DNA from: Candidatus Moraniibacteriota bacterium
GTDB lineage: Bacteria; Patescibacteriota; Minisyncoccia; Moranbacterales; UBA9337
DNA length: 64,000 nucleotides
Reading direction: 5' to 3'
Assembly: GCA_038331135.1 (NCBI GenBank)
Contig: JBBQOS010000001.1
Span: 9,140-73,139 of the forward strand
Shown: positions 1 to 64,000 of the stretch, piece by piece
Position numbering within the stretch: position 1 is the first letter of the stretch
Layout: every line of letters starts with the position of its first letter
The notes under the pieces: generated by a model
The model's database searches: none
What the model saw: only the letters and a program-made list of their open reading frames with translations
What the model was told of the DNA's origin: nothing
Translations under genes and position numbers: made by a program

Positions 1-357
1 TGATGATGAACGCAAGCTATAATAATTATTTAATTTGTCCTCAAAGAAATAGTTAATCACGCCGTAAAGCAACATTCCCAGTGAAGTGGCAAATATTCCC
101 AAAAGAATAAAAGAAAAGAAATTAATTACAATTTCAACGGTAGTAGATTTTTTACTAAAAACTTTTTGCGCATTTCTACTGGGAGTTGGTACGCCAGCTT
201 TTACCAACCCGATTGCATAAGCACTATCCACTTCATCATCCGACCATCCAACTGCTTGCAATTGTTTTTTTATTTCATCATGCAAAACGCCAGCTTGAAT
301 GCGACCGACTATATAATCAACCAGAGATTGCTCTTCATTTTTAATTTCATCTTCCAT
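1..357 (-). CDS. hypothetical membrane protein; start codon in window, 3' end beyond window edge
   Basis: Minus-strand reading frame opens at ATG (plus 355-357) and stays open to position 1. Translation is MEDEIKNEEQSLVDYIVGRIQAG... and ends in a hydrophobic TM-like segment. The track ORF 166-393 (+) is antisense to it. Confidence 0.4.
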   Translation of the reverse strand, partial: MEDEIKNEEQSLVDYIVGRIQAGVLHDEIKKQLQAVGWSDDEVDSAYAIGLVKAGVPTPSRNAQKVFSKKSTTVEIVINFFSFILLGIFATSLGMLLYGVINYFFEDKLNNYYSLRSSS

Positions 358-440
358 AATATTATTTTTATTTTATCGGATTATCTATTATAATGATATC
401 ATACAAAATAATTAATTAATATCTTTTAAACAAAAATATA

Positions 441-2495
441 ATGTTAAAAAAACTAACCCAAATATTTTGGAATAATAACTTGCGCTTTAGGACTAAACTC
501 ATTTTAACTGTAGAAATCCTTGTTATTGCGATTACCATAACTTGTGGTTTTTTAGTTTACAACAACACTCATACCTTAGTAAGAGAAATACTCAGAAATA
601 AGCTTATAGCTATTGCATCTACCACGTCATCCGTTATTGATAGCTCTAAAGTTAAACTACTTCAACTTGAAAAAAATAATCAAGATTCAAATTATTTAGA
701 ATTAAAAGAAACCTTGCAGAAGGCAACTGAAAGCGATGAAGATATCGATTCTATTTATATAATGGAAAAATCAGACAAAGAAAACATTTTAAATTTTTTA
801 GTCGATTCAACTGAAACGGAAGATACCAATAAAAACGGCACCATAGAAGATGACGAAAAAGAAGCTACCATCGGAGAAGAATTTGATATCACGCCCTTTC
901 CTGAAATGAGTAAGGCTTTTGAAGCGAAAACGGCCGATTATGAAACAGCTTGCGATAAATGGGGTTGCTGGCTCAGCGGTTATGCTCCTATTTTAGATGA
1001 AAATAAAGAAACTATCGCCATAGTAGGTGTAGATATATCTGCCAACCAAGTTATCGCTTATGAGAAAAAATTAAAACTTTCGCTTCTCCTAGTTCTCGGA
1101 ATAATTTTTATTTTTTTCCCCATTTTTCTATTCTTTTATCTGAGATATTCATTAATTCCAGTTTCGGAAATATCTAAATCTATCGAAAATTTTAGTGGAG
1201 ATTTATCCACTCGAATGAACTCTGATAGGAAAGATGAGTTTGGCTTGATTGCAAATAATTTTAACCGAATGGCAGATGAATTAACTGATTTGGTAAAAAA
1301 CATAGAAGCCAAAGTAACTGAGAGAACCGCAGAAACAGTTGCTCAAAAAAATTACATCGAATCAGAAAAAAACAAGACTGATTCTATTTTAAAAAGCATT
1401 GGTGATGGGGTTTTCGTAGTAAATACGAATTTCGAAATAACAATGTTTAACAAAACTTCCGAATTGATAACGGGTTTTACTGCCAGTGAAGCTATCGGCA
1501 GAAAATACCATGAAATACTTCAATTTTTTAGCGATTCCGACGAAACTCGAAGAAATGATAGTTTTATAAGAAAAGCTATAGAAACAGGCACTGTCCAAGA
1601 AATGCCACCCCACACTTTATTGATAAACAAAATGGGACAAAAAATTCCAGTAGCCGATAGTGCTTGTCCACTTAAAGATAAAAATGGCGAAATTATAGGT
1701 TGCGTAGTGGTTTTTAGAAATATTACTCATGAATATGAAATAGCTAAAGCCAAGACAGAATTCGTTTCCCTGGCATCTCACCAACTTCGCACCCCTCTTT
1801 CTTCTATAAATTGGCATGCAGAAATGCTGTTATCTGAAGATTCTGGAAAAATAAATGCCAATCAAAAAAAATATTTAGAAGAAATATATTTTGGCAACCG
1901 AAGAATGGTTGATCTGGTGAATTCCCTATTGAACGTATCCCGATTAGAAATGGGCACCTTTTTGGTAGAACCGCAAAAAACAAATATCTTAGAAATGGCT
2001 GATGATGTTATAAAAGAGTTAGCCCCTCGCTCTCTGGAAAAAGATATAAAGATAAAAAAAGATTACGACAAAACACTTCCAGAAATAAATGTTGATCCAA
2101 AACTAATGAGAATTATTTTTCAAAATCTTCTTTCCAACTCACTCAAATATACTCAAACCAAAGGAAAAATTGAGTTAAAAATAAATTATGATAAAAAGAA
2201 TTTAAGCATTGAGATGAAAGACAATGGAATGGGAATTCCAGAAAAACAGAGAGCAAGTATCTTTTCTAAGTTTTTTAGAGCTGACAACGTGCGCCAAACA
2301 GAAACTGAAGGCACCGGCCTAGGTTTATATTTGGTAAAATCAATAATTGAACACTCTGAAGGAAAAGTAAGCTTTGAATCTACTGAAAATAAAGGAACTA
2401 CATTCTTTGTTTCACTACCTCTCTCTGGCATGAAAGCCAAAAAAGGAACCAAAGAAATAAATGAGGTTAATAGAAGGATTGAAAAGATATCCTGA
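441..2495 (+). CDS. sensor histidine kinase (TM, extracytoplasmic sensor domain, HAMP, PAS, HisKA, HATPase_c)
   Basis: H-box SHQLRTPLSSINWHAEML. PAS-like segment. G-box GTGLGLYLVKSI. Two TM helices flank a ~200 aa extracytoplasmic domain. Ends with TGA. Confidence 0.85.
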   Translation: MLKKLTQIFWNNNLRFRTKLILTVEILVIAITITCGFLVYNNTHTLVREILRNKLIAIASTTSSVIDSSKVKLLQLEKNNQDSNYLELKETLQKATESDEDIDSIYIMEKSDKENILNFLVDSTETEDTNKNGTIEDDEKEATIGEEFDITPFPEMSKAFEAKTADYETACDKWGCWLSGYAPILDENKETIAIVGVDISANQVIAYEKKLKLSLLLVLGIIFIFFPIFLFFYLRYSLIPVSEISKSIENFSGDLSTRMNSDRKDEFGLIANNFNRMADELTDLVKNIEAKVTERTAETVAQKNYIESEKNKTDSILKSIGDGVFVVNTNFEITMFNKTSELITGFTASEAIGRKYHEILQFFSDSDETRRNDSFIRKAIETGTVQEMPPHTLLINKMGQKIPVADSACPLKDKNGEIIGCVVVFRNITHEYEIAKAKTEFVSLASHQLRTPLSSINWHAEMLLSEDSGKINANQKKYLEEIYFGNRRMVDLVNSLLNVSRLEMGTFLVEPQKTNILEMADDVIKELAPRSLEKDIKIKKDYDKTLPEINVDPKLMRIIFQNLLSNSLKYTQTKGKIELKINYDKKNLSIEMKDNGMGIPEKQRASIFSKFFRADNVRQTETEGTGLGLYLVKSIIEHSEGKVSFESTENKGTTFFVSLPLSGMKAKKGTKEINEVNRRIEKIS

Positions 2496-2678
2496 GTATA
2501 TCAGCATGATAACGAAGAAACATCTTAAGATATATGGATTCAAAAAAAATCTAAATTCATCAGAGACTCCCACATTGAGTCACTATTAAAGCTAGCCTAA
2601 CATGGCTATGAGCACGACACGATCGTCGGGCTTGACCAGGAGTGGTATGCGATTTAAAATAAAAATAATTTTATTTTT

Positions 2679-3056
2679 TTAATACCATATAAATTTATTC
2701 ACTCTTGCGACAATTTCCTCCATTCCCCAATCAGATTTTACTAAATAATCGTTAACGCCCAAGTCTTTCGCCTGAATAAATTTATTCATATCTCCGTAAT
2801 TGGTCAAAATAATAACTTTTAAATCCTTACCTTTTTCATCTTCTCGAAGTTTCTTTAACATTTCCAATCCATCCATTACCGGCATGGCAATGTCCAAAAG
2901 AATCATATCTGGCAATTCCTTTAACGCAATCTCTAGACCGATTAATCCATTTTCTGCTACCACAACATCAAATCTTTCCATCTCAAGTTTGACTTTTAAA
3001 ATTTCTGACAAAGAGGATTCATCTTCCACGATTAATATTTTTTTCTTTTGTTTCAT
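2679..3056 (-). CDS. single-domain response regulator (CheY-like receiver)
   Basis: ILIVEDE...LLDIAMPVMDGLEML receiver motifs. Only 125 aa, so no output domain. Convergent with the histidine kinase. Confidence 0.85.
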   Translation of the reverse strand: MKQKKKILIVEDESSLSEILKVKLEMERFDVVVAENGLIGLEIALKELPDMILLDIAMPVMDGLEMLKKLREDEKGKDLKVIILTNYGDMNKFIQAKDLGVNDYLVKSDWGMEEIVARVNKFIWY

Positions 3057-3105
3057 GTTTTATTTTTTGTATTTAATTAAATTGATTTATCGGAAACTCA
3101 CCTAC

Positions 3106-5436
3106 CTATTTCTCATCATCTTCCAACTTTATCGATAATAATTTAGACACTCCATCATCTCCCATCGTCGCACCATAAAGATAAGAAGCTTGGCGCATTG
3201 TTTCTCTATTATGAGTAATTGCGACAAATTGAGTTCGATTTGATAAAGTTTTTAGAATTTTACTAAATCTCCTGGAGTTAGCTTCATCCAAAGCTGCCTC
3301 TACTTCATCTAACATTGAAAAAGGAGGTGGATTATAAGAAATAATTGCAAACAGTAAGGCTAGAGAGGTCAGAGACCTTTCTCCCCCAGAAAGCATTGAG
3401 AGGTTAGAAATCTTTTTTCCTGGAGGGCAAGCAGCGATATCTATTCCCACCTCATCCTTATCATTATCTTCTAGTTCTTCAATCTCCTCTTCTAATTTAT
3501 CTTCTTTTTCTACATCTAATCCGTCTCCCAATATTTGCTTAACTCGATTAATTTTCTTTTTTCTTGTTTTTACCAAGCTAGCCTTTCCTCCTCCAAAAAT
3601 TATTTTAAAATACTTTGAAAATTCATCGTTAATTTTACCAAAGGCTTCAGCAAATACCACATCGATTTTTTTATCCATTTCTTTAGCAATTTCCAAAAGC
3701 GAAACAATGGCTTGCTCCAAATCTTTTGATTCTTGTTGTAAGGTTTCATAACGCTTATTAGTTTCTTCGTATTCCTCCACAATTAATGGATCAATTCCTC
3801 CAATTTGTTCCATCTGAATTTTTAATCTAGAAATTTTTTGCTCCGTATCATATCGATCAATTTTTTCTCCGTCAAATTTAAGGTTAACGATTTCTACATT
3901 TAAATTATTTTTTGCTTCAGCGGTCAAATCTTCTTCGCGCACTTCAATTCTAGCCAGAGACACTTTAGCGTCATTGAACTTGTCTTTCGCGATATCCAAT
4001 TTTCTTTGTCCTTCTCGTAATTTTTCTTCGGCAACAAAAAATTCCTCACGCACCTTAGCATCTCTTTCTACTTCTTTTTGAATCTGAGCATTAATCTCGG
4101 CAATTTTTCCCCTAGCTATTTTAATTTCTTTTCTCAGTTTTTCTAGCTGTTTATTCATTTCTTCCAACTGTTTATTGCCCTCTTTTTCTCCTTCTATTTG
4201 TTCTTGAGTTTTTTTGCCTTCTACCTTGCCCTTATTGATATCTCCCTTGAGTATTACAATATTCTTTTCTATTTTTATAATAAATTCTTTTAGCTCAGTC
4301 AATTCTTCCAATGTCTTAATCTTTTCAATCCTTTCACTCAGCTCTCTTTGGTAGATATGAATTTTTTCTAATTCCTCCTGAATATATCCCTTATCTACTA
4401 GGATTTCCTTAATAATCCCCTGTTGTCTAATTCTATCGCGTAAAATTTCCATTTTTCCCTCAGTCATCATTATTTCTTTTTCGGAAATATTCACAATTCG
4501 ATAAATCTTATCTCTTTCAAATTTTAATTCATCTTGAGCTTTGTTTTGTCTCATTTTTTGAGATTCACTTTCTACGAAGTCGTTAAGTTTATCCAAATCT
4601 CTTTGAATTAAAATCACTTCTTTACCTAAATCTTCTTTTTGTCTAAAAGACTCCTCTCTGTCTGTCTGAAAAGAATGCCACAAAAAAGAAAAATATTTCT
4701 CTTGAATTTCTCTTAACTTACTTTTTATTTCAGCTCCTTTTTGAGCTTTATCGGATTGTCTTTTTAAAATTCGTAAATGTGGCTCTATCTCTCCTAAAAG
4801 AGCACTAACTTGTAAAAGATTTTTACTGGTTGCTTCCAATTTTTTTAAAGCTCGCTCTTTTTTAATTTGATATTGTTTTACTCCCGCCGCATCTTCCAAG
4901 ATCGACTTCCTCTCGCTTATTGAAGCGTTTAAGACCGCATCACTCATGCCCTGGTTGACTACGCTATAGCTATCCTTGCCCACTCCGGCTTTGGCTAACA
5001 AATCAGTTATGTCAGTCAGTCTTACCTTAGAACCGTTAATAAGATATTCACTTTCACCACTACGATAGATTTTTCTACGAATAACCACTTCCGAGAAATC
5101 CAATGGAATTTTTTTATCAGAATTATCTAAATGCAATGACACCGAAGCATAATTTAGTTTTCCCTTATTTCCACTTCCGGCAAAGATAACATCTTCTGAT
5201 TTTTTGCCTCGAAGGTTTTTCATGGATTGTTCTCCCATTACCCAGCGAATTGCATCAGCGATATTTGACTTACCACTTCCATTTGGTCCCACTATGGCAG
5301 TAATGCCCATTTTCTTTTTTTCGCCATTTTCAATATTACCGTTGACTTCATTAATTGAATCCGAGGGCATGAAATCTATAACAGTTTTATTGGCAAAAGA
5401 TTTAAAACCGGCTATTTCTAATTTTTTTAAATACAT
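3106..5436 (-). CDS. smc: SMC-like chromosome condensation ATPase, short (776 aa), apparently hinge-less
   Basis: N-terminal Walker A GPNGSGKSN. C-terminal signature LSGGERSLTSLALLFAI and Walker B MLDEVEAALD. The ~450 aa central region is coiled-coil and no hinge domain is recognisable. Sits downstream of rnc, as in the conserved rnc-smc arrangement. Confidence 0.75.
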   Translation of the reverse strand: MYLKKLEIAGFKSFANKTVIDFMPSDSINEVNGNIENGEKKKMGITAIVGPNGSGKSNIADAIRWVMGEQSMKNLRGKKSEDVIFAGSGNKGKLNYASVSLHLDNSDKKIPLDFSEVVIRRKIYRSGESEYLINGSKVRLTDITDLLAKAGVGKDSYSVVNQGMSDAVLNASISERKSILEDAAGVKQYQIKKERALKKLEATSKNLLQVSALLGEIEPHLRILKRQSDKAQKGAEIKSKLREIQEKYFSFLWHSFQTDREESFRQKEDLGKEVILIQRDLDKLNDFVESESQKMRQNKAQDELKFERDKIYRIVNISEKEIMMTEGKMEILRDRIRQQGIIKEILVDKGYIQEELEKIHIYQRELSERIEKIKTLEELTELKEFIIKIEKNIVILKGDINKGKVEGKKTQEQIEGEKEGNKQLEEMNKQLEKLRKEIKIARGKIAEINAQIQKEVERDAKVREEFFVAEEKLREGQRKLDIAKDKFNDAKVSLARIEVREEDLTAEAKNNLNVEIVNLKFDGEKIDRYDTEQKISRLKIQMEQIGGIDPLIVEEYEETNKRYETLQQESKDLEQAIVSLLEIAKEMDKKIDVVFAEAFGKINDEFSKYFKIIFGGGKASLVKTRKKKINRVKQILGDGLDVEKEDKLEEEIEELEDNDKDEVGIDIAACPPGKKISNLSMLSGGERSLTSLALLFAIISYNPPPFSMLDEVEAALDEANSRRFSKILKTLSNRTQFVAITHNRETMRQASYLYGATMGDDGVSKLLSIKLEDDEK

Positions 5437-5880
5437 ATATTTTCATAAAACACAAAAAATTTAGCACTAACAAGGTGCTATATGCTACAAAACTATTGTA
5501 CTATAAATATTGAGATTTAGGAAATATATGGAAAAATTTCGAAATCCCAATTTCAAATTTCAAACCAATGACAAAGTGCCGATATCTAATATCAAATTAA
5601 CTAGATTATTTCTATTATGAGATTAGATTTCTGTGCCACCGCTAAAGCTACAGCAACACACGGTCCACTCCGCTAGCGCTCCAGTCCGCTTCGCAGTAGC
5701 TTTAGCGAGACGAGTTCGAAGTGACCCATATTGGTAGTACTTCAATCAATTCGGTATAAATCAAATAATTTTTTCAAGTCTTTATGCTAAATAATTAACA
5801 TTTATTTTTAACATACTCAAAAAGCGGACACTTTCGTGTCCACTTTCTGGGGTACAGTTCACAAGTATATACTTTTATTT

Positions 5881-6570
5881 CTACATCCATCCTTTCGCCC
5901 TTAATCCTTCCTGTGCTGCTTCTCTTTGAGCTTCTTGCTTACTAGCGCCATTGCCCTGAGCCACTAATTCATCGCCAATGTAAACACCCACAGTGAAATT
6001 TTTATCATGATCTGGCCCCTCCTCTTTTAAAATTCGGTAAGAGGGCGTTAATTTAAAGTGTTCTTGAGAGTTTTCTTGAAAATAACTTTTGGGATCAAGG
6101 TATAATTTATTAGCAATCACATTCTCAATCTTAATTACTATATTTTCCAAAATAAATTTTTCCGCCACTGCATAACCCTGGTCCAAATAAATTGCTCCAA
6201 TAATAGCTTCCAAGGCATTAGCTAATAAATATTGTCGAGCTCGTCCCTTATCGCTAGACTCTCCTCGGCTCATTAGCACATATTCATCCACCTTTAATTC
6301 GGCAGAAATTTTAGCTAGCATTTCTCCATTTACCAAAGCCGCTCTCCAGCTGGTCATTTCACCCTCTTGATTATTTCTATAATTTTTAAACAAATAATCA
6401 GTTACCACCAACTCCAAAACCGCATCTCCCAAAAACTCCAACCTCTCATTGTGATTTAATTTATACTTTTTATTTTCATTTAGATAAGAGCGGTGGGTTA
6501 AAGCTTCCTGAATTAAATCCGGATTATTGAACTCTATTCCGATACTTTTAGCAAAACTACTTTTTGTCAT
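5881..6570 (-). CDS. rnc: ribonuclease III
   Basis: RNase III signature ERLEFLGDAVLEL plus C-terminal dsRBD. Confidence 0.9.
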   Translation of the reverse strand: MTKSSFAKSIGIEFNNPDLIQEALTHRSYLNENKKYKLNHNERLEFLGDAVLELVVTDYLFKNYRNNQEGEMTSWRAALVNGEMLAKISAELKVDEYVLMSRGESSDKGRARQYLLANALEAIIGAIYLDQGYAVAEKFILENIVIKIENVIANKLYLDPKSYFQENSQEHFKLTPSYRILKEEGPDHDKNFTVGVYIGDELVAQGNGASKQEAQREAAQEGLRAKGWM

Positions 6571-6660
6571 CTCGATTAAGAACTTCTAGTTAGAAATTTT
6601 TAAAAAATCGCCATTGGGACGAAAAATTAAAAACTTTTAATTAGAAATTATTATAAATAA

Positions 6661-7176
6661 TTAATTATTTTCTTGAATGATTTTTTTAGCATCTTCTAGC
6701 TTTTCTTTTTCTTCTTTTTTAACTTCTCTTTTTCTTTTATCATCATCCCTTAACGGCTCTCCCATTTCTCGATAAATTGTTCCCAATACTCCGTTTACAA
6801 ATTTAGCTGAGTTTGGTCCACCAAAAGTTTTAGACAATTCTATAGCTTCGTTAATAGCTACCTTGGGAGGAACATTTTCATAATTTCCATAGAGTAATTC
6901 GTAAATTCCAATTCTCAAAATATTTCTATCCACAACAGTAATTTGGCTAAGCGGCCACTCGGGAGCACATTGCTCAATGAGCTCATCAATATCAGTTTGA
7001 TTTTTTAATACACCTTCAACTAAATTTAAAACAAGATCTGTCTCCTCTATTCCAATAGCTAGCTCTTCGATATTCTTATCAACAATATTCAGAATATTCT
7101 CATTATTTCCACCATTAAAATCCCACTCAAATAAAGACTGCATTGCTATTGACCTTTGAAGGTGCCTATTCGCCAT
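6661..7176 (-). CDS. nusB: transcription antitermination factor NusB
   Basis: [27 protein letters not shown] matches the NusB core. Carries a charged C-terminal tail. Confidence 0.8.
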
Positions 7177-7219
7177 TTTAATTTATAAATCAAAGAAAAA
7201 ATTTCTTTGAAAAAGTTAT

Positions 7220-7435
7220 TTATTTTTTTATTTTAGTTGCTTTCTTAGTTATTTTAATAACCTCTCTTCCTTTGTAAAAACCGCATTTTGGACAAGCCCG
7301 ATGAGGAAGAATTTTTTCTTCACAATTACTGCATTTAGCAGCTTGAACTTTAATAATGCTTTTTAATTTAATAACCTGACCGGCTCGTCTTCTTCCTTTT
7401 CGAGCGGTATTATGTCGTTGTTTTGGTACTGGCAT
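7220..7435 (-). CDS. rpmF: 50S ribosomal protein L32 (zinc-ribbon type)
   Basis: N-terminal PVPKQRHNTARKGRRR plus CxxC...CxxC zinc ribbon. Confidence 0.8.
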   Translation of the reverse strand: MPVPKQRHNTARKGRRRAGQVIKLKSIIKVQAAKCSNCEEKILPHRACPKCGFYKGREVIKITKKATKIKK

Positions 7436-7578
7436 ATAATTAAATTTCTATAATCTATATAGTATTATCTGATTAAACTCTTGCTGTTTAAATTTATCAC
7501 TACTTTTTAATTTTGGCAAGAGCTAAGCTAGGCAACAATTAAAAATTCATCCACCAGACAAGAAACAATTTAAGTACA

Positions 7579-8665
7579 CTATTTATTTCTTTTTTTCAAA
7601 AACGCTTCAATAAATTCATCAATTTCACCATTTAAAACTGCATCCGGATTAGTGCTTTCAAATTCTGTGCGATGATCTTTGACCAATTTATAGGGATGGA
7701 CCACATAAGATCGGATTTGGCTTCCCCATTCAGCGCTCTGATGCCCTCCTTTTAATTTTCTTTTTTCAGCTTCTTTTTGCTCGAGAAATTTTTTATGCAA
7801 TTTTGCCATCAATAATTTCATGGCTCTTTCTTTGTTTTGCAATTGTGACCGCTCTGTCTGACAGGTGGCTACAGTATTGGTTGGCAGATGAGTTATGCGA
7901 ACTGCACTGTCAGTAGTATTAACACTTTGACCTCCCGCTCCCGAAGATCGAAAAGTATCTATTTTTAAATCATCGCTTTTTATCTGCACTTCTTTTAAGC
8001 TCTCAATTACTGGCAAAACTTCAATCAGGGCGAAAGATGTTTGTCTCAAATTATCCGAATTAAAAGGAGATAGTCGCACCAAACGATGAGTTCCTGCTTC
8101 TCCCCTTAGTAATCCATAAGTATACAGTCCAGTTATTTCGAAAGTTACACTTTTTATTCCGGCCTCTTGTCCTCTTGATTCATCAATTATTTTTGTATTA
8201 AAATTTTTCAATTGTGCATAACGCAGATACATCCGCATCAACATTTCTGCCCAGTCCTGAGCATCTACTCCTCCCGCTCCGGCATGAATTGAAATTATTG
8301 CATTATTTTTATCATATTTATCGCCCAGCAATGTCTCAATTTCTAATTCCTTAAAGTCTTTTTCTAGCTGTAATATCTGTTCTGACAAATCTTTTTTTTC
8401 TTTTTCATTATCAACCACTTCCAGTATTTCTAAAAAATAATCAATTTGCCTAGAATCTTCTTCTATTTTTTGAATAATTTTTTTCAAAGATTCCAACTCT
8501 TGCATTATTAGATTTGCTTCTCCATGGTTATCCCAAAAACCTTCTGTATTTATTTTATCCTCCAACTCGCTGATTTTATTTTTTTTGTTTTCTACGTCAA
8601 AGGCATTCCCGCAAGGACGGGATTTTAGATTTTATTTCTTCTAATTTCTTTTTCAATTCAATCAT
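7579..8665 (-). CDS. prfB: peptide chain release factor 2 with programmed +1 frameshift (frame 0 ATG at 8665-8663; shift at CTT TGA C, plus 8602-8596)
   Basis: SPF tripeptide and GGQ motif in the body ORF 7579-8565. The upstream minus-strand short frame MIELKKKLEEIKSKIPSLRECL ends at in-frame TGA within CTT-TGA-C. The +1 frame then continues as DVENKKNKISELEDKINTEGF..., which joins the body ORF. Confidence 0.85.
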
Positions 8666-8915
8666 ATTTAAAATATAAATTTTTAATCCCCCCCATTACC
8701 CGTACGGCTGATATGTCCTCTACCGTTTATTTTAGAACGTACCGGTTGCGAAATTTTATCTACCTGTATTTCTATGAATTATAATTGGAAATTAAAATAT
8801 TGAATGCTCGCCTGCCGGTAGGTATTAAAATTGATTATTGAGCATTGAAAATTATTTACAGATTGTTTTTTGCTTTAATGCTATTTTGTTTCAATGTCTT
8901 CATGCTCTATATGTT

Positions 8916-9734
8916 TTATTCACCCATCACCAATCTAAATTCAGCTTGAGCTGTTTTCATATCAGCTTTAAATTTATCTATTGCATTTTTAACTGAAAGC
9001 TTTCGATCATCTCTCAAGACTTGAATTTCTTCTTGGGATTTCTTATTTTCAATCACCTTGGATTTATATTCTTTACTGATTAATTTAATTTCTTCCTTTA
9101 AATTATTGGTGACTTTTCTCAAGTCATCTGAAGTAGCATCTTGGCTACAAGAATTTTTGGCCGTGGCTATGGCAGCGTTTGTTCTTTTTTTAAGCTCTAC
9201 CTTTAATGACTCCATAGATTTATCACGATTACTAATCGCACTATCAATTCCCCTATTCATTATTTCTCGAGCTTGGTCAATAGAAGTTCGTCTAACTTCA
9301 ATAGCTTTCTCAACAGCCACTTTAAATTTAATTACTGCAGACTTTTTAGTTGCATCAGCGCCTGCCTTGGTTTCCAATTTATTATAAAAATTATCCCTAT
9401 CCTCATCCCGCATATTCCTTCTATTGTCCAGTTCCGCATCTCGAGAAACTCTACTTTCCTCCATTTCTTTAACTCTGCTTTTTATCCTATCTTTTGATTG
9501 ATTCCCGCTATCTCCAATCTTAGCTTCTAATCTACTAGCTATACTGGCTATTCTATCGCAAATTTTTTCGTTTATTTTATCTTCTCGCTGGGATTTTCTA
9601 TCATCTTTTGTGGCGCTCAAATTTTTCATATTAGTTCCCACTGTCTCACTTTCATTTACTGCTCTAACATTATTAGCTAATCCAGCTAAAAATATTAAAG
9701 CTAACCAACTTATTATTTTTATGTTTCTTTTCAT
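8916..9734 (-). CDS. secreted coiled-coil/charged protein, hypothetical
   Basis: Signal peptide MKRNIKIISWLALIFLAGLANNVRA followed by K/E/R-rich low-complexity coiled coil. Confidence 0.55.
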   Translation of the reverse strand: MKRNIKIISWLALIFLAGLANNVRAVNESETVGTNMKNLSATKDDRKSQREDKINEKICDRIASIASRLEAKIGDSGNQSKDRIKSRVKEMEESRVSRDAELDNRRNMRDEDRDNFYNKLETKAGADATKKSAVIKFKVAVEKAIEVRRTSIDQAREIMNRGIDSAISNRDKSMESLKVELKKRTNAAIATAKNSCSQDATSDDLRKVTNNLKEEIKLISKEYKSKVIENKKSQEEIQVLRDDRKLSVKNAIDKFKADMKTAQAEFRLVMGE

Positions 9735-9766
9735 AGTTATTTAGATTTAAATGTAAAAAATTATTA

Positions 9767-10078
9767 TTAATAAACTTCATTTTCGATAGAATCAAAATCC
9801 GCACTTTCATCAAATTGTCCGTCATCCACCAATCCATCAGCCAAATCATCAGCATCTTCTTCAAAATCAACATCTGTTTGCATCAAGTCAGCTTTTTCTT
9901 GGTTGGAATTTTGAGTACCAGTTCCTTTTGCTGATTCTATCTTAGATTTAGCAATACCGTTGAGAGATTGGATATCGGCGTCGCCCTTGTTTGAAATATT
10001 TTTTGACATAACCAAAAAAATTCCGCACAAAACTACTGCTACGGCTATAAATACCCACAGATACATATTTTTCTTCAT
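9767..10078 (-). CDS. small membrane-anchored acidic protein, hypothetical
   Basis: N-terminal TM helix followed by a D/E-rich tail. Confidence 0.45.
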   Translation of the reverse strand: MKKNMYLWVFIAVAVVLCGIFLVMSKNISNKGDADIQSLNGIAKSKIESAKGTGTQNSNQEKADLMQTDVDFEEDADDLADGLVDDGQFDESADFDSIENEVY

Positions 10079-10461
10079 ATCCTACTATTTCTGTTAAATT
10101 GCATTAAGTTGCATTATTTAACTAGATTTTATTTATTATTTATTTTAAATTATTATACCACACTTTAATTAAAAACAAAATAAAAATGTATTTGCATAAT
10201 TTTTAACATTTAGCATTTTATATATTCCAAGGTTCAATCTTTGGCTAGCCAAATGTTGAACCTTGAAGCTGGAAGATATATCAATTGAGATTGCCACGGT
10301 TGGCTTGATTACAAACCTCGCTCCCTCCAGAGGCGGGCACGGCGCAAAGACGACAAACAGAAACTGTATTTGGAGAAAGGTGAACAGTTAGGGCAGCGCT
10401 GTTTGACTAAAGACTATAATAGATATAGAATTTACTTGGGTTTTTAAAGGAATAAAATATT

Positions 10462-11541
10462 ATGATAAACAAAATTGAAAGCATAAAAAAAGAATATTTA
10501 AATCTGCAAATTGAATTAAATTCTTCAGAAATTTCATCCAATCCATCCAAAATGGCTAAGTTGGGCAAGCGTCAATCTGAGTTGGAAAAAACGATAACTC
10601 TTATTAATCGTTTAGAATCTATAGAAAAAGAACTCAAAGAAAACGGAGAAATAATCAACTCTCACGAAGATGAAGAAATGACCGTTATGGCTATCGAGGC
10701 TAATTCAATTTTGCACAAAGAAAAAGAAGATTTAGAAAAAAAATTAGAATACCATCTTTTACCCAAAGATCCTAACGACTTCAAAGATGTTATTATCGAA
10801 ATTCGAGGCGGTGCGGGCGGTGATGAAGCCAGTCTTTTTGCAGCTACTCTTTTTAAGATGTACTCCCGTTACGCCGAAAATAATCATTGGAAAATATCAA
10901 TCATAAGTTCAAATACTACTGAAATGGGAGGCTACAAAGAAATTATTTTTACTCTTTCATCTTCAGATAATGAAAATCCTGTTTTTAGAAAAATGAAATA
11001 TGAATCGGGTGTGCATCGCGTGCAAAGAATTCCTGAAACTGAAAAATCCGGACGAATCCATACCTCTACGATAACTGTAGCAGTTTTACCCGAAGCTGAA
11101 GAAGTTGATATTAAAATTGATGCCAAGGATTTACGTATCGATACTTTTGCCTCATCGGGTCCTGGCGGTCAAAGTGTTAATACCACTATGAGCGCGGTTC
11201 GAATCACCCATATTCCAACTGGCATCGTAGCCTCTTGCCAGGATGCCAAATCTCAGCACAAAAATAAAGATCAGGCTATGAAAGTTTTGCGTTCTAGAGT
11301 AGTCCAAGTCCAATTGGATGAAGAATCTAAAAAATTAGGCGATGCGCGACTGAGCCAAATCGGAACTGGCGACCGCAGTGAAAAAATCAGAACCTACAAT
11401 TTTCCTCAAGATAGAATTACTGATCACCGCATCAAAGTTTCGTGGAGTAATATGGAAAATATTTTAGACGGAAACATCGATGAAATTATAAAAACTCTTC
11501 AGGAAGAAGATATCAAAAAGAAATTAGATAAGCAGTCATGA
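10462..11541 (+). CDS. prfA: peptide chain release factor 1
   Basis: GGQ motif (SGPGGQSVNTT). RF1-type anticodon tripeptide region RVQRIPETEKSGRIHTS (PET at 11032-11040 in place of PAT/PVT). Confidence 0.9.
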   Translation: MINKIESIKKEYLNLQIELNSSEISSNPSKMAKLGKRQSELEKTITLINRLESIEKELKENGEIINSHEDEEMTVMAIEANSILHKEKEDLEKKLEYHLLPKDPNDFKDVIIEIRGGAGGDEASLFAATLFKMYSRYAENNHWKISIISSNTTEMGGYKEIIFTLSSSDNENPVFRKMKYESGVHRVQRIPETEKSGRIHTSTITVAVLPEAEEVDIKIDAKDLRIDTFASSGPGGQSVNTTMSAVRITHIPTGIVASCQDAKSQHKNKDQAMKVLRSRVVQVQLDEESKKLGDARLSQIGTGDRSEKIRTYNFPQDRITDHRIKVSWSNMENILDGNIDEIIKTLQEEDIKKKLDKQS

Positions 11542-11687
11542 AAATAAATAAGTATTGATGGAATGAATTATGTATTATGCTGAATATTTAAGCACTTTCA
11601 TTTAAAAATGGCTCAGTCTCTTTTACTTTTTAGATTGCGCCTCTAGATGAACAACCTGGTCAATTTTAAAAACCCCAAGCATATTTT

Positions 11688-12752
11688 ATGCCATTTGTCA
11701 AGAGTACCATTATAACAATTAAATCTTTTTATAAAAATAAAATAGATTCTTTTGATCTAGATCTTTTAATTGCACACGTGCTAAAAAAAGAAAGGGAGTT
11801 TATTTTAATTCATCCGGAACATATACTAACCAGCAATCAGCAATCAATAATCGGTGCAATGATTGATAGACGCCTTAAAAACGAGCCTCTGGCTTATATT
11901 TTGGGAGAAAAAGAGTTTTATAGCTTAAACTTCAAAATCAACCGCCACACCCTCATTCCACGCCCCGAGACGGAGCTGATGGTGGAGATGGCACTCGAAA
12001 ACATTAAGGCACACAAGCATGAGCCCATTAAAACATTGAAACATAACAAAATAAAAACAACTTCCACCAATAATAATACTACCATTCATCAGTCATCAGT
12101 CATTGATGTTATAGATATTGGCACGGGTAGTGGAAATATTGTTATTTCGCTTGCACATAACATAAATTATGGAGCATATGCCATAGAACATGGGACATGG
12201 GACATGAAACAAAAAGAAATAAAAAAATACAAACTAAAAAACACAGATTGCAAAAATATAACATCTGTGAACTGTGCACCAAAAACTGTAAACTATTTTG
12301 CTACAGATATTTCTCTTGACGCTTTAAAAATTGCTAAACAAAATGCTAAACTCCACAACGTAAACAAAAAAATAAAATTCCTCCATGGAAATCTCCTGAG
12401 TCCGTTTCTTAAATCTAAAATTATAAATCATAAATCTTCCCTATTAATTTTGGCCAATCTTCCCTACCTCTCCAAGGATATCTATGATTCCTGTGCCGAC
12501 AATGTAAGAAAATACGAACCCAAATCCGCCCTTTACTCAGCTAATTGTGGTCTCGCCCACTACATTACTTTACTTCCTCAAATAAAATTGCTAGCTACGA
12601 GCTACAAACTACAAGCTACAATCTTAATGGAAATAAGTCCCGAACAAAAAAAGATTCTCCCACCTATAACAAAAAAAATTTTTCCTCAAGCCAAAATAGA
12701 ATTCAAAAAGGATCTAGCACAGAAATGGAGAGTTTGTAAGATTACAATTTAG
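11688..12752 (+). CDS. prmC: release factor glutamine N5-methyltransferase PrmC/HemK, with insertions
   Basis: Immediately downstream of prfA. SAM motif IDIGTGSGNI. Catalytic motif present as NLPY (canonical NPPY). Low-complexity N/T-rich insertions make it 354 aa. Confidence 0.75.
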   Translation: MPFVKSTIITIKSFYKNKIDSFDLDLLIAHVLKKEREFILIHPEHILTSNQQSIIGAMIDRRLKNEPLAYILGEKEFYSLNFKINRHTLIPRPETELMVEMALENIKAHKHEPIKTLKHNKIKTTSTNNNTTIHQSSVIDVIDIGTGSGNIVISLAHNINYGAYAIEHGTWDMKQKEIKKYKLKNTDCKNITSVNCAPKTVNYFATDISLDALKIAKQNAKLHNVNKKIKFLHGNLLSPFLKSKIINHKSSLLILANLPYLSKDIYDSCADNVRKYEPKSALYSANCGLAHYITLLPQIKLLATSYKLQATILMEISPEQKKILPPITKKIFPQAKIEFKKDLAQKWRVCKITI

Positions 12753-12989
12753 GTCATCATTCAAAATTCATCAGTCTATCAGTGATAATTTTGAATCATC
12801 AAATAGTTAGTTGTTCCATAAAACTTGTATTTATCCCTCTCCCGTCTAAAATACCAGACATCCTCTCCCAAGTACGGGCGAAGAGGCTATTTATTATTTA
12901 TATTTTCCCTAATTGCTTAAACAAAAAACACCCCAAATCATCGGGATGTTTTTGTATCTTTAAAACCTAAAGGCTTCTAGTTAACGGGC

Positions 12990-14126
12990 CTATTTACTTT
13001 CTTTTACGGTTTCTACACTCTCAACTGATTTAGTAGGTTGTGTAACCTCTCCTCCATTTAATTCTGCATCAATTATAGCCTTTAGCTCTGTTACGCTTAC
13101 TGCTCCATTTTTAAATTTATCATTGATAAATAATGCTGGTGTTCCAGAAATACCAAAATCATTGGCTTCCTTTAAATCAGCCTCTATTTTACTTGCATAT
13201 TTTCCATCATTTAAACATTGAGTAAATTGAGCAGTGTTTATTTTTAATTGTGTAGCGTAACTTATAAACATTTTGTTATCTTTTGATTCTCCCCAAACCT
13301 TTTGGTTAGCAAAAAGTTTATCACCATATTCGATGAATTTTCCTTGCTCATTAGCGCATTCAGCTGCCATAGCGGCTGATTTGGCTTTTGGATGGATAGA
13401 TTCTAGGGGAAGATTCTTAAATACAAACTGAACTCTGTCTCCATATTCCTTAATTATCTCGTTCATAGTCTTTTGAAAAACTTGGCAATATGGACATTGA
13501 AAATCTGAAAATTCTACCAATTTAACTTTAGCATCATCTGGTCCAAACTTTATTACATTTTCTCCAATAGTTGGAGTTTGTAAATATTTACCTACAGGTA
13601 AGCCCGCCTTGGCTGAATCCATAAAATACTTGCCATTTTTTTCGATAAAAATAGTTTTGGCTTGCTCAAAAAGCTCAGTATCTTCTATTTCCTTACCAAA
13701 AACAAACGCTGGCAAAGATTTAATTCCAAATTCTTCAATCATTTTCTTTCCTTCCGCTGAAGAATAATCAATCTTATTGGAAAGCATAGTTGGCATAACC
13801 TTTCTCAAAGAAAGCATAACTTCATCTACGCTACAATTTTCACAGCTATCATCGTTAATAACCGCCACATCAATCATCGGCTCAGGATAAGCCACCCAAG
13901 TTTTTCCATCTAATTGAAAAACATCTTTATTGTTAAGAATTTTTTGAGATATTCCTCCACCTTTAATCAGTTGAGAAAAATCAACAAACAGACTTCCGAC
14001 AAAAAGACCAGCAATCAATATAACTAAAGAAGTTAGGTTTTTAATTTTTTTATTCTCATTATCTTTTTTATCTAAATTATTCATATTATTTTCATCCATT
14101 ATCTCGGTTTTGTTTTCTTCGCTCAT
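12990..14126 (-). CDS. DsbA-family thiol:disulfide oxidoreductase, membrane-anchored, tandem thioredoxin-like domains
   Basis: N-terminal TM. CxxC motifs CENC and CPYC (FSDFQCPYCQVF). Confidence 0.7.
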   Translation of the reverse strand: MSEENKTEIMDENNMNNLDKKDNENKKIKNLTSLVILIAGLFVGSLFVDFSQLIKGGGISQKILNNKDVFQLDGKTWVAYPEPMIDVAVINDDSCENCSVDEVMLSLRKVMPTMLSNKIDYSSAEGKKMIEEFGIKSLPAFVFGKEIEDTELFEQAKTIFIEKNGKYFMDSAKAGLPVGKYLQTPTIGENVIKFGPDDAKVKLVEFSDFQCPYCQVFQKTMNEIIKEYGDRVQFVFKNLPLESIHPKAKSAAMAAECANEQGKFIEYGDKLFANQKVWGESKDNKMFISYATQLKINTAQFTQCLNDGKYASKIEADLKEANDFGISGTPALFINDKFKNGAVSVTELKAIIDAELNGGEVTQPTKSVESVETVKESK

Positions 14127-14208
14127 AAAAATTTTACTACTGCTTAAGCGCCTCTAGGCACATGAGAATAGCCACCTTATTTAATTAAAATATTTTTAAA
14201 TTAATTTA

Positions 14209-14529
14209 TTACTCTCCTGCTTGAGGAGCGACCTCTTGATTCACTTGGGGCTGAGGTGCTTCTGATTGCTCTTTTTTCATTTTTTCCGTTACCTGTTTTT
14301 CTATTTCATCCAAGTCATATCCTTGAGTACCACCGCTCACCTTATAATCGCTAAAACCCATGCTAACCTTTTTTAATGCTTCCGCTTTTACCATTACTCC
14401 CAAAAGTAAGCCGATAATAAAAATTAAAATAATTTCTGTATGATAATTTTTATTTTTTATTTTCTTATCAGTAGTGCCAACCTCACTAATCTGAGCATCT
14501 TGAATATCATTTTTTTCTTGATCTTCCAT
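14209..14529 (-). CDS. small membrane protein, hypothetical
   Basis: ORF with a single TM helix and a polar C-terminal tail. Confidence 0.4.
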   Translation of the reverse strand: MEDQEKNDIQDAQISEVGTTDKKIKNKNYHTEIILIFIIGLLLGVMVKAEALKKVSMGFSDYKVSGGTQGYDLDEIEKQVTEKMKKEQSEAPQPQVNQEVAPQAGE

Positions 14530-14873
14530 ATTTTTTTTATATTAAGATATTATTCTCCTCAATATTTATTAAAGCCCATTAAGTATAGCAACTACATTAA
14601 ATACCGCAATATTGACAAGGCTTTTATTTTATTGCATTGAAAAATATACTACTTCAAGCTCTAGCCAACGCCAAATTATGCCCATAATTAGCCAGTTTGA
14701 CACGTTTTTTTTCAAAATTATTATAATTTATTTTTAAAACTGTTGACAAAAAGCTTTAAATATGCAACTATTAATATAATCAGATCGGAACTGTAAGAAA
14801 AGCAAAGTCGAGTTTTATCAAACAGTCCATTAGATTTGAAAATTAATCAACAAGCTTTATCTTACAAAAAACG

Positions 14874-15074
14874 ATGAACAAAGGAAAAATTGCTCGTCTT
14901 ACTGATAAGGGATTTGGTTTTATATCACAAGATGGAGAAGAGAAAGATTTATTCTTTCATGCTTCTGAATTGCAAGGTGTAGAATTCAATGAACTTAAAG
15001 AAGGAGACGCAGTTACATTTGAAGTGAAAGAAGGTCCTAAGGGTCTTAACGCTACAAATGTTTCTCTAGCGTAA
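14874..15074 (+). CDS. csp: cold-shock protein (CspA family)
   Basis: RNP motifs KGFGFI and FFHAS. 66 aa. Long (~340 nt) 5' untranslated spacer upstream. Confidence 0.85.
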   Translation: MNKGKIARLTDKGFGFISQDGEEKDLFFHASELQGVEFNELKEGDAVTFEVKEGPKGLNATNVSLA

Positions 15075-15180
15075 TACAAACAAACTTAAAAACATCTCAA
15101 TTTATTGAGATGTTTTTTTGTTTTAACAACCTTACTCTTTCTTTATTAAATTGCTAAAATACTATTGTGTTAATGAGGAA

Positions 15181-16335
15181 TTATTTCATTCCATCAATAA
15201 CACTTAAAAACTTTTTGGCTGATTTTGTCCAAGAAAATTTTTGAAGTTGCTTGAGTCTGCTAATTGAAAAACTTTCCGCAAAGTCTTTATCTAACAAAAA
15301 TTCTCTCGAGGCCAAGGCAATTTCATCGGGGCGATTAGCATCTACTAGCACCCCACCAGTGCCCACGGTCTCAACTAAAGAAGAATTATTAGCCGCCACT
15401 ACTGGCACCCCGCATTTCATTGCTTCCAATGGTGGTATTCCAAATCCCTCAAAAAAAGAAGGGTACACAAACAGCGAGGCTAGATTATAAACATAGAGTT
15501 TATCTTCGTTTTCTATAAATTTTATCCATCGAATGTCTTTGCTATATTTAGAATTTTTTATACTTTTTTTAATTTTATCAGATTTCCAACCTGCCGAACC
15601 AGCAATAACCAGCTTATATTTATCCAAATATTTATTTTCCTCGCTTCTTAAGATTTCATAAGCCTTAATGAGTCCTATAATATTTTTTCTGGGCTCAAAT
15701 GTTCCTAAAAAAAGGATAAACTTAAAGGGAAGCTTATATTTCTCTTTCACTTCTAATAATTTTGGATCATTTCTATTCAGTCTTTCGAGATTATCCGAAA
15801 CACCATTGTAAATAACTTCTATTTTATCGGGCCTAACTTTATAGTAATGTAACAAATCATCCCTAGTTGATTTAGAAACAGCCAAAATCTTATCCGCCCG
15901 ATTGATTAATCTCTTTGGATTAATAAAAACATGCCACATACGGCGCTTGAGTGAAAAAGACTCTGGAAAATATTCAAAAGAAAGATCATGTATTGTTAAA
16001 ATTAACTTACTTTTTCGAGAAAGAGCCACAAAATTCAAGTTAGGCATAAAAAAGACATCCACACCTCCCAAAAGTTTGTCTATTTTAGGCCAATTCAAAT
16101 ACCACAACAACAAGTTTAATATCTTGTTGGGAAAATTAAAAGTTTTTATAGTTACATTTTTATATTTTCTAGCCCAATTTAGATCTGGGTTAGCAGTTTT
16201 CCAAGAATTCAAAAAAAGGACATAACTATTTGCTTTGTCTTCCTTGAAAATTTTATCCAAAAGATTAATACTATATTCCTCTACCCCGGTTCTCCTACCT
16301 CCAGATAGACATCGGATGTCTATACCTATTTTCAT
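15181..16335 (-). CDS. glycosyltransferase family 1 (GT4 clan, GT-B)
   Basis: EGFGIPPLEAMKCGVPVVA EX7E-type motif. Confidence 0.8.
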   Translation of the reverse strand: MKIGIDIRCLSGGRRTGVEEYSINLLDKIFKEDKANSYVLFLNSWKTANPDLNWARKYKNVTIKTFNFPNKILNLLLWYLNWPKIDKLLGGVDVFFMPNLNFVALSRKSKLILTIHDLSFEYFPESFSLKRRMWHVFINPKRLINRADKILAVSKSTRDDLLHYYKVRPDKIEVIYNGVSDNLERLNRNDPKLLEVKEKYKLPFKFILFLGTFEPRKNIIGLIKAYEILRSEENKYLDKYKLVIAGSAGWKSDKIKKSIKNSKYSKDIRWIKFIENEDKLYVYNLASLFVYPSFFEGFGIPPLEAMKCGVPVVAANNSSLVETVGTGGVLVDANRPDEIALASREFLLDKDFAESFSISRLKQLQKFSWTKSAKKFLSVIDGMK

Positions 16336-16382
16336 ATATGATAATAATTATTTTTATAGCTATAAATTATATCACATTGTTC

Positions 16383-16967
16383 TTATTTTAGGTAGTGTCT
16401 TATCAGAACTGTCCAAAATCCTAAGAAAAACCCGATTACTAAGAGTATTCCTATTAACTTTATCCAAGACGGCTCATAATTATTTACGACTGGATAACTA
16501 ACTAATACTTTGAACCATTGGGGATTTTTTTGCTCTAAATTTAATTCAGCTATGTTTTTATTTAAAACTTCATTAATTGCTTGAGTTACTTGCTTGGCAT
16601 CTTCTTGATTGTAAATTAAAAATGAAACTTTAATCATTTGCGATGACAACCTCTCCGCTTTCAGTTTTTCAAATAAAATTCCGCTTACTTCTTTTGAAAT
16701 ATCATTTTTAATAACCACTGAGCCCAGCCAGCGTACCAAAGTATCAGCAAATCGCTCATCCGCCTGCAATCTATAGAACTCATCATATCGATAATCCGAA
16801 GTATCTTTTTGGTAACCCGTTCTAGTTACATTTAAATCTACTTCTGCTTTATATTTATTTTTAATTACCAACTGAAAAGATAATCCCACTACCAAAACAA
16901 CTCCCAAGGTAATAAAAAAAACTTGATAGTTGTCTTTAAACATTTTAAGATATTCTTTTAATTCCAT
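16383..16967 (-). CDS. Wzz/chain-length-determinant-like membrane protein (short)
   Basis: N- and C-terminal TM helices with a Wzz-like N-terminal region. Sits between two glycosyltransferases. Confidence 0.4.
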   Translation of the reverse strand: MELKEYLKMFKDNYQVFFITLGVVLVVGLSFQLVIKNKYKAEVDLNVTRTGYQKDTSDYRYDEFYRLQADERFADTLVRWLGSVVIKNDISKEVSGILFEKLKAERLSSQMIKVSFLIYNQEDAKQVTQAINEVLNKNIAELNLEQKNPQWFKVLVSYPVVNNYEPSWIKLIGILLVIGFFLGFWTVLIRHYLK

Positions 16968-17196
16968 AATGGTGCCATTTTAGATTGATAATTATTATAA
17001 TTTATCATTCTTTAATTAGGAAATTAGATTAACCCACCTTAAAAATCACAAGCTCCAAGAAACAATTTCCAAACAATAACCAATAGCTAAGGCTAGAATA
17101 ACCAAACCATCTTCAGCTTATTTTTTAATTTGTCTGCATCTTTTTTTTAGAATTTGGAAATTTATTTCACGCGCAATGTATTATATTAAACACCGC

Positions 17197-18876
17197 TCAT
17201 TTATCCTTGGGTGTTACCCAAAATTCAGTAAAATATTTTTTAATCAAAATTCTGGTTTGAGAATCTATGGCCGGCATCGCCCCCAAAGTAGGCGCAATTA
17301 TTGGAATCAATAGCCACTGAAAAAACATATTCAAATACTTCCAGCGAGAATATTTAGCTGGTCGCTCTGGCATCAAAATAAAACTCAATGACATTGATAT
17401 AACCAATCCAAACATTGCCAAACTCATCAGTCCTCTAGTTATAAAGGGTAAATTATGTGCCAAGACGCTTTCATTAAATTCACTTCCGCCAAAAATAAGC
17501 GGCATCCAACCTAAGAAAGCAAGGATAAAAGGCGCAGTCGCCCAGGAATGATGACCCTCAAGCATCTCAAAAGCAATGCGAAATTTTTTAGATAGTTTAA
17601 TTTTTTTATTTTTCCAGATAGAGCGCATTATAATCGGAAAATTCTCAATTCCATAAGCCCAACGTCTTTTTTGAAAATATTGATTTTTAATTGTTTGCCA
17701 ATAAGTTTTAGCCAAAACTGCATCTAGAGAGATGGGTAAATAAATTGGAGTTACTCGATAATCTCCATTGTAAAAAGAAAAACATTTCCAATAAATTATT
17801 GAGTCTTCGCTGATCATATTAACAGGCCAAAAATCAACATTAACCAAAGTGGCAAAAGGCTCACTATGCGATGAAAATGTAACCATTTCTTTTCGCGTAC
17901 TTTGAAACATATGCCAAAAAGATGAGCTCGTCACAATCACTCTCACAAAGGCATTGGTATCCCATAAATTATTGTGATACATTGGAATCGGCTGGTAGGA
18001 TCTCTGTAATCGTTTGGGGTCAATTATATAGTTATAAGTAAGGGCGGCAAAATATTCACTATGACAGACACTATCGCAATCAAAATTAGAAAAAATCACT
18101 TTTTCCAGGTCAATTTCTCGTTCGTCCAGATACTTCTTAAGCTCTCTGGCGGCAAATGTAGCATTGGAAGCCTTGCACTTCATCTCACCATCAGCCACAA
18201 TATGAGTAGTCACAAGAAAATCACGGAAAACACCGTCAAATTTATTTCTTAAATAGTTCACTTTTTCCAATCTGGTTTCTTTGTTTTCCCGCTCCTCGGT
18301 AGCTAATAATAATATTATTTGTTTATTGGGAAAATTACTGTTTGCGATAGCCTTGATGGTAGGCTCTATGACACTAGCGGGCTCACCAGCCGTTGGAAGC
18401 ATTACGACGTGGATAATTTTTCTCCAATCAAGTATCTCGGAATCTCTTCCTTTTAATTTTGAAACCTCCGCACATTCCAGTTTTAATAATTTTATTTCTT
18501 TCCTTATTTTTCCTTTTTCAGAAAAAGGCATTTTTTCTGATAAAACTTTTTTCAGGTCGCCTATTTTTTCCGTTAGAATTTTTAAATAATTTTCTGGATC
18601 ACTAATGTTTTGACACCTTCTCCACCAGTCAGTATGCTTTCCTCTTACCAACTTTCGGTAAGCCGAGACTGAATAAGTGGATATAAAAATTGTTCTATGA
18701 ATCCAATAGATATCAAACATTATGACAAAAACCGCCACCCACACGGGCAGAAAAAAAGAAAAAATTGGCATTCCAATCAAAGTGGTCCAAGTTAAAATAC
18801 CTGGTATCACTTCAAGCGCTCTTTGTATCTTTTTATCTTTTTCTTCTTTGGGATATGGACTGGGAAAATAAAACAT
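17197..18876 (-). CDS. processive family-2 glycosyltransferase (cellulose/chitin/hyaluronan synthase-like) with TM domains
   Basis: QxxRW motif (QKRRW). DCD and ED motifs. N- and C-terminal TM bundles. Confidence 0.7.
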   Translation of the reverse strand: MFYFPSPYPKEEKDKKIQRALEVIPGILTWTTLIGMPIFSFFLPVWVAVFVIMFDIYWIHRTIFISTYSVSAYRKLVRGKHTDWWRRCQNISDPENYLKILTEKIGDLKKVLSEKMPFSEKGKIRKEIKLLKLECAEVSKLKGRDSEILDWRKIIHVVMLPTAGEPASVIEPTIKAIANSNFPNKQIILLLATEERENKETRLEKVNYLRNKFDGVFRDFLVTTHIVADGEMKCKASNATFAARELKKYLDEREIDLEKVIFSNFDCDSVCHSEYFAALTYNYIIDPKRLQRSYQPIPMYHNNLWDTNAFVRVIVTSSSFWHMFQSTRKEMVTFSSHSEPFATLVNVDFWPVNMISEDSIIYWKCFSFYNGDYRVTPIYLPISLDAVLAKTYWQTIKNQYFQKRRWAYGIENFPIIMRSIWKNKKIKLSKKFRIAFEMLEGHHSWATAPFILAFLGWMPLIFGGSEFNESVLAHNLPFITRGLMSLAMFGLVISMSLSFILMPERPAKYSRWKYLNMFFQWLLIPIIAPTLGAMPAIDSQTRILIKKYFTEFWVTPKDK

Positions 18877-18925
18877 ATTTTAAAATCTATTTAAAATTTA
18901 AACACAGCTTAAATGCAAATTTTTA

Positions 18926-19282
18926 TTAAAAGTAATTTACTAGAATTAGTGATCCGCTAGCCACGCTTATTCCCAGCTGAATTATAAAGGTAGTCAGGGA
19001 TAAAATATGAGACAACATCCTTTCTTTTTTGGAAAAAAAATAAATTGCCAACACTAAATTAGTTAAGGCAAAAAATAACCCCACTGCAGGAATAAGAAAA
19101 ACTTGAGTACCTTCACCCATTAAATCCACCCCTAAATAAACATTATAGTGCAATATTATTAAATTATTTAATTTCTTTATAAAGTAAAAAAGAAATAAAA
19201 AATTTAAAATATTTATCAAAATAGAAGAGATAAACAAAATTAATAGTAGTTTATTTTTAAAAAATTCTTTTATATTATCCAT
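18926..19282 (-). CDS. small polytopic membrane protein, hypothetical
   Basis: Hydrophobic 118-aa ORF. Confidence 0.4.
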   Translation of the reverse strand: MDNIKEFFKNKLLLILFISSILINILNFLFLFYFIKKLNNLIILHYNVYLGVDLMGEGTQVFLIPAVGLFFALTNLVLAIYFFSKKERMLSHILSLTTFIIQLGISVASGSLILVNYF

Positions 19283-19292
19283 CTTATTTAGA

Positions 19293-19901
19293 TTATTTTT
19301 TTAAAACAGAAACTGCCTGTTTTATTTTAGGCATTTTACTGAAAAAAATTTCATGTGGTTCTTTAAATATATTAATCAAGAACCTATCCAACATATTTAA
19401 CCGATAAGTCAATTCTTCTCCGGTTAAAAGCATATAGCGTATCTCTTTGCCGACTTCTGCTTCCAAATGATTGATGAGAGTTTTTAGTTTAGCTCTACTC
19501 GCATTATCCACCACCAACAAAAGATCCAGCTTTCCTTTGGCATAATTCATAAAAACACCTGTTGTTAAAACTAGCTTCACATCTCCAATTTTTTTAACAT
19601 TATTCAAACTACTGCATTGCGGAAAAATATCAGATTTTATAACTAACCTTTCAAGCTCTTGATAAAAAGGAAAAGTAATGTTGGTGTGGTAATATTTTTT
19701 TCCTTTCTTGCTTTTCTCTTTTACGAACCCAGCTCGCTTAAAAGCATTTAGTTCTTTTCGAGTTTCTGCTGAATTAAGAATATTTCTACTGACAATATCA
19801 GAGAAAGAATAATCTTGATTATTGTTCAAAATAAAAAAACGCATCATCCTTGCTCTTGATTTAGAGCCAAATAGTATTTCTAAAACTTGCACTGAAGACA
19901 T
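19293..19901 (-). CDS. hypothetical protein, possible winged-helix N-terminus
   Basis: ORF only. Weak wHTH-like N-terminal pattern. Confidence 0.35.
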   Translation of the reverse strand: MSSVQVLEILFGSKSRARMMRFFILNNNQDYSFSDIVSRNILNSAETRKELNAFKRAGFVKEKSKKGKKYYHTNITFPFYQELERLVIKSDIFPQCSSLNNVKKIGDVKLVLTTGVFMNYAKGKLDLLLVVDNASRAKLKTLINHLEAEVGKEIRYMLLTGEELTYRLNMLDRFLINIFKEPHEIFFSKMPKIKQAVSVLKK

Positions 19902-20115
19902 ATTTTATAAAATTAGTTAATTAAAATTTAAAAACTTACTCCAAGCTATAGTTTAATCCCAAAAAGCTAAAAAGTAAATATTTGGTAAAAAATGCCTAAA
20001 TCGAAAAAGCTCTCTAATTGAATTAAGTGAAATTATCATCCACCTTGAGATTTAGGCTCAAATTTAGGCCCCAGGGGCCATCTCAGACCCTTGGAGCATA
20101 AATTTCAGGAAACCT

Positions 20116-20613
20116 CTAAGTAGATTTATTCAAATCTTTGACCTGATAAAAATTCAAAAAATCATTAAGGGCTTCTTTTTGCTCCGATATCAAATTAAGC
20201 TTATCTATTTCATCCTTATTCAAATCCATCCATTGAAATAAAACTAAATTTTCTTTAGTTTTTATTTTACCACTTATGGTTCCGTAAAAATAAGACGCTT
20301 TTTTTATAAAATTATCCGAAATATTATAGAAATAAAGATTAAAATAAATGCACTCCCCCAATTCGCAATCCAAACAATCTTTTACTTTTTTCTTTATTAT
20401 ATCCCTTAAGTCATCATCTTCTTCTAGATTTCCAAAGGGGATTGTCCATTCTTCTTCTGCCTCATTTTCTTTCTCCTCTTTAATTTTTAGCACTGCTATC
20501 TTTCCATTATTTTCAACCTCCTCTGCTTTTTTCTCTTTGCACTGCTTAATAAGAAGAATTTTATTCTCCTCATTTAAAATAATAAAACCCACCGTACTAA
20601 TTAATTTAATCAT
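20116..20613 (-). CDS. hypothetical protein (degenerate NUDIX-like pattern)
   Basis: GFIIL...WTIPFG...E-rich segment loosely resembling a Nudix box. Confidence 0.3.
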   Translation of the reverse strand: MIKLISTVGFIILNEENKILLIKQCKEKKAEEVENNGKIAVLKIKEEKENEAEEEWTIPFGNLEEDDDLRDIIKKKVKDCLDCELGECIYFNLYFYNISDNFIKKASYFYGTISGKIKTKENLVLFQWMDLNKDEIDKLNLISEQKEALNDFLNFYQVKDLNKST

Positions 20614-20642
20614 TTTAATAGAAATTATTTCTTAAAATTTAT

Positions 20643-21242
20643 CTAAACTGTTAGTATCTCTTGCTCTTTCTTTTCTCTCATGTCATCCACTTTTTTGTTA
20701 TAATCGTTAACTACTTCCTGTAATCTCTCCTTGCCTCTAAATTTGTCATCTTCTGCAATTTCTCCTGTTTTTTCTAGCTCCTGAATTTCTCGCCAAATAT
20801 CTTCACGAATATTTCTCACAGATATTTTAGCATCTTCTGCTTTTTTGTTTAAAATTTTCACCAAATCCAACCTTCTCTCCTCATTAAGAGCTGGTATGTT
20901 GATTCGAATAACGTCCCCGTCGCTGTTAGGAGTTAAATTTAAATCAGAAACTTTAATAGCAGCTGCGATATTTGCCACACTATCCTTACTCCAAGGCTGG
21001 ATAAGCAAAGTTCTCGGCTCAGGAACATTGATATTGGCCAATTGCTTTAACGGGGTTTTTGTTCCATAATAATCCACCAATAAATCTTCAATAATTGAAG
21101 GATTGGCTCGACCTGTTCGTATTTTTGACATTTCAAATTTAAAATGTTCAATCGCTCCATCTAACTCATTTTTTTTTCCTTCTATTATTTTTTTATACAT
21201 ATTATTTTTGATTTTCCTACTTATATTATTAATTTTAGACAA
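20643..21242 (-). CDS. frr: ribosome recycling factor (true start may be the internal Met at 21200)
   Basis: KIRTGRANPSIIEDLLVDYYG and VRNIREDI motifs. Confidence 0.85.
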   Translation of the reverse strand: MSKINNISRKIKNNMYKKIIEGKKNELDGAIEHFKFEMSKIRTGRANPSIIEDLLVDYYGTKTPLKQLANINVPEPRTLLIQPWSKDSVANIAAAIKVSDLNLTPNSDGDVIRINIPALNEERRLDLVKILNKKAEDAKISVRNIREDIWREIQELEKTGEIAEDDKFRGKERLQEVVNDYNKKVDDMREKKEQEILTV

Positions 21243-21262
21243 ATAATAAAATTCACTTAGGT

Positions 21263-22315
21263 TTATTTAAAATTTCTCAATCCTGAGTAAACAACGTTTA
21301 CATCACTTGGGTTATAAACAATTCCTGAAATTAGTTTACCTGTGTTTAACTGATAAGTCGACCAATTTCCACCACCATCAACGGATTTGTATATTGCTTG
21401 AGCAGCACTATAAATTATCTCTCTGGAATTTCTTGGATTAATAGCTACTGATCGAATAGGAAATCCTTTGGAAGTGTCCAATACCCCTATCTCCTCGATA
21501 TTTTCTCCGGCATCATAACTTCTAAAAATACCACTATCCGTACCTATAAAAATACCATTCCTGTCACCCTGACTAACTGCTATAGAATAAGCCTTGCCCA
21601 TTTTATTTTTTATATCTGCTAGTTTTCCTTCAATAACTTTAAAATTATCCCCATTAATATCTGATGATAATATGTCATTTTCATGAACCAAAAAATAAAT
21701 ATGACTGTCTAAACCTCCGCCAAAAAGTATTTTCGTAACTGGTCCAGTTGCTTTATAAACACTTCTCCATGTATCTCCGCCATCCACTGTTCTCAAAATA
21801 GCACCTTCGGAAGTGCCTATATATAGAATCATTGGATTTTTTCTATCCATGGCCAAAGAAACAATAACTGTACCATCAGCTGGTTCGGTATAAATTTCCT
21901 GCCAATCCTCTCCATAATTATCAGTTTTATATACCTTTCCTCGTTTTCCATAAACACCTAGCGCTACTACGTTACTTGGCTTGAAATAATTTACCGCCAC
22001 CCCATAAACTTTACTGGCTGGAAACTTTAATTTTTCCCAGCTCTCTGCTCCGTTTTTTGAAACAACCACGCCCTTATCTCTAGTTCCCAGATAAATTCTT
22101 TTATTATCCACTGGGTCAATAGCTATATCAAAAATATCAACTTTGGATATGTTTTGTTTATCGTTAACCTGATTTTTTAAATCCCAGCTTACGCCGCTAT
22201 CTGCTGATTTTAAAATTCCACCAATTTCCCCCGCCGTGCTACTTCCTGTCAATGAACATCCAGAAAGAATGGCAACTCCAAGTAAAAGTACACAAAATTG
22301 ACCATATTTTTTCAT
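21263..22315 (-). CDS. lipoprotein with BNR/Asp-box beta-propeller repeats (Ycf48-like fold)
   Basis: Lipobox LSGC. Repeated S/DxGxTW motifs (DGGDTWRSV, DGGGNWSTY). Confidence 0.6.
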   Translation of the reverse strand: MKKYGQFCVLLLGVAILSGCSLTGSSTAGEIGGILKSADSGVSWDLKNQVNDKQNISKVDIFDIAIDPVDNKRIYLGTRDKGVVVSKNGAESWEKLKFPASKVYGVAVNYFKPSNVVALGVYGKRGKVYKTDNYGEDWQEIYTEPADGTVIVSLAMDRKNPMILYIGTSEGAILRTVDGGDTWRSVYKATGPVTKILFGGGLDSHIYFLVHENDILSSDINGDNFKVIEGKLADIKNKMGKAYSIAVSQGDRNGIFIGTDSGIFRSYDAGENIEEIGVLDTSKGFPIRSVAINPRNSREIIYSAAQAIYKSVDGGGNWSTYQLNTGKLISGIVYNPSDVNVVYSGLRNFK

Positions 22316-22573
22316 ATTGCAAAAATTTTAAAATATTATTATTTAATTTAATTATATTACAATAATAAAAAAAACTCAATGCGCAACAGGATCACTGATC
22401 ATAAAACATGCCAACAATAAAAATTATTCTTCTAAAAATATTATGCAGAGATTATTTTTAGTTTTGAGTTTTTTCCAATGGATATTACCTAAATGATTTA
22501 GATTAATTTAGCATAGTAGCTAATTGAAAATAGTATAAATATTTAGCAAAAAGATACTATTTATCCAGTCTAA

Positions 22574-22610
22574 TTGTACAGACGAGGCATACCTCGTCTG
22601 TACAATTTTT
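22574..22610 (+). terminator. perfect 14-bp hairpin followed by a T-run (rho-independent terminator-like)
   Basis: TTGTACAGACGAGG-CATA-CCTCGTCTGTACAA then TTTTT. Confidence 0.5.
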
Positions 22611-22733
22611 AATTAAGCCTAAATATAAAATATTCAGTAAATCTATCTATATTTCTTTCTATATTTCTTTCTATGTTTCTTTCCATGTTTCTGTTAGTGT
22701 CTCTTTTAATAGCCTCATTTAAAATTTATTTTT

Positions 22734-22780
22734 CAGTCAAATTGATACATACGTATCAATTTGACTGGATTTTTATTTTT
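22734..22780 (+). terminator. perfect 14-bp inverted repeat followed by T-rich tract (terminator or operator)
   Basis: CAGTCAAATTGATA-catacg-TATCAATTTGACTG then GATTTTTATTTTTT. Confidence 0.45.
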
Positions 22781-22903
22781 TAAATCTCTTTGCGGTCCTG
22801 AAAGCTATTCACTTTCAGCTCTCCCGACTGAGCTTCTCAAATACTAAGATGCTAAATTTCTAAAACAAAAAACACTAACCAAAAGATTAGTGAATTTAAT
22901 ATG

Positions 22904-22976
22904 TGCGCCGTGGGGGATTCGAACCCTCGACCATCAGCTTAAAAGGCTGTTGCTCTACCAACTGAGCTAACGGCGC
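22904..22976 (-). tRNA. tRNA-Lys (anticodon UUU)
   Basis: Reverse complement folds as a cloverleaf: acceptor GCGCCGT/ACGGCGC, anticodon loop CUUUUAA, T-loop GGTTCGAATCC. No encoded CCA. Confidence 0.85.
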
Positions 22977-23262
22977 ATATTGCATATTTAGAAAAATAAA
23001 ATATTCCCCAATGCTGGGTTTATTTATTTCTTATACTTTATATTAATTTTAAGCAAATATAGAATACTATAAAATTATAGCTTTTTCAAAATAAAAGTCA
23101 ACCCCGCCAGAGATGAAAATGCTTAAATTAGTTACTTCCCTCTCGAACTGAGGCTAAATCAGCTTTTAAACACACGAACTATTGATTTTAATTAACCAGC
23201 ATGCTATTATTTTTAGGTATTGTTTTTGATTATGTTTTCAGAAAAGCAGAAGTCTATAGAGT

Positions 23263-23334
23263 GGCGATCATAGTTCAGTGGTAGAACATCGGTTTGTGGT
23301 ACCGAGTATCAGGGTCCGATTCCCTGTGATCGCC
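23263..23334 (+). tRNA. tRNA-His (anticodon GUG) with encoded G-1
   Basis: Extra 5' G pairs with discriminator C. Anticodon loop UUGUGGU. T-arm CAGGG/CCCTG. Confidence 0.8.
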
Positions 23335-23428
23335 CCTTTGTAGATTTCAAATAAAAATTATTTAATTAAAAATAAGCTCTTGTGGTGAAATAGATATCAC
23401 ACTTGGCGGAGTTTATCCCGCTTAACGT

Positions 23429-23501
23429 GCGCCCATAGCTCAACGGATAGAGTGTCTGGCTTCGGACCAGAAGGTTCTAGGTTCGAGTCCTAGTGGGCGC
23501 A
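23429..23501 (+). tRNA. tRNA-Arg (anticodon UCG)
   Basis: Acceptor GCGCCCA/TGGGCGC. Anticodon loop CUUCGGA. T-loop GGTTCGAGTCC. Confidence 0.85.
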
Positions 23502-23504
23502 CAT

Positions 23505-23552
23505 TGTGCGGGAGACCAAGCGTTTCAGGTTCGATTCCTGGCAAGAGCACCA
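23505..23552 (+). pseudogene. tRNA 3'-half remnant (T-arm plus acceptor 3' strand plus encoded CCA), not matching neighbouring tRNAs
   Basis: TCAGGTTCGATTCCTGG-CAAGAGC-A-CCA with no complementary 5' acceptor strand upstream. The native tRNAs here lack encoded CCA. Confidence 0.55.
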
Positions 23553-23589
23553 ACAACGAACTATTTGAAAAAGGAAAGGGTGTTTTTCT

Positions 23590-23852
23590 TTCGAGGTTCT
23601 GCCCGTAAAGATATTCGGGCAGTGTGGCAGGGCGAAATGCGGACTCGGTTTTGCGAAGCTATTTTCTGGGGAAAGGATTTGGCAAAACCTCGGCTGATTT
23701 TTGGTGGTGGTTTCCCGCCCGCAGAAAAGGGTCTGGGGAATGAATGCGGGCGGGGCTTGTGTTAACTACAAAATCATGGTAGGGTAGCTTCAGAAGAAAT
23801 CCTTTGGATTTCTCGAAAATTGTACATTCACAAACTAAACAAGGAGACGACA
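23590..23852 (+). repeat. structured ~265-nt GC-rich leader upstream of trpS; copy 1 of an inverted duplicated leader
   Basis: Hairpins GCCCG...CGGGC, CCGCCCGC-(23 nt)-GCGGGCGGG and AGAAATCC-ttt-GGATTTCT, then SD AAGGAG and ATG. About 85-90% identical to the reverse complement of 28935-29195. Confidence 0.7.
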
Positions 23853-24845
23853 ATGGAAACAGTTCTATCAGGAATCCGCGCCACGGGGCGCCTACATTTT
23901 GGCAACTTTCTTGGAGCCGTGCAAAACTTCGTGAAGTTCCAACAACCCGGCAATACCTGCCTCTACTTCATCGCCGATTGGCACACACTGACAACACTCG
24001 AAAATCCAGAAGATCTTCGAGGTAATCTGGTTGAGATTGTGAAAGATTACATTGCCGCTGGTCTCGATCCAGAGCAATCAATCATTTACGCTCAGTCAAG
24101 TGTGCCGGAAATCTCCGAACTGTGTCTGTATCTTTCCATGATTCAGCCAATTGGTGAGCTTGAACGCGTTCCGACATTCAAAGATTTGATTCGTAAGAAT
24201 CCAGACAACGTGAATCTTGGGCTCGTGACCTATCCCGTTCTTATGGCGGCAGATATTCTCGGTCCTAAAGCGACACTCGTGCCGGTTGGCGAGGATCAGA
24301 TTCCAAATGTTGAAATGGCGCGCAATCTCGCGAACAGATTCAACAAACGTTTTGGAAACACCTTCGTCATCCCCGAGATGATGGCGCAAATGATAAAAGT
24401 GCCAGGGCTTGACGGCGCAAAGATGGGAAAATCGGAAGCGGACAACGCTATCGACATCAATGTCTCTATTGAAGCAATCCGCGACCAGTATCTGAAGAAG
24501 GGAATTACGGATCCACAACGTCTCCGAGTTACTGATCCCGGCGATCCATACAATCGTTGCCAGTCTGTGTACCCTGTGCACGAACTGGTGACGAATGGCG
24601 AGACAACAACTCGAGAGATTGCCAATCTCTGCATCTCGGCTCAAATCGGCTGTGTTGCCTGTAAGCATCGTTTGGTTGATGGCATCGCAAAGATTCTGGA
24701 ACCCTTTCAGGAAAAACGTGCCGGTCTCGTCAACCAAAATGATTACGTCAAAGATGTACTTCATGAGGGTGGCAAGAAAGCTCGCGTCAGAATCAAGGCA
24801 ACCACCGAGCTTGTTCGAGAGAGAATGGGCATTGTTCTCTATTAA
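23853..24845 (+). CDS. trpS: tryptophan--tRNA ligase (auxiliary, horizontally acquired copy)
   Basis: Class I aaRS: GNFLGA near the N-terminus, GEDQ motif (VPVGEDQIPNVEMARNLANRFN) and KMGKS. Start chosen at METVLSG, 7 nt downstream of AAGGAG. About 48% GC against a ~30% background. Confidence 0.85.
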   Translation: METVLSGIRATGRLHFGNFLGAVQNFVKFQQPGNTCLYFIADWHTLTTLENPEDLRGNLVEIVKDYIAAGLDPEQSIIYAQSSVPEISELCLYLSMIQPIGELERVPTFKDLIRKNPDNVNLGLVTYPVLMAADILGPKATLVPVGEDQIPNVEMARNLANRFNKRFGNTFVIPEMMAQMIKVPGLDGAKMGKSEADNAIDINVSIEAIRDQYLKKGITDPQRLRVTDPGDPYNRCQSVYPVHELVTNGETTTREIANLCISAQIGCVACKHRLVDGIAKILEPFQEKRAGLVNQNDYVKDVLHEGGKKARVRIKATTELVRERMGIVLY

Positions 24846-24862
24846 GATCGAGTATACTTAAT

Positions 24863-24903
24863 GGGCACCTAAAACCGCAAGATTTTAGGTGCCCATTTTT
24901 TAA
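24863..24903 (+). terminator. rho-independent terminator after trpS
   Basis: GGGCACCTAAAA-ccgcaaga-TTTTAGGTGCCC followed by ATTTTTT. Confidence 0.8.
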
Positions 24904-25004
24904 TTTGACAACGATAGCCTAACCATGATAAGCTTACTCATGGTTAGGTTGCTGTACATTTATAGATACTAAAACTCACATCTGGTTCCCTTGATTAATC
25001 AAGG

Positions 25005-25230
25005 GGTTGGGGCTAGATAGTTTCGCGATATACTATCCGAGACAAAGTGGTCTTTGCATAAGTGAAGACTCGGCATTCCTCCGTAATCATAGGAAAAACC
25101 GAAATCGGCTGAAAAGCATAGAGTCGGTATGAGTCCCGAGAGTAATCAAGGGAGAAGTAAGGTGGCACCGCGGAAATCCGCCCTTACGATATGAGCAATT
25201 TTGCTTGTATCGCAAGGGCGGTTTTTCATT
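25005..25230 (+). promoter_or_regulatory. T-box riboswitch leader (tRNA-sensing antiterminator) upstream of dehydrogenase/aminotransferase operon
   Basis: T-box core GAAGUAAGGUGGCACCGCGG (consensus AGGGUGGNACCGCGG) at 25155-25173. Overlapping terminator CCGCCCTTACGATA...TATCGCAAGGGCGG plus TTTTTC ends 26 nt before the ATG. The UGGC bulge implies a discriminator-G tRNA. Confidence 0.65.
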
Positions 25231-25255
25231 TATTAACTCTTAAAACAACATTACT

Positions 25256-26320
25256 ATGAGTAAAGACAATCACTGCTACAAAGAACCAAATATAGAAACA
25301 AATATGTTTGAGGTTCAACAAACAAATAAACATGAGAAATTGATTTTTGGATCAGACGCAAAGTCTGGTCTGAAAATTATTCTCGCCATTCATAATACTA
25401 CCTTAGGGCCAAGTACCGGTGGTACACGAATGGCACTCGTCCCAGAAAAAACAGCTATTGATGAAGCTCTCCGTCTTTCGTATGCAATGACATTTAAATG
25501 CGCGATTATGGATGAACCTTTCGGTGGTTCAAAAGCTGTTATTATTGGTGATCCATCAAAACCAAAATCAAAAGAATTTCTCCACGCTCTTGGTGATTTT
25601 ATTGAATCACTCGGCGGAGCATTCCTGACTGGTGTAGATATGGGTCTTTCGTTAGAGGATGCAAAAATTATCGGCGAGCGGACAAAATATATTTTTAACT
25701 CCCAAGGTTCTTCTGGTGTTACTACTGCCCATGGCGTTTTCAAGGGTATTAAGGAAACGGTCTCTTATGTGTTACATAAAAACAGACTAAAGGATGTACG
25801 TATCGCGGTCCAAGGACTTGGGGCTGTCGGCGGTACGCTTGTTGAACTACTCTTTGCTGAAGGTGCGAGGGTTTTTGTTTCAGATATTGATCCTAAAATG
25901 ACAGAGAAGTATAAAATGATGGCAACCGTTGTTGATAATGATACGATACACAGTATTGATTGTGATGTATTTGCGCCTTGTGCTGTTGGAGAAATTGTCA
26001 ATGATAAAAGCATCAAGGAATTTCGGTGTAAGATTATTGCTGGAGGTGCCAACAATCAATTAAAAGACGAAACCAAACATGCCAAGGAATTACACTCTAT
26101 GGGAATCCTTCATGCTCCAGATTTTGTAATTAATGGTGGTGGTGTATGCCATGGTATGTGTGAAGTAAAAGGAATTGATGTGTCCAACGCTCTTAAAAAG
26201 ACAGATATTATCCCAAGTATATTGCGTACCATTTATGATCGGTCAAAGCAAACAAATACACCACCGCTCCATATAGCCTATGAAATAGCCTATGAAAAAC
26301 TCAAAGTCACCAAAAAATAA
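25256..26320 (+). CDS. Glu/Leu/Phe/Val-family amino acid dehydrogenase (Leu/Phe/Trp dehydrogenase-like)
   Basis: AIHNTTLGPSTGGTRM and FGGSKAVIIGDP motifs. Rossmann GLGAVGG. Confidence 0.8.
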   Translation: MSKDNHCYKEPNIETNMFEVQQTNKHEKLIFGSDAKSGLKIILAIHNTTLGPSTGGTRMALVPEKTAIDEALRLSYAMTFKCAIMDEPFGGSKAVIIGDPSKPKSKEFLHALGDFIESLGGAFLTGVDMGLSLEDAKIIGERTKYIFNSQGSSGVTTAHGVFKGIKETVSYVLHKNRLKDVRIAVQGLGAVGGTLVELLFAEGARVFVSDIDPKMTEKYKMMATVVDNDTIHSIDCDVFAPCAVGEIVNDKSIKEFRCKIIAGGANNQLKDETKHAKELHSMGILHAPDFVINGGGVCHGMCEVKGIDVSNALKKTDIIPSILRTIYDRSKQTNTPPLHIAYEIAYEKLKVTKK

Positions 26321-27425
26321 TCCGATTTCAGATCGAGTTAAAAACATACAATACTCGGCAATCAGAAAAAGTTTTACCACCGGATCGAGTAAAAATATCA
26401 TAAATGCGACCATCGGTCGTCCTGATTTTGATGTGTCGAGTGAAGTCAAAGAACAAGCAAAATTACATATTGATCTCGGACATAATGCATATACGGAAAC
26501 AAAAGGTGTGTTGTCTCTACGACAAGCAATATCCGAATATTTACGAAAAAAGAATATCAGCCGCACCGCAGATGAAATCATTGTTACATCCGGTACAACC
26601 TCTGCAATTTTTATGGTGATATCCTCTCTCGTTAATCCCGATGATGAAGTGATTATTTTTGAACCATATTTCGTAGCGTATCCTGAAGTAATAAAAATGG
26701 TTGGCGGCAAATGCATCATTCTAAAAACGACTTCTGATTTTCACCCAGACATCGCGTTGTTAGAAAAAACTGTTACAAAAAAGACAAAATTGATAATTAT
26801 AAATAGTCCAAACAATCCTACCGGTGCGGTGTACTCGTCAGAAACAATAAATCATATTGTGCGTATTGCGAAGAAAGTAGGTGCGTACATTCTTTCGGAC
26901 GAAATTTATCACGATTTCATATATGGTGAGACTCCATATTATTCGCCCGCCGAAATATATAGCAAAGCGATAATCGTTGACGGTCTTTCAAAATCAAAAG
27001 GTATGTCCGGCTGGAGAATAGGGTTTGTGGCAGGTCCTAAGAATATTATTGACGCTGTTGAAAAATTGCAACAGTTTACTTCAGTGTGTGCTCCTGCCCC
27101 GCTCCAGCATGCTTCAATCTTAGCTTTTACTGACCCGCTCGCCCCAAGTTACCTAGAAAAATACAAACAGAAAAGAAATTTGCTTATTGAAGGAATCAAG
27201 AATGAATATCAGGTAATAATACCCACTGGAGCTTTTTACCTATTTTTAGAAACACCAATTTCTGCTGATAGATTTACAGCTATTTTGGCAAAAAAAGGAC
27301 TAGCCGTGGTACCGGGTAGTGCGTTTGGTAACTACAAAAACTTTATTAGAATTTCGTATGCAGTCAGTGATAAAGAGATTGCACAAATGATTAAAATACT
27401 AAAAGATGCTGTTAAAGAAAAATGA
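26292..27425 (+). CDS. class I/II PLP-dependent aminotransferase (aspartate/aromatic family)
   Basis: SPNNPTG, and SKSKGMSGWRIG with the PLP lysine. Overlaps the dehydrogenase by 29 nt, suggesting an operon. Confidence 0.8.
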   Translation: MKNSKSPKNNPISDRVKNIQYSAIRKSFTTGSSKNIINATIGRPDFDVSSEVKEQAKLHIDLGHNAYTETKGVLSLRQAISEYLRKKNISRTADEIIVTSGTTSAIFMVISSLVNPDDEVIIFEPYFVAYPEVIKMVGGKCIILKTTSDFHPDIALLEKTVTKKTKLIIINSPNNPTGAVYSSETINHIVRIAKKVGAYILSDEIYHDFIYGETPYYSPAEIYSKAIIVDGLSKSKGMSGWRIGFVAGPKNIIDAVEKLQQFTSVCAPAPLQHASILAFTDPLAPSYLEKYKQKRNLLIEGIKNEYQVIIPTGAFYLFLETPISADRFTAILAKKGLAVVPGSAFGNYKNFIRISYAVSDKEIAQMIKILKDAVKEK

Positions 27426-27472
27426 CGCCATACTCGAAAGTACAGCGTCATTAAGTTTTACTAGTAGTGCGT

Positions 27473-28435
27473 TCAAGAGATGATTCCCTTGATTGCATGG
27501 AGCGTATCATGTTGGCTCTGTGGAAGCACATTGCCAATCACGTTGTTGAGAACAGTCACGACACCTTGCAGTTTGACACCGATTGGCTCCACGATGAGCG
27601 CCATACCCTTGGCAAAATACTTGGTGCTGATCAAAAATTTCTCAGGACCAAAAACATTTTGAACAAGTTTATGAATTCCGTTCGGCGTATACCAATGAGA
27701 CAGGAAGAATCCATCTCTACCTTGTGTCTGCCCAACAATCTGAAGGGCCGAGATAGATGGAATTGAGCCACTGGAAACCTGCCTTTGTATTGCCGAAAGA
27801 GAATCCCTCACAGCATTCTTCGTGGTTTCCTCGTCGAAAGTCGAGACCTTGGCTCGAACACCTATCGATAGGAGCTCTCTCTTTACCGAGAATCCTATCC
27901 AATCGAACAAGAATTCTTCGCCGAGAATCCGACCGTTCCGAAGATACTCGTCGTATCCACAGAACGGATATCCGGATTCCGGTTCAGCTTTGAAGAAGCT
28001 CTGACAGTTGTAGACCCCTATAATGAGGCGCCGGGGCTTACTCGCGATCTGCTGGCAAATGACGGAAATCTCACCCGGCAAGAATGTCATCTCCACACCA
28101 TGGTCGATGAACGGCTTGAGGATGGAAGACCTTGCCCGTTCGACTTGTTTAGGTGCAAGGTCGTTGAATACAACCTTGGAAACATACACCCCTATTCGGG
28201 AGAACATGTCCTCAAGAATCACCTTTGGATCACGACAACCGACGGCTCCGCCGAGTGTGATGATATCTTCGCAATCGATTTCTCGATACGCCGCAAGAGT
28301 AGCATCCAATTCCCCTTGGTTATCCGTCGTCATCTCTTCCGTTTCGTACGTACTGGACTGAGCGTCCCAGAAAGCCTTTTGGCCTTCGACTGTGAGGTTT
28401 GGCTTTTGCCAACCATCTTCTCTTGACTTACTCAT
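27473..28435 (-). CDS. hypothetical protein, possible Rossmann/SAM-methyltransferase-like fold
   Basis: IITLGGAVG glycine-rich loop followed by an acidic residue and a VVFNDL-like motif (weak). Overlaps the ybaK-like gene by 8 nt, suggesting an operon. GC about 50%. Confidence 0.45.
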   Translation of the reverse strand: MSKSREDGWQKPNLTVEGQKAFWDAQSSTYETEEMTTDNQGELDATLAAYREIDCEDIITLGGAVGCRDPKVILEDMFSRIGVYVSKVVFNDLAPKQVERARSSILKPFIDHGVEMTFLPGEISVICQQIASKPRRLIIGVYNCQSFFKAEPESGYPFCGYDEYLRNGRILGEEFLFDWIGFSVKRELLSIGVRAKVSTFDEETTKNAVRDSLSAIQRQVSSGSIPSISALQIVGQTQGRDGFFLSHWYTPNGIHKLVQNVFGPEKFLISTKYFAKGMALIVEPIGVKLQGVVTVLNNVIGNVLPQSQHDTLHAIKGIIS

Positions 28436-28934
28436 TTGAATCTCCTTTGGTTTGAGTGTTTGATGTGGTTTGAGAGATATCTGCGATTATTGCCCCAATG
28501 GCTTTCACCATTTCCTCGGGATCAATCACAATTGTTTTCCGCGGATCACTAGATCCGCAGTAAACCGTTCGTTGTCTGAGTAGCACCGCGTCCACAATGA
28601 TATTCTGAAAGAACTCATGAAAGGGACACATATCCCCCGAGTTCAATCCAAGTTTTTTGGTGATTTCTGGTCCAGCGAACTTCACTGTTTTTTCCGATAC
28701 GCCGAGAATAGCAGCGACCTTTGAGAAGTCGACTCTATTCATGCCGGGCAGGATAGTGGCAATCAAACCTATATCCTTTTGAGATAAGAGCAAGGTCTTT
28801 GCCATCAAGTCAGTGGATATATCCAAAGTGCGAACAACATCACCAATCGTAATGACAGGATCATGCTCAATCACTCTCGGCGAATACCCAGAACTCTTAA
28901 GCTTCTGTATGATTTTTTCTGTCTGTGTTTCCAT
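28428..28934 (-). CDS. YbaK/ProX-family aminoacyl-tRNA trans-editing deacylase
   Basis: AKTLLL (conserved Lys), VDFSKVAAILGV and SGDMCPF motifs align with YbaK. Start chosen at METQTEK after AAGGAG. The track ORF extends to 28967 via the shared leader. Confidence 0.7.
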   Translation of the reverse strand: METQTEKIIQKLKSSGYSPRVIEHDPVITIGDVVRTLDISTDLMAKTLLLSQKDIGLIATILPGMNRVDFSKVAAILGVSEKTVKFAGPEITKKLGLNSGDMCPFHEFFQNIIVDAVLLRQRTVYCGSSDPRKTIVIDPEEMVKAIGAIIADISQTTSNTQTKGDSNE

Positions 28935-29195
28935 TATCGTCTCCTTGTTTAGTTTGTGAATGTACAATTTTCGAGAAATCCAAAGGATTTCTTCTGAATC
29001 TACCCTACCATGATTTTGTAGTTAACACAAGCCCCGCCCGCATCCATCCCCCAGACCCCTTTCTGCGGGCGGACAAAATGCAAAAAACAAAAGTCAGTCG
29101 AGGTTTTGCGAATCCTTCCCCCAGAAAATAGTTTCGCAAAACTGAGTCCGAATTGCATTTGCACTCCGCCTGTCCGAATATTTTTTCGGGCAGAC
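28935..29195 (-). repeat. structured leader copy 2 (inverted orientation), upstream of ybaK-like gene
   Basis: Reverse complement matches 23590-23852, including identical CCGCCCGC/GCGGGCGGG and AGAAATCC/GGATTTCT hairpins, SD and ATGGAAAC. Diverges in the GGTGGTGG segment. Confidence 0.7.
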
Positions 29196-29472
29196 GGAGT
29201 GCGTATGTGTTCCCCCGCACTTCTGCTTCAGCTGAAGCACCACGCTTCGCGTAGTGGCGCTTCAGCGCGCGGGGGACGCTTTACATTACAGATTTTGAAA
29301 ATAGGTTCTAACTTGGTACAATAAACGCACCTATTACCCCCCCCATGGCAAAAAAACACCATCAATGTGGTGCTTTTTTGTTTATAAAATATTTTATGTC
29401 TTCTGGCGATGCAGAAATATTATCTCAAAAAATTTATCTTTAGCAATAACCCATAAAATATTTTATTATATT

Positions 29473-29820
29473 TTATTTTTCTATTCCAAAAATATCCCTT
29501 ACTTTTGTGCCAATATCTTTTTTGTAAAAAATTTCTCTCTCCTTTGATTTCTCTGTGACACCGTTAAAATTATTCAAATTAAAATCAACTCTCCCATTTT
29601 TTAGTTCTTGCAGATATGCCGCTTTCTGCTCGTTGCTCCAAACCGAAGAATAAATATATTTATAAATTATAACACTACTCATTATGGTTATGACTACAAA
29701 AAATATCATAAACAACAATTCGGAATGACTTAAGAAAAAACCAATAATAGCTTCTTTAATTTTAAAAAAATTAAAATCTTCCCTATTGAATTTAAAAGTT
29801 TTTTTATTTTGTTCCATCAT
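29473..29820 (-). CDS. small membrane protein in pilus assembly cluster, hypothetical
   Basis: Single TM helix. Overlaps the downstream gene. Confidence 0.4.
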   Translation of the reverse strand: MMEQNKKTFKFNREDFNFFKIKEAIIGFFLSHSELLFMIFFVVITIMSSVIIYKYIYSSVWSNEQKAAYLQELKNGRVDFNLNNFNGVTEKSKEREIFYKKDIGTKVRDIFGIEK

Positions 29821-30526
29821 TTTTTTCTAAAGAATAAAATATTACATCTAACTCAGAGCTGATTACTAATTTTTCTTTTTCCTCCACAGTTAAATTGGCT
29901 ACTTCATTATTTCCCGTACTCAAAACACTCATTCCGCCACTAGTATTATTTATATCAGTCTCAGATTTATTTTCTATAGTAATTTTTTTTGATTCAATGT
30001 CAAACGAAACCAAGCTGTTGTAGTATTTTATACTATTTAGCTTATCTACGAAATTAATTAATCCGTTATAATTTCCGATTAATACTATTTTTATTGTAAA
30101 ATAATTCTTTGCTGGCAAAGACTTCAGAAGTTCATTTTCCTTATTATTTGGATTATTTTTGCCCAATTCTAATATTTTTTTATTATTTTCATCTACAGAT
30201 ATCACTATGTCGTTTTCAGTTTTTTGAGCTATCGCCTCCAATTCATTGACCAAACTAACAATATTGTCTTTGTGAAAAATGGTCTCCAGGCTCTGACCAG
30301 TGTTATTTACTTTTTCAAAATTATCTTTTAAAATACTTAGCTTGCCCAACTTATCCTCATTGTCCTGCACATTGATTAATTTCATTTGCACCAAATCATA
30401 GTTATCCTTTAATGTTTTAGTGGAAGGAAAAATTACAAAAATAACAAAGCCCACCCAGATTATAAAAAGAGCTCCAATGATAAGATATATTTTATTTTTT
30501 TTAAGAAAACTATTATTTTTTTTCAT
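29804..30526 (-). CDS. PilO-like pilus assembly protein
   Basis: N-terminal TM plus coiled-coil periplasmic domain. Position follows the pilM-pilN order. Confidence 0.45.
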   Translation of the reverse strand: MKKNNSFLKKNKIYLIIGALFIIWVGFVIFVIFPSTKTLKDNYDLVQMKLINVQDNEDKLGKLSILKDNFEKVNNTGQSLETIFHKDNIVSLVNELEAIAQKTENDIVISVDENNKKILELGKNNPNNKENELLKSLPAKNYFTIKIVLIGNYNGLINFVDKLNSIKYYNSLVSFDIESKKITIENKSETDINNTSGGMSVLSTGNNEVANLTVEEKEKLVISSELDVIFYSLEKNDGTK

Positions 30527-31076
30527 AACTATTTAAACATTTCATATTAACATCAAAATTTAATTCAAATTCAATATTTTCTCTCAAAACTATATTATTT
30601 AAAGGAATGTTTATCCCATCAAAACAATCATCGTTTTCCAGGTCTTCTTTCATTTTTATCAAAAAATCTCTATTTTGAGCGGTGCCCTTTAGTGTCAAAT
30701 TGAGACCATTTCCCTTTATGGACTTTATCAATACCTCTTGCGGTAGTAGCGTTGACAATTTCTCAAACACGGCAATCCAGCCAACGTCAAACCTTTGAAT
30801 TATTTTTATAAGATCAACCCGCAGTCCTGCTTCCCGCAAATACTCTTCATATTTTTTTATTTCAACATTCTCTCCGCTCGATTCTTTTATTGCCAACTGT
30901 TGATTTACTGAACTTAACTGATATTTCGCTATCGCATCCACACCCTTTATTGCAATAAAAAAAAGTAGCGTTATGATAATTATCATAATTTCTTGCAAAA
31001 CTACAAACTTTAATATCTTATTATTTTTTAATTTTTTTTCTTTGCTCTTGGGCAAAAGACTTAATTTTATTTTCAT
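30513..31076 (-). CDS. PilN-like pilus assembly protein
   Basis: N-terminal KLSLLP motif (PilM-binding INLLP-like), then a TM helix. Confidence 0.5.
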   Translation of the reverse strand: MKIKLSLLPKSKEKKLKNNKILKFVVLQEIMIIIITLLFFIAIKGVDAIAKYQLSSVNQQLAIKESSGENVEIKKYEEYLREAGLRVDLIKIIQRFDVGWIAVFEKLSTLLPQEVLIKSIKGNGLNLTLKGTAQNRDFLIKMKEDLENDDCFDGINIPLNNIVLRENIEFELNFDVNMKCLNSYEKK

Positions 31077-31101
31077 AGTAAACTAGTATAAAAAATATTT
31101 T

Positions 31102-32172
31102 TTATTTATTACCCAAAGCCAAACCGATCGCAACTGCGTATTTTATTACATTATCTTTTTTTATTATCGGAATATCTTTGATATTGGGAACTATTCCATC
31201 TCTAACATCTCCCTCCATCACTTCAATTTCTAAATTTTTTGACAAATAAGGAATTAATCCCTTAGCATTGGACATTTTTCCGCAAATAATAATTTTGTCC
31301 ACTGATGAAGAATATCTTAATCCATCTAAATAAAAATCAATAGTTCTTTTTATTTCATTAATTAGACCGTCCAAAACCGGCTTAATCGCCTCAAATAAGG
31401 CATCCTCTTCAAAGAATAATCCTATACCATCTTTTTCTTCTATTTCTTGAGCTTTTTTATCTGAAATATTGAATTTTTTCGCAATTGCCCCAATTACATT
31501 TTTCTCAGAAATAGGAACACTGGAAGCAAAGCAAGGAATATTTTTAATGGCAAAAATAAAACTAGTTTTATTTTTATCTAAATTTATTATTAATACTGTT
31601 TTTAATGGGCTATGTTCGTTTAAAAGACTTCTGGCGATGGCAGTTGTTTCTGATTCAATACCAACCACCTCTAGCCCAAACTCTTCTAAAATTTCAATAT
31701 ATTGATCAATTACTTTTTTGGCTGTAGCTAATACTAAAACTTTAATTTCTCCATTGTTATCATTGTTATCAAAAATGTCTCCCACTAATTGCCAATCATA
31801 GTAAACTTGATCTAGAGAAAGTGGGATATTGGCTTCTATTTCCCATTTTATGGCTTCGTCGATTTCTTTTTCGCTCATAGCGGGCATAGAAATCAGTCTC
31901 AAGAAAGACTTAGATTCAGACAAGGCTAACCTAATTTTTTTTGTTTTTATTTTTTTAGGCTTAATATTTTTTATTAATTTTTCCAAAGTTTTAAAAAATT
32001 CCGCTTTGTCTACGACTTCCCCATCTAAAACGACACCCTTGGGCATACTTACAGATCCATAATTTTTAATCTTTCTATCCTCAATCCTAATTATTCGCAA
32101 AACATCATCCTCGATATTTAATCCAGCAACATCATCTTTAAAATCAATAATTTTTTTACTTAAAAAGCCCAT
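31102..32172 (-). CDS. pilM: type IV pilus assembly protein PilM (actin-like ATPase fold)
   Basis: PilM-like N-terminus and actin/FtsA-fold pattern. Confidence 0.65.
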   Translation of the reverse strand: MGFLSKKIIDFKDDVAGLNIEDDVLRIIRIEDRKIKNYGSVSMPKGVVLDGEVVDKAEFFKTLEKLIKNIKPKKIKTKKIRLALSESKSFLRLISMPAMSEKEIDEAIKWEIEANIPLSLDQVYYDWQLVGDIFDNNDNNGEIKVLVLATAKKVIDQYIEILEEFGLEVVGIESETTAIARSLLNEHSPLKTVLIINLDKNKTSFIFAIKNIPCFASSVPISEKNVIGAIAKKFNISDKKAQEIEEKDGIGLFFEEDALFEAIKPVLDGLINEIKRTIDFYLDGLRYSSSVDKIIICGKMSNAKGLIPYLSKNLEIEVMEGDVRDGIVPNIKDIPIIKKDNVIKYAVAIGLALGNK

Positions 32173-32216
32173 TTTTATTTTTATTTATCCTATTAAATTT
32201 ATCTTTATTTTAAAAA

Positions 32217-33680
32217 TTACAACTCCTCCCAGGAATCTATGGCATAATCCGTTCCGGTTGGAAAATATGGAGGAGGATAATACAGTAAATTATTATCAAA
32301 AATCAGATTTCTGTTGGTGTATCCGGTTCCATTTGTATAAGCAAAACCATATCTTAGTTTAGTCACAATTGAGCCATTGACTGTAATGGTATCCCTGTTA
32401 TAAGATGAGCTGAAGGCATCCCTTCCAACTCTCCCACTTTGAGCTAAGAGAGCTCCGTCAATTCTTAAGTCTTCTTCACTTCCCCTAGTCACTTCGACAT
32501 CTCTTTGCGCTACTAATCCAATAATATCACTACCATTATAATTAGTATAGAGCAAATCATTCTTTATAAAAATATCCCGATCTCCTCCGCCAGATAAATC
32601 AGCGGCTGCTACTGTAACTTTTTTATTATTTATCGCTCCATCTATCCAAACATTGTCTTCAACAAAAATTATTCCATCATTGGGAATCACGTAAGTAGTA
32701 TAGGCTGATCGACTAGTCCAATCGTTAGATGTCGAGTTATAGCCAGTCACGCGATAAACTCGCATAGTTCCATCTGAACGCAAAACTATATGTCTCCCAT
32801 AGTCGGCATTATTAAAATATATACCATTGGCTGAAACTGTTGCCCCATTTGAATTTCCAGGGCAAACGGAACCGACATTGGCGCATCCCGCTTCACTTTT
32901 CATATCCGCCATATCAGAAAGCACACTATTAAAATCTTTAACTGGGGCAGGAAATTCCCTTCCGGCCATAAAAACATCTGGCCGACTAGGCACGGCTGCT
33001 GGAGGAAGCGGATCTACAGGATTATCGTGAGTGTGCACTCCAAATTCATTTCCTCCATTATGATCAGGATCAGCATATTCAGCCACTCCGCTACTAACTA
33101 CATTGTGAGCCACCGCATCAAATCGAATCCCTTCATTGGAATGAATTGGACCATATACATCTGTGCCTGCACCAAAGCGAATATCAGAATCACATAAAAC
33201 TGAATATTCACTCCATGAGGGCTGGCGAAAACGTACCCTAACTATTCTTTCTAAATTTGGATTTTTATAAGTCCAACCAGCCACTTCAACAACAACAATA
33301 GTAGAGTTAGATGCAGGTGGAGTAACTGTAATTCGATAACTACCTACACCATTAAAGTCATCCTCGTAAGGTGTCCCGACGCCATAAGGTGTCCCGACGC
33401 TCCAAAATTGTCTTATCTGTTTTTTGGTCAAACCTGAAACTTGATGAGCTAGATACCAGCGATAAAAATAAACACCCGCTTCTGCAATTTGCAAAGATTG
33501 TTCTTTGGATTCCCGATTGATTCCAAACTGCATATTGCTAACCACTATTCTGAGAGAAGCAGTCAAAAAAATAGACACTATAGTAATTATTATCAAAGTA
33601 TAGGCCAAAATTGATCCGGACCTAACCAAGCTAATATTTTTATTTTTAAAATTGTTCATATTTTTATTCAATGGTATCAT
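32217..33680 (-). CDS. large pilin-like/PilX-like minor pilin with N-terminal TM
   Basis: N-terminal hydrophobic helix, then a Gly/Asn/Thr-rich beta domain. In-frame 18-nt tandem duplication (PYGVGT x2). Confidence 0.5.
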   Translation of the reverse strand: MIPLNKNMNNFKNKNISLVRSGSILAYTLIIITIVSIFLTASLRIVVSNMQFGINRESKEQSLQIAEAGVYFYRWYLAHQVSGLTKKQIRQFWSVGTPYGVGTPYEDDFNGVGSYRITVTPPASNSTIVVVEVAGWTYKNPNLERIVRVRFRQPSWSEYSVLCDSDIRFGAGTDVYGPIHSNEGIRFDAVAHNVVSSGVAEYADPDHNGGNEFGVHTHDNPVDPLPPAAVPSRPDVFMAGREFPAPVKDFNSVLSDMADMKSEAGCANVGSVCPGNSNGATVSANGIYFNNADYGRHIVLRSDGTMRVYRVTGYNSTSNDWTSRSAYTTYVIPNDGIIFVEDNVWIDGAINNKKVTVAAADLSGGGDRDIFIKNDLLYTNYNGSDIIGLVAQRDVEVTRGSEEDLRIDGALLAQSGRVGRDAFSSSYNRDTITVNGSIVTKLRYGFAYTNGTGYTNRNLIFDNNLLYYPPPYFPTGTDYAIDSWEEL

Positions 33681-34302
33681 GCTCGCTTAAATTACGTAGT
33701 GAAGCGTAAGACTCTATGATCAAATCACCTTCTTTTCTATCAATAACCAGATTTATCTCAATCATCCTAACAGTATTTAAACTACTGGAGGGAGTGCCTA
33801 TAGTATTATTTACTCCGTCATAATAATAAAATAATGGTTGTGTCCCGCTATTGACCACATTTTTAATTAAAATTTCAGCTTCACTATCTCCAGCTGGGTA
33901 AGTCAAGGGAAAGCCACTAGGATTACTTTTGCCCACCATCAAGTTTGTTCCGCTTAAATAGTAGTGGACTTTTTCCGACACGCCATCATTATCTATATCG
34001 CTAAAAATTTTTAAATCAAAACTACCCGCGCTTAAAATGGGATAGCTACCGTCGTCACCAGATCCCAACCTTCTTAGAGTATTAACCATTTCACTCGCCC
34101 CCCTATTGGCAGCTATTGAAGCTTCATGGGTATGCATAACTAAATTATAATTTTGCCAAGATTTAATAAAGAGTTGATTTACTCCAATCATAATAATGGA
34201 AAATATTCCAATAGTAATAATTACTTCTGAAAAAGTCATACCTCGTCTAACTAACAGAAGATTTTTTATATATTTTTTAAAAAAATAAAATTTAAACACC
34301 AT
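33664..34302 (-). CDS. type IV pilin-like (pseudopilin) protein
   Basis: Prepilin-type N-terminus RRG-MTFSEVIITIGIFSIIM, with Glu at +5 after the Gly. Confidence 0.65.
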   Translation of the reverse strand: MVFKFYFFKKYIKNLLLVRRGMTFSEVIITIGIFSIIMIGVNQLFIKSWQNYNLVMHTHEASIAANRGASEMVNTLRRLGSGDDGSYPILSAGSFDLKIFSDIDNDGVSEKVHYYLSGTNLMVGKSNPSGFPLTYPAGDSEAEILIKNVVNSGTQPLFYYYDGVNNTIGTPSSSLNTVRMIEINLVIDRKEGDLIIESYASLRNLSEHDTIE

Positions 34303-34316
34303 TTTATAATAAAAAA

Positions 34317-35702
34317 TTAAATTGCCTCTAAGCTTATTTCTTTGGTAGTGAGTTTATCTATAGTGATACTGTCGGTTTTATTTTGATAATTATTAGCTGA
34401 AATTAAAATTTCATAAATCTCTCCATTTTGAAGAGGTGCAACCATTTCTTTGGGAAAATAAACATAGCCATATTTATCGGTAGTTAAAGTAACGTCATAG
34501 CTCAAAGTAGTATTTCTCAGTTGCACCGTTGCATTTGCTATTATCGAACTGGTCGCTAAATCCAGTATTTTTATAAAAGCTGAATCAATATTTTTATCCA
34601 TGAAAACAATATCACTGACAAAATTAGTGCCTGGTACTAAGATAAAAGAACTTGGTATTAAATCATCCCCCAATTCAATTTTGCGAAATTGATGCGTACT
34701 GCTATCTAGATTAAATTTCTCCCAATCTAACGTGTACCGGCCAGCATTAATATCGCTGTCCGAAAATTCCCCATTACTATCAGTAGTAATTGTATCCGTA
34801 TAAGTAAAATTACCTGGAGGAACCGTACCGTCGTCCAACCTTCTGCCACCAACTATATCAAAGGCCACATTGGGCAGATCTTCACCAAATGGATCTTTGG
34901 AAGTAAATATTATATCAGAAAGCAAATCGATAATAACTGTTTTTTCATTTAAAACTCCTGCGATAATATTACTATGTGCATCCTCCGGCAAAAATCCAGC
35001 CGAAAGTGGAGAATAAGTCACGACTGTCTCATAGCCTGTCTTACTCATAGTAATTTTATAATTTTGCACTGCATCAGCTGGCACTCCCTGCAATAAAAGA
35101 CTACCGTTGGTATCTGTGTGGGTGGTATAATTAATGGCTGGAGAAATTTGGTTATTAAAAATATTAACCGAAACATTTGGAACAGGATTGCCGGCATAAT
35201 CGATAGAATTAATAGAAAAAGTTCCTCCCCCAACTCCAGTTTCTACTCCCGGAGGAACAAATCTAGAACTAAGTGTCGCACGCTCGCCCAAACTCTCCCC
35301 CCCCCAATAGACTGTTACTTCAACAATTTTATAATCATTAGAAACATTGTCATTTGGTGACCCTCCAAAAATTCCATCATCTGGATCATCTCTGTAACTA
35401 ATATCGGTAAAGACTCTAAAGGTTTTATCACCTACGGTAACATTTTCGTTTTGATTGATGACTGATCCTGCGGGAATTCCACCTATTATAGCAACATCAT
35501 CATAAGCCAAATTACGCAGCATCTCCATTCTCTCATTGACCAAAGAAACAGCAATAATTTTATTTTTAGAATTTAATATATATTTTGAGCCTACTGCGAA
35601 AACAGAATAAAAAGACAAAGTTGTAACTGAAAAAACAAATATTAAAACTATGGCCTCTATTATAGAAACACCTTTATTAAAATTTTTATTTTTAAATTTC
35701 AT
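34317..35702 (-). CDS. type IV pilin-like protein with large adhesin-like C-terminal domains
   Basis: Prepilin N-terminus KG-VSIIEAIVLIFVF (Glu at +5). The 461-aa body has Ig/carboxypeptidase-regulatory-like beta repeats. Confidence 0.6.
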   Translation of the reverse strand: MKFKNKNFNKGVSIIEAIVLIFVFSVTTLSFYSVFAVGSKYILNSKNKIIAVSLVNERMEMLRNLAYDDVAIIGGIPAGSVINQNENVTVGDKTFRVFTDISYRDDPDDGIFGGSPNDNVSNDYKIVEVTVYWGGESLGERATLSSRFVPPGVETGVGGGTFSINSIDYAGNPVPNVSVNIFNNQISPAINYTTHTDTNGSLLLQGVPADAVQNYKITMSKTGYETVVTYSPLSAGFLPEDAHSNIIAGVLNEKTVIIDLLSDIIFTSKDPFGEDLPNVAFDIVGGRRLDDGTVPPGNFTYTDTITTDSNGEFSDSDINAGRYTLDWEKFNLDSSTHQFRKIELGDDLIPSSFILVPGTNFVSDIVFMDKNIDSAFIKILDLATSSIIANATVQLRNTTLSYDVTLTTDKYGYVYFPKEMVAPLQNGEIYEILISANNYQNKTDSITIDKLTTKEISLEAI

Positions 35703-35802
35703 CCGTTTATCTTAAGAAAAACTATTAATTTAATATTACACCAAAAAACAAAAAACATCAATTAATTACATTGATGTTTTTAAAATTATTTTACTATAAA
35801 AG

Positions 35803-36189
35803 CTAAGCTAATATTTCTTTGATTTTTTGCGATAACTCACTAGGTACAATATGGGTTTTTACAAAAAAAGCCACTATTCCCATTCCCTCTATTTTTTTTC
35901 TAGTTTCTTCATCCACCGAAGCCGAGAGCACCAAAATAGGAATGTTTTTCGTAGACTCTTCTATTTTTAATTTATTAATTATCTCTTCCCCACCCATTGC
36001 CGGCATAACCATATCTATCATTATCAAATCAAATTTTTTTTCAATTGCTTCTCGTAATCCCCATGCACCATTTTTGGCAAAGGTCATATCATAACCGTCT
36101 TGAGATAATTTGCCTCCAAACATATCAATAAAAACATCTTCATCTTCTATCATTAATATTTTTTTGTTATTAGTAGATATTTCATCCAT
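35803..36189 (-). CDS. single-domain response regulator (CheY/PilH-like)
   Basis: ILMIEDEDV...LIMIDMVMPAMGGEE receiver motifs. 128 aa. Confidence 0.8.
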   Translation of the reverse strand: MDEISTNNKKILMIEDEDVFIDMFGGKLSQDGYDMTFAKNGAWGLREAIEKKFDLIMIDMVMPAMGGEEIINKLKIEESTKNIPILVLSASVDEETRKKIEGMGIVAFFVKTHIVPSELSQKIKEILA

Positions 36190-36285
36190 AAGGATACGAT
36201 TAATAAAAAATTATATAATTTTAATTTAACTAATTATACACTTTTTTTCGCCAAAAAGCAAATACACTCAGTAAAAATTAACAGT

Positions 36286-38067
36286 TTATTTAATTTTAAT
36301 ATTCACTTCATTAAGCTGTTTAGTTTCCACTTCACTAGGACTATTCATCATTAAATCATTCCCTCTTCCATCTTTAGGAAAAGCATAAATATCTCGAATC
36401 GAATCCAAATCTAAAAGAGCCATCAATATCCTATCAATACCAGGAGCATTACCACCATGCGGAGGCGCACCATATTGAAAAGCTTCTAATAACGCACCAA
36501 AGCGAGCGGCAACCTGTTCTTTGGTATAGCCCGCAATCTCAAAAGCCTTATACATTATTTCCGGGTTATGATTCCTAATGGCTCCACTGGAGGCTTCAAA
36601 ACCATTCAGCACTAAATCATATTGATACGCTAAAATTTCTAAAGGATTTTTTTCTTCCAAGTCCTGCATTCCCCCTTGTGGCATCGAGAAGGGATTGTGT
36701 TCAAAATCAATTTTTCCCGGTTCAATTTCTGAATAGGAGTACATCGGAAAATCCACAATCCAACACCAAGCGGCTTTTGTATTATCTTTAAGTCCCATTT
36801 TCTGTGCACAAGCATTGCGAACCACGCCCAATGCACCACACACCGTTTTCCAGCTATCTGCTCCGAAAAAAATAATATCGCCAGCTATCGCGCCCACCTC
36901 AGTAATAATTTTTTTTGCCAAATCCTGACCTAAAAATTTAACAATTGGAGATTGCAACTCTCCATCTTCTTTGATAATTATATAGGCCAAACCTTTGGCT
37001 TCTTTGCTTATAGCCAGCTGAGTTAACTCGTCAATTTCTTTTCTGGTAAATTTAGCGCCCCCAGGTACTTTCATAGCATGCACCACGCCCTCATTTTTTA
37101 CTACTCCAGAAAAAACAGAAAAACCGCAATCTCTTACCATTTCAGTAATCGGTTTAATTTCTAAATCAAATCGTAAATCTGGCTTATCACTCCCATATCG
37201 AGTCAATGCCTCTCGCCAAGGGATTTGTCCAAATCTACCATCTTTATTTAAATTAATTATTTTCTTATTCGAAAATTTTTCAGTGAGTTCAATCATCAAC
37301 GGTTCTATAATCGCAAAAATATCTTCTTGTGTTACAAAACTCATTTCCATATCCAGTTGATAAAATTCCCCATAGTGTCTGTCCATACGAGGATCTTCAT
37401 CTCTGAAACAAGGAGCTACTTGAAAATATTTATCTACTCCCCCTACCATCAATAATTGCTTGAACTGTTGAGGTGCTTGAGGAAGAGCATAAAATTTCCC
37501 AGGATGAAGCCTAGATGGAATAAGAAAATCTCTCGCTCCTTCTGGCGAAGAATTAGCTAAAATTGGAGTTTGAATTTCGGTAAATCCGAGCTTATGAAAA
37601 TAATCTCGGATGTATTGAATATATTTATCTTTCAATACTAATATTTTTTGCAGTTCCGGCCTTCTCAAATCAATAAATCGATATTGCAATCGCAAATTTT
37701 CATTGGCTTCTCCGGGCTTTTCTTCGTCAATTTCGAAAGGGGGGGTCTTGGATTTATTTAAAATTTCCAACTCAATTACTCCAACCTCAATTTCTCCTGT
37801 AGTTAATTTGGAATTAAGCATATCCGCTGGTCGTCCCAAAACATTGCCCTTAGCCAAAACCACCCATTCGCTTCTCAATTTATCCGCTTCTTGCCAAGCC
37901 ACCTCGTTAATTGCCGGGTCAAACTTTATTTGGGTTAAGCCATAACGATCCCGTAAATCAATAAAAATTAGTCCGCCATGATCTCTACGACGATGTACCC
38001 AACCAGCCAAAGCTACTACTTGCCCAACATTGGATTTATTTAATTCCCCACAAGTATGTGTTCTCAT
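36286..38067 (-). CDS. aspS: aspartate--tRNA ligase
   Basis: Anticodon-binding OB N-terminus. Class II motifs (FRDEDPRMDRHYGEFYQLD, GGNAPGIDRI). Confidence 0.9.
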   Translation of the reverse strand: MRTHTCGELNKSNVGQVVALAGWVHRRRDHGGLIFIDLRDRYGLTQIKFDPAINEVAWQEADKLRSEWVVLAKGNVLGRPADMLNSKLTTGEIEVGVIELEILNKSKTPPFEIDEEKPGEANENLRLQYRFIDLRRPELQKILVLKDKYIQYIRDYFHKLGFTEIQTPILANSSPEGARDFLIPSRLHPGKFYALPQAPQQFKQLLMVGGVDKYFQVAPCFRDEDPRMDRHYGEFYQLDMEMSFVTQEDIFAIIEPLMIELTEKFSNKKIINLNKDGRFGQIPWREALTRYGSDKPDLRFDLEIKPITEMVRDCGFSVFSGVVKNEGVVHAMKVPGGAKFTRKEIDELTQLAISKEAKGLAYIIIKEDGELQSPIVKFLGQDLAKKIITEVGAIAGDIIFFGADSWKTVCGALGVVRNACAQKMGLKDNTKAAWCWIVDFPMYSYSEIEPGKIDFEHNPFSMPQGGMQDLEEKNPLEILAYQYDLVLNGFEASSGAIRNHNPEIMYKAFEIAGYTKEQVAARFGALLEAFQYGAPPHGGNAPGIDRILMALLDLDSIRDIYAFPKDGRGNDLMMNSPSEVETKQLNEVNIKIK

Positions 38068-38169
38068 ATTGATAATTCCATTGTCCTAAAAACAATTCAT
38101 TTATATAGATTATATTCTAAGATACATTATGCCTCGAATTTCTATTTTTATCAAGAGCCGTAATAAAAA

Positions 38170-38832
38170 TCAAACTTTGTTAAAATATTCAATTATCTCC
38201 TCAAAATTATCAACTATCATGTCTGATTGCTTCAAAACCTTTTTGCGAGTTATATTTTCGGTATAAGCGATAAACTTATCTACTACACCAAATTCTCTGG
38301 TCTGATAATCTGTCCAACCATCTCCCACCATAATTAATTCTCCAGCTAGGTTGAGAGCTTTTATTTGATTAACTTTACCATTAGTTTGAGCCATTAAATT
38401 TTCCTTATTCACTCCAGCTAAAATTCCATTTTCATCAAAGACAAACTCATTGGCTAAAATATTCATTAGATGAATTCCCAATATCTCAGCAGTGGGGAAA
38501 ATTAAATCTTTGAATCCTCCAGAAATTATAAAAATATTATCTTTATTATCTTTAAAGAAACTTAAATTATTTAAAACTGAATCAGACAGTTCATCTTTGA
38601 TAATTTGAGCTAAGTCATCAACAACATCTTTATTTGTTTTTATCAGATTAATTCTTCTTTCCAGTGACTCGGGAAAAGTAATTTCTCCATTCATTCCCAT
38701 TTCCGTAATTCTTTTTATCTCCCAGACAATTTCATCCCTGTTTTCATTTTCTGCCAAGGCTAACTCAGCCAACTTATCCAAAGTCTCAATTTTTACCAAC
38801 GTACTATCAAAATCAATTATCAACTTTTTCAT
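38170..38832 (-). CDS. HAD-superfamily hydrolase, phosphoserine phosphatase (SerB)-like
   Basis: Motif I DFDSTL and motif IV GDGWTD. Start chosen at MKKLIIDFD; the track ORF continues upstream into unlikely coding sequence. Confidence 0.65.
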   Translation of the reverse strand: MKKLIIDFDSTLVKIETLDKLAELALAENENRDEIVWEIKRITEMGMNGEITFPESLERRINLIKTNKDVVDDLAQIIKDELSDSVLNNLSFFKDNKDNIFIISGGFKDLIFPTAEILGIHLMNILANEFVFDENGILAGVNKENLMAQTNGKVNQIKALNLAGELIMVGDGWTDYQTREFGVVDKFIAYTENITRKKVLKQSDMIVDNFEEIIEYFNKV

Positions 38833-39226
38833 AATTAATAAATACGCTTCTTCTCCTTTGGGAGAAAGTGCCCAAATGGGCGGATGAGGGTTATTTAGAA
38901 TTACACCTTCCTTTTCTCCGACTTGAGAACAGAGGGGTAAAATTATTTTTTGAACATTTCTCAAATATATGCTATATTTATAGCATATATTAGCGATATT
39001 TATATTATATCCAAAGCTCACATTTGATACAACACTTAATCAACTATACGAAACAAGTTTCGTATATAAAACAGTTATATAAAATCCACTCGCTCCGCTT
39101 CATTTACTTCTCTCCCTAAGATTTTGTATAACGTGCGCGGATACCTCCGCTGTCATACTCCATTCCGATCCGCGGAACTCCGTATAACAACGAACATCCA
39201 ATTAGGGAGTTAATGGTTCTCAAATG

Positions 39227-41086
39227 TTATCCAACAAACTCCAAAATTGATTTTTCAATTCCTTCTTCTGAAAGACCAGCTTCAGCTAGAACTTCATCTC
39301 GGCTACCATGCTCGAGAAATTTATCTGGCAAGCCTAAGTTTTTAACAAAAACTTCTATTTTATTATTCAAGAAAAATTCACCCACTGCGCTTCCTGCTCC
39401 ACCCGTAAAGGTGTTATCCTCAACTGTTATAAAACATTTATGAGTCTGGGAAAGATTTAATAATAATTCTTCATCCAAAGGTTTCACAAATCGCATATCC
39501 ACCAAAGTTGCATCCAATTCTTGGGCAATATTTTTACATCTTTGAAGCATTGTTCCAAAAACTAAGATGGCCGTTTTCTTACCCATTCTTATAACATTAC
39601 CTTTTCCTATAATTATTTCATTATCTATTTTTTTAAAATATTCTTCTGACACTCCACCGCGAGGATAACGCACCATGACTGGACCCTTATGGGCATAACC
39701 CGCTTCCAACATCGCATAACATTCACTTTCATCTGATGGGGACATAATAACTACATCAGGGATTAACCGACTAAAAGATAAATCAAAACTCCCATTATGC
39801 GTAGCACCATCAGCTCCCACAATTCCCGCCCTATCCACTGCAAATAACACATCCAGCTTTTGCAAAGCCACGTCATGAATCAATTGATCATAAGCGCGTT
39901 GTAAAAAAGAAGAATAGATTGCCACTACTGGTTTTTTGCCCGCCACAGCCAAACCAGCCGCAAATGTTACAGCATGTTGTTCAGCAATTCCTACATCATG
40001 ATAGCGACTGTTAAATTTCTTGCAAAAAATATTTAAACCCGAACCATCACACATAGCTGGGGTAACAGCGTGTAAATTTTTATCTTTTTTTGCCCTATCG
40101 CATATCCAGTCGGAAAAAACTTTAGAAAAAGTCAACTTGCTTTTATTATCAGTAATTTTTTCGCCTGTCTTTATATTAAATGGCTTTACTGAATGCAAAG
40201 AAAAACAATCTTTTTCGGCTGGAGCATATCCCTTACCTTTAGTAGTTATGATATGCAAAAATCTAGGACCTTTTATTTTTTTTAAATTTTCCAAAACTTC
40301 CACCAAGGTTTTTACATCGTGTCCGTCAATCGGTCCATAATAACCAAAACCTAATTCTTCAAAAAGTGTTCCAGGCGTAATCATACCCTTTGTGTAAACC
40401 TCGGCTTTACGCACGAATTCTTGCAGTGGAGGAACTGCTCCCAAAAAATCCCGACCCTTCTCTTTTAACTTGTTATATGAAGGAGAAGAAATTAATCGAG
40501 TTAAATATTTACCCATTCCTCCCACATTGGGGGAAATAGACATTTTATTATCATTGAGAATTACCAAGATATCGACCATCGCATCCCCAGCATGGTTAAG
40601 CGCCTCCATCGCCATCCCCCCAGTTAAAGCCCCATCTCCAATTATAGCTACTACGTGAGGATGATTCTTCTTACTTTTATTAGCCATTGCCAAACCAGTG
40701 GCCACACTAATTGAGGTGCTGGAATGACCTACCCCAAAAACATCGTATATACTTTCTTCTTTTTTTGGAAAAGGTGCCAACCCTCCTTTTTTTCTAATAG
40801 TATACAATTTATCTTTTCTACCAGTAAGAATTTTATGCGGATAAGATTGGTGTCCCACATCCCAAATTAAAGCGTCTTTGGGAGTATCAAAGACCTTGTG
40901 CAAGGCCACTGTGAGTTCCACTACGCCCAAATTTGAGCCAAAATGTCCGCCAGTCTTTGCTACGCTCTCTATCAAAAAATTTCGCACATCATTACACAAA
41001 TCTATCAATTTTTTATCAGAAAAATTTTTAAAATCCTGAGGGGTATTTATTTTATCCAACATTTTTTTAGGTTTAGTCTTTTTCAT
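39227..41086 (-). CDS. dxs: 1-deoxy-D-xylulose-5-phosphate synthase
   Basis: GGHFGSNLGVVELTVALH...DVGHQSYPHKILTGR TPP-binding signature. Confidence 0.9.
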   Translation of the reverse strand: MKKTKPKKMLDKINTPQDFKNFSDKKLIDLCNDVRNFLIESVAKTGGHFGSNLGVVELTVALHKVFDTPKDALIWDVGHQSYPHKILTGRKDKLYTIRKKGGLAPFPKKEESIYDVFGVGHSSTSISVATGLAMANKSKKNHPHVVAIIGDGALTGGMAMEALNHAGDAMVDILVILNDNKMSISPNVGGMGKYLTRLISSPSYNKLKEKGRDFLGAVPPLQEFVRKAEVYTKGMITPGTLFEELGFGYYGPIDGHDVKTLVEVLENLKKIKGPRFLHIITTKGKGYAPAEKDCFSLHSVKPFNIKTGEKITDNKSKLTFSKVFSDWICDRAKKDKNLHAVTPAMCDGSGLNIFCKKFNSRYHDVGIAEQHAVTFAAGLAVAGKKPVVAIYSSFLQRAYDQLIHDVALQKLDVLFAVDRAGIVGADGATHNGSFDLSFSRLIPDVVIMSPSDESECYAMLEAGYAHKGPVMVRYPRGGVSEEYFKKIDNEIIIGKGNVIRMGKKTAILVFGTMLQRCKNIAQELDATLVDMRFVKPLDEELLLNLSQTHKCFITVEDNTFTGGAGSAVGEFFLNNKIEVFVKNLGLPDKFLEHGSRDEVLAEAGLSEEGIEKSILEFVG

Positions 41087-41090
41087 AAAG

Positions 41091-42563
41091 TTACTTTATA
41101 AAATATAAAATTCCCCCTGTTGTAATGGCGCTTATTATAAATATTATCGCGCCCCAGCCGAAAAAATTTACCCATATTGGATTAGTTTCTCGGCCCATTA
41201 TTTTTTTATCATTACCCACCACCATTATAGCAATTAAAAGTGGCAACGATATTATTCCATTCAAAAAAGCTGCATAATAAAGTGCCATTATTGGATTGAT
41301 ATTGAGAAGATTCAGACTTAACCCTACTAAAATTGAAAATATTATAACCAAATAAAAACCCTTGGCGTGAGAAAATTTATTATCCAATCCTTCGCGCCAC
41401 TTCATCACCTCTGCGAGAGCATAAGCTCCACTTCCAGCCAGTATCGGTACTGCCAAAAGTCCAGTTCCAATTATTCCAAAAGCAAACAATAAATAAGCGT
41501 AGTCACCAGCTAGGGGTCGCAGAGCTTCGGCTGCCTGTTGAGCTGATTCTATATCATGCATGCCATTCTTAAACAAAACTTGAGCCGTAGTCAATACTAT
41601 AAAAAAGAAAACTAAATTCGCCAAAATCATCCCAGTCCCCACGTCAGTTCTCATTTTATTAATCCTAACATGATTGTTAATTTTAAATTTTTCATGCATT
41701 AATTTTTGCACTTTTTTCTTAAATTTATTTTCCTCAACTTCGCCAGAAGCTTGCCAAAAAAATAAATAAGGAGTAATGCTAGTGCCAAAAATAGCTATGA
41801 CAGCAAAAACATATTCCTTGCTAAAGACAATATGTGGAATGAAAGAAAAACTCAAAATTTCTCGCCACTGGGGATTAATTATTATACCCGTTACAATATA
41901 AGCTAAAACTGAAAAAGCTAGCCATTTTAAAATTCTTACATAGACATAATAACCGACAAAAACCTCCAGCATAATAATTAAAATTGCAAAAAAAATAGCT
42001 GCCACATAAAAATTTATATTGGTTAACATTTGTAACGATGCAGCCATAGCGCCTAAGTCAGCTCCAATATTGACTACGTTGGCAATAATTAACAATATTA
42101 CTATCACTGTGACTATTTTTTTTCGATAATGTTTTTGCAACACTCCAGCTAAACCTCTATTAGTCACGATGCCGATTCTGGCACAAACTTCTTGAATAGC
42201 CATCATCATTGGAAGCAACCAAGCAGCCATCCAAATAATTCCCAATCCAAACTTAGCCCCCACGGATGAATAAGTTCCGATTCCGCTCGGATCATCATCG
42301 GACGCTCCCGTAATAAAACCAGGCCCCATGGCACGGAAAAAATAATAACTCTTAATCCAAGGTTTTTCAATTATTTTAACAAACCTCATCACTTCTGATT
42401 CCGATACTCGCACTATTCCATTCTCATCGTTGATTGCTTTAACTTCTTTCCAGGAAATTAATTTTTTAGCCAAAATCAATGGGATGCCAGCTTTATGACG
42501 AAACTCTGAAAGGGTGAAAAAATTTTCGGTGTTTAAATTATTTTTATTTGCTACTTTAGCCAT
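41091..42563 (-). CDS. mntH: Nramp-family divalent metal transporter (MntH-like) with N-terminal soluble extension
   Basis: GPGFITGASDDDPSG and ARIGIVTNRGLA Nramp motifs. Polytopic. Confidence 0.75.
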   Translation of the reverse strand: MAKVANKNNLNTENFFTLSEFRHKAGIPLILAKKLISWKEVKAINDENGIVRVSESEVMRFVKIIEKPWIKSYYFFRAMGPGFITGASDDDPSGIGTYSSVGAKFGLGIIWMAAWLLPMMMAIQEVCARIGIVTNRGLAGVLQKHYRKKIVTVIVILLIIANVVNIGADLGAMAASLQMLTNINFYVAAIFFAILIIMLEVFVGYYVYVRILKWLAFSVLAYIVTGIIINPQWREILSFSFIPHIVFSKEYVFAVIAIFGTSITPYLFFWQASGEVEENKFKKKVQKLMHEKFKINNHVRINKMRTDVGTGMILANLVFFFIVLTTAQVLFKNGMHDIESAQQAAEALRPLAGDYAYLLFAFGIIGTGLLAVPILAGSGAYALAEVMKWREGLDNKFSHAKGFYLVIIFSILVGLSLNLLNINPIMALYYAAFLNGIISLPLLIAIMVVGNDKKIMGRETNPIWVNFFGWGAIIFIISAITTGGILYFIK

Positions 42564-42686
42564 GTTTTTATTTTAAGTTTATTATTTTTAAAATTTCATC
42601 AAAATCTAAAAAAATTAACATATCTTTTAGTACTGCTATTATGAGGGACAAAGTCCCCAAATAAGGGTTCAGATCCTATCAAATTA

Positions 42687-43622
42687 TTAAAATCTAAATT
42701 CTTGCACTTTATTTTTAAATTTTTCAAAAACTTCCGGACCTTGAGGATTGGGCAGAAAAATCAAAGCATTTTCATCTACATCAATTAAACTATTTTCGTT
42801 ATTAGTTTTTGGATTTTCTTTAATTTTTTTAGTTTCTAATTTCTCCAAGTATCTTTCCAAAAAATCGTAATCAAATAAATTTTCTGCCAAAGCTCTTGTA
42901 AATTTAGTAATTACCGTATCTCCAGAACTACATAAATTATCCATAAGTGATAAATAATAGTTAGGCTTATATTTTCTAATCCAGTGATTTTTTAATTGAA
43001 ATCTTTTGAAATAATTTTTGGCATCAAAAAGAGGAAAACAAAAAAAATACTCATTAGCTGAATAAAGATCCTTATTCCTAATCTCCAAAGAGTTGGTAGT
43101 AATAAAATAATTAAAACATACTCTGTTTATTATTTTATCATGATGTCTCCTTTTTCCAAAAAAATGAGCTAGCAAAGTTATCAGAGTTCTTCCTATCCAA
43201 ATTCTTCTTTCCTTCAAGACCACCATCACATCCCAGTCGCTCTTGGGATGAGCGTTTCTCATTGCTAGCTTCCCTGTAACTAAAATCATTCTAACAAAAG
43301 GAGCGCTTCGCAATAATCCCACAATTCTTTTCATTTTTTTTATTTTCAGAAGAGAAATCTTGCTTCTATTTATTCGATCTCGCACCAAATTATTTTTTCC
43401 CCTCAAAAAATACATACCGTCCTCGCTATCAATAAATCTTTTCAAATCAGGATCTTCTAAACTCAAAAGAATATTTTTTAATGTAATTTTAATATTGCCT
43501 TCCGTATTAATTTCTTCATTTGCTAAAAGATGTTTCCAAACTTCAAAAAGGGTCAATGGATAATTCAAAACATCATAATAGCAAAAAGTGTTGAGGATAT
43601 TTTTTTTGAAATCGTCACCCAT
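42687..43622 (-). CDS. nucleotidyltransferase-fold protein, hypothetical
   Basis: Pol-beta-like NTase motif TGKLAMRNAHPKSDWDVMVV. Confidence 0.45.
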   Translation of the reverse strand: MGDDFKKNILNTFCYYDVLNYPLTLFEVWKHLLANEEINTEGNIKITLKNILLSLEDPDLKRFIDSEDGMYFLRGKNNLVRDRINRSKISLLKIKKMKRIVGLLRSAPFVRMILVTGKLAMRNAHPKSDWDVMVVLKERRIWIGRTLITLLAHFFGKRRHHDKIINRVCFNYFITTNSLEIRNKDLYSANEYFFCFPLFDAKNYFKRFQLKNHWIRKYKPNYYLSLMDNLCSSGDTVITKFTRALAENLFDYDFLERYLEKLETKKIKENPKTNNENSLIDVDENALIFLPNPQGPEVFEKFKNKVQEFRF

Positions 43623-43683
43623 ACAATTATTTTTATGCTAAAAACAAAAACTGTTTACAAATATAATGCCCCCATTTTAGTTA

Positions 43684-46482
43684 TTATAAAAACTTTCCAG
43701 TAGGACTATCCTTTTTACTCTTTAATTTATCCGGCAAACCCTCAAAAACTATCTTGCCACCATCATTACCACCATCAGGACCCAGCTCAATTACCCAATC
43801 TGCACCTTTTATCACGTCTGTATTATGTTCCACTATTAAAACTGAGTTTCCCTTTTCTACAAGAGCATCACAAACATTTAATAATTTTCGAATATCATCA
43901 AAATGTAAACCAACAGTTGGTTCATCTAAAATATACAACGTTCTTCCGCTTGATTTTCGAGCCAACTCGGTAGCTAATTTTATTCGCTGCGCCTCACCAC
44001 CAGAAAGTTCTATCGCGCTTTGCCCCAATTTTAAATATCCCAATCCCACTTCTTCCATAATCCTTAATTTTTCATAAATCAAATTATGTTTTTTAAAAAA
44101 TCTAGAAGCATAGCTAACGCTCATCTCAAGAATTTCTGAAATGTTAGCCCCTTGATATTCTATTTCCAATGTTTTTTTATTATAGCGAGTGCCTTCGCAA
44201 GACTCACATTCCACATACATATCTGGTAAAAGATGCATTTCTATTTTTTTCTTACCATCCCCTTGACAGACATCACATCGTCCGCCTTTCATGTTGAAAC
44301 TAAAACGACTAGCACTATAATGTCTAATTTGTGACTCTTCCTCCTGAGCAAACAATTCTCGAATATGAGAAAAAACTCCGGTATAAGTAGCCGCATTTGA
44401 TCTAGGAGTTTTACCTATCGGAGATTGCGTAACGTTGACGACTTTATTAATGTTCTTTAAACCCTTAATTGATTTGTGCGCTCCGGGCTGAGCCTTGGAA
44501 TTATAAAAATATCTATTTAGCACACGAGCTAAAATATCATTTACTAAAGTAGATTTTCCGCTACCAGAAACTCCACAAATAACCACCATTCTTTCTAGGG
44601 GAATGCTTACTGAAATGTTTTTCAAATTATGTTCTGTAGCACCAACAATTTCTATAAATTTATCTGATTTTTTACGTTTATTACTCTTTTCAAAAACTTT
44701 TTTCCTCTCTGTCAAATATTGAGCAGTTCCAGTTTTGCTTTTCAACATCTTATTTATCTCTCCGCTAAAAATAACCTCTCCTCCTTCTTCCCCTGCCCCT
44801 TTGCCCATATCTATTATCCAATCAGCCTCCTTGATAAAATCCCGATCATGCTCAACTACTATTAAAGAGTTATCTCTATCTCTCAACGATTTTATGGTAT
44901 CAATTAGCCTTTTATTGTCTCGGCTATGCAAACCGATTGATGGTTCATCTAAGACATAAATTATTCCTGTTAATTTTGATTTTATTTGAGTAGCCAATCT
45001 TATTCTTTGAGATTCTCCTCCGGAAATAGTTTGAGTTCCACGGCCCAAACTGAGATAACCCAAGCCGACATTTTCCAATATCTCCAACCTGCTAAAAATT
45101 TCACCCACCAGCGTAGATATTATTTTATTATTTGCTTTTTCACTTTTGAATTTTTTTAAGTATTCTATCAATGATTCTATGTCCATATTAATCCAATCAT
45201 TAATAGATTTTCCGTCAATAAAAATATTCACAAATTCATTTCTTAAACGCTTGCCATCACAAACAGGACAAGTTTCACTAGTCATATATCTCTCAATCTC
45301 AGTTCTGGCATGATCTGATTTGGTATTTCTGTATTTATCCTCCATCATTCCAATTACGCCGTCAAATTCAAAATTATGATCTCCATAAAGAATTATATCC
45401 AAATACTTTTTTGATAATTTATTCACCGAAACATTCAAAGAAAATCCTATTTTTTTAGATAAACTTTCCAATAATTGCATACCCTGCCCACTGTTGCCAT
45501 TTCTACCTCTTACGCTCCCCCAAGGCTTTATTGCCCCTTCCGCCAAAGATAACTTCTTGTTAGAAATAACTAAATCTGGAGAAATTTTCATCTTTACTCC
45601 AAGACCGGAGCACTCCAAACAAGCTCCTTCTGGATTGTTGAAAGAAAAGTGTCTGGGAGTTATTTCTTTTATTTTAACTCCACAATCGCCACAAACGAAA
45701 TCTCTGTTATACAAAGATACATCTTTATTATCCAAGGCAATCTTCATTGAACCAGAACCTATTTTCATGGCTGTTTCGATTGAATCCATTATTCGCTCCT
45801 CGTCTAAATTTTTTAAAGTTAAAACTATCCTATCTATAACAATATCTACTGTTGATGTAGCTTCCCGCTCTTTAATTAAGGAGAAAGCCTCTTCAATAGT
45901 TAATATTTTTTCATCAATTCTTACTCGAGCATAACCTAACTGACTTATATGATTTAAATTTTCTATAATATTTTTTTCTTTTTTATTATAAGGAGAAAGA
46001 ATAAATAGCATAGATTTGTCTGGCATTTTCTTTATTTCAGTCAAGATATCTTTATTGCTTTTCTTTTCCATTAAAACCCCACAAATAGGGCAGTGTGGTT
46101 CTCCTATATTAGCGAATAAAATTCTTAAATAATCATATATCTCCGTTAGCGTCCCGACTGTAGAACGCGGGCTTCTAACGACGCTTTTTTGATCAATGGA
46201 TATAGGTGGACTAAGATTTTCTATGCTATCTACATCAGGCTTAGAAGAAACATCTAAAAAACTCCTAGCATAAGAACTCATTCCTTCCACATAACGCCTA
46301 TTTCCTTCTACAAAAATTGTATCAAAAGCCAATGAAGATTTTCCGCTGCCAGAAAGTCCTGTAATTACTACAAATTTATTTTTAGGGATATCAATATCAA
46401 TATTCTTTAAATTATTCACTCTCGCACCTCTAACTAAAATAAAATCTTTTTTATTTTTATCTTTCGCTTTATTGTTTTTCAT
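43684..46482 (-). CDS. uvrA: excinuclease ABC subunit A
   Basis: Two ABC cassettes ([29 protein letters not shown]) and zinc fingers. Confidence 0.95.
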
Positions 46483-46936
46483 TATGTTTAATTTAAATTA
46501 CCGCTCGGGGCCATTTAAAAATTTAGGTGTTATCTAATTAAAAATTTTATCACAAAAATTGAGGGATGTAAACAGGCGGTCTTTCTTACTAATTACGAAT
46601 CAATACAAATTTACAAATTAAAAATTTTGATATCTCCATTCTTAAGTTCCCAGATTCTTGAATATAGTTCTCATGTTCGTATATTTGTATTGATTCGTAA
46701 TTCGTAAAAAAGTAATTAGTACAGATCCGAATATTACGCCTTAAATAAGGGTTTTTGTCTAGTTGACTATGATTCACTATTAAACTAAACTAAAGAAACA
46801 ATAGGACAAACAGGCTCAAGTGCCAAAAGTCAATTGTTAGTTTTGTTTCTATTTTTAAACAAAACTAAAAGCTTCAATGCAAGCTGCACCTTAAAAATTA
46901 AACGTTGTCAGAAAATGGCAACCACTAGAAAGGTAG

Positions 46937-47620
46937 GTGAAAAAAATAATGAATAATGATTTTAATCATGATGATATGAATGAAACTGAAGAGCCCACTG
47001 CTTTACAAAAATTTAAAGAATGGCTACAGGAAAATCTTCGAATTATAGTTAGTGTTTTGATAGTTTTTTTAATTGCCTCATCAATTTACTCCTATTCCAA
47101 AAGAGGTGCTGAAAATACTCAAATAGCCAAAGATAGCAATGAACTAGAAGATATTTTAACTAATCTATCCTCTGAAGATGCCACTGATGAAACAGAAACT
47201 CCAGCTGAACCTGAAGATGGAAAAGATGAAGTTGCAACCACAACTCCTGAAGCTCCTACAAAAGTAGAAGCACCTCAAGCAGAGCCTCAAAAAGAAGCTC
47301 CTCAACAAGCAACTGAAGCCAGAGAGACAGAGAATTCTTTTGTCGAAACAGCTCAGCGTGGTGACGGTACAACACATCTAGCCAGAAGAGCTTTGGCTCA
47401 TTACTTAGAAAAGAATGCTGACTCAAGCCTAACGGCTGAACACAAAATTTATATCGAAGATTACCTTCGCAAAAATGTTTCCGCAACAGGACACATTACG
47501 GTTAGTACCTCAGTTGAATTTTCCAAAAGTTTGATCAAACAAGCAATTGACGCTTCAAAAAATTTAAATGATGCTCAATTGAAAAACTTACAAAAATACT
47601 CAGCTAATGTTAATTTCTAG
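46937..47620 (+). CDS. membrane-anchored protein with P/E/A-rich low-complexity linker, hypothetical
   Basis: TM helix near the N-terminus. PEAPTKVEAPQAEPQKEAPQQ repeats. Confidence 0.5.
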   Translation: MKKIMNNDFNHDDMNETEEPTALQKFKEWLQENLRIIVSVLIVFLIASSIYSYSKRGAENTQIAKDSNELEDILTNLSSEDATDETETPAEPEDGKDEVATTTPEAPTKVEAPQAEPQKEAPQQATEARETENSFVETAQRGDGTTHLARRALAHYLEKNADSSLTAEHKIYIEDYLRKNVSATGHITVSTSVEFSKSLIKQAIDASKNLNDAQLKNLQKYSANVNF

Positions 47621-47936
47621 AAATTTTCAGAAGAACTAAAAAATAACTATAGAACATAAAGACCTTTATATAATTAAAACCCCGGCAACGACTGGGGTTT
47701 TAATATTGAAAAAATTAGATATCTATCTACAATTGCCAGCCTGTTTTGTTAAATACCTTCGCGAATAAAAACAACTAGCAACACTGCAAGCTTCTATCTT
47801 GCCAATCTTGCGGGTTTTACCAGGCTTCACCTGCCTACGTAACATCCAGAAGCGGTAATTTTTCTATCTAGAAAGCACACCAAACCTCATGCTGGTATCT
47901 CCCCATAACAAATGAAAAATAAATTCCTAAAAAAAT

Positions 47937-49055
47937 TTACTTCTTTTTTTTCATATAATACAATCTTTGCTTTTCTGGCAACTTTTCTAGCGAATAACGC
48001 AGCATCGTTCGAGGCATGACCAGGGCATGTTTATCCAAAAATTTTATCAATTCTGTTAAATTTCGCTTACCTATCTCTCGCAGCATCCAGCCCGTGGCCT
48101 TATGAATTAAGTCTTCCTTGTCTTGCAATAACATTTTTGCTAATTTCAAAGCATCTTTAAAATCTTTATTTTTTAAAAAATAAAAGGTAGCTAAAATGGC
48201 GATTCTTCTTTCCCATAATTTTTTTGAATTAACCAATTTATAAAGTACCGCCCTATCTCCTCCTCTTTCCCAAAGATATCTACCCACGATATTGGGCACA
48301 GTCAAGTCTACTAGGTCCCAATTATTGACTGCTTTTAAATTTTTTAGATAAAATCGATAAATTTTTTGACGTAGTTTATCATCTCCTTTTTCATATTTGT
48401 AAGTTAAGATCAAAAGTCCTATCATCCTGCAGTCGTGATATTCACTTTTTAACAATTGCTTGATGCAGCTAAAGTTAAGCATACTAAATCTTTTGGCAAT
48501 TTCTCTTTGAATCGGCATTATTAATCCTAAAAATTTATCCCCTTGTCCATATTGACCTTCACCTGTTTTAAAAAAACCAGACAAAACTACTGCTTTTTCT
48601 TTATTTCTATATTTATCTATTTCTTTAGCAATATCTTTAAATTTCATAATTTTATTTTTTAGTTTTGATGATTTGTATATTTGTGGATGATAAGATTTTA
48701 ATCTAACAATTTCTGTTTTTTCTAAGTCAAGTCTAAAAAGCTCATCTTTTAATTCATCAATAAAAAACCTCTGATCATAACCTAAGCAAATAACTGCTGG
48801 CTTATGTTTTTTTATTACTCCATATTTATTTTTTAATTCTCCCAAAATGACACTGTCGGACAAATTGCTAATTTTAATTGATTTAGCCCTATCAGTTTCT
48901 TTGTTTTGCGGAAACTCCCCTTTCACTTTTTTTACTGTTTTATCGCGTGCTACTACCACAATTAAATAATCTCCGTATTTTCGAGCTTGTTTTAAAAAAT
49001 TAACATGACCCTTGTGAAAAATATCAAAAGTTCCAAAAATCATTACTTTTTTCAT
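47937..49055 (-). CDS. fusion protein: HxGH-type nucleotidyl(cytidylyl)transferase domain plus AlkD/AlkC-like DNA alkylation repair (HEAT-repeat) domain
   Basis: N-terminus GTFDIFHKGH (HxGH NTase). C-terminus KATGWMLREIGK, characteristic of DNA_alkylation family glycosylases. Confidence 0.6.
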   Translation of the reverse strand: MKKVMIFGTFDIFHKGHVNFLKQARKYGDYLIVVVARDKTVKKVKGEFPQNKETDRAKSIKISNLSDSVILGELKNKYGVIKKHKPAVICLGYDQRFFIDELKDELFRLDLEKTEIVRLKSYHPQIYKSSKLKNKIMKFKDIAKEIDKYRNKEKAVVLSGFFKTGEGQYGQGDKFLGLIMPIQREIAKRFSMLNFSCIKQLLKSEYHDCRMIGLLILTYKYEKGDDKLRQKIYRFYLKNLKAVNNWDLVDLTVPNIVGRYLWERGGDRAVLYKLVNSKKLWERRIAILATFYFLKNKDFKDALKLAKMLLQDKEDLIHKATGWMLREIGKRNLTELIKFLDKHALVMPRTMLRYSLEKLPEKQRLYYMKKKK

Positions 49056-49294
49056 AATTATATTCCCTTATTCTCTCGCCAGTTTCTAAATTTATTACTC
49101 TTTTTTACTGAACCACCAAATTGTGATAGCACCTAACGACTTTGGAAATTACTTTTTCAATCAAAAGCTCCCCCACCTTTAAATCATCTTGGAGTTTCAA
49201 TCTTATTTTTCCAAAATATTAAATCTGTTTATTTAAAAATTCCCTATGAAAGCATATGACATAATAATAAATACCAAAAAGATTTGACTAATCG

Positions 49295-50887
49295 CTACCC
49301 AATCGGCAACTCTATAATAAAAGTCGAGCCTTTTTCTATGCCAGATGACTCGGCCCAAATTTTACCATGATGAGCCTGTATTATTTTTCTTCCGACATAA
49401 ATACCCAATCCAATTCCGCCAGTCGCCAATTGATTAGCGTTGCTTCCTCTAGAAAATTTCTTAAATAAATCACCTATTTCACTTTTTGATATACCCATTC
49501 CTGTATCAGAAATAGCTATCCTAATCATTCCATAATTTGTTTTTTCTAGGCTTATCTTAATAAATCCCTTAACTGTATATTTAATAGAATTGTCGATAAG
49601 ATTAGAAATAACTTCACGAATTTTCCCCGCATCCATGGTTATATTGGGAATTTTATCTTTACTTATTTCCAATTTCAATTCCAAGCCTCTATCTCGGGCT
49701 CTTATCTTAAAAGTTTCATTTAACTCTTTTACAATTTTTTCGCAAGATTGGTTTGGCTTAAAATCATATTGCATCTTTCCAGATTCAATCCTTGAAATAT
49801 TAAGAATGTCCTCCACTAATTCTATTAATCTCTCATTTGATGCAAATGCTCTCGATAGCGAATCTCTGGTTTCATTGTCTAAATTATTATTAGGATCTTC
49901 TTTGGCCAAAGCTAAATAACCCTTAATAACGGTGGGTGGAGTCCTGAGCTGATGGGCCGCGATTGATATAAATTCATTTTTAGCATCATCTAATTTTTTT
50001 AACTTCTTATTACTAATTTCCAACTTTTTGCCCATCTTTTCCAATTTTTCCTTTTGAGAAACATCCTGCTTATAATTTTTAATTAGTAAATTTGCAAATA
50101 TTAACAAAAACAAAAGCATTACTATTCGATAAACAATCTCAAAAAAACTATCTAAAAAAAATATCTCAGCTATACTAACCGTCAAAATTAAACCGATTAA
50201 CGCTTGCGCAAAAAATATCTTCACATTTATTAAATTCTTTTTAATTGCCACATACACAAAAAGAAAAACAGTTAAAAATATTGACACTATTCCACTATAA
50301 AGATAATGTTCTATGCCGTAAAAAACAGGCAGACTAAAAAACCCCAAAATAGCAATTAAAAATGAGCCCAGTAATATATTTCTATTGATTAGCTTAGTCT
50401 CTATATCTTTATTTTTGAGAGTAGCATTAAATAATTCTGCGATTGTTAACAGGTAAAATCCTATATATACAAAAATTAAATATCCCACAAATGCTAGCCC
50501 ACTTAACGAAATTGGACTAAATATTTCCAGGTTACCTTCTCTCAAATTATACAGATAAAATAACCCAAAAATAAAAGACGCCAGGTAGCCTAATGATACA
50601 ATTAATTTTCTTTTTTTATTTAATAAGACAGTTATCCAGCAATAATAAGTAACTGGGCTAAGTATCAAGCCTAGATTAAAGATACCAAAGAAAATATCTA
50701 AAAAACTTCGCGATTCGGATATGAGCCAAAAATAATAACCGAAGCTCCACCAGCCCAAAAGAAATAAGACCATTACAGAGATAACATTAACTTTTTTTAC
50801 TTCTTCAAATAAAAAAGCTACAATCAAAACCACAGTAAAAATACCTCCTGCAAAATAAAGTGCTGCCAATAAATTACTTAATTCCAT
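49295..50887 (-). CDS. sensor histidine kinase with polytopic (7TM-like) membrane sensor domain
   Basis: Multiple TM helices. H-box IAAHQLRTPPTVIKGY. HATPase_c with GGIGLGIYVGRKI. Confidence 0.8.
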   Translation of the reverse strand: MELSNLLAALYFAGGIFTVVLIVAFLFEEVKKVNVISVMVLFLLGWWSFGYYFWLISESRSFLDIFFGIFNLGLILSPVTYYCWITVLLNKKRKLIVSLGYLASFIFGLFYLYNLREGNLEIFSPISLSGLAFVGYLIFVYIGFYLLTIAELFNATLKNKDIETKLINRNILLGSFLIAILGFFSLPVFYGIEHYLYSGIVSIFLTVFLFVYVAIKKNLINVKIFFAQALIGLILTVSIAEIFFLDSFFEIVYRIVMLLFLLIFANLLIKNYKQDVSQKEKLEKMGKKLEISNKKLKKLDDAKNEFISIAAHQLRTPPTVIKGYLALAKEDPNNNLDNETRDSLSRAFASNERLIELVEDILNISRIESGKMQYDFKPNQSCEKIVKELNETFKIRARDRGLELKLEISKDKIPNITMDAGKIREVISNLIDNSIKYTVKGFIKISLEKTNYGMIRIAISDTGMGISKSEIGDLFKKFSRGSNANQLATGGIGLGIYVGRKIIQAHHGKIWAESSGIEKGSTFIIELPIG

Positions 50888-50970
50888 AAAATAAGATTAA
50901 TAAAAAGTATTTTAATTATACCAAAGATAGCCCAAAATTCAAAACTTATTTTTAAATATTATATCTGAGA

Positions 50971-51285
50971 TTATTTAAATTTTTTTGAAATATCTATAAC
51001 TACACTAAAATCATCTTTATCATTAATGCCATTATATCTCTGGAAATCACACTTTTTACATCTGTGCAATATAAAATATCTTCCACCTTTTCTCAATTCT
51101 AATCCCACTGGACTCATTAATCCTCCACATTTCTCCATTCTATCGCCGGGATTTATATCCACATGCTTGCTCCAAAGACATTTTTGACAATGATTAGTAT
51201 ACCCATCGCCACCAACCTCAAAACCGCAATTTTCACAAATAAAATCTTCTTTTTTCTTTTGAAATTTTTTAGTTAACATCGACAT
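50971..51285 (-). CDS. zinc-ribbon domain protein, hypothetical
   Basis: Two CxxC pairs (CENCGF...CQKC; CGG...CKKC). Confidence 0.45.
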   Translation of the reverse strand: MSMLTKKFQKKKEDFICENCGFEVGGDGYTNHCQKCLWSKHVDINPGDRMEKCGGLMSPVGLELRKGGRYFILHRCKKCDFQRYNGINDKDDFSVVIDISKKFK

Positions 51286-51290
51286 TGTTG

Positions 51291-51740
51291 CTATTTCTTA
51301 AGCTTATCACCTACTTGGATCTCGCATCGACTTGCATCATTAGCGTTTAATTCTAAAACTTTATCTGATTTTTCGTTAGAATCATAAACGTTCTTAGATT
51401 GATGATTAACATTTTGAATAATATCGACAACTTTATTATCGCGCAACCAAATTATATCTATCGGAAAGCGCATATCTTTCATCCAAAAAAAATAATCACC
51501 CTCTTTGTCAAATACAAATAGCATTCCACAGTCATTGCAAAGAGTGTCTCGACCGGCGAGACCTTTTTTTCTATCATCTTCACCACTAACTGCCTCTATA
51601 TTAAAAACGCAATTTCCAAGAGAAGCTCGCCTCCCATTACTATCATAAATACTGTTTTTATTTTTCAGGTATAAAAATATTCCTAATGCCAAAAGAACCG
51701 CCAATAAAATCAACATAGCCAAAATTTTATTTTTTTTCAT
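51291..51740 (-). CDS. DUF192 (COG1430) family secreted/membrane protein
   Basis: GMLFVFD...FWMKDMRFPIDIIW pattern typical of DUF192. Confidence 0.55.
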   Translation of the reverse strand: MKKNKILAMLILLAVLLALGIFLYLKNKNSIYDSNGRRASLGNCVFNIEAVSGEDDRKKGLAGRDTLCNDCGMLFVFDKEGDYFFWMKDMRFPIDIIWLRDNKVVDIIQNVNHQSKNVYDSNEKSDKVLELNANDASRCEIQVGDKLKK

Positions 51741-52779
51741 ATATTTTTTTTGATATCAATTTTTCTTTTTTATTAATAAATCCATAAAAAAACAGCATTA
51801 AAAATAGCAAACAAAACATTATCAATACCTTTTCTAAACCTTTAGCGTTTAACGCCACAATCGCCACCAAGATAGTAACTGAATAAAAAAATATATTTAT
51901 CTGCCAATACGACCAACCTATTTTCATTAATTTATAGTGCAAGTGCTCTTGATCGGCAGCAAATATCGATTTTCTATCCAATAATCTTTTTAAAATCACC
52001 CAAAAAAAATCGATTAACGGAATAAATAGAATTAATAAAGTAGTGGCTATTTTTGTTCCGGCAAAAATAGATAATCCCGCCACAATAAATCCCACAAAAA
52101 AAATTCCACTACTCCCTACTATTATTTTAGCGGGTGGAAAATTAAATGTCAAAAATCCCAAAATCGATCCACTTAAAGCCATGGCAAGTATTCCAACGGG
52201 CGGTTGATTTACCTCAGGCTTTAAGGATAACAGAAATATGGCCAATACTCCAACCAAATAAACCCCCATACTTAATCCATCCATTCCATCCAGCCAGTTC
52301 ATGGAATTTATTAAAATTATGGACCAAATACTTGCCAGCAGAATTACTATTAAAATTTTTAACGCATTATCAAGTAAGATAACATCGCCTAATGGATTTG
52401 ATATAGAATATATCTTAACTCCGCAAATAAAAATCAAAACTACGGACAGTGTTTGAAAGAATAGTTGTTTTTTCCAGCTGACTTCTTTAAGATCATCCCA
52501 AAATCCCACTGCAAAAATTATCAAGCTACCCAATAAGATACCTCCAATATCCTGAGTTATCACCAAATTTTTATCCAATAAAATAACACTCAAAAAAGAA
52601 ACTGCAATGGCAATTCCTCCCCACCGAGATATGTTTTTGCTATGAATATGACGGTTTTCTTTCCTATTTTTTTCTCTACCTAAAAAAAATTTACCTGTAA
52701 TATATTTGATAACAAAAATTAAAACTACGCTTGTGCTAAAAGCGAAAATAAAAGGAAATAAATATAGATTTAAATTCAT
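51727..52779 (-). CDS. polyprenyl-phosphate sugar-1-phosphate transferase (MraY/WecA family, GT4)
   Basis: NSMNWLDGMDGL signature. About 10 TM helices. Lacks the MraY-specific HxxK..GTPTMGG, so WecA/TagO-like. Confidence 0.7.
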   Translation of the reverse strand: MNLNLYLFPFIFAFSTSVVLIFVIKYITGKFFLGREKNRKENRHIHSKNISRWGGIAIAVSFLSVILLDKNLVITQDIGGILLGSLIIFAVGFWDDLKEVSWKKQLFFQTLSVVLIFICGVKIYSISNPLGDVILLDNALKILIVILLASIWSIILINSMNWLDGMDGLSMGVYLVGVLAIFLLSLKPEVNQPPVGILAMALSGSILGFLTFNFPPAKIIVGSSGIFFVGFIVAGLSIFAGTKIATTLLILFIPLIDFFWVILKRLLDRKSIFAADQEHLHYKLMKIGWSYWQINIFFYSVTILVAIVALNAKGLEKVLIMFCLLFLMLFFYGFINKKEKLISKKIYEKK

Positions 52780-52852
52780 ACTAGCAAATTAACACATCAA
52801 CATTAAAACAAAATAACAATTTAGCAATCCAACTTCTTAACTAATCAACTGC

Positions 52853-53968
52853 TCAACTATTTAGCGCCTTAAACTTATCGTATTCTTCTTTAATATATTT
52901 TTTAATCTTTTCTTTAAAAATGTTTTTATTAAATTTTAATGCTTTGGATCTTATATAGTCACCGTCAAATTCCAGCTTTAAAAATTCATTAACCGCTTTG
53001 ATTACTGAAGTGGCTGTTTGCTTTTCAATAAAAATTCCCGTCTTGCCTTCTTCCAAGTTTTCTACTATATCTCCACCTCGATAAGCAATTAACGGACGTC
53101 CGGCAGCCATCGCTTCAATAGCCACAATCCCAAAATCCTCTTCTTGCGGAAAAACGAAAGCTCTACAATTGGCATAATATTTAGGAAGATGCACGTCATC
53201 CACTCGTCCCAAAAATTCTATATTATCCTTGGCAATTTTTTTCATTTTTTTTAGTTCCGGACCTCGACCAATAATTTTAAGTGGCAACCCCAATTCATTA
53301 AAAGCTTCAATTACAATATCGTGTCTTTTGTATGTTATTAATCTACCTACGATTAAAAAATAATCCTCCCTCTTAGCGGCGCCTTTTTCTATATAAAAAT
53401 TTTCCACATTTACTGGGGGATTAATTACTATGGAATCTTTTTTATAATATTTTTTTATCCGCTTGGCGACAAAATTGGAATTAGCAATAAAATTATCCAC
53501 ACGAGTAGCGCTGACTGAATCCCAAATTCTAATGTAATTCATAAAAAATGGAACCATTTTTTTTATAAAAGATGGCAAACCAAAATCATCTGTATATTTC
53601 TGACAATCATCCCAAGCATAACGCATCGGAGTATGCATATAACAAATATGCAAAGTGTCGGGTGAAGTAATAATACCTTTGGCGTAGCTAGAAGAATCAG
53701 AAAGAACAATATCGTAAGACGAGAAATCAAATTGCTCGATTGCACTCGTCATCAAAAGCGGAAAAATCCTATGCCTTTTTCGAGCCAAGGGAAAATGTTG
53801 CAAAAAAGAAGTGTGAATTTTTTTGTCCGCAAAAACACCATGCATTAATTTTTTATCATACATAATAGTATAGATATGTGCCTCGGGAAAAATTTCTGTA
53901 AAACACTCAAGAACTCTTTCCGCTCCCCCGCATTGGACTAAATAATCATGGACTAAAGCAATCTTCAT
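52853..53968 (-). CDS. glycosyltransferase family 1 (GT-B)
   Basis: MKIALVHDYL...GGAERV N-terminus and EDFGIVAIEAMAAGRP EX7E motif. Confidence 0.8.
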   Translation of the reverse strand: MKIALVHDYLVQCGGAERVLECFTEIFPEAHIYTIMYDKKLMHGVFADKKIHTSFLQHFPLARKRHRIFPLLMTSAIEQFDFSSYDIVLSDSSSYAKGIITSPDTLHICYMHTPMRYAWDDCQKYTDDFGLPSFIKKMVPFFMNYIRIWDSVSATRVDNFIANSNFVAKRIKKYYKKDSIVINPPVNVENFYIEKGAAKREDYFLIVGRLITYKRHDIVIEAFNELGLPLKIIGRGPELKKMKKIAKDNIEFLGRVDDVHLPKYYANCRAFVFPQEEDFGIVAIEAMAAGRPLIAYRGGDIVENLEEGKTGIFIEKQTATSVIKAVNEFLKLEFDGDYIRSKALKFNKNIFKEKIKKYIKEEYDKFKALNS

Positions 53969-54134
53969 AAAGCATTCACTTTAACATATTAACATTTTAG
54001 CAAGACAATTTCGTAATTTGCACAAATTTTTCAATTATGTCATCTCGACCTTATGGAGAGATCTAAATAAGCGAATAAATTTAAAACACTAAACAATATA
54101 TCATTAAAACAATTAAACCAAATTTCCTATCATA

Positions 54135-55094
54135 TTATTTGTAAATTTGTACCAGATTCGTACTTTTGTAGTGGGTCAAATAAACATTTTCCAAAAGACA
54201 CGCCACTGTCACTGGTCCCACTCCTCCTGGAACTGGAGAGATAAATGCATTAGTATTTTCAAATGATTTAGTGTCGACATCCCCCACGGTTTTTCCATCA
54301 ACTTTATTTATCCCACCATCAATTATAATTACATCATCCTTGATCATACTGCTATTTAATAAGTTGGGTACTCCACAGGCCACTACAACGATATCAGCTT
54401 CTCTTAAAATATTTTTATTTTCATCAATTTTATCAGCCATAAAATACTGGGATTTTATTTTTATTTTTCGAAAATATTCTTGCATCACTAGTCCGAAATC
54501 ATCTGATTTACAAATAATTATCGCTTTACTACATTTAAATAATTTCGATCCATTAAATTTACGAACGACAGTCTCCTCTCCATCTTTGTACTCAAGGGGG
54601 GAGATGTTCAGCAAGACAGAGGGGGTTTCATTTTCTATTTCCAAATCCATCAATACGCTTTCCACCATTTTAATAATCGCCTTGGGAAAAACAGGAAAAA
54701 GAGTTGCTTGATTTTTTGAAAAACACTTTTGATTCTCATCACAAAAACCATCCACATCTTTTTTAGGCGAAATAGCATTAATAATTTTATTCTTATCTAA
54801 ACCATCAGGCAGTGGCAGTTGCACAATCACTCCGTCAATATTGTTATCATCATTTATTTCTTTTATTTTTTCCAGAATAATTTCCTCTTTTACATTTGCG
54901 TCATATTTGTAAAGAAAGAAATTAAAGCCAATTTTTTTGGCTGCTTTTTCTTTTAAGCCCACATAAATTTTAGAGGCCTCGTCTTTTCCTATTAGAATAA
55001 CCGCCAAAGTCGGTTTGGTTTCTCTATCTTCTATATGGCTTTTAATATTGGTTAAAATATCGTCAGCTATTTTTCTACCTTCGATCAACTGCAT
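54135..55094 (-). CDS. folD: bifunctional methylenetetrahydrofolate dehydrogenase/methenyl-THF cyclohydrolase
   Basis: LAVILIGKDEASKIYVGLKEKA, VQLPLP and PVPGGVGPVT motifs. Internal insertion present. Confidence 0.85.
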   Translation of the reverse strand: MQLIEGRKIADDILTNIKSHIEDRETKPTLAVILIGKDEASKIYVGLKEKAAKKIGFNFFLYKYDANVKEEIILEKIKEINDDNNIDGVIVQLPLPDGLDKNKIINAISPKKDVDGFCDENQKCFSKNQATLFPVFPKAIIKMVESVLMDLEIENETPSVLLNISPLEYKDGEETVVRKFNGSKLFKCSKAIIICKSDDFGLVMQEYFRKIKIKSQYFMADKIDENKNILREADIVVVACGVPNLLNSSMIKDDVIIIDGGINKVDGKTVGDVDTKSFENTNAFISPVPGGVGPVTVACLLENVYLTHYKSTNLVQIYK

Positions 55095-55852
55095 AAATCA
55101 AGCACCTTCTCCACATTGTACCCAAGGGGGAGATTGAGAGGGGATTATTCTTATTATACCAACATTTTCCCTCCCTGTCTTTGCCTGCCCGCTTCACTGA
55201 GGCGAGCCCCGTCAAACAATATTTGATTAGGGGTGGTATTCAAAGGAAAGATTAAGAGAGATTATTTCTATAATTTCAATATTTCAATATTAACACAAAC
55301 CCTAAAATACCGCTATTGACTTTTTGCCTAAAATGTGCCATCACTTAAAGTCAGCTAAGGATATTTATTTCAACGCCTGCTACGCTAAGTACAAACTCAA
55401 CCCAGGAGACTTGCTATGTCAAGAATACTAACATCATAAAAAAATTAAGCACTTTTTTGCATAAAAAAATCACGTTAAGTGTGATTTTATATTTGAAGTA
55501 AGATTTAAAGAATTAACATTTTTGATGCAATTTTAAATTTTTATATTTATCAACAAGATTTTTCTGATCATTTGCTGATTACCTGGTAGCTTTCAAAATT
55601 GCCTTTTTCTGCTCTCTTGAGTTAATAAGCTCTTTCAAAATTATACGCTTGGCCTCTTCTTTCTTATTTTTTGTAAATATATTTTCCATATAATTAATTC
55701 GATATAGAGCATCTTCATCTTATTGTTTTTTAGCAACCTAGCCACTAAATTAAAAATAATTGTCATTTTAGACGCACGTGCTATATTTTGACAACTTTTA
55801 TTTTAAAAGCTTATCTTTTTTATATTTTCCTCGATACCCGATTTTTAATTTC

Positions 55853-56473
55853 TTATAACGTAAAAGCACCACTCCTTTTATTGCCGTCCGCAAAAGGATG
55901 GTTTTTTACCATGAAATATAAAAGATGAGTCGCTTTTTCCTCAACACTCGGATAAAGATCCTTTCCCCCAAAGGATTGCATCACATTTCCGACAATTCCC
56001 GCTGTAGCTTCCCTACTTCTTTCTTTTGCAAAAAGTTCTGTAGCCTGTTTTCCGATAATCAATTTTTTCTTGAGTTCCAAAATAGCTAACATTAACTCGT
56101 CTGCTGTAAAAACGACTTGTTTTTTTGTGGCTCCAGTCCCAGGTAATCTATCACTATCATATGCGTCCAACGAAAACCAAGTGTCTGCAAAAGCATTCAC
56201 TAATTCCAAAATGTCTTGGGCTTTTATCTTATTACCTTTTGGTAAAAGAGCTTTCACATCAGAAACTGCTTGCAAGAATTTTTCATAATTTTGGGCAACA
56301 CGATTTCTGTTTATAGTATATCCACTAATTATATGCTGTTTAAGTATTTTATTGGCCCATTTCCTAAAATCTATTGCTTTTTTAGAGCTTGTCCTATATC
56401 CCACAGATAAAACCACATCTAATGAATAAAAAGCTACGGGCTTATCAGAATTTGCAATATGCATTTTTTGCAT
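55853..56473 (-). pseudogene. RhuM-family N-domain plus Doc/Fic domain protein, C-terminally truncated right after the Fic/Doc motif
   Basis: HPFADGNKRSGAFTL followed by stop. The RhuM-like FRKWANKILKQHIISGY lies N-terminal. Downstream 55580-55690 (minus) holds a short out-of-frame ORF remnant in a 750-nt gene-free stretch. Confidence 0.5.
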
Positions 56474-56889
56474 ATTGCTTCTCTCATCTATTTCCTTGTC
56501 CTTAAAAATGCTTCTTACATGCCTTGAAATAACTGACTGATCTTTTTCATATAACTTAACGATTTGAGCCTGATTTAATCAGACACTTTCATTTTCAAAA
56601 TAAACATTCAAATCAACCTCTTTTCCAGCGGTTTTATAAATCACGATTGATCCCCTATTCTTTTTTTTCTTGCCCGCCTTAGCCTTGGCGGCGGCGAGTT
56701 CCTTCTTTTTCATTTTATTTTTTATTAATAGACTACACCGCTATTATACCATCACTATAATTACTATCAACAGATATCAAACCCAAATGATTTTTTACTT
56801 CTTACGAAGGGTATCTTAAAAGGTACCTTTGGGGGTACCTTTTAATTATATAACGTTTTAAATATAAAACAAATTTAATTTATATTAAA

Positions 56890-57930
56890 TTATTCTTTAA
56901 TTTCTGTAGCGGCCGCTTTCAATACTTCCTTGGCAATTACATCAAATAATTTTTGGTTTTCTTTAAGATAAGCCTTGGCTTTTTCTCGACCAGTGCCCAG
57001 TTTTTCTTCACCATAAGCGTAAGAATTACCAGCCTTTTTAATCACCTCTAACTTAACACCTGTGTCCAATAAATCTCCACTGCGAGAAATTCCTTCGTTG
57101 TACATAATATCAAACTCGGAAGTTTGAAAAGGCGGAGCAACTTTATTTTTTACCACTTTAACTTTTACTCTATTTCCCACTACTTGCTCGCCTGATTTAA
57201 TTTGAGCACTTCGTCGCACATCTATTCGCACTGAAGAATAAAATTTTAATGCTTGTCCTCCACTAGTAGTTTCGGGATTGCCAAACATCACGCCGATTTT
57301 CATTCTTATCTGGTTAATGAAAATAACGACCGTGTTAGATTTGCCCATTATAGGAGTCAACTTACGCAAAGCTTGTGACATCAACCTAGCTTGACGACCG
57401 ACATGATGATCCCCCATCTCGCCTTCAATCTCAGCTCGTGGCACCAAAGCTGCTACGGAGTCAACAACGATTAAATCGATAGCGTTACTCCGAACCAGTG
57501 TTTCTACAATATCCAATGCCTGCTCTCCTGAGTCTGGTTGAGAAATTAACAATTCATTAATATTCACTCCAATTTTTTTGGCGTAAGACGGATCCATAGC
57601 ATGTTCAGCATCCACAAAAGCCACAGCTCCTCCCGCTTTTTGCGCATTGGCCGCAATATGCAAAGAGAGAGTTGTTTTACCCGATGACTCTGGTCCATAT
57701 ATCTCAATAATACGTCCTCGAGGAACGCCACCGATACCTAAGGCAATATCCAAAGATATCGATCCGGTAGGAATAGAAGCTACATCCACCCTTTTTACAT
57801 CACCTAATTTCATTATCATCCCATCCCCAAATTTTTGTCTTATTTCATCTACGACACCATCTAACTTTTTTTCCATTGATTCTGTATTGGTAGGTTTTAG
57901 TTCTTTGAGCGGTTTATTTTTTGTTGCCAT
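56890..57930 (-). CDS. recA: recombinase RecA
   Basis: GPESSGKTT Walker A. RecA L1/L2 loop sequences. Confidence 0.95.
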
Positions 57931-58008
57931 AAGCTTTACACATTAACATATTAGCATTTTAACATTTAAACAATAAAGGCTATATGTAATTTTTATATAA
58001 ATTAATTA

Positions 58009-58902
58009 TTAATTACTGCTAGTTTTTTTCTTTTTATTATCTAATGGTTTAATTTTAGCTGACTCACTACTGTCGACACCTAGTACAGCACCCTCAGTTT
58101 GCGAAACTTCATCTGCTTCAATTTCCTCTTGCGAACCATCGGGAGATTGCATATTGTTTTCATCCACCTTTAGTTCTTCTTGAGGAGCGACATTTTCTAT
58201 AGGTCTTATTTCTTCCGGTTTATTATAATGAGCCTCCACAGAAATTGATTCCACTACTTCTTTATTAAACTGATTAACACTCTTTACTGATATAACATTT
58301 TTTCCTTCTCGTAATACAATACTTTCTGCAAAAACACCCTCATCATTCACCATAACCAATTGATTATTTATAAATAATTCATTACCTACGTCTGTTTTTC
58401 CTTTTACCAGAACCTTTGTGTCGTTAATCACTGAATCAGCCTCTGGATTTATTATCAACAACTCTGGATTAGAAACAAAATTGTTTAGATTTTTAAATAA
58501 ATAAAAAGATAATGCTATAAAAAATAATGAAACAAAAACAATCGAAATTATTTTAGGCGTAACTGAAAATTTAGATAAATTTATTTTATTTAAATTAGTT
58601 TTCTCCTTACCTTTATTATTGCCCGCTATGTTTTTTTGAATACTTTTTTCTTTATTAAATGACTTTATTAGGTAATCTTCATTTATCCCCAAATAATCGG
58701 CGAAACTTTTTAAAAATCCCTTAACATACACATCTGCTGGTAAACCATTATAATTTCCACTTTCCAAAAACTCCAAATATTCTAATTGAATTTTAGTATT
58801 TTTAGCTATTTCTGACAATCCAATCCTTTTTTCAGTCCTAGCTCTTTGCATCTTTTCTCCTAGAGTCAAAGATTGAATTTTTTTTACTTTGAATCCATTC
58901 AT
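58009..58902 (-). CDS. rodZ: RodZ-like cytoskeleton protein (XRE-HTH, TM, periplasmic domain)
   Basis: N-terminal HTH (LGEKMQRARTEKRIGLSEIAKNTKIQLEYLEFLE). Central TM. C-terminal beta domain. Confidence 0.6.
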   Translation of the reverse strand: MNGFKVKKIQSLTLGEKMQRARTEKRIGLSEIAKNTKIQLEYLEFLESGNYNGLPADVYVKGFLKSFADYLGINEDYLIKSFNKEKSIQKNIAGNNKGKEKTNLNKINLSKFSVTPKIISIVFVSLFFIALSFYLFKNLNNFVSNPELLIINPEADSVINDTKVLVKGKTDVGNELFINNQLVMVNDEGVFAESIVLREGKNVISVKSVNQFNKEVVESISVEAHYNKPEEIRPIENVAPQEELKVDENNMQSPDGSQEEIEADEVSQTEGAVLGVDSSESAKIKPLDNKKKKTSSN

Positions 58903-59104
58903 GAATTAAGTATAAAGTATTATGAATTATAAATTTTTAAACCGTATCTCACGCTCAACTCTGTTTAGGTCCCTTAAAATTATTACAGAATTTGGATGAA
59001 GGAATTTTTCTTACAATTAAAAAATGAATTCCCAAATCTTGTTTTAATTGCTATTCCTAATTACCAGTTACCAGTTTAATGGCTGCTAGTTACTAATTAC
59101 CAAT

Positions 59105-61537
59105 TTAGATCTGCCACTTTTCTCTTTGCTCTTGGGTTACATCCTCTCCATCGTCTTTAATTTGATTGTCAGGGCTCTCTTTATTATCTGGATTATTTCC
59201 GCCAGATAAAATCTCTCGAGGTTTAGAACCATCCGCCTCTCCCACTATGCCATCTCTTTCTAGACTATCAATTAACCGCGCAGCTCTATTATAACCGATT
59301 CTAAATCTTCTTTGCAACAATGAAGCTGAAGCCTTGCCCACTTTCAAAACGAATTCTTTAGCTTCGCTATAAATAGCATCTTCATCTTCACTCTCTTGAG
59401 AAATAGAAAAATCAACTTTTCCGAAATTATCTACAGTGGCATCATGTCGAGAGCTAGCGCCGATACTTATTTCATCTTCTATATCGTCATCCTCATCTTT
59501 TTTATAAATTCGCTCAGCTTGCTCTATAATGTGATCGACCACCCTTCTTACTTCCTGCTCTGAAACAAAAGAATTTTGCAATCTCCTTGGCTTAGGAGAC
59601 TCCGAAGATAAAAATAATAAATCACCTTTGCCCAAAAGATTTTCCGCCCCGCGCATATCAATAATTGTTCTTGAATCAATTTGGCTTGCCACCTGAAGAG
59701 CAATCCTAGTAGTAATATTAGCTTTAATAATACCAGTTAAAACTTCCACACTGGGGCGCTGAGTAGAAATAATTAAATGAATTCCAACGGCTCTAGCCAT
59801 TTGAGCTAAACGCATTATCGCACCCTCCACATCTTTTCCATGCGAGACCATCAAATCCGCCAACTCATCTATTATAATAACAATAAAAGGTAACTTCTTT
59901 AATTGCTCTTTCACTACCTCGCTCGTATCAGGATCGATAATATCGCGCGTCATACCTTTTTTAAACTTTTGCAAATACGACTCCAAATCTCTTGATCCAA
60001 CTGATTCTAGAATTTTATAACGCTCCTCCATTTCTCTCACTGCCCATTTCAATGAGTTAACTACTTTTTTATTATCTGTAATAACTGGCGATAATAGATG
60101 TGGAATCTTATTGTAAAGAGAAAGCTCTACTCGTTTGGGATCAACTAAAATCATTTTTAAATCATCGGGAGAATTTTGAAAAAGTAAGGATAAAATTATT
60201 GAATTTATACAAACACTTTTGCCGGTTCCAGTTGCTCCGGCAATTAATAAATGTGGCATCTTTCCCAAATCTCCGATAATAAAATTACCTTCAACGTTTT
60301 TTCCCAGAGCCAACGATAATGGAGATTTACTCTCTTTAAACTCTTGACTATCTAAGGCATTTTTTAATCTTATCATGATTGACTTTTTATTAGGGACTTC
60401 TATTCCAATCAATGATTTTCCGGGAATGGGTGCTTCTATTCTAATTGGATGAGCAGCCAATGCCAAAGCCAAATCATCACCCAAAGCTACAATTTTACTC
60501 AATCGAACACCGACAGCTGGACGAAAACTATACTGAGTTACAGCTGGTCCTATTTTTACTCCTCCGTCTTCTAGGGCAATTCCAAAATTAGAAAAAGTAT
60601 CTTTAATGATATCTATATTTTCGTCAATGTTCCCGCTATACGCCTCTCCTATGGATTCATCTAGCAGCGTAAGGGGCGGCAATTTCCATAAATCTGCAGA
60701 AATTTTATTTATTTTAATAGGCTTAATATTTTTAGGCTTATTTCCAAAAGATGCGCTTTTGATATTAAATTCACCATCTTCATCGACTGAAATATCTTCA
60801 TCATTCTTTTTATTAGCGCTTGGTCCTTCGACAAATTTAACCTCCTTGATATTATAGGCTAGACTTTCTCTTTCTACATCAACTGAAATATCTTCTTTTT
60901 TATCATCACTAAAATCCTCTTCTTTTAAGCTAGACCCTCCACTGTTATTAATTTTTTCAGATTTATTTTTTATTTCTTCTGTTTGCGCTTTTTTAGTTTT
61001 AATTAAATTAATAAAAAATTCAACCACTGAAAAATTAAAAGCAATCATAACTCCTATAGAAAAAAATGCTATCAGAAAAATAATTCCCACAATTTTACCC
61101 GTTAACTTTATCAAATAAAAAGCTATTAAATATCCGATATACCCACCACCTTGTCCATTCTTGGCTACGGTTAATAGCAAATTACTTTCATAAAAAATAT
61201 GAAAAAATCCCAATAAGCTCAAGAAAGCAATAATTAAACCGGCTATTTTAACTACATAAAAAACTGTTTTTTTCTTGTATAACAAAACTATCGCCATTAA
61301 AAATAAAGTGATTGGAAATAACCATTTTCCCCAACCAAAAATCATCCCACCTATTTTATCCAAAAAATTGCCAAAAGCTCCCCCTGAATCAAGAAATCCA
61401 AAAGAAAATAAAATAGTCATCAGCAACAAAAGCACAATCGCTATTCCGCGTTTAACACTATTTTTTAAATTCAAATTAAAATCTTCTTCGATATTTTTTT
61501 CTTCTTTTGTATTTTTCTCCCTTGATTTATTTCTCAT
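59105..61537 (-). CDS. ftsK: DNA translocase FtsK/SpoIIIE
   Basis: N-terminal TM helices. Walker A GATGTGKSV. C-terminal gamma winged helix (LLQRRFRIGYNRAARLID). Confidence 0.9.
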   Translation of the reverse strand: MRNKSREKNTKEEKNIEEDFNLNLKNSVKRGIAIVLLLLMTILFSFGFLDSGGAFGNFLDKIGGMIFGWGKWLFPITLFLMAIVLLYKKKTVFYVVKIAGLIIAFLSLLGFFHIFYESNLLLTVAKNGQGGGYIGYLIAFYLIKLTGKIVGIIFLIAFFSIGVMIAFNFSVVEFFINLIKTKKAQTEEIKNKSEKINNSGGSSLKEEDFSDDKKEDISVDVERESLAYNIKEVKFVEGPSANKKNDEDISVDEDGEFNIKSASFGNKPKNIKPIKINKISADLWKLPPLTLLDESIGEAYSGNIDENIDIIKDTFSNFGIALEDGGVKIGPAVTQYSFRPAVGVRLSKIVALGDDLALALAAHPIRIEAPIPGKSLIGIEVPNKKSIMIRLKNALDSQEFKESKSPLSLALGKNVEGNFIIGDLGKMPHLLIAGATGTGKSVCINSIILSLLFQNSPDDLKMILVDPKRVELSLYNKIPHLLSPVITDNKKVVNSLKWAVREMEERYKILESVGSRDLESYLQKFKKGMTRDIIDPDTSEVVKEQLKKLPFIVIIIDELADLMVSHGKDVEGAIMRLAQMARAVGIHLIISTQRPSVEVLTGIIKANITTRIALQVASQIDSRTIIDMRGAENLLGKGDLLFLSSESPKPRRLQNSFVSEQEVRRVVDHIIEQAERIYKKDEDDDIEDEISIGASSRHDATVDNFGKVDFSISQESEDEDAIYSEAKEFVLKVGKASASLLQRRFRIGYNRAARLIDSLERDGIVGEADGSKPREILSGGNNPDNKESPDNQIKDDGEDVTQEQREKWQI

Positions 61538-61719
61538 AATTAGCTTTTTAGTTTCTTAACAAGCAACTTTTTATTTCTTTTTAGTTTTTTAATTTTTGGA
61601 TTTATAAAATTATAATATTTTTCCCAAAACACTACACTAAAACATGGTTGACTATAGACCGCTAAGCCAAAAACACCAGCTAAGTCAATTTTAACACAAA
61701 AAATGTTTTTTCGATAACA

Positions 61720-62892
61720 TTAAAATTCTACTGTTATTTCAATGCTTTTGCCCCCCCTTAGCACTCCCAAAACAGCTGAGTTTCCCTTCTCGTATTGGTT
61801 TATAAAATTTGATAAAGGATGAGTAGTATTAATTTCATTTCCATCTATTGAAAGAATTAAATCATTTATTGCTAGTCCATTTTTTTCAGCTGAACTATCT
61901 GCCAGTATAGCTAAACCTTGCTTGCCGGTAGCAGAATAAATCAGAGCGCCCTTGTCTGATGAAAGATTTTTTAAATTTTTGTAATAGGGGTTAACTGAAA
62001 TATAGTAAATTCCCAACTTGGCGGATTGCTCAACTCTGTTTTCAACAATCTTTTGCATAGACTCTCTAATTACTTCAATTGGGATTTGAAAATATTTTTT
62101 ATTACTGTCAACTTCAATTTTTGCATTTATAGCTAATAGTTCTCCCTCATAATTTATAATTGGCCCACCGACATATTTATCATCTTCGTTAAAATCAACA
62201 CGCAAAACACCCTCCAGCTTTTCAGATGAAGCAATCTCTCCCCCTGCCAAATTAAAACTCTCATCAAAACCAGTTAATATCCCGTCAGTCAAATAAACTT
62301 TTTGTAATCCTGATAAATTTCCAATAACTATAACTTTTTTACCTGAATTGCTGATACTGCTACTCGCAAAAGGTATGGTGGTTAAATTAAATCCTTCTAC
62401 TTTTAGATATGCTAAGTTGGTAAAGTCATCTATACCCAAAAGTTTTGCATCCAAAACATTGCCACCCAATGTGACTACTTTATACTCAGCATTTTTTTCG
62501 ATGATGTTAGTTCTATAGGTAACAATGATACCATCATTAGTCAAAATAGTCCCTGCTCCCTCTTGCCCACTAGAATATTTTTCAGCGTCGATAACTGCCG
62601 GATTAATTTTTTTGTTATCTTCGCGTTTCTCAAAAGAAAGAATATTTACCACAGCATAAACCGCACTTGACGCTATTTCGCTTATTGAATCATCCTCTCT
62701 AACTATGACTCTCTCTGTTTTAGTAATAAACGTAGTGTTTTTGTTATCACTATTAAAAATTTCCAATCTAGAGAAAACTTTGGATTTAACAAATAACGGC
62801 GTCAGATATCTACTTAAGAACAAATTTCCCACCCAACCGAAAAACATCACCGCTACTAAAATTAAAAATATTTTAAACATTTTTTTCTTCAT
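61720..62892 (-). CDS. HtrA/DegP-like trypsin-fold protein with PDZ domain; catalytic triad substituted (predicted inactive pseudoprotease)
   Basis: Aligns to DegP around the His (TNNHVV here TYRTNII), the Asp (DIAL here NLAY) and the Ser (GNSGGP here KYVGGP). C-terminal PDZ (LAINDLILSIDGNEI). Confidence 0.6.
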   Translation of the reverse strand: MKKKMFKIFLILVAVMFFGWVGNLFLSRYLTPLFVKSKVFSRLEIFNSDNKNTTFITKTERVIVREDDSISEIASSAVYAVVNILSFEKREDNKKINPAVIDAEKYSSGQEGAGTILTNDGIIVTYRTNIIEKNAEYKVVTLGGNVLDAKLLGIDDFTNLAYLKVEGFNLTTIPFASSSISNSGKKVIVIGNLSGLQKVYLTDGILTGFDESFNLAGGEIASSEKLEGVLRVDFNEDDKYVGGPIINYEGELLAINAKIEVDSNKKYFQIPIEVIRESMQKIVENRVEQSAKLGIYYISVNPYYKNLKNLSSDKGALIYSATGKQGLAILADSSAEKNGLAINDLILSIDGNEINTTHPLSNFINQYEKGNSAVLGVLRGGKSIEITVEF

Positions 62893-63013
62893 TTTTTTAT
62901 TGAGCCTAAATTAATTACTTAAATACATTATACAATATTTATGCCAAGCTAGTACATCTTTAAATTTTTTAACCATATCGTTTGGACGTCCGACTTTTTT
63001 GCAATCAAACTAT

Positions 63014-63754
63014 TTAAATATTGGGCAACCATATTGAACCATACAAAACAACACTGCTTGCAATTATGAAAAATATCAAATTTACTAATACTCTTTTGAC
63101 TGACAGGATGTTTTTAAAATAATTTTGAGATAAGTCCCAAATTATATAATAAAACATTAGCAACACAATTCCAGTAGTGAGATATCCAAATGGCCAAAAA
63201 TTTATTACCCAGCCCATTTCCAAGACTCCGAAGCCTATAATTAGACTATACACTAGGACCTTTTTTTTATTTTCTTGACCGATTAATAAGAAATATTGAT
63301 AGCTAATGAGCGCTATATTACAAAAATAAAAAGACATTAGCATCCAGGAAGGAATGTCAAAATTCAAGTAAATGCCATACGAGGCTGAAAAAAACAAAAA
63401 AATAACAGCCATCGTTGACATTGCAATCGAACCCTTGGCTGTTTCACTCTCGGGCTTTTTTGATATTCGATAGATTCCAAATAGAAAAAAGTAGTTTACT
63501 AATCCGCTGATTGCTATAAAAATATGTTTTTCAACGCTATAATCTATAAGATGCAAAATTGTCCAAACTGAAACATACAACACAGTAATAATGAACAATC
63601 CTGACTGAACTTTGGAATAAATCCGAAAAGAAGCTAATGAAGAAAACAAAAAGACAAAAAATAAAATCCAAAAAGATCCTCTGTAGAAAAGCATTAACTC
63701 CAACAAGAAGATGAAAATAATTGATTGAAATATGGCTGGCAGATATAGAAACAC
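63014..63754 (-). CDS. polytopic membrane protein, hypothetical
   Basis: Highly hydrophobic 246-aa ORF. Confidence 0.45.
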   Translation of the reverse strand: MFLYLPAIFQSIIFIFLLELMLFYRGSFWILFFVFLFSSLASFRIYSKVQSGLFIITVLYVSVWTILHLIDYSVEKHIFIAISGLVNYFFLFGIYRISKKPESETAKGSIAMSTMAVIFLFFSASYGIYLNFDIPSWMLMSFYFCNIALISYQYFLLIGQENKKKVLVYSLIIGFGVLEMGWVINFWPFGYLTTGIVLLMFYYIIWDLSQNYFKNILSVKRVLVNLIFFIIASSVVLYGSIWLPNI

Positions 63755-63865
63755 GGAATAAATAGAAAAAAATTAAAAACACATCTCACTCAAAAATAAC
63801 GCAGCGAAAAAAATAATTCGAAATCCATAAGCATATTCTTGTTGCAAAATGGAATGACCGATTTT

Positions 63866-64000
63866 CTATTGCTCAAAAGAAATAGCGTTAACTGGACAGC
63901 TATCAATAGTTTCCTGACAATTGCAATCTCCACATTCATCGGCGATAACCACTGATTTTCCTTTCTCTATATCCATTTTAAAAACAGTTGGACAAATAGC
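63866..64000 (-). CDS. Cys-rich ferredoxin-like protein, 3' end in window (N-terminus may lie beyond window edge)
   Basis: Minus-strand frame ...AICPTVFKMDIEKGKSVVIADECGDCNCQETIDSCPVNAISFEQ* with ferredoxin-like CPVNAI. Frame is open to the window edge. Confidence 0.3.
   Translation of the reverse strand, partial: AICPTVFKMDIEKGKSVVIADECGDCNCQETIDSCPVNAISFEQ

Follow-up and report, generated by a model that had tools for sequence, protein, structure and literature searches.

The window analysed here, i.e., the whole 64-kb stretch of DNA, contains a horizontally acquired, tryptophan-related island of a Parcubacteria (CPR) genome. The island includes trpS, which encodes a bacterial-type tryptophan--tRNA ligase (23853..24845, + strand) and is followed by a terminator (24860-24897). 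Downstream lies a middle operon (25256..27425, + strand) for a ScyB-like (tryptophan dehydrogenase-like) ELFV dehydrogenase (25256-26320) and a class I/II aminotransferase (26292-27425), next to a bidirectional terminator (27421-27452). A partner unit on the opposite strand (27473..28934, - strand) encodes a YbaK-like aminoacyl-tRNA editing protein (28934-28428) and a CPR-restricted protein of 320 amino acids with an EgtD-like methyltransferase fold (28435-27473). Both trpS and the YbaK-like gene had been correctly named in the first-pass annotation of this DNA. The genes for tRNA-His (23264-23336) and tRNA-Arg (23429-23502), both on the + strand, adjoin the left island border, and the latter is enclosed by an outer tRNA-like sequence (23377-23552, + strand) that ARAGORN with intron search does not call. 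The GC content of the island (43%) departs from that of its flanks (32-33%), and its proteins are poor in tryptophan. The window holds a single trpS. In four of the related contigs used for comparison (L005, L008, L016 and L041; all are denoted by L numbers), the island trpS lies beside a second TrpRS-like gene that is 34-52% identical to it, and is thus an auxiliary copy. Extra archaeal-type TrpRS genes have been reported in CPR bacteria (Mukai et al. 2017, PMC5370408), which belong to another enzyme clade than the bacterial-type TrpRS of the island. With its foreign GC content, its border at a tRNA cluster, its variable cargo and, in some relatives, recombinase and toxin-antitoxin genes, the island resembles tRNA-adjacent genomic islands. 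In contrast to these, the window copy has no integrase, direct-repeat att sites were not identified, and the borders are formed by inverted expression cassettes.

As the first-pass annotation had noticed, a long inverted repeat bounds the island. Repeat search and alignment place its left arm on the trpS side (23598..23861, + strand) and its right arm on the ybaK side (28926..29194, - strand). Pairwise alignment of 23598-23861 (+) with 29194-28926 (-) gives 270 columns, 232 of which are identical (85.9%) and seven of which are gaps, in agreement with the two near-identical stretches of about 270 nt that had been described. Identity is unevenly distributed: it reaches 96.6% over the inner 147 nt, is 73% over the outer ~120 nt and drops to 29-32% just beyond both repeat ends. 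Divergence within the repeat is clustered, also as described, in two patches, one at ~23622-23640 and the other in a linker with GGTGGTGG at ~23703-23712. The repeat search of the window recovers arms at 23715-23861 and 28926-29072 (147 nt, 97% complementary) and two further collinear pairs (23636-23686 with 29104-29154 at 86%, and 23679-23703 with 29088-29112 at 88%), and a 40-mer taken from the repeat has exactly two occurrences in the window versus none in 100 shuffles. The match does span parts previously attributed to it, namely a 9-bp GC stem with a 23-nt loop (23714-23722 paired with 23746-23754), the AGAAATCC/GGATTTCT hairpin (23795-23813), the Shine-Dalgarno sequence AAGGAG (23841-23846) and the start ATGGAAAC (23853-23860). 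Taken as one unit, the window repeat has an ordinary folding stability (z = -1.3). From this repeat it had been concluded that two convergent transcription units share a long leader of the attenuator or riboswitch type. The shared upstream region and start stand, and a motif search in related genomes shows that their sharing is kept in relatives and is not a one-off duplication, whereas the idea of the 270 nt as a single leader RNA is not supported, only the inner ~105 nt being common to all copies in the relatives. We consider that the 270-nt repeat is probably a composite of two separable modules that have been partly homogenised by recombination between the island ends.

The inner module, hereafter the core cassette, occupies 23756..23861 (+ strand) before trpS, as delimited by nhmmer, alignment and hairpin covariation, and 28926..29031 (- strand) before ybaK, where repeat search and nhmmer find a mirror of the trpS copy. 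It consists, in this order, of a promoter-like box pair, a covarying hairpin of 8-9 bp, CAUUCACAAAC, AAGGAG and ATGGAAAC. In the trpS copy, these parts are a -35-like TTGTGT (23757-23762), a TG (23777-23778) and a -10-like TAGGGT (23780-23785), the hairpin AGAAATCC-TTT-GGATTTCT (23795-23813), CATTCACAAAC (23825-23835), the Shine-Dalgarno sequence and the ATG at 23853; in the ybaK copy, the -35 lies at 29030-29025, the -10 at 29007-29002, the hairpin at 28992-28974, the Shine-Dalgarno sequence at 28946-28941 and the ATG at 28934. The core was matched by nhmmer in the window and at 20 further loci, which represent about 11 distinct islands, and a scan of genome contigs with a strict cassette pattern matched the L001 genome alone. 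In at least nine related Parcubacteria contigs the core precedes trpS and the partner unit, which is either ybaK or a chorismate-mutase (CM)/methyltransferase gene, and in the window, L001, L005, L009, L011 and L042 nhmmer places it upstream of both trpS and the other inward-facing unit. L040/L044 contain three copies, located before trpS, ybaK (in direct orientation) and the CM-methyltransferase gene; two of the three are in direct orientation. Hardly any variation is seen in the TT of CTTG, in the T-G-n-T-A belonging to the extended -10, and then in the hairpin, in CATTCACAA, in AGGA and in the ATG. These data suggest that the inner ~105 nt constitute an expression cassette, which would be the functional shared module of the repeat and, by driving both trpS and the partner unit, would provide the two with equivalent promoters and leaders.

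Sequence conservation of the core begins at CTTG. The two boxes follow the pattern CTTGyrT, 17 nt, TGnTAnnn in 18 of 19 copies, and the spacer of 17 nt varies in sequence and contains no indels; in the window the pattern reads CTTGTGT, 17 nt, TGgTAGGGT. Two boxes at a fixed spacing within 16-18 nt together with a TGn correspond to a sigma-70 promoter with an extended -10. The hexamers themselves are weak (TTGTGT/TTGCAT and TAGGGT/TATGAA), the final T of the -10 is missing in several copies, and a simple sigma-70 consensus scan does not call this promoter. On the CM side of L001, merely ~150 nt separate the gene from its divergent neighbour, while some copies in L001, L005 and L040 lie downstream of a co-directional gene and could receive read-through from it. 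The core thus probably opens with a sigma-70-like promoter from which transcription would start a few bases before the hairpin. With the box pair at its fixed 17-nt spacing, three of the four hairpins of the first-pass annotation lie upstream of the likely transcription start. Pairing of the -35-like box with CACAA at the RNA level was considered and discarded, as there is no covariation between them.

The hairpin begins 9-10 nt past the -10-like box; with the start site proposed above, it would lie right at the 5' terminus of the mRNA. Over 19 copies, a mean of 7.4 of its 9 standard pairs is kept, versus 4.8 in shuffles (maximum 5.5), through changes of C-G to U-A or U.G and of A-U to G.U or G-C, and the loop measures 3 to 5 nt. 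It would be followed by an unstructured C/A-rich stretch (CAUUCACAAAC), a strong Shine-Dalgarno sequence (AAGGAG) and the start ATG-GAA-AC. E. coli ompA and B. subtilis aprE and ermC carry 5'-terminal stem-loops that stabilise their mRNAs. The cassette resembles these 5' stabilisers in having a short stable hairpin near the inferred 5' end, an unstructured spacer with a strong Shine-Dalgarno sequence after it, and a stem kept by compensatory changes around a free loop; it differs from them in the unusual conservation of its 5' arm. In this uncultivated member of the Parcubacteria, the 5'-terminal hairpin would most likely protect the transcripts from 5'-end-dependent decay. The 5' arm GAAGAAAUCC is more conserved in sequence than a pure structural stabiliser requires, which leaves room for a specific binding partner, and binding of the hairpin by an unnamed regulator is a less likely alternative. 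The palindrome AGAAATCC-N3-5-GGATTTCT might instead be a DNA operator at which a dimeric, e.g., Trp-responsive, repressor co-regulates the transcription of all cassette-bearing units. Its location at about +1 to +20 from the inferred start is the classical operator position, its half-site sequence is strongly conserved, a Trp_repressor-family gene is found 10 kb upstream in L001, and identical operators would account for selection of homogenised copies. However, the half-sites are spaced by 3, 4 or 5 nt, a variation in loop length that is easier to reconcile with an RNA hairpin than with an operator in the DNA; several copies pair via G.T alone, which breaks the DNA symmetry and keeps the RNA pair; the L040 copy before the CM gene has a wholly different stem at the same position; and tblastn found no TrpR homologue in the 64-kb window or the other loci. 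A second candidate for such a site, a GTTAAC-centred near-palindrome in the promoter spacer of the window that we take to resemble half of the E. coli trp operator, was rejected, since it is not kept in L005, L009 and L011. We regard an operator as distinctly unlikely and retain the RNA hairpin.

The outer ~165 nt of the repeat, with three of the four hairpins of the first-pass annotation, are the 3' part of a separate structured element of ~330-390 nt, termed X. On the + strand, a 5'-truncated copy of X (23565..23755) was delimited by comparison with L009, L011 and L033 and includes a CTGCCCG/CGGGCAG hairpin, a GGTTTTGC/GCAAAACC hairpin, the variable linker and a terminal GC hairpin (23714-23754) with a conserved GGGUCUGGGGAAUGAAU loop. 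The copy on the - strand (29032..29337) keeps the 5' boundary motif (TATTGTACCAAG..ACCTATTTTCAAAAT) and the closing helix GCACTCCG/CGGAGTGC and has lost a long internal hairpin by deletion; the full version is present in the sister-strain contig L049. The element is characterised by the 5' boundary motif, by a multi-hairpin junction closed by a GC-rich helix, and by two hairpin loops that each show YUGGGGRA. X is strongly structured (z = -7.7 and -6.5) and covaries: 85.6% of cells are paired, versus 45-55% with partners slid, and 20 pairs are changed on both sides, versus 5-11. Its terminal GC hairpin abuts the -35 box of the core and probably blocks incoming transcription. Because X lies upstream of trpS in at least five contigs, it may also contribute to trpS expression. 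Base pairing of X with the 5' UTR of the cassette was discarded as a mode of action, as RNAduplex energies in five genome pairs are no better than those of shuffled UTRs.

An alternative closer to the original proposal is that X and the core form one cis-regulatory leader of ~450 nt, with its promoter at the 5' boundary motif of X; this leader would sense a signal linked to tryptophan, be it tRNA-Trp, Trp or a protein, and would control read-through into trpS and ybaK at the GC hairpin. The strong, covarying structure of X, its position directly 5' of trpS in the window, L002, L009, L011 and L033, its ending in a GC hairpin just before the gene, and the tryptophan-related content of the island are consistent with such a leader, but the distribution of X is not. 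In the window itself, the trpS-side X is truncated and the ybaK-side X has an internal deletion; among the relatives, X has decayed in L041, has shrunk to 12 nt in L008, is represented by an inverted fragment in L042 and is missing from L001, L005 and L040, in all of which the core and the genes persist. Moreover, L009 carries a stand-alone full X (3093-2676) without a core, convergent with a glycosyltransferase gene and provided with its own U-tract terminator. The GC hairpin has a conserved loop, which is unusual for a terminator, and is not followed by a U tract in the trpS-side copies; a promoter-like box pair separates X from the gene; there is no conserved alternative pairing that would form an antiterminator; and the ordinary folding stability of the whole window repeat also argues against a single RNA. 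A long leader therefore seems unlikely to us. The GGUGGUGG patch at ~23703-23712, which had been read as a feature of the trpS copy, falls in the linker of variable length, is missing from the trpS copies in both L009 and L011 and has a variant, GGUGACGG, on the ybaK side of the sister strain L049; it is a variable linker and not a feature specific to trpS.

Known classes of leader were compared with the two upstream regions. T-box leaders (RF00230), as found before trpS in Firmicutes, share with them an aminoacyl-tRNA synthetase gene, a long hairpin-rich upstream region and a cluster of genes related to the cognate amino acid. In contrast to T-box leaders, the trpS and ybaK regions contain neither a conserved T-box motif, a specifier loop nor a conserved terminator/antiterminator alternative, and their conserved part that would be transcribed is one short hairpin. 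The Rfam search that had been suggested gave no T-box or any other family at E<=10 in either leader (23400-23900 and 28880-29400), while the same search detects a T-box 1.2 kb downstream. A T-box in the two leaders was thus rejected for the lack of a covariance match and of a conserved antiterminator motif (..GGUGGNACCGCG..), and a Stem I with specifier loop is missing from the conserved core; the helices of X are unlike Stem I, and X occurs stand-alone. Leader-peptide attenuation of the trp-operon type was discarded because none of the small ORFs is conserved and Trp codons are lacking, the short ORFs being ATG GTA GGG TAG in the window and 12 codons in L001. For a riboswitch aptamer, the interval from the boxes to the Shine-Dalgarno sequence offers in all copies just one 8-9 bp hairpin with a variable loop and a single-stranded motif. 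TRAP-type (G/U)AG repeats were not seen in these regions, and an anticodon-mimic operator of the ThrRS type was rejected as the hairpin loops are not conserved.

The candidate T-box leader found by this search (24905..25226, + strand) precedes the middle operon. Its promoter is canonical (TTGACA-N18-TGnTAnnnT) and reads TTGACA-N18-TGaTAAGCT at 24905-24934, and its leader displays a Stem I in which a UUGGG bulge would supply the UGG specifier, the T-box motif AAGGUGGCACCGCGG and a terminator (25178-25221) followed by TTTTT. The RF00230 match (25027-25188; 27.7 bits, E=1.9e-4) falls short of the gathering score of 93. The motif AAGGUGGCACCGCGG does not vary among seven loci, Stem I is short in the consensus fold, and the element occurs at the same position in four relatives. 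The sequence at 25027-25188 thus appears to be a divergent, Trp-specific T-box, and tryptophan supply would be sensed by this UGG-specifier T-box before the middle operon and not by the trpS and ybaK leaders. Nothing relevant was found in the literature searched on T-boxes or structured RNAs in CPR bacteria, and neither X nor the short-Stem-I T-boxes of Parcubacteria appear in that literature or have an above-threshold Rfam match. A search of X against the covariance models of Rfam 15 returned only chance-level matches of the miRNA type, and X had no match in phage and plasmid collections (blastn) or in IMG/VR viral contigs (X pattern). It is conceivable, if unlikely, that X represents an undescribed class of structured non-coding RNA of ~330-390 nt in Parcubacteria, which faces inward where a mobile tryptophan-starvation island has its borders, and which exists as stand-alone genes as well. 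If this were true, X could shield the island against transcription from the host or work in trans, e.g., as a protein sponge or in island recombination, and the leader of the first-pass annotation would be the first sighting of that RNA.

The near-identity of the two arms has a parallel in the relatives. Paralogous copies of the cassette are mutual nearest relatives in the window (98%), L001 (89%) and L040, and show 100% identity in both L009 and L011; the identical tract of L011 turns codon 3 of the CM gene into the trpS codon. The pattern has limits, being reciprocal in L005 for the trpS copy only and applying in L042 to the trpS copy only. Since copies within a genome are closest to each other, gene conversion is indicated. 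Concerted evolution by gene conversion is known from tufA/tufB of Salmonella and from the inverted repeats of plastids. The island ends resemble these inverted duplicates in that copies within a genome are closer than orthologues and tract length varies; unlike in them, homogenisation affects a non-coding promoter/5' UTR cassette with variable upstream DNA and stops at the start codons of unrelated genes.

Inverted repeats at the borders of a foreign island might also be the terminal repeats of a mobile element, either transposon-like or mobilised by a recombinase, in which case their conservation would reflect mobility and not expression. Its foreign composition and its location beside tRNA genes agree with this, as do the differing genomic contexts of the island among relatives (the 97.5%-identical sister contig has none of the flanking sequence of the window, although the window shares its flank with none of the compared loci), the large serine recombinase and RelB/ParE that adjoin the island in L040/L044, the rve integrase inside it in L041 and the ybaK pair in a T4SS context in L045. 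Against it, the window contains no transposase or recombinase between the repeats or in six adjacent ORFs examined. Repeat length ranges from 80 to 426 nt across genomes other than L042 and is at least 116 nt in L009, where it ends at the contig end; the outer ends thus differ in every genome and the inner ends always coincide with the start codon, which is the reverse of transposon ends. In addition, one of the three cassettes of L040 is direct and internal to the island, and the cassette includes a Shine-Dalgarno sequence and a start codon. Terminal inverted repeats of a transposon or IS element were rejected on these grounds, and we consider mobility very improbable as the explanation for the repeats. 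An invertible segment of the Hin/Gin/Fim type was likewise discarded, as no recombinase gene lies between the repeats or in these six ORFs; moreover, each repeat contains its own promoter-like boxes, so that an inversion would leave the wiring of expression unchanged.

In all, the composite reading of the repeat bears on organisms whose gene expression signals are, to our knowledge, almost entirely unknown (CPR/Patescibacteria). The cassette provides a concrete and comparatively supported candidate for a CPR promoter and 5' UTR that is testable in reporters, and its copies clearly illustrate how regulatory DNA at the two ends of a mobile island evolves in concert. The work also flags the unclassified structured element X and the short-Stem-I T-boxes of Parcubacteria. 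Moreover, it points to a coherent tryptophan-limitation module, composed of a TrpRS (a second copy in several relatives), a UGG-specifier T-box, tryptophan dehydrogenase-like and aminotransferase enzymes, an editing-domain protein and Trp-poor proteins, in organisms that are thought to depend on a host for amino acids.

The trpS gene (23853-24845, + strand) and the convergent gene for a YbaK-like editing domain (ybaK, 28934-28428, - strand) are preceded by near-identical sequences in inverted orientation, which the first-pass annotation had described accurately. A repeat finder returns arms at 23715-23861 and 28926-29072 (147 nt, 97% complementary) together with two more collinear pieces that are 86-88% complementary, and pairwise alignment of 23598-23861 with 29194-28926 gives 232 identical columns out of 270 (85.9%). 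Identity amounts to 96.6% in the inner 147 nt and 73% in the outer ~120 nt, and is ~30% immediately beyond the repeat, which stops 8-9 bases inside the two genes. One 40-mer of the repeat has two occurrences in the window, against none in 100 shuffles. The same annotation had taken the two copies for a common attenuator or riboswitch-like leader. The sharing between the two units turned out to be functional and conserved, and the nature assigned to it was wrong. We favour, with moderate confidence, a shared functional unit consisting of a ~105-nt promoter/5' UTR cassette (the core) that is kept uniform by gene conversion.

The comparison covered relatives' contigs (L numbers) encoding a TrpRS 86-92% identical to that of the window, plus YbaK relatives. 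A profile search locates the core twice each in the window, L001, L005, L009, L011 and L042: one copy precedes trpS and the other, inverted, precedes the second inward-facing unit, this partner unit being ybaK in some islands and a chorismate-mutase/methyltransferase fusion gene (CM gene) in others. L040/L044 contain three copies, located before trpS, ybaK (in direct orientation) and the CM gene, and in L045, where the context is of T4SS type and lacks trpS, a diverged core precedes a ybaK homologue of 60% identity. Because the profile search finds no core copy in TrpRS relatives that are ≤81% identical, and, of 185,579 species genomes scanned with a strict pattern, only that of L001 matches, the cassette is considered confined to a small clade. 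L001 (GCA_964451495.1, contig CAYVHS010000001.1; TrpRS 91% identical to the window's) is a MAG labelled 'uncultured Bdellovibrionales', which may be a mis-assignment since the named relatives of its TrpRS are Parcubacteria. The repeat has a different length in each genome measured (270, 97, 80, at least 116 and 426 nt), and identity between the copies of one genome ranges from 81% to 100%; that these repeats are the ends of a mobile element is in our opinion very improbable. In L005, two inverted 150-aa NUDIX genes (9443-9895, +; 14863-15315, -) lie just outside the cassette copies, with no long DNA repeat between them at the repeat-finder settings used.

An alignment of 19 copies reveals the anatomy of the core. 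Conservation starts at CTTG, in which the TT is near-invariant, as are T-G-n-T-A, a hairpin, CATTCACAA, AGGA and ATG. CTTG and T-G-n-T-A are separated by 17 nt with zero indels in the 19 copies and a freely variable sequence. This conservation pattern, together with the only ~150 nt available in L001 between the CM gene and its divergent neighbour, leads us to infer an extended -10 promoter followed by a ~60-nt 5' UTR. In the window, the -35-like box would be located at 23757-23762, the TG at 23777-23778 and the -10-like box at 23780-23785, followed by the hairpin (23795-23813), CATTCACAAAC (23825-23835) and the SD (23841-23846). The hexamers are weak and a promoter consensus scan gives no call there. 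The middle operon of the island has a canonical promoter (TTGACA-N18-TGaTAAGCT) with an equivalent in L009, and since these middle-operon promoters carry the same TGnTA signature, the latter is in use in these islands.

The hairpin forms on average 7.4 of 9 standard pairs in the 19 copies versus 4.8 (maximum 5.5) with shuffled 3' arms. Its pairs change from C-G to U-A or U.G and from A-U to G.U or G-C, three compensatory pairs occur in L002, and the loops are of 3, 4 or 5 nt with unrelated sequences. A palindrome at a promoter could also be a protein-bound DNA operator; the variable spacing and the G.U intermediates favour an RNA hairpin instead, and we consider an operator improbable. The hairpin starts 9-10 nt past the -10-like box, thus at the inferred mRNA 5' end, and in our preferred reading it would stabilise the transcript from its 5' terminus, ahead of a C/A-rich spacer without structure and a strong SD. 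Since its 5' arm is very conserved, it might also have a specific binding partner.

The additional hairpins that the first-pass annotation had included in a single leader belong to an unrelated element, X, a ~330-390-nt region that shares homology with the outer portion of the window repeat. X is located upstream of the core in L009 (7526-7909), L033 (2-375) and, with more distant homology, L002, at both island ends in L011 (12734-12356 and 7585-7908), and in complete form before ybaK in L049 (about 300-780), a sister-strain contig that is 97.5% identical over ybaK and has no flank in common with the window. X thus occurs at island borders as well as stand-alone, the latter in L009 (3093-2676, - strand), with a convergent glycosyltransferase gene and a divergent VKOR gene as neighbours, where it terminates in a 12-bp hairpin and a U tract. 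In the window, X is 5'-truncated on the trpS side, with tRNA-region DNA in place of its 5' half, and internally deleted on the ybaK side; it is decayed in L041, reduced to its last ~12 nt in L008, an inverted fragment in L042, and absent from L001, L005 and L040. X folds much better than shuffles (z = -7.7; -6.5 for the window ybaK-side copy), its antisense strand being equally stable. In a 5-sequence alignment, 85.6% of cells are paired versus 45-55% with partners slid, and 20 pairs are changed on both sides versus 5-11. The copies of the window and L049 have GCACUCCG/CGGAGUGC in place of the closing helix GCCCCGCCAC/GUGGCGGGGC, and the terminal hairpin keeps its GGGGUYUGGGGA.. loop on a stem that is wholly different in the stand-alone copy. 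There is a conserved 5' motif, TATTnTACCAAA(N6-7)ACCTATTTyCAAAA, two loops display YUGGGGRA, and peripheral hairpins are gained and lost among close strains. X matches no Rfam family and nothing in phage, plasmid or IMG/VR collections. It is an unclassified structured element whose presence in the conversion tract is fortuitous, and there is a small chance that it represents a new RNA class. The two divergent patches reported between the copies are real. The first is the 3' strand of the X closing helix, in which two variants of X differ. The second, GGUGGUGG, is a linker of variable length and is not trpS-specific: the L009 and L011 trpS copies lack it, and L049 has the variant GGUGACGG on its ybaK side.

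The evolution of the cores is concerted. Paralogous copies are mutually nearest in the window (98%), L001 (89%) and the trpS/ybaK pair of L040 (77%), nearest for the trpS-side copy only in L005 (74%) and L042 (57%), and identical in L009 and L011, versus 50-85% identity between orthologous copies across genomes. In L011, the identical tract enters the CM gene, in which codon 3 has changed from AAG/AAA (Lys) to ACA (Thr), as in trpS; such a change is expected of gene conversion between inverted repeats, and the same process would explain the 97% inner and 73% outer identity of the window repeat.

We consider a long sensing leader RNA unlikely. The whole window repeat folded as one unit has no unusual stability (z = -1.3), and the Rfam T-box model (RF00230) matches neither leader at E ≤ 10. 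No attenuator or riboswitch-like signature is present in these leaders; a putative, divergent T-box lies instead before the middle operon. In the 360-nt gap 5' of this operon, AAGGUGGCACCGCGG precedes a long terminator and a U run, and RF00230 matches 25027-25188 (E = 1.9e-4, 27.7 bits); owing to the short Stem I, the match stays under the gathering score. The same sub-threshold match precedes the middle operon, whatever its cargo, in L009 (9289-9453), L011 (9193-9353), L001 (11108-11335) and L040 (8459-8675, -), the window leader spanning 24905-25226 (+). These leaders, present in every island type, combine an invariant AAGGUGGCACCGCGG with a strong terminator, and seven leaders of this kind are 75% identical and share one consensus fold. 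The UUGGG bulge on the 3' side of the Stem I internal loop is compatible with, and probably represents, a UGG (Trp) specifier followed by a purine. A literature search found no report of T-boxes in Patescibacteria.

The island (~23,560 to ~29,340, 5.8 kb) has 41-46% GC in a genome of ~32%, and is bordered by a tRNA cluster on the left and a pilus-operon terminator on the right. Within this cluster, a tRNA-like sequence (23377-23552, +) combines an acceptor stem (GCTCTTG/CAAGAGC, then A-CCA), a D arm, a T arm (TCAGG-TTCGATT-CCTGG) and an anticodon stem (CTTGG/CCAAG) with an anticodon loop split by ~100 nt, which hold a complete tRNA-Arg(TCG) (23429-23502) on a 20-bp extended helix. The outer tRNA is not predicted by ARAGORN, whether or not introns are searched for; conceivable readings are a disrupted tRNA, a nested arrangement and an unusual intron. 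The AT-rich spacer to the left contains a short tandem array of CTTTCTATATTT-like units with a 12-nt period (22621-22703).

Three transcription units make up the island: trpS with its own terminator (24860-24897), the middle operon (25256-27425) encoding a ScyB-like (tryptophan-dehydrogenase-like) ELFV dehydrogenase and an aminotransferase, and, on the opposite strand, ybaK with a gene for a 320-aa protein (27473-28435, -). This last gene always adjoins the YbaK-like gene, and the few named among its 89 homologues in the database searched are all CPR/Parcubacteria. Sequence searches match the protein to nothing in Pfam, NCBIfam or PDB; its predicted fold is confident (pLDDT 91.5) and most closely, yet weakly, resembles EgtD-type amino-acid N-methyltransferases (Foldseek E 1.5e-4, TM 0.39), including a Trp-bound variant. 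The closest TrpRS relatives are found in Parcubacteria (Liptonbacteria, Azambacteria, Staskawiczbacteria and others). In several relatives a second TrpRS-like gene, 34-52% identical, is located near the island trpS (L005, 20086-20985; L008, 7022-6045, -; L041, 3784-2846, -; L016, 1593-2573), so that the island TrpRS is an additional copy there. A tRNA-Trp(CCA) directly follows the island trpS in L008 (9017-9092) and L009 (9030-9105); in the window only a terminator occupies this place, and L009 has a further tRNA-Trp at 5907-5979. TrpRS, dehydrogenase, aminotransferase and YbaK contain 1, 0, 1 and 0 Trp, respectively, i.e. 2 in 1229 residues where ~11 are expected from the other window genes (0.9%). 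The islands have 40-49% GC regardless of host GC, a large serine recombinase and RelB/ParE adjoin that of L040/L044, and an rve integrase lies within that of L041. Because of this combination of second TrpRS, tRNA-Trp, Trp depletion, own GC content and recombinase/integrase context, the island resembles a horizontally mobile module for tryptophan limitation, in which the metabolic operon would be switched by a tRNA-Trp T-box and TrpRS and its partner genes would be expressed from one common cassette.

Follow-up and report, generated by a model that had tools for sequence, protein, structure and literature searches.

A probable tRNA-Trp-sensing T-box leader of atypical architecture upstream of a dehydrogenase-aminotransferase operon in a Moranbacteria-type CPR bacterium

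Locus and regulated operon

The DNA analysed here, a stretch of 64 kb referred to below as the window, carries trpS, a structured leader and two overlapping genes in close succession (Table 1). Its taxonomic placement was obtained from the ribosome recycling factor. The two genes encode an enzyme of the Leu/Phe/Trp-dehydrogenase family and a class I aminotransferase, and all related loci preserve this pair together with its overlap. The best NCBIfam match of the dehydrogenase is Trp_DH_ScyB (NF035922) with 301 bits, below the equivalog cutoff of 600, and that of the aminotransferase is likewise below its cutoff. Comparison of the dehydrogenase to the PDB gave 253 bits for LeuDH and 243 bits for TrpDH 5b37, and its relatives are annotated as 'leucine dehydrogenase'. 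In the pocket, the motif GGGVCHGMCE matches neither LeuDH nor TrpDH, and sequence alone does not allow a substrate to be assigned. The preliminary description of this DNA had considered a T-box on such a pair to be unusual, and we agree: no earlier T-box target of the dehydrogenase-aminotransferase type was found in the literature.

The trpS gene possesses its own terminator, no T-box or other known RNA was found upstream of it, and it is not under T-box control. The operon had also been assigned to a foreign island, a view that holds for the neighbouring genes and not for the operon itself. The third-position GC content (GC3) of the dehydrogenase and aminotransferase genes is host-like (0.29 and 0.31, for a background of ~0.27), whereas the neighbours are compositionally odd, with values of 0.50 for trpS, 0.53 for an unknown protein and 0.47 for a YbaK-like gene. 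Fold searches with a neighbouring 320-aa protein returned a generic SAM-methyltransferase fold only.

Table 1. Coordinates of the features in the window, which originates from an uncultured, UBA9337-lineage Moranbacteria-type CPR bacterium with a reduced genome
Feature	Position	Strand	Description
trpS	23853..24897	+	likely ATG 23853 after AAGGAG, ends 24845; own terminator 24860-97
Promoter-like element	24905..24934	+	-35 TTGACA 24905-10, TG 24926-27, -10 TAAGCT 24929-34
T-box leader	24971-25227	+	
P0 basal helix	24974..24976	+	ACU pairs with AGU 25046-48; closes three-way junction
Truncated Stem I	24980..25018	+	lower helix AUCUGGUU 24980-87 / GGCUAGAU 25011-18
Stem I upper hairpin	24988-25005	+	followed by 3' bulge GUUGG 25006-10
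Specifier codon UGG (Trp)	25008..25010	+	in the 5-nt bulge; next base G25011 in an invariant U.G pair
Variable hairpin	25020..25043	+	GUUUCG...CGAGAC; third arm of the junction
Stem II	25049..25070	+	GGUCUU/AAGACU; conserved cap UGC-NNNA-GUG (tandem U.G/G.U pairs)
Stem IIA/B pseudoknot	25071..25094	+	CGG 25071-73/CCG 25081-83; loop UCCU 25077-80 with AGGA 25091-94
Extra conserved domain	25098..25128	+	outer helix ACCGA/UCGGU, internal loop, inner GAAA hairpin
Stem III	25134..25153	+	5' flank AUGAG, 3' flank GAA
Antiterminator	25157..25187	+	A1 GUAAGG 25157-62/CCUUAC 25182-87, bulge UGGCACC 25163-69, A2 25170-81
Intrinsic terminator	25178..25227	+	hairpin CCGCCCUUACGAUA...UAUCGCAAGGGCGG 25178-25221, then UUUUUC 25222-27
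Gene 1, Leu/Phe/Trp-dehydrogenase-family enzyme	25256..26320	+	354 aa; Pfam ELFV_dehydrog
Gene 2, class I aspartate/aromatic-type aminotransferase	26292..27425	+	377 aa; overlaps gene 1

The leader was compared with 20 other distinct CPR/Patescibacteria leaders, all located 5' of the same dehydrogenase-aminotransferase pair, which brings the set to 21 with that of the window. A metagenome scan yielded two close relatives, the remaining 78 loci being distant LeuDH homologues that were taken as negative controls. Transcription probably starts near 24941, as predicted from a promoter-like element whose pattern, TTGAC[AG]-N15-19-TAnnnT, recurs at a conserved distance in 17 of the 21 leaders. A generic promoter scan did not report the element at 24905-24934 because its -10 hexamer matches the consensus at just three of six bases. 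The weakness of this -10 element was counted against the main explanation of the locus.

Identity and structure of the leader

The sequence GAAGUAAGGUGGCACCGCGG is located at 25154-25173. The near-perfect consensus match announced in the preliminary description proved to be an exact T-box core, GGTGGNACCRCG (25161-25172), found a single time in the 64 kb for a chance expectation of 0.17; the same exact-core search returned no second T-box core anywhere in the window. This core is present once per locus in 22 of 24 loci of the dehydrogenase family, always just 5' of the gene, and in none of the 78 negative controls. The whole leader is more stable than shuffled versions (z = -5.35). A leave-out covariance model built from the 5' half alone of five distant relatives, with the T-box core excluded, produced one match in the window (24971-25130, 86.1 bits, E = 3.5e-23), which places the element beyond chance. 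Model R1 matched group 1, one of the two structural groups of leaders, and recovered no group 2 leader; group 2 differs in Stem I and Stem II.

With the Rfam T-box model RF00230 the element attains 27.7 bits (E = 2.3e-4 on 451 nt, E = 0.032 over the whole window), far short of the 93 bits set as gathering score, so that no match is obtained at this threshold. The preliminary description had held that the lack of a significant match to this model would dismiss the element, a rule that would wrongly discard a real one. The motif, antiterminator and terminator claimed for the element have all been found; it is a genuine T-box and very probably a tRNA-sensing switch, yet an atypical one, devoid of the long arm usually required by such switches and equipped with an extra conserved domain. 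The label 'canonical' does not survive the RF00230 score, the missing distal Stem I platform, the extra 31-nt domain and the G-C pair at the base of A2. The interval first proposed, 25005-25255, does enclose the core and terminator, but the true 5' end lies at about 24971-24974, some 35 nt further upstream; Stem I with its specifier (24980-25018), expected among the upstream hairpins, is consequently only partly inside that interval.

The architecture of the leader is set by covariation among the relatives, as read from their aligned sequences. Unguided RNAalifold runs were used for the 48-pair fold, in which 23 pairs are compensatory, as well as for the extra domain and group 2, whereas the counts for Stem I and for the pseudoknot, A1 and A2 refer to helix registers picked with the structure in mind. 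A1 and A2 were further counted on sequence-anchored pieces because the variable length of A2 led MAFFT and RNAalifold to misalign it in the 3' half. In these registers the pseudoknot, A1 and A2 together are 98.2% paired. The 14 pairs of Stem I are paired in 95.8% of cells, against 21-56% when the partners are slid, nine of them display changes on both sides, and the observed score was matched by 0 of 500 shuffles. No long Stem I is present, and with it the distal platform of interdigitated T-loops that contacts the tRNA elbow is missing: upper hairpins range in length from 16 to 40 nt, and no conserved platform, AG-bulge or distal-loop motifs were found across the leaders. Within the specifier region the two groups share a single motif, UGGG, in the context GUUGGG in group 1 and AGAAUGGG in group 2, the latter reading GAA-UGG-G, which is the canonical specifier layout. 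In group 2 the specifier is borne by a terminal 8-nt loop atop a 4-bp stem.

In the window no tandem G.A is present, and Stem I, the variable hairpin and P0 form a three-way junction. P0 was predicted by RNAalifold on distant relatives and covaries across loci (AUC/GAU, ACC/GGU, ACUC/GAGU), with AU to GC and CG to UA exchanges in group 2. The variable hairpin is found with differing sequences in most group 1 leaders; loci L004 and L093 lack it and possess a K-turn-like GA motif instead, as GA motifs are also seen in group 2. A hairpin at 25018-39 (GAUAGU-UUCGCGAUAU-ACUAUC) was considered as an ultrashort Stem I whose specifier would be GAU (Asp). This reading was rejected, the sequence being unconserved and missing in L004 and L093; the region is better drawn as the variable hairpin.

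Downstream of the junction, Rfam aligns the next helix to Stem II of RF00230, and RNAalifold finds nine pairs with covariation in it. In the pseudoknot helix 100% of cells are paired, and both partners have changed at each of the four pairs (UCCU/AGGA, UUCU/AGAA, GCUC/GAGC, GUUC/GAAC). The 31-nt extra domain, inserted between the pseudoknot and Stem III, is not part of the RF00230 consensus, where Rfam treats it as a 32-nt insertion. It was found unguided by RNAalifold, with three pairs changed on both sides in 14, 11 and 10 of the 21 sequences, and the layout outer helix-UGUC-hairpin-RGAG-outer helix is observed in 19 of the 21 leaders, AAUC...AGAG replacing UGUC...GGAG in the window. The flanks of Stem III are similar to the RRRxG-Stem III-AA motif described for T-boxes (PMC7583486).

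Output and specificity of the switch

The bulge UGGCACC, 7 nt between A1 and A2, conforms to the pattern UGGNACC, and A1 covaries at three of its six pairs. The base of A2 is G25170-C25181 in the window and A-U or G.U among other relatives; since a G.U wobble at this position has been described as the steric sensor of aminoacylation (PMC7583486), aminoacylation sensing may differ here. Antiterminator and terminator have positions 25178-87, 10 nt, in common. When the nascent RNA is folded as far as 25200, its minimum-energy structure consists of exactly Stem III and the antiterminator (-18.7 kcal/mol), whereas the full-length RNA folds into the terminator, which upholds the mutually exclusive helices put forward in the preliminary description. 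The terminator followed by UUUUUC was likewise found as claimed, with a spacing of 28 nt, not 26, to the ATG at 25256. The analysis establishes directly that these elements of sequence and structure are present and covary, that the leader matches tRNA-Trp and that the two folds exclude each other.

Two readings of the architecture had to be weighed. The leader could be a canonical class I T-box whose normal long Stem I is hidden among the upstream hairpins. In favour of this, the 3' half conforms to the textbook, and Stem II, IIA/B, Stem III and the antiterminator can all be aligned to RF00230. The Rfam alignment nevertheless squeezes 91 Stem I model positions into 9 nt, 0 of 16 relatives scanned reach the gathering score, and the short variable upper hairpin and the group 2 terminal-loop specifier described above speak against a long arm; a hidden canonical Stem I, hardly credible on these grounds, is refuted by the comparative structure. 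Also very unlikely is a translational, class II-like T-box whose 3' hairpin would hide the ribosome-binding site. A short Stem I is regarded as a translational hallmark (PMC7583486, PMC11297988), and in L010 and L102 the 3' arm of the hairpin contains GAAGGG, a possible Shine-Dalgarno sequence, 3-9 nt before the ATG. The hairpin of the window, however, measures 44 nt with -29.7 kcal/mol, is directly followed by UUUUU, ends 34 nt 5' of the ATG and contains no Shine-Dalgarno-like sequence near the start; a hairpin then a U5-U7 tract is found in 21 of 21 leaders. Given these tracts and the window hairpin free of a Shine-Dalgarno sequence, the output is transcriptional.

The specifier UGG agrees with the tryptophan that the preliminary description had listed among its options from the bulge base, C25166. 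This base can pair with G73 of the tRNA-Trp genes nearby, just as the specifier matches their anticodon CCA. The related loci contain 14 tRNA genes, ten of which encode tRNA-Trp(CCA), and all ten carry the predicted G73 together with an encoded CCA. The bulge reads UGGC in six of the seven loci having both a T-box and tRNA-Trp, and UGGU in the seventh. Further tryptophan genes recur near related loci: trpS adjoins the operon in the window, L001, L002, L013, L099 and L100, a trpB-trpA pair lies upstream of it in L098, and a true trpB directly follows the aminotransferase gene in L097. In L101 the T-box is replaced, before the orthologous operon, by an attenuator encoding a 26-aa Trp-rich leader peptide, MNKINYKILSINWWWFLWRWSRKVRP, with alternative 1:2, 2:3 and 3:4 pairings plus a terminator. 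A leader-peptide mechanism was ruled out in the window, whose leader holds no Trp-containing small ORF. The G73 tRNA-Trp genes, the recurrence of trpS, tRNA-Trp, trpB and trpA, the trpB behind the pair in L097 and the Trp attenuator of L101 argue for specificity towards tryptophan.

A leucine T-box, in which UUG at 25007-09 would be the specifier and a leucine dehydrogenase the target, would accord with the names given to the relatives, with the UUG contained in GUUGGG and with LeuDH as the best PDB match, 10 bits ahead. This reading is highly improbable: group 2 has AAUGGG, in which UGG is conserved and UUG is not, the neighbourhood is enriched in tRNA-Trp, trpS and trpB/trpA rather than in Leu genes, and the leader peptide of L101 is Trp-rich rather than Leu-rich. 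Bacterial tRNA-Leu generally has the discriminator A73, which would mismatch UGGC, and inducing a catabolic LeuDH under leucine starvation makes no regulatory sense. A stronger challenge concerns the purpose of the operon, which could be catabolic or nitrogen-shuffling (deamination for energy), Trp-tRNA control then not serving tryptophan supply. The Leu/Phe/Val/Trp dehydrogenase family is reversible and mostly catabolic, the pocket is unlike that of the sole known TrpDH, and the NCBIfam matches stay under their cutoffs. We nevertheless regard this as unlikely, as two unrelated Trp-starvation switches, the T-box and the Trp leader peptide, precede the same operon, trpB stands directly behind the pair in L097, and T-box targets are normally supply genes (PMC7583486).

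The leader of the window is thus very probably a tRNA-Trp-sensing T-box governing transcription read-through into the dehydrogenase-aminotransferase operon. In the predicted mechanism, the short Stem I of the nascent RNA would show UGG, in its 5-nt bulge, to the anticodon CCA of tRNA-Trp, and Stem II with the IIA/B pseudoknot would be expected to clamp the codon-anticodon helix as in other short-Stem-I T-boxes. The G73-C-C-A end of an uncharged tRNA would then pair with UGGC (25163-66) and stabilise the antiterminator, allowing the polymerase to read through; with a charged or absent tRNA the stronger terminator hairpin with its U-tract would form and transcription would stop. Such tRNA binding and antitermination are predicted from the sequence. 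The operon would supply tryptophan, and the simplest route would be to scavenge indole-3-pyruvate and convert it by reductive amination and/or transamination.

Relation to known systems and significance

The leader shares with class I T-boxes (B. subtilis tyrS, glyQS; RF00230) the UGGNACC bulge between A1 and A2, the competing terminator and read-through output, the specifier followed by a purine, Stem II, the IIA/B pseudoknot and a purine-flanked Stem III. It differs from them by its CPR host, its dehydrogenase/aminotransferase targets, the absence of the Stem I elbow platform, a three-way junction that seems to stand in for the K-turn, the extra 31-nt domain and G-C, not G.U, at the base of A2. 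Similarity to the class II ileS T-boxes of Actinobacteria (M. tuberculosis, N. farcinica; 6UFG, 6UFM per PMC7583486) resides in the short or ultrashort Stem I without elbow contact, the retention of Stem II and IIA/B and, in group 2, a specifier in a terminal loop beside a K-turn. In contrast to these, the leader of the window belongs to another phylum, relies on an intrinsic terminator instead of Shine-Dalgarno sequestration, carries a specifier for Trp rather than Ile, and possesses the extra domain and a variable upper hairpin above the specifier bulge. Attenuation of the E. coli trpL type, present at L101, also senses tRNA-Trp charging and governs a terminator. It is leader-peptide based and mediated by a stalled ribosome, whereas direct tRNA binding is predicted in the window.

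The dehydrogenase has the same fold and catalytic motifs as ScyB/NpTrpDH (5b37) and the LeuDHs (1leh, 8hpe), and shares with TrpDH a Gly at the position of LeuDH Ala113. It departs from these enzymes by an identity of ~40%, the replacement of LeuDH Leu40 by Thr, a pocket motif unique to the CPR family and the sub-cutoff ScyB score.

According to reviews, the elbow-binding Stem I platform is essential for transcriptional T-boxes, which must capture the tRNA rapidly during transcription (PMC7583486). The occurrence of a short Stem I with a terminator in 21 distinct leaders contradicts this textbook rule: either it has exceptions, or the extra domain solves the problem in a new way. Together with the three-way junction, this domain may make up for the lack of a Stem I platform and K-turn. 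T-box regulation in CPR bacteria is probably under-counted, because RF00230 misses this class and the short-Stem-I model of TBDB was searched in Actinobacteria only. It is conceivable, if doubtful, that these leaders represent a third class of T-box architecture, common among CPR/Patescibacteria, which terminates without the platform, the extra domain or junction compensating for it, and regulates a new route to tryptophan from indole-3-pyruvate. If so, the extra domain and, in some members, the three-way junction would provide the tRNA contact or geometry of the missing platform, and a ScyB-like dehydrogenase together with an aminotransferase would constitute an unrecognised tryptophan route in auxotrophic bacteria.

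The presence of two different Trp sensors before orthologous operons is a clear case of regulatory replacement. The switch can moreover serve as a functional label, according to which the CPR 'leucine dehydrogenase' and its aminotransferase respond to tryptophan starvation, a response that points to keto-acid salvage in bacteria thought to be amino-acid dependent.

The leader, its extent and its relatives

The gene at 25256-26320, whose product is a Leu/Phe/Val/Trp-dehydrogenase-family protein, is preceded by GAAGUAAGGUGGCACCGCGG at 25154-25173. The exact T-box core GGTGGNACCRCG occurs once in the whole 64 kb, against 0.17 occurrences expected by chance. The motif, antiterminator and terminator named in the preliminary description were all found in the sequence; the two folds overlap by 10 nt, and the terminator U-tract is separated from the ATG at 25256 by 28 nt rather than the 26 nt first given. 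The minimum free energy (MFE) fold of an RNA ending at 25200 consists exactly of Stem III and the antiterminator (-18.7 kcal/mol), and that of the full-length RNA adopts the terminator, with a hairpin of -29.7 kcal/mol. The stability of the entire leader is well above that of shuffled versions (z = -5.35).

Close members of the dehydrogenase family (at least 60% identity) are almost exclusively metagenomic, the named ones belonging to Candidate Phyla Radiation (CPR) lineages: Vogelbacteria, Berkelbacteria, Falkowbacteria, Saccharibacteria and 'Patescibacteria group'. The window host is Moranbacteria-like, with a ribosome recycling factor, encoded on the contig that contains the window, 83-85% identical to the versions of Candidatus Moranbacteria MAGs. 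The comparison set comprised 24 loci of the family, and 78 loci with distant (~40% identity) LeuDH homologues were used as controls. The exact core is present once each in 22 of the 24 family loci, always 80-95 nt 5' of the dehydrogenase; all 78 control loci lack it. Locus L002 carries a variant core and locus L101 a different leader type. The aminotransferase gene is invariably located 3' of the dehydrogenase gene in the related loci and overlaps it. The 21 distinct leaders were divided into two structural groups, group 1 (n=12, window included) and group 2 (n=9).

The check proposed at the outset, a search with the Rfam T-box model RF00230, formally failed: with permissive filters the match at 25027-25188 scores 27.7 bits, short of the gathering score (93) (E-value 2.3e-4 when searching 451 nt, 0.032 for the whole window), and a scan of the window at the gathering threshold returned three tRNAs only, RF00230 being absent. 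That threshold was reached by 0 of the 16 related loci scanned. The alignment covers Stem II, IIA/B, Stem III and the antiterminator of the window leader, and its score is low because 91 Stem I model positions are reduced to 9 nt and 32 nt are inserted between IIA/B and Stem III. A leave-out covariance model, built from five distant group-1 leaders only and limited to the decoding half with the T-box core excluded, gave a single match in the window at 24971-25130 (86.1 bits, E = 3.5e-23). The same model recovered the remaining group-1 leaders at 74-99 bits and found no significant match in 31 control loci. The element therefore spans about 24971-25227; the interval originally reported, 25005-25255, contains it in part and misses its true start at ~24971, further upstream.

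Architecture and predicted output

Features of the leader and its surroundings (window coordinates)
Feature	Position	Strand	Sequence or remark
Sortilin/BNR-type repeat protein	21263-22315	-	350 aa
tRNA cluster	22903-23502	Lys -; His, Arg +	Lys(UUU), His(GUG), Arg(UCG)
Promoter-like element	24905-10; 24926-34	+	TTGACA; TG-n-TAAGCT
Basal helix P0	24974-76 / 25046-48	+	ACU / AGU; unguided RNAalifold
Stem I lower helix (group 1)	24980-87 / 25011-18	+	AUCUGGUU / GGCUAGAU
Stem I upper hairpin	24988-25005	+	length variable, 16-40 nt in group 1
Stem I 3'-side bulge	25006-10	+	5 nt, R-U-U-G-G in group 1
Variable hairpin	25020-43	+	
Stem II	25049-70	+	
IIA/B pseudoknot	25077-80 with 25091-94	+	CGG/CCG; UCCU with AGGA
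Extra domain	25098-25128	+	between IIA/B and Stem III
Stem III	25134-53	+	followed by discriminator
Antiterminator helix A1	25157-62 / 25182-87	+	GUAAGG / CCUUAC
T-box bulge	25163-69	+	UGGCACC, 7 nt, between A1 and A2
Antiterminator helix A2	25170-81	+	
Terminator	25178-25221	+	CCGCCCUUACGAUA...UAUCGCAAGGGCGG, then UUUUUC
YbaK/ProX-type tRNA-editing domain protein	28428-28967	-	best PDB matches APE2540, YbaK

With helix registers picked knowing the structure, 95.8% of the group-1 Stem I cells are paired vs 21-56% when the partners are slid, and 98.2% vs 41-61% for the pseudoknot, A1 and A2 together. Both-side changes affect 9 of the 14 Stem I pairs, the observed score being reached by 0 of 500 shuffles, and compensatory changes are seen at 4/4 pseudoknot pairs. 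These counts are backed by the leave-out model and by unguided runs; when run unguided on five distant leaders of group 1, RNAalifold yielded the same architecture, with 48 pairs, 23 of them compensatory. The base 3' of the R-U-U-G-G bulge is a G, U.G-paired in every group-1 leader. P0, Stem I and the variable hairpin form a three-way junction, where a K-turn-like motif is found in group 2 and in loci L004 and L093. Group 2 displays a K-turn-like GAUGA/CGAG motif, then a 4-bp stem with the 8-nt loop A-GAA-UGG-G, which is the canonical 'GAA-codon-purine' layout, though in a terminal loop. Nothing similar to the distal Stem I platform was found in either group (21 leaders).

The extra domain was recovered unguided over all 21 leaders, and three adjacent base pairs in the outer helix are maintained through both-side changes in 14, 11 and 10 sequences. 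The layout outer helix-UGUC-inner hairpin-RGAG-outer helix is shared by 19/21 leaders, the loop positions reading AAUC...AGAG in the window; comparison with known motifs gave no match. The roles of this domain and of the three-way junction are hypothetical.

Every leader ends with a hairpin and U5-U7; no Shine-Dalgarno-like sequence is located inside or near the window hairpin and no small ORF with Trp in the window leader, from which the switch is predicted to act on transcription. In two group-2 loci, L010 (~800-830) and L102 (~1030-1056), only 3-9 nt separate the terminator 3' arm (GAAGGG) and U-tract from the start codon; this hairpin may possibly mask the ribosome-binding site as well, giving dual transcriptional and translational control. 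Of the 21 leaders, 17 have a promoter-like TTGAC[AG]-N15-19-TAnnnT element at a conserved distance. The putative -10 of the window leader's promoter is spanned by a perfect 11-bp inverted repeat, CCTAACCATGA / TCATGGTTAGG (24918-24948), which could be an operator for an additional protein regulator; similar, diverged repeats are apparently present in close relatives, as judged by eye.

Comparison with known T-boxes

Transcriptional T-boxes generally need a long Stem I with an elbow-binding motif (PMC7583486). An intermediate or ultrashort Stem I is ascribed to the translational T-boxes of Actinobacteria, whose Stem II and pseudoknot make up for the shortening (PMC7583486, PMC11297988). In TBDB, the short-Stem-I model was run within Actinobacteria only and RF00230 elsewhere (PMC7778990). 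A full-text literature search of incomplete coverage retrieved no paper connecting T-boxes to the Candidate Phyla Radiation, to Patescibacteria or to tryptophan dehydrogenase, nor any description of a truncated Stem I in a T-box of the terminator type. The window element has the defining features of T-boxes in general and would be expected to work in a T-box-like manner. It departs from the class I family in three features (RF00230 score, Stem I platform and A2 G.U pair), on which the earlier label 'canonical' has to be given up, and from class II in the output feature.

tRNA identity and the regulated operon

UGGG is the sole specifier-region motif common to both groups (GUUGGG and AGAAUGGG), and UUG (Leu) and AUG (Met) specifiers were therefore excluded. 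The 24 loci contain 14 tRNA genes, ten of them for tRNA-Trp(CCA), with G73 followed by an encoded CCA in 10/10. Among the seven loci with both T-box and tRNA-Trp, the bulge is UGGC in six and UGGU (G.U wobble) in one. The G73 prediction of the preliminary description was thus correct, and the predicted cognate tRNA is tRNA-Trp. The host's tRNA-Trp gene is not inside the window. Weak Rfam 'Plastid-ycf2' matches at 22903-23502, antisense to two tRNA genes, are most likely model artefacts. L100 (2905-3583) and L008 (2035-2670) each carry a pair of tRNA-Trp(CCA) genes with a spacing of ~500 nt; the L100 pair flanks a YbaK-like gene, and the L008 copies differ at nucleotide 1 (G1 vs A1, opposite U72).

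Between 24 and 30 kb of the window, G+C climbs from ~33% to 40-43%; third codon positions narrow the anomaly down further. GC3 is 0.50 in trpS, 0.53 in the gene of a 320-aa unknown protein (methyltransferase-like) and 0.47 in the YbaK-like gene, against a host background of ~0.27; the dehydrogenase (0.29) and aminotransferase (0.31) are host-like. The proposed 'foreign island' thus stands for the first three genes and not for the last two: the T-box operon lacks the look of recent import, whereas its neighbours have it. The locus looks like a mosaic, a higher-GC 'tRNA-Trp module' (23853-24845, 27473-28967) having been acquired around a resident operon. A strong AAGGAG Shine-Dalgarno precedes trpS and none the dehydrogenase. 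In the window, the YbaK-like gene and the 5' end of the methyltransferase-like gene overlap. The YbaK-like gene recurs beside trpS and tRNA-Trp in L098, L099 and L100, so that its product may possibly be a trans-editing factor for tRNA-Trp. The Sortilin/BNR-type repeats are unusual in a small CPR genome.

The operon is adjoined by trpS in the window, L001, L002, L013, L099 and L100; a true trpB (TIGR00263, 580 bits vs a cutoff of 392) is directly 3' of the aminotransferase in L097, and trpB-trpA is upstream of the operon in L098. The dehydrogenase is as far from LeuDH (253 bits) as it is from Nostoc tryptophan dehydrogenase 5b37 (243 bits), and its best NCBIfam match, ScyB tryptophan dehydrogenase, is below cutoff (301 vs 600). 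It shares with TrpDH a Gly at the LeuDH Ala113 position and differs from both enzymes by a distinct pocket motif, GGGVCHGMCE. Its partner aminotransferase falls within the aspartate/aromatic class Ib group. The simplest reading is that both enzymes would form tryptophan from indole-3-pyruvate, these substrates being hypothetical.

L101 (3070-3215) has, in place of the T-box, a leader ORF of 26 codons, MNKINYKILSINWWWFLWRWSRKVRP, with 5 Trp. Alternative pairings (1:2, 2:3 and 3:4) precede the dehydrogenase-aminotransferase operon, as does a terminator; the 3' part can pair with the Trp-codon region or, alternatively, across the downstream terminator. Judged from its sequence, this leader is a classical trp-type leader-peptide attenuator; to our knowledge, no such attenuator has been described earlier in CPR bacteria. 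Two unrelated devices, T-box and attenuator, would both switch on the same operon when charged tRNA-Trp is scarce, which argues that this operon supplies tryptophan.
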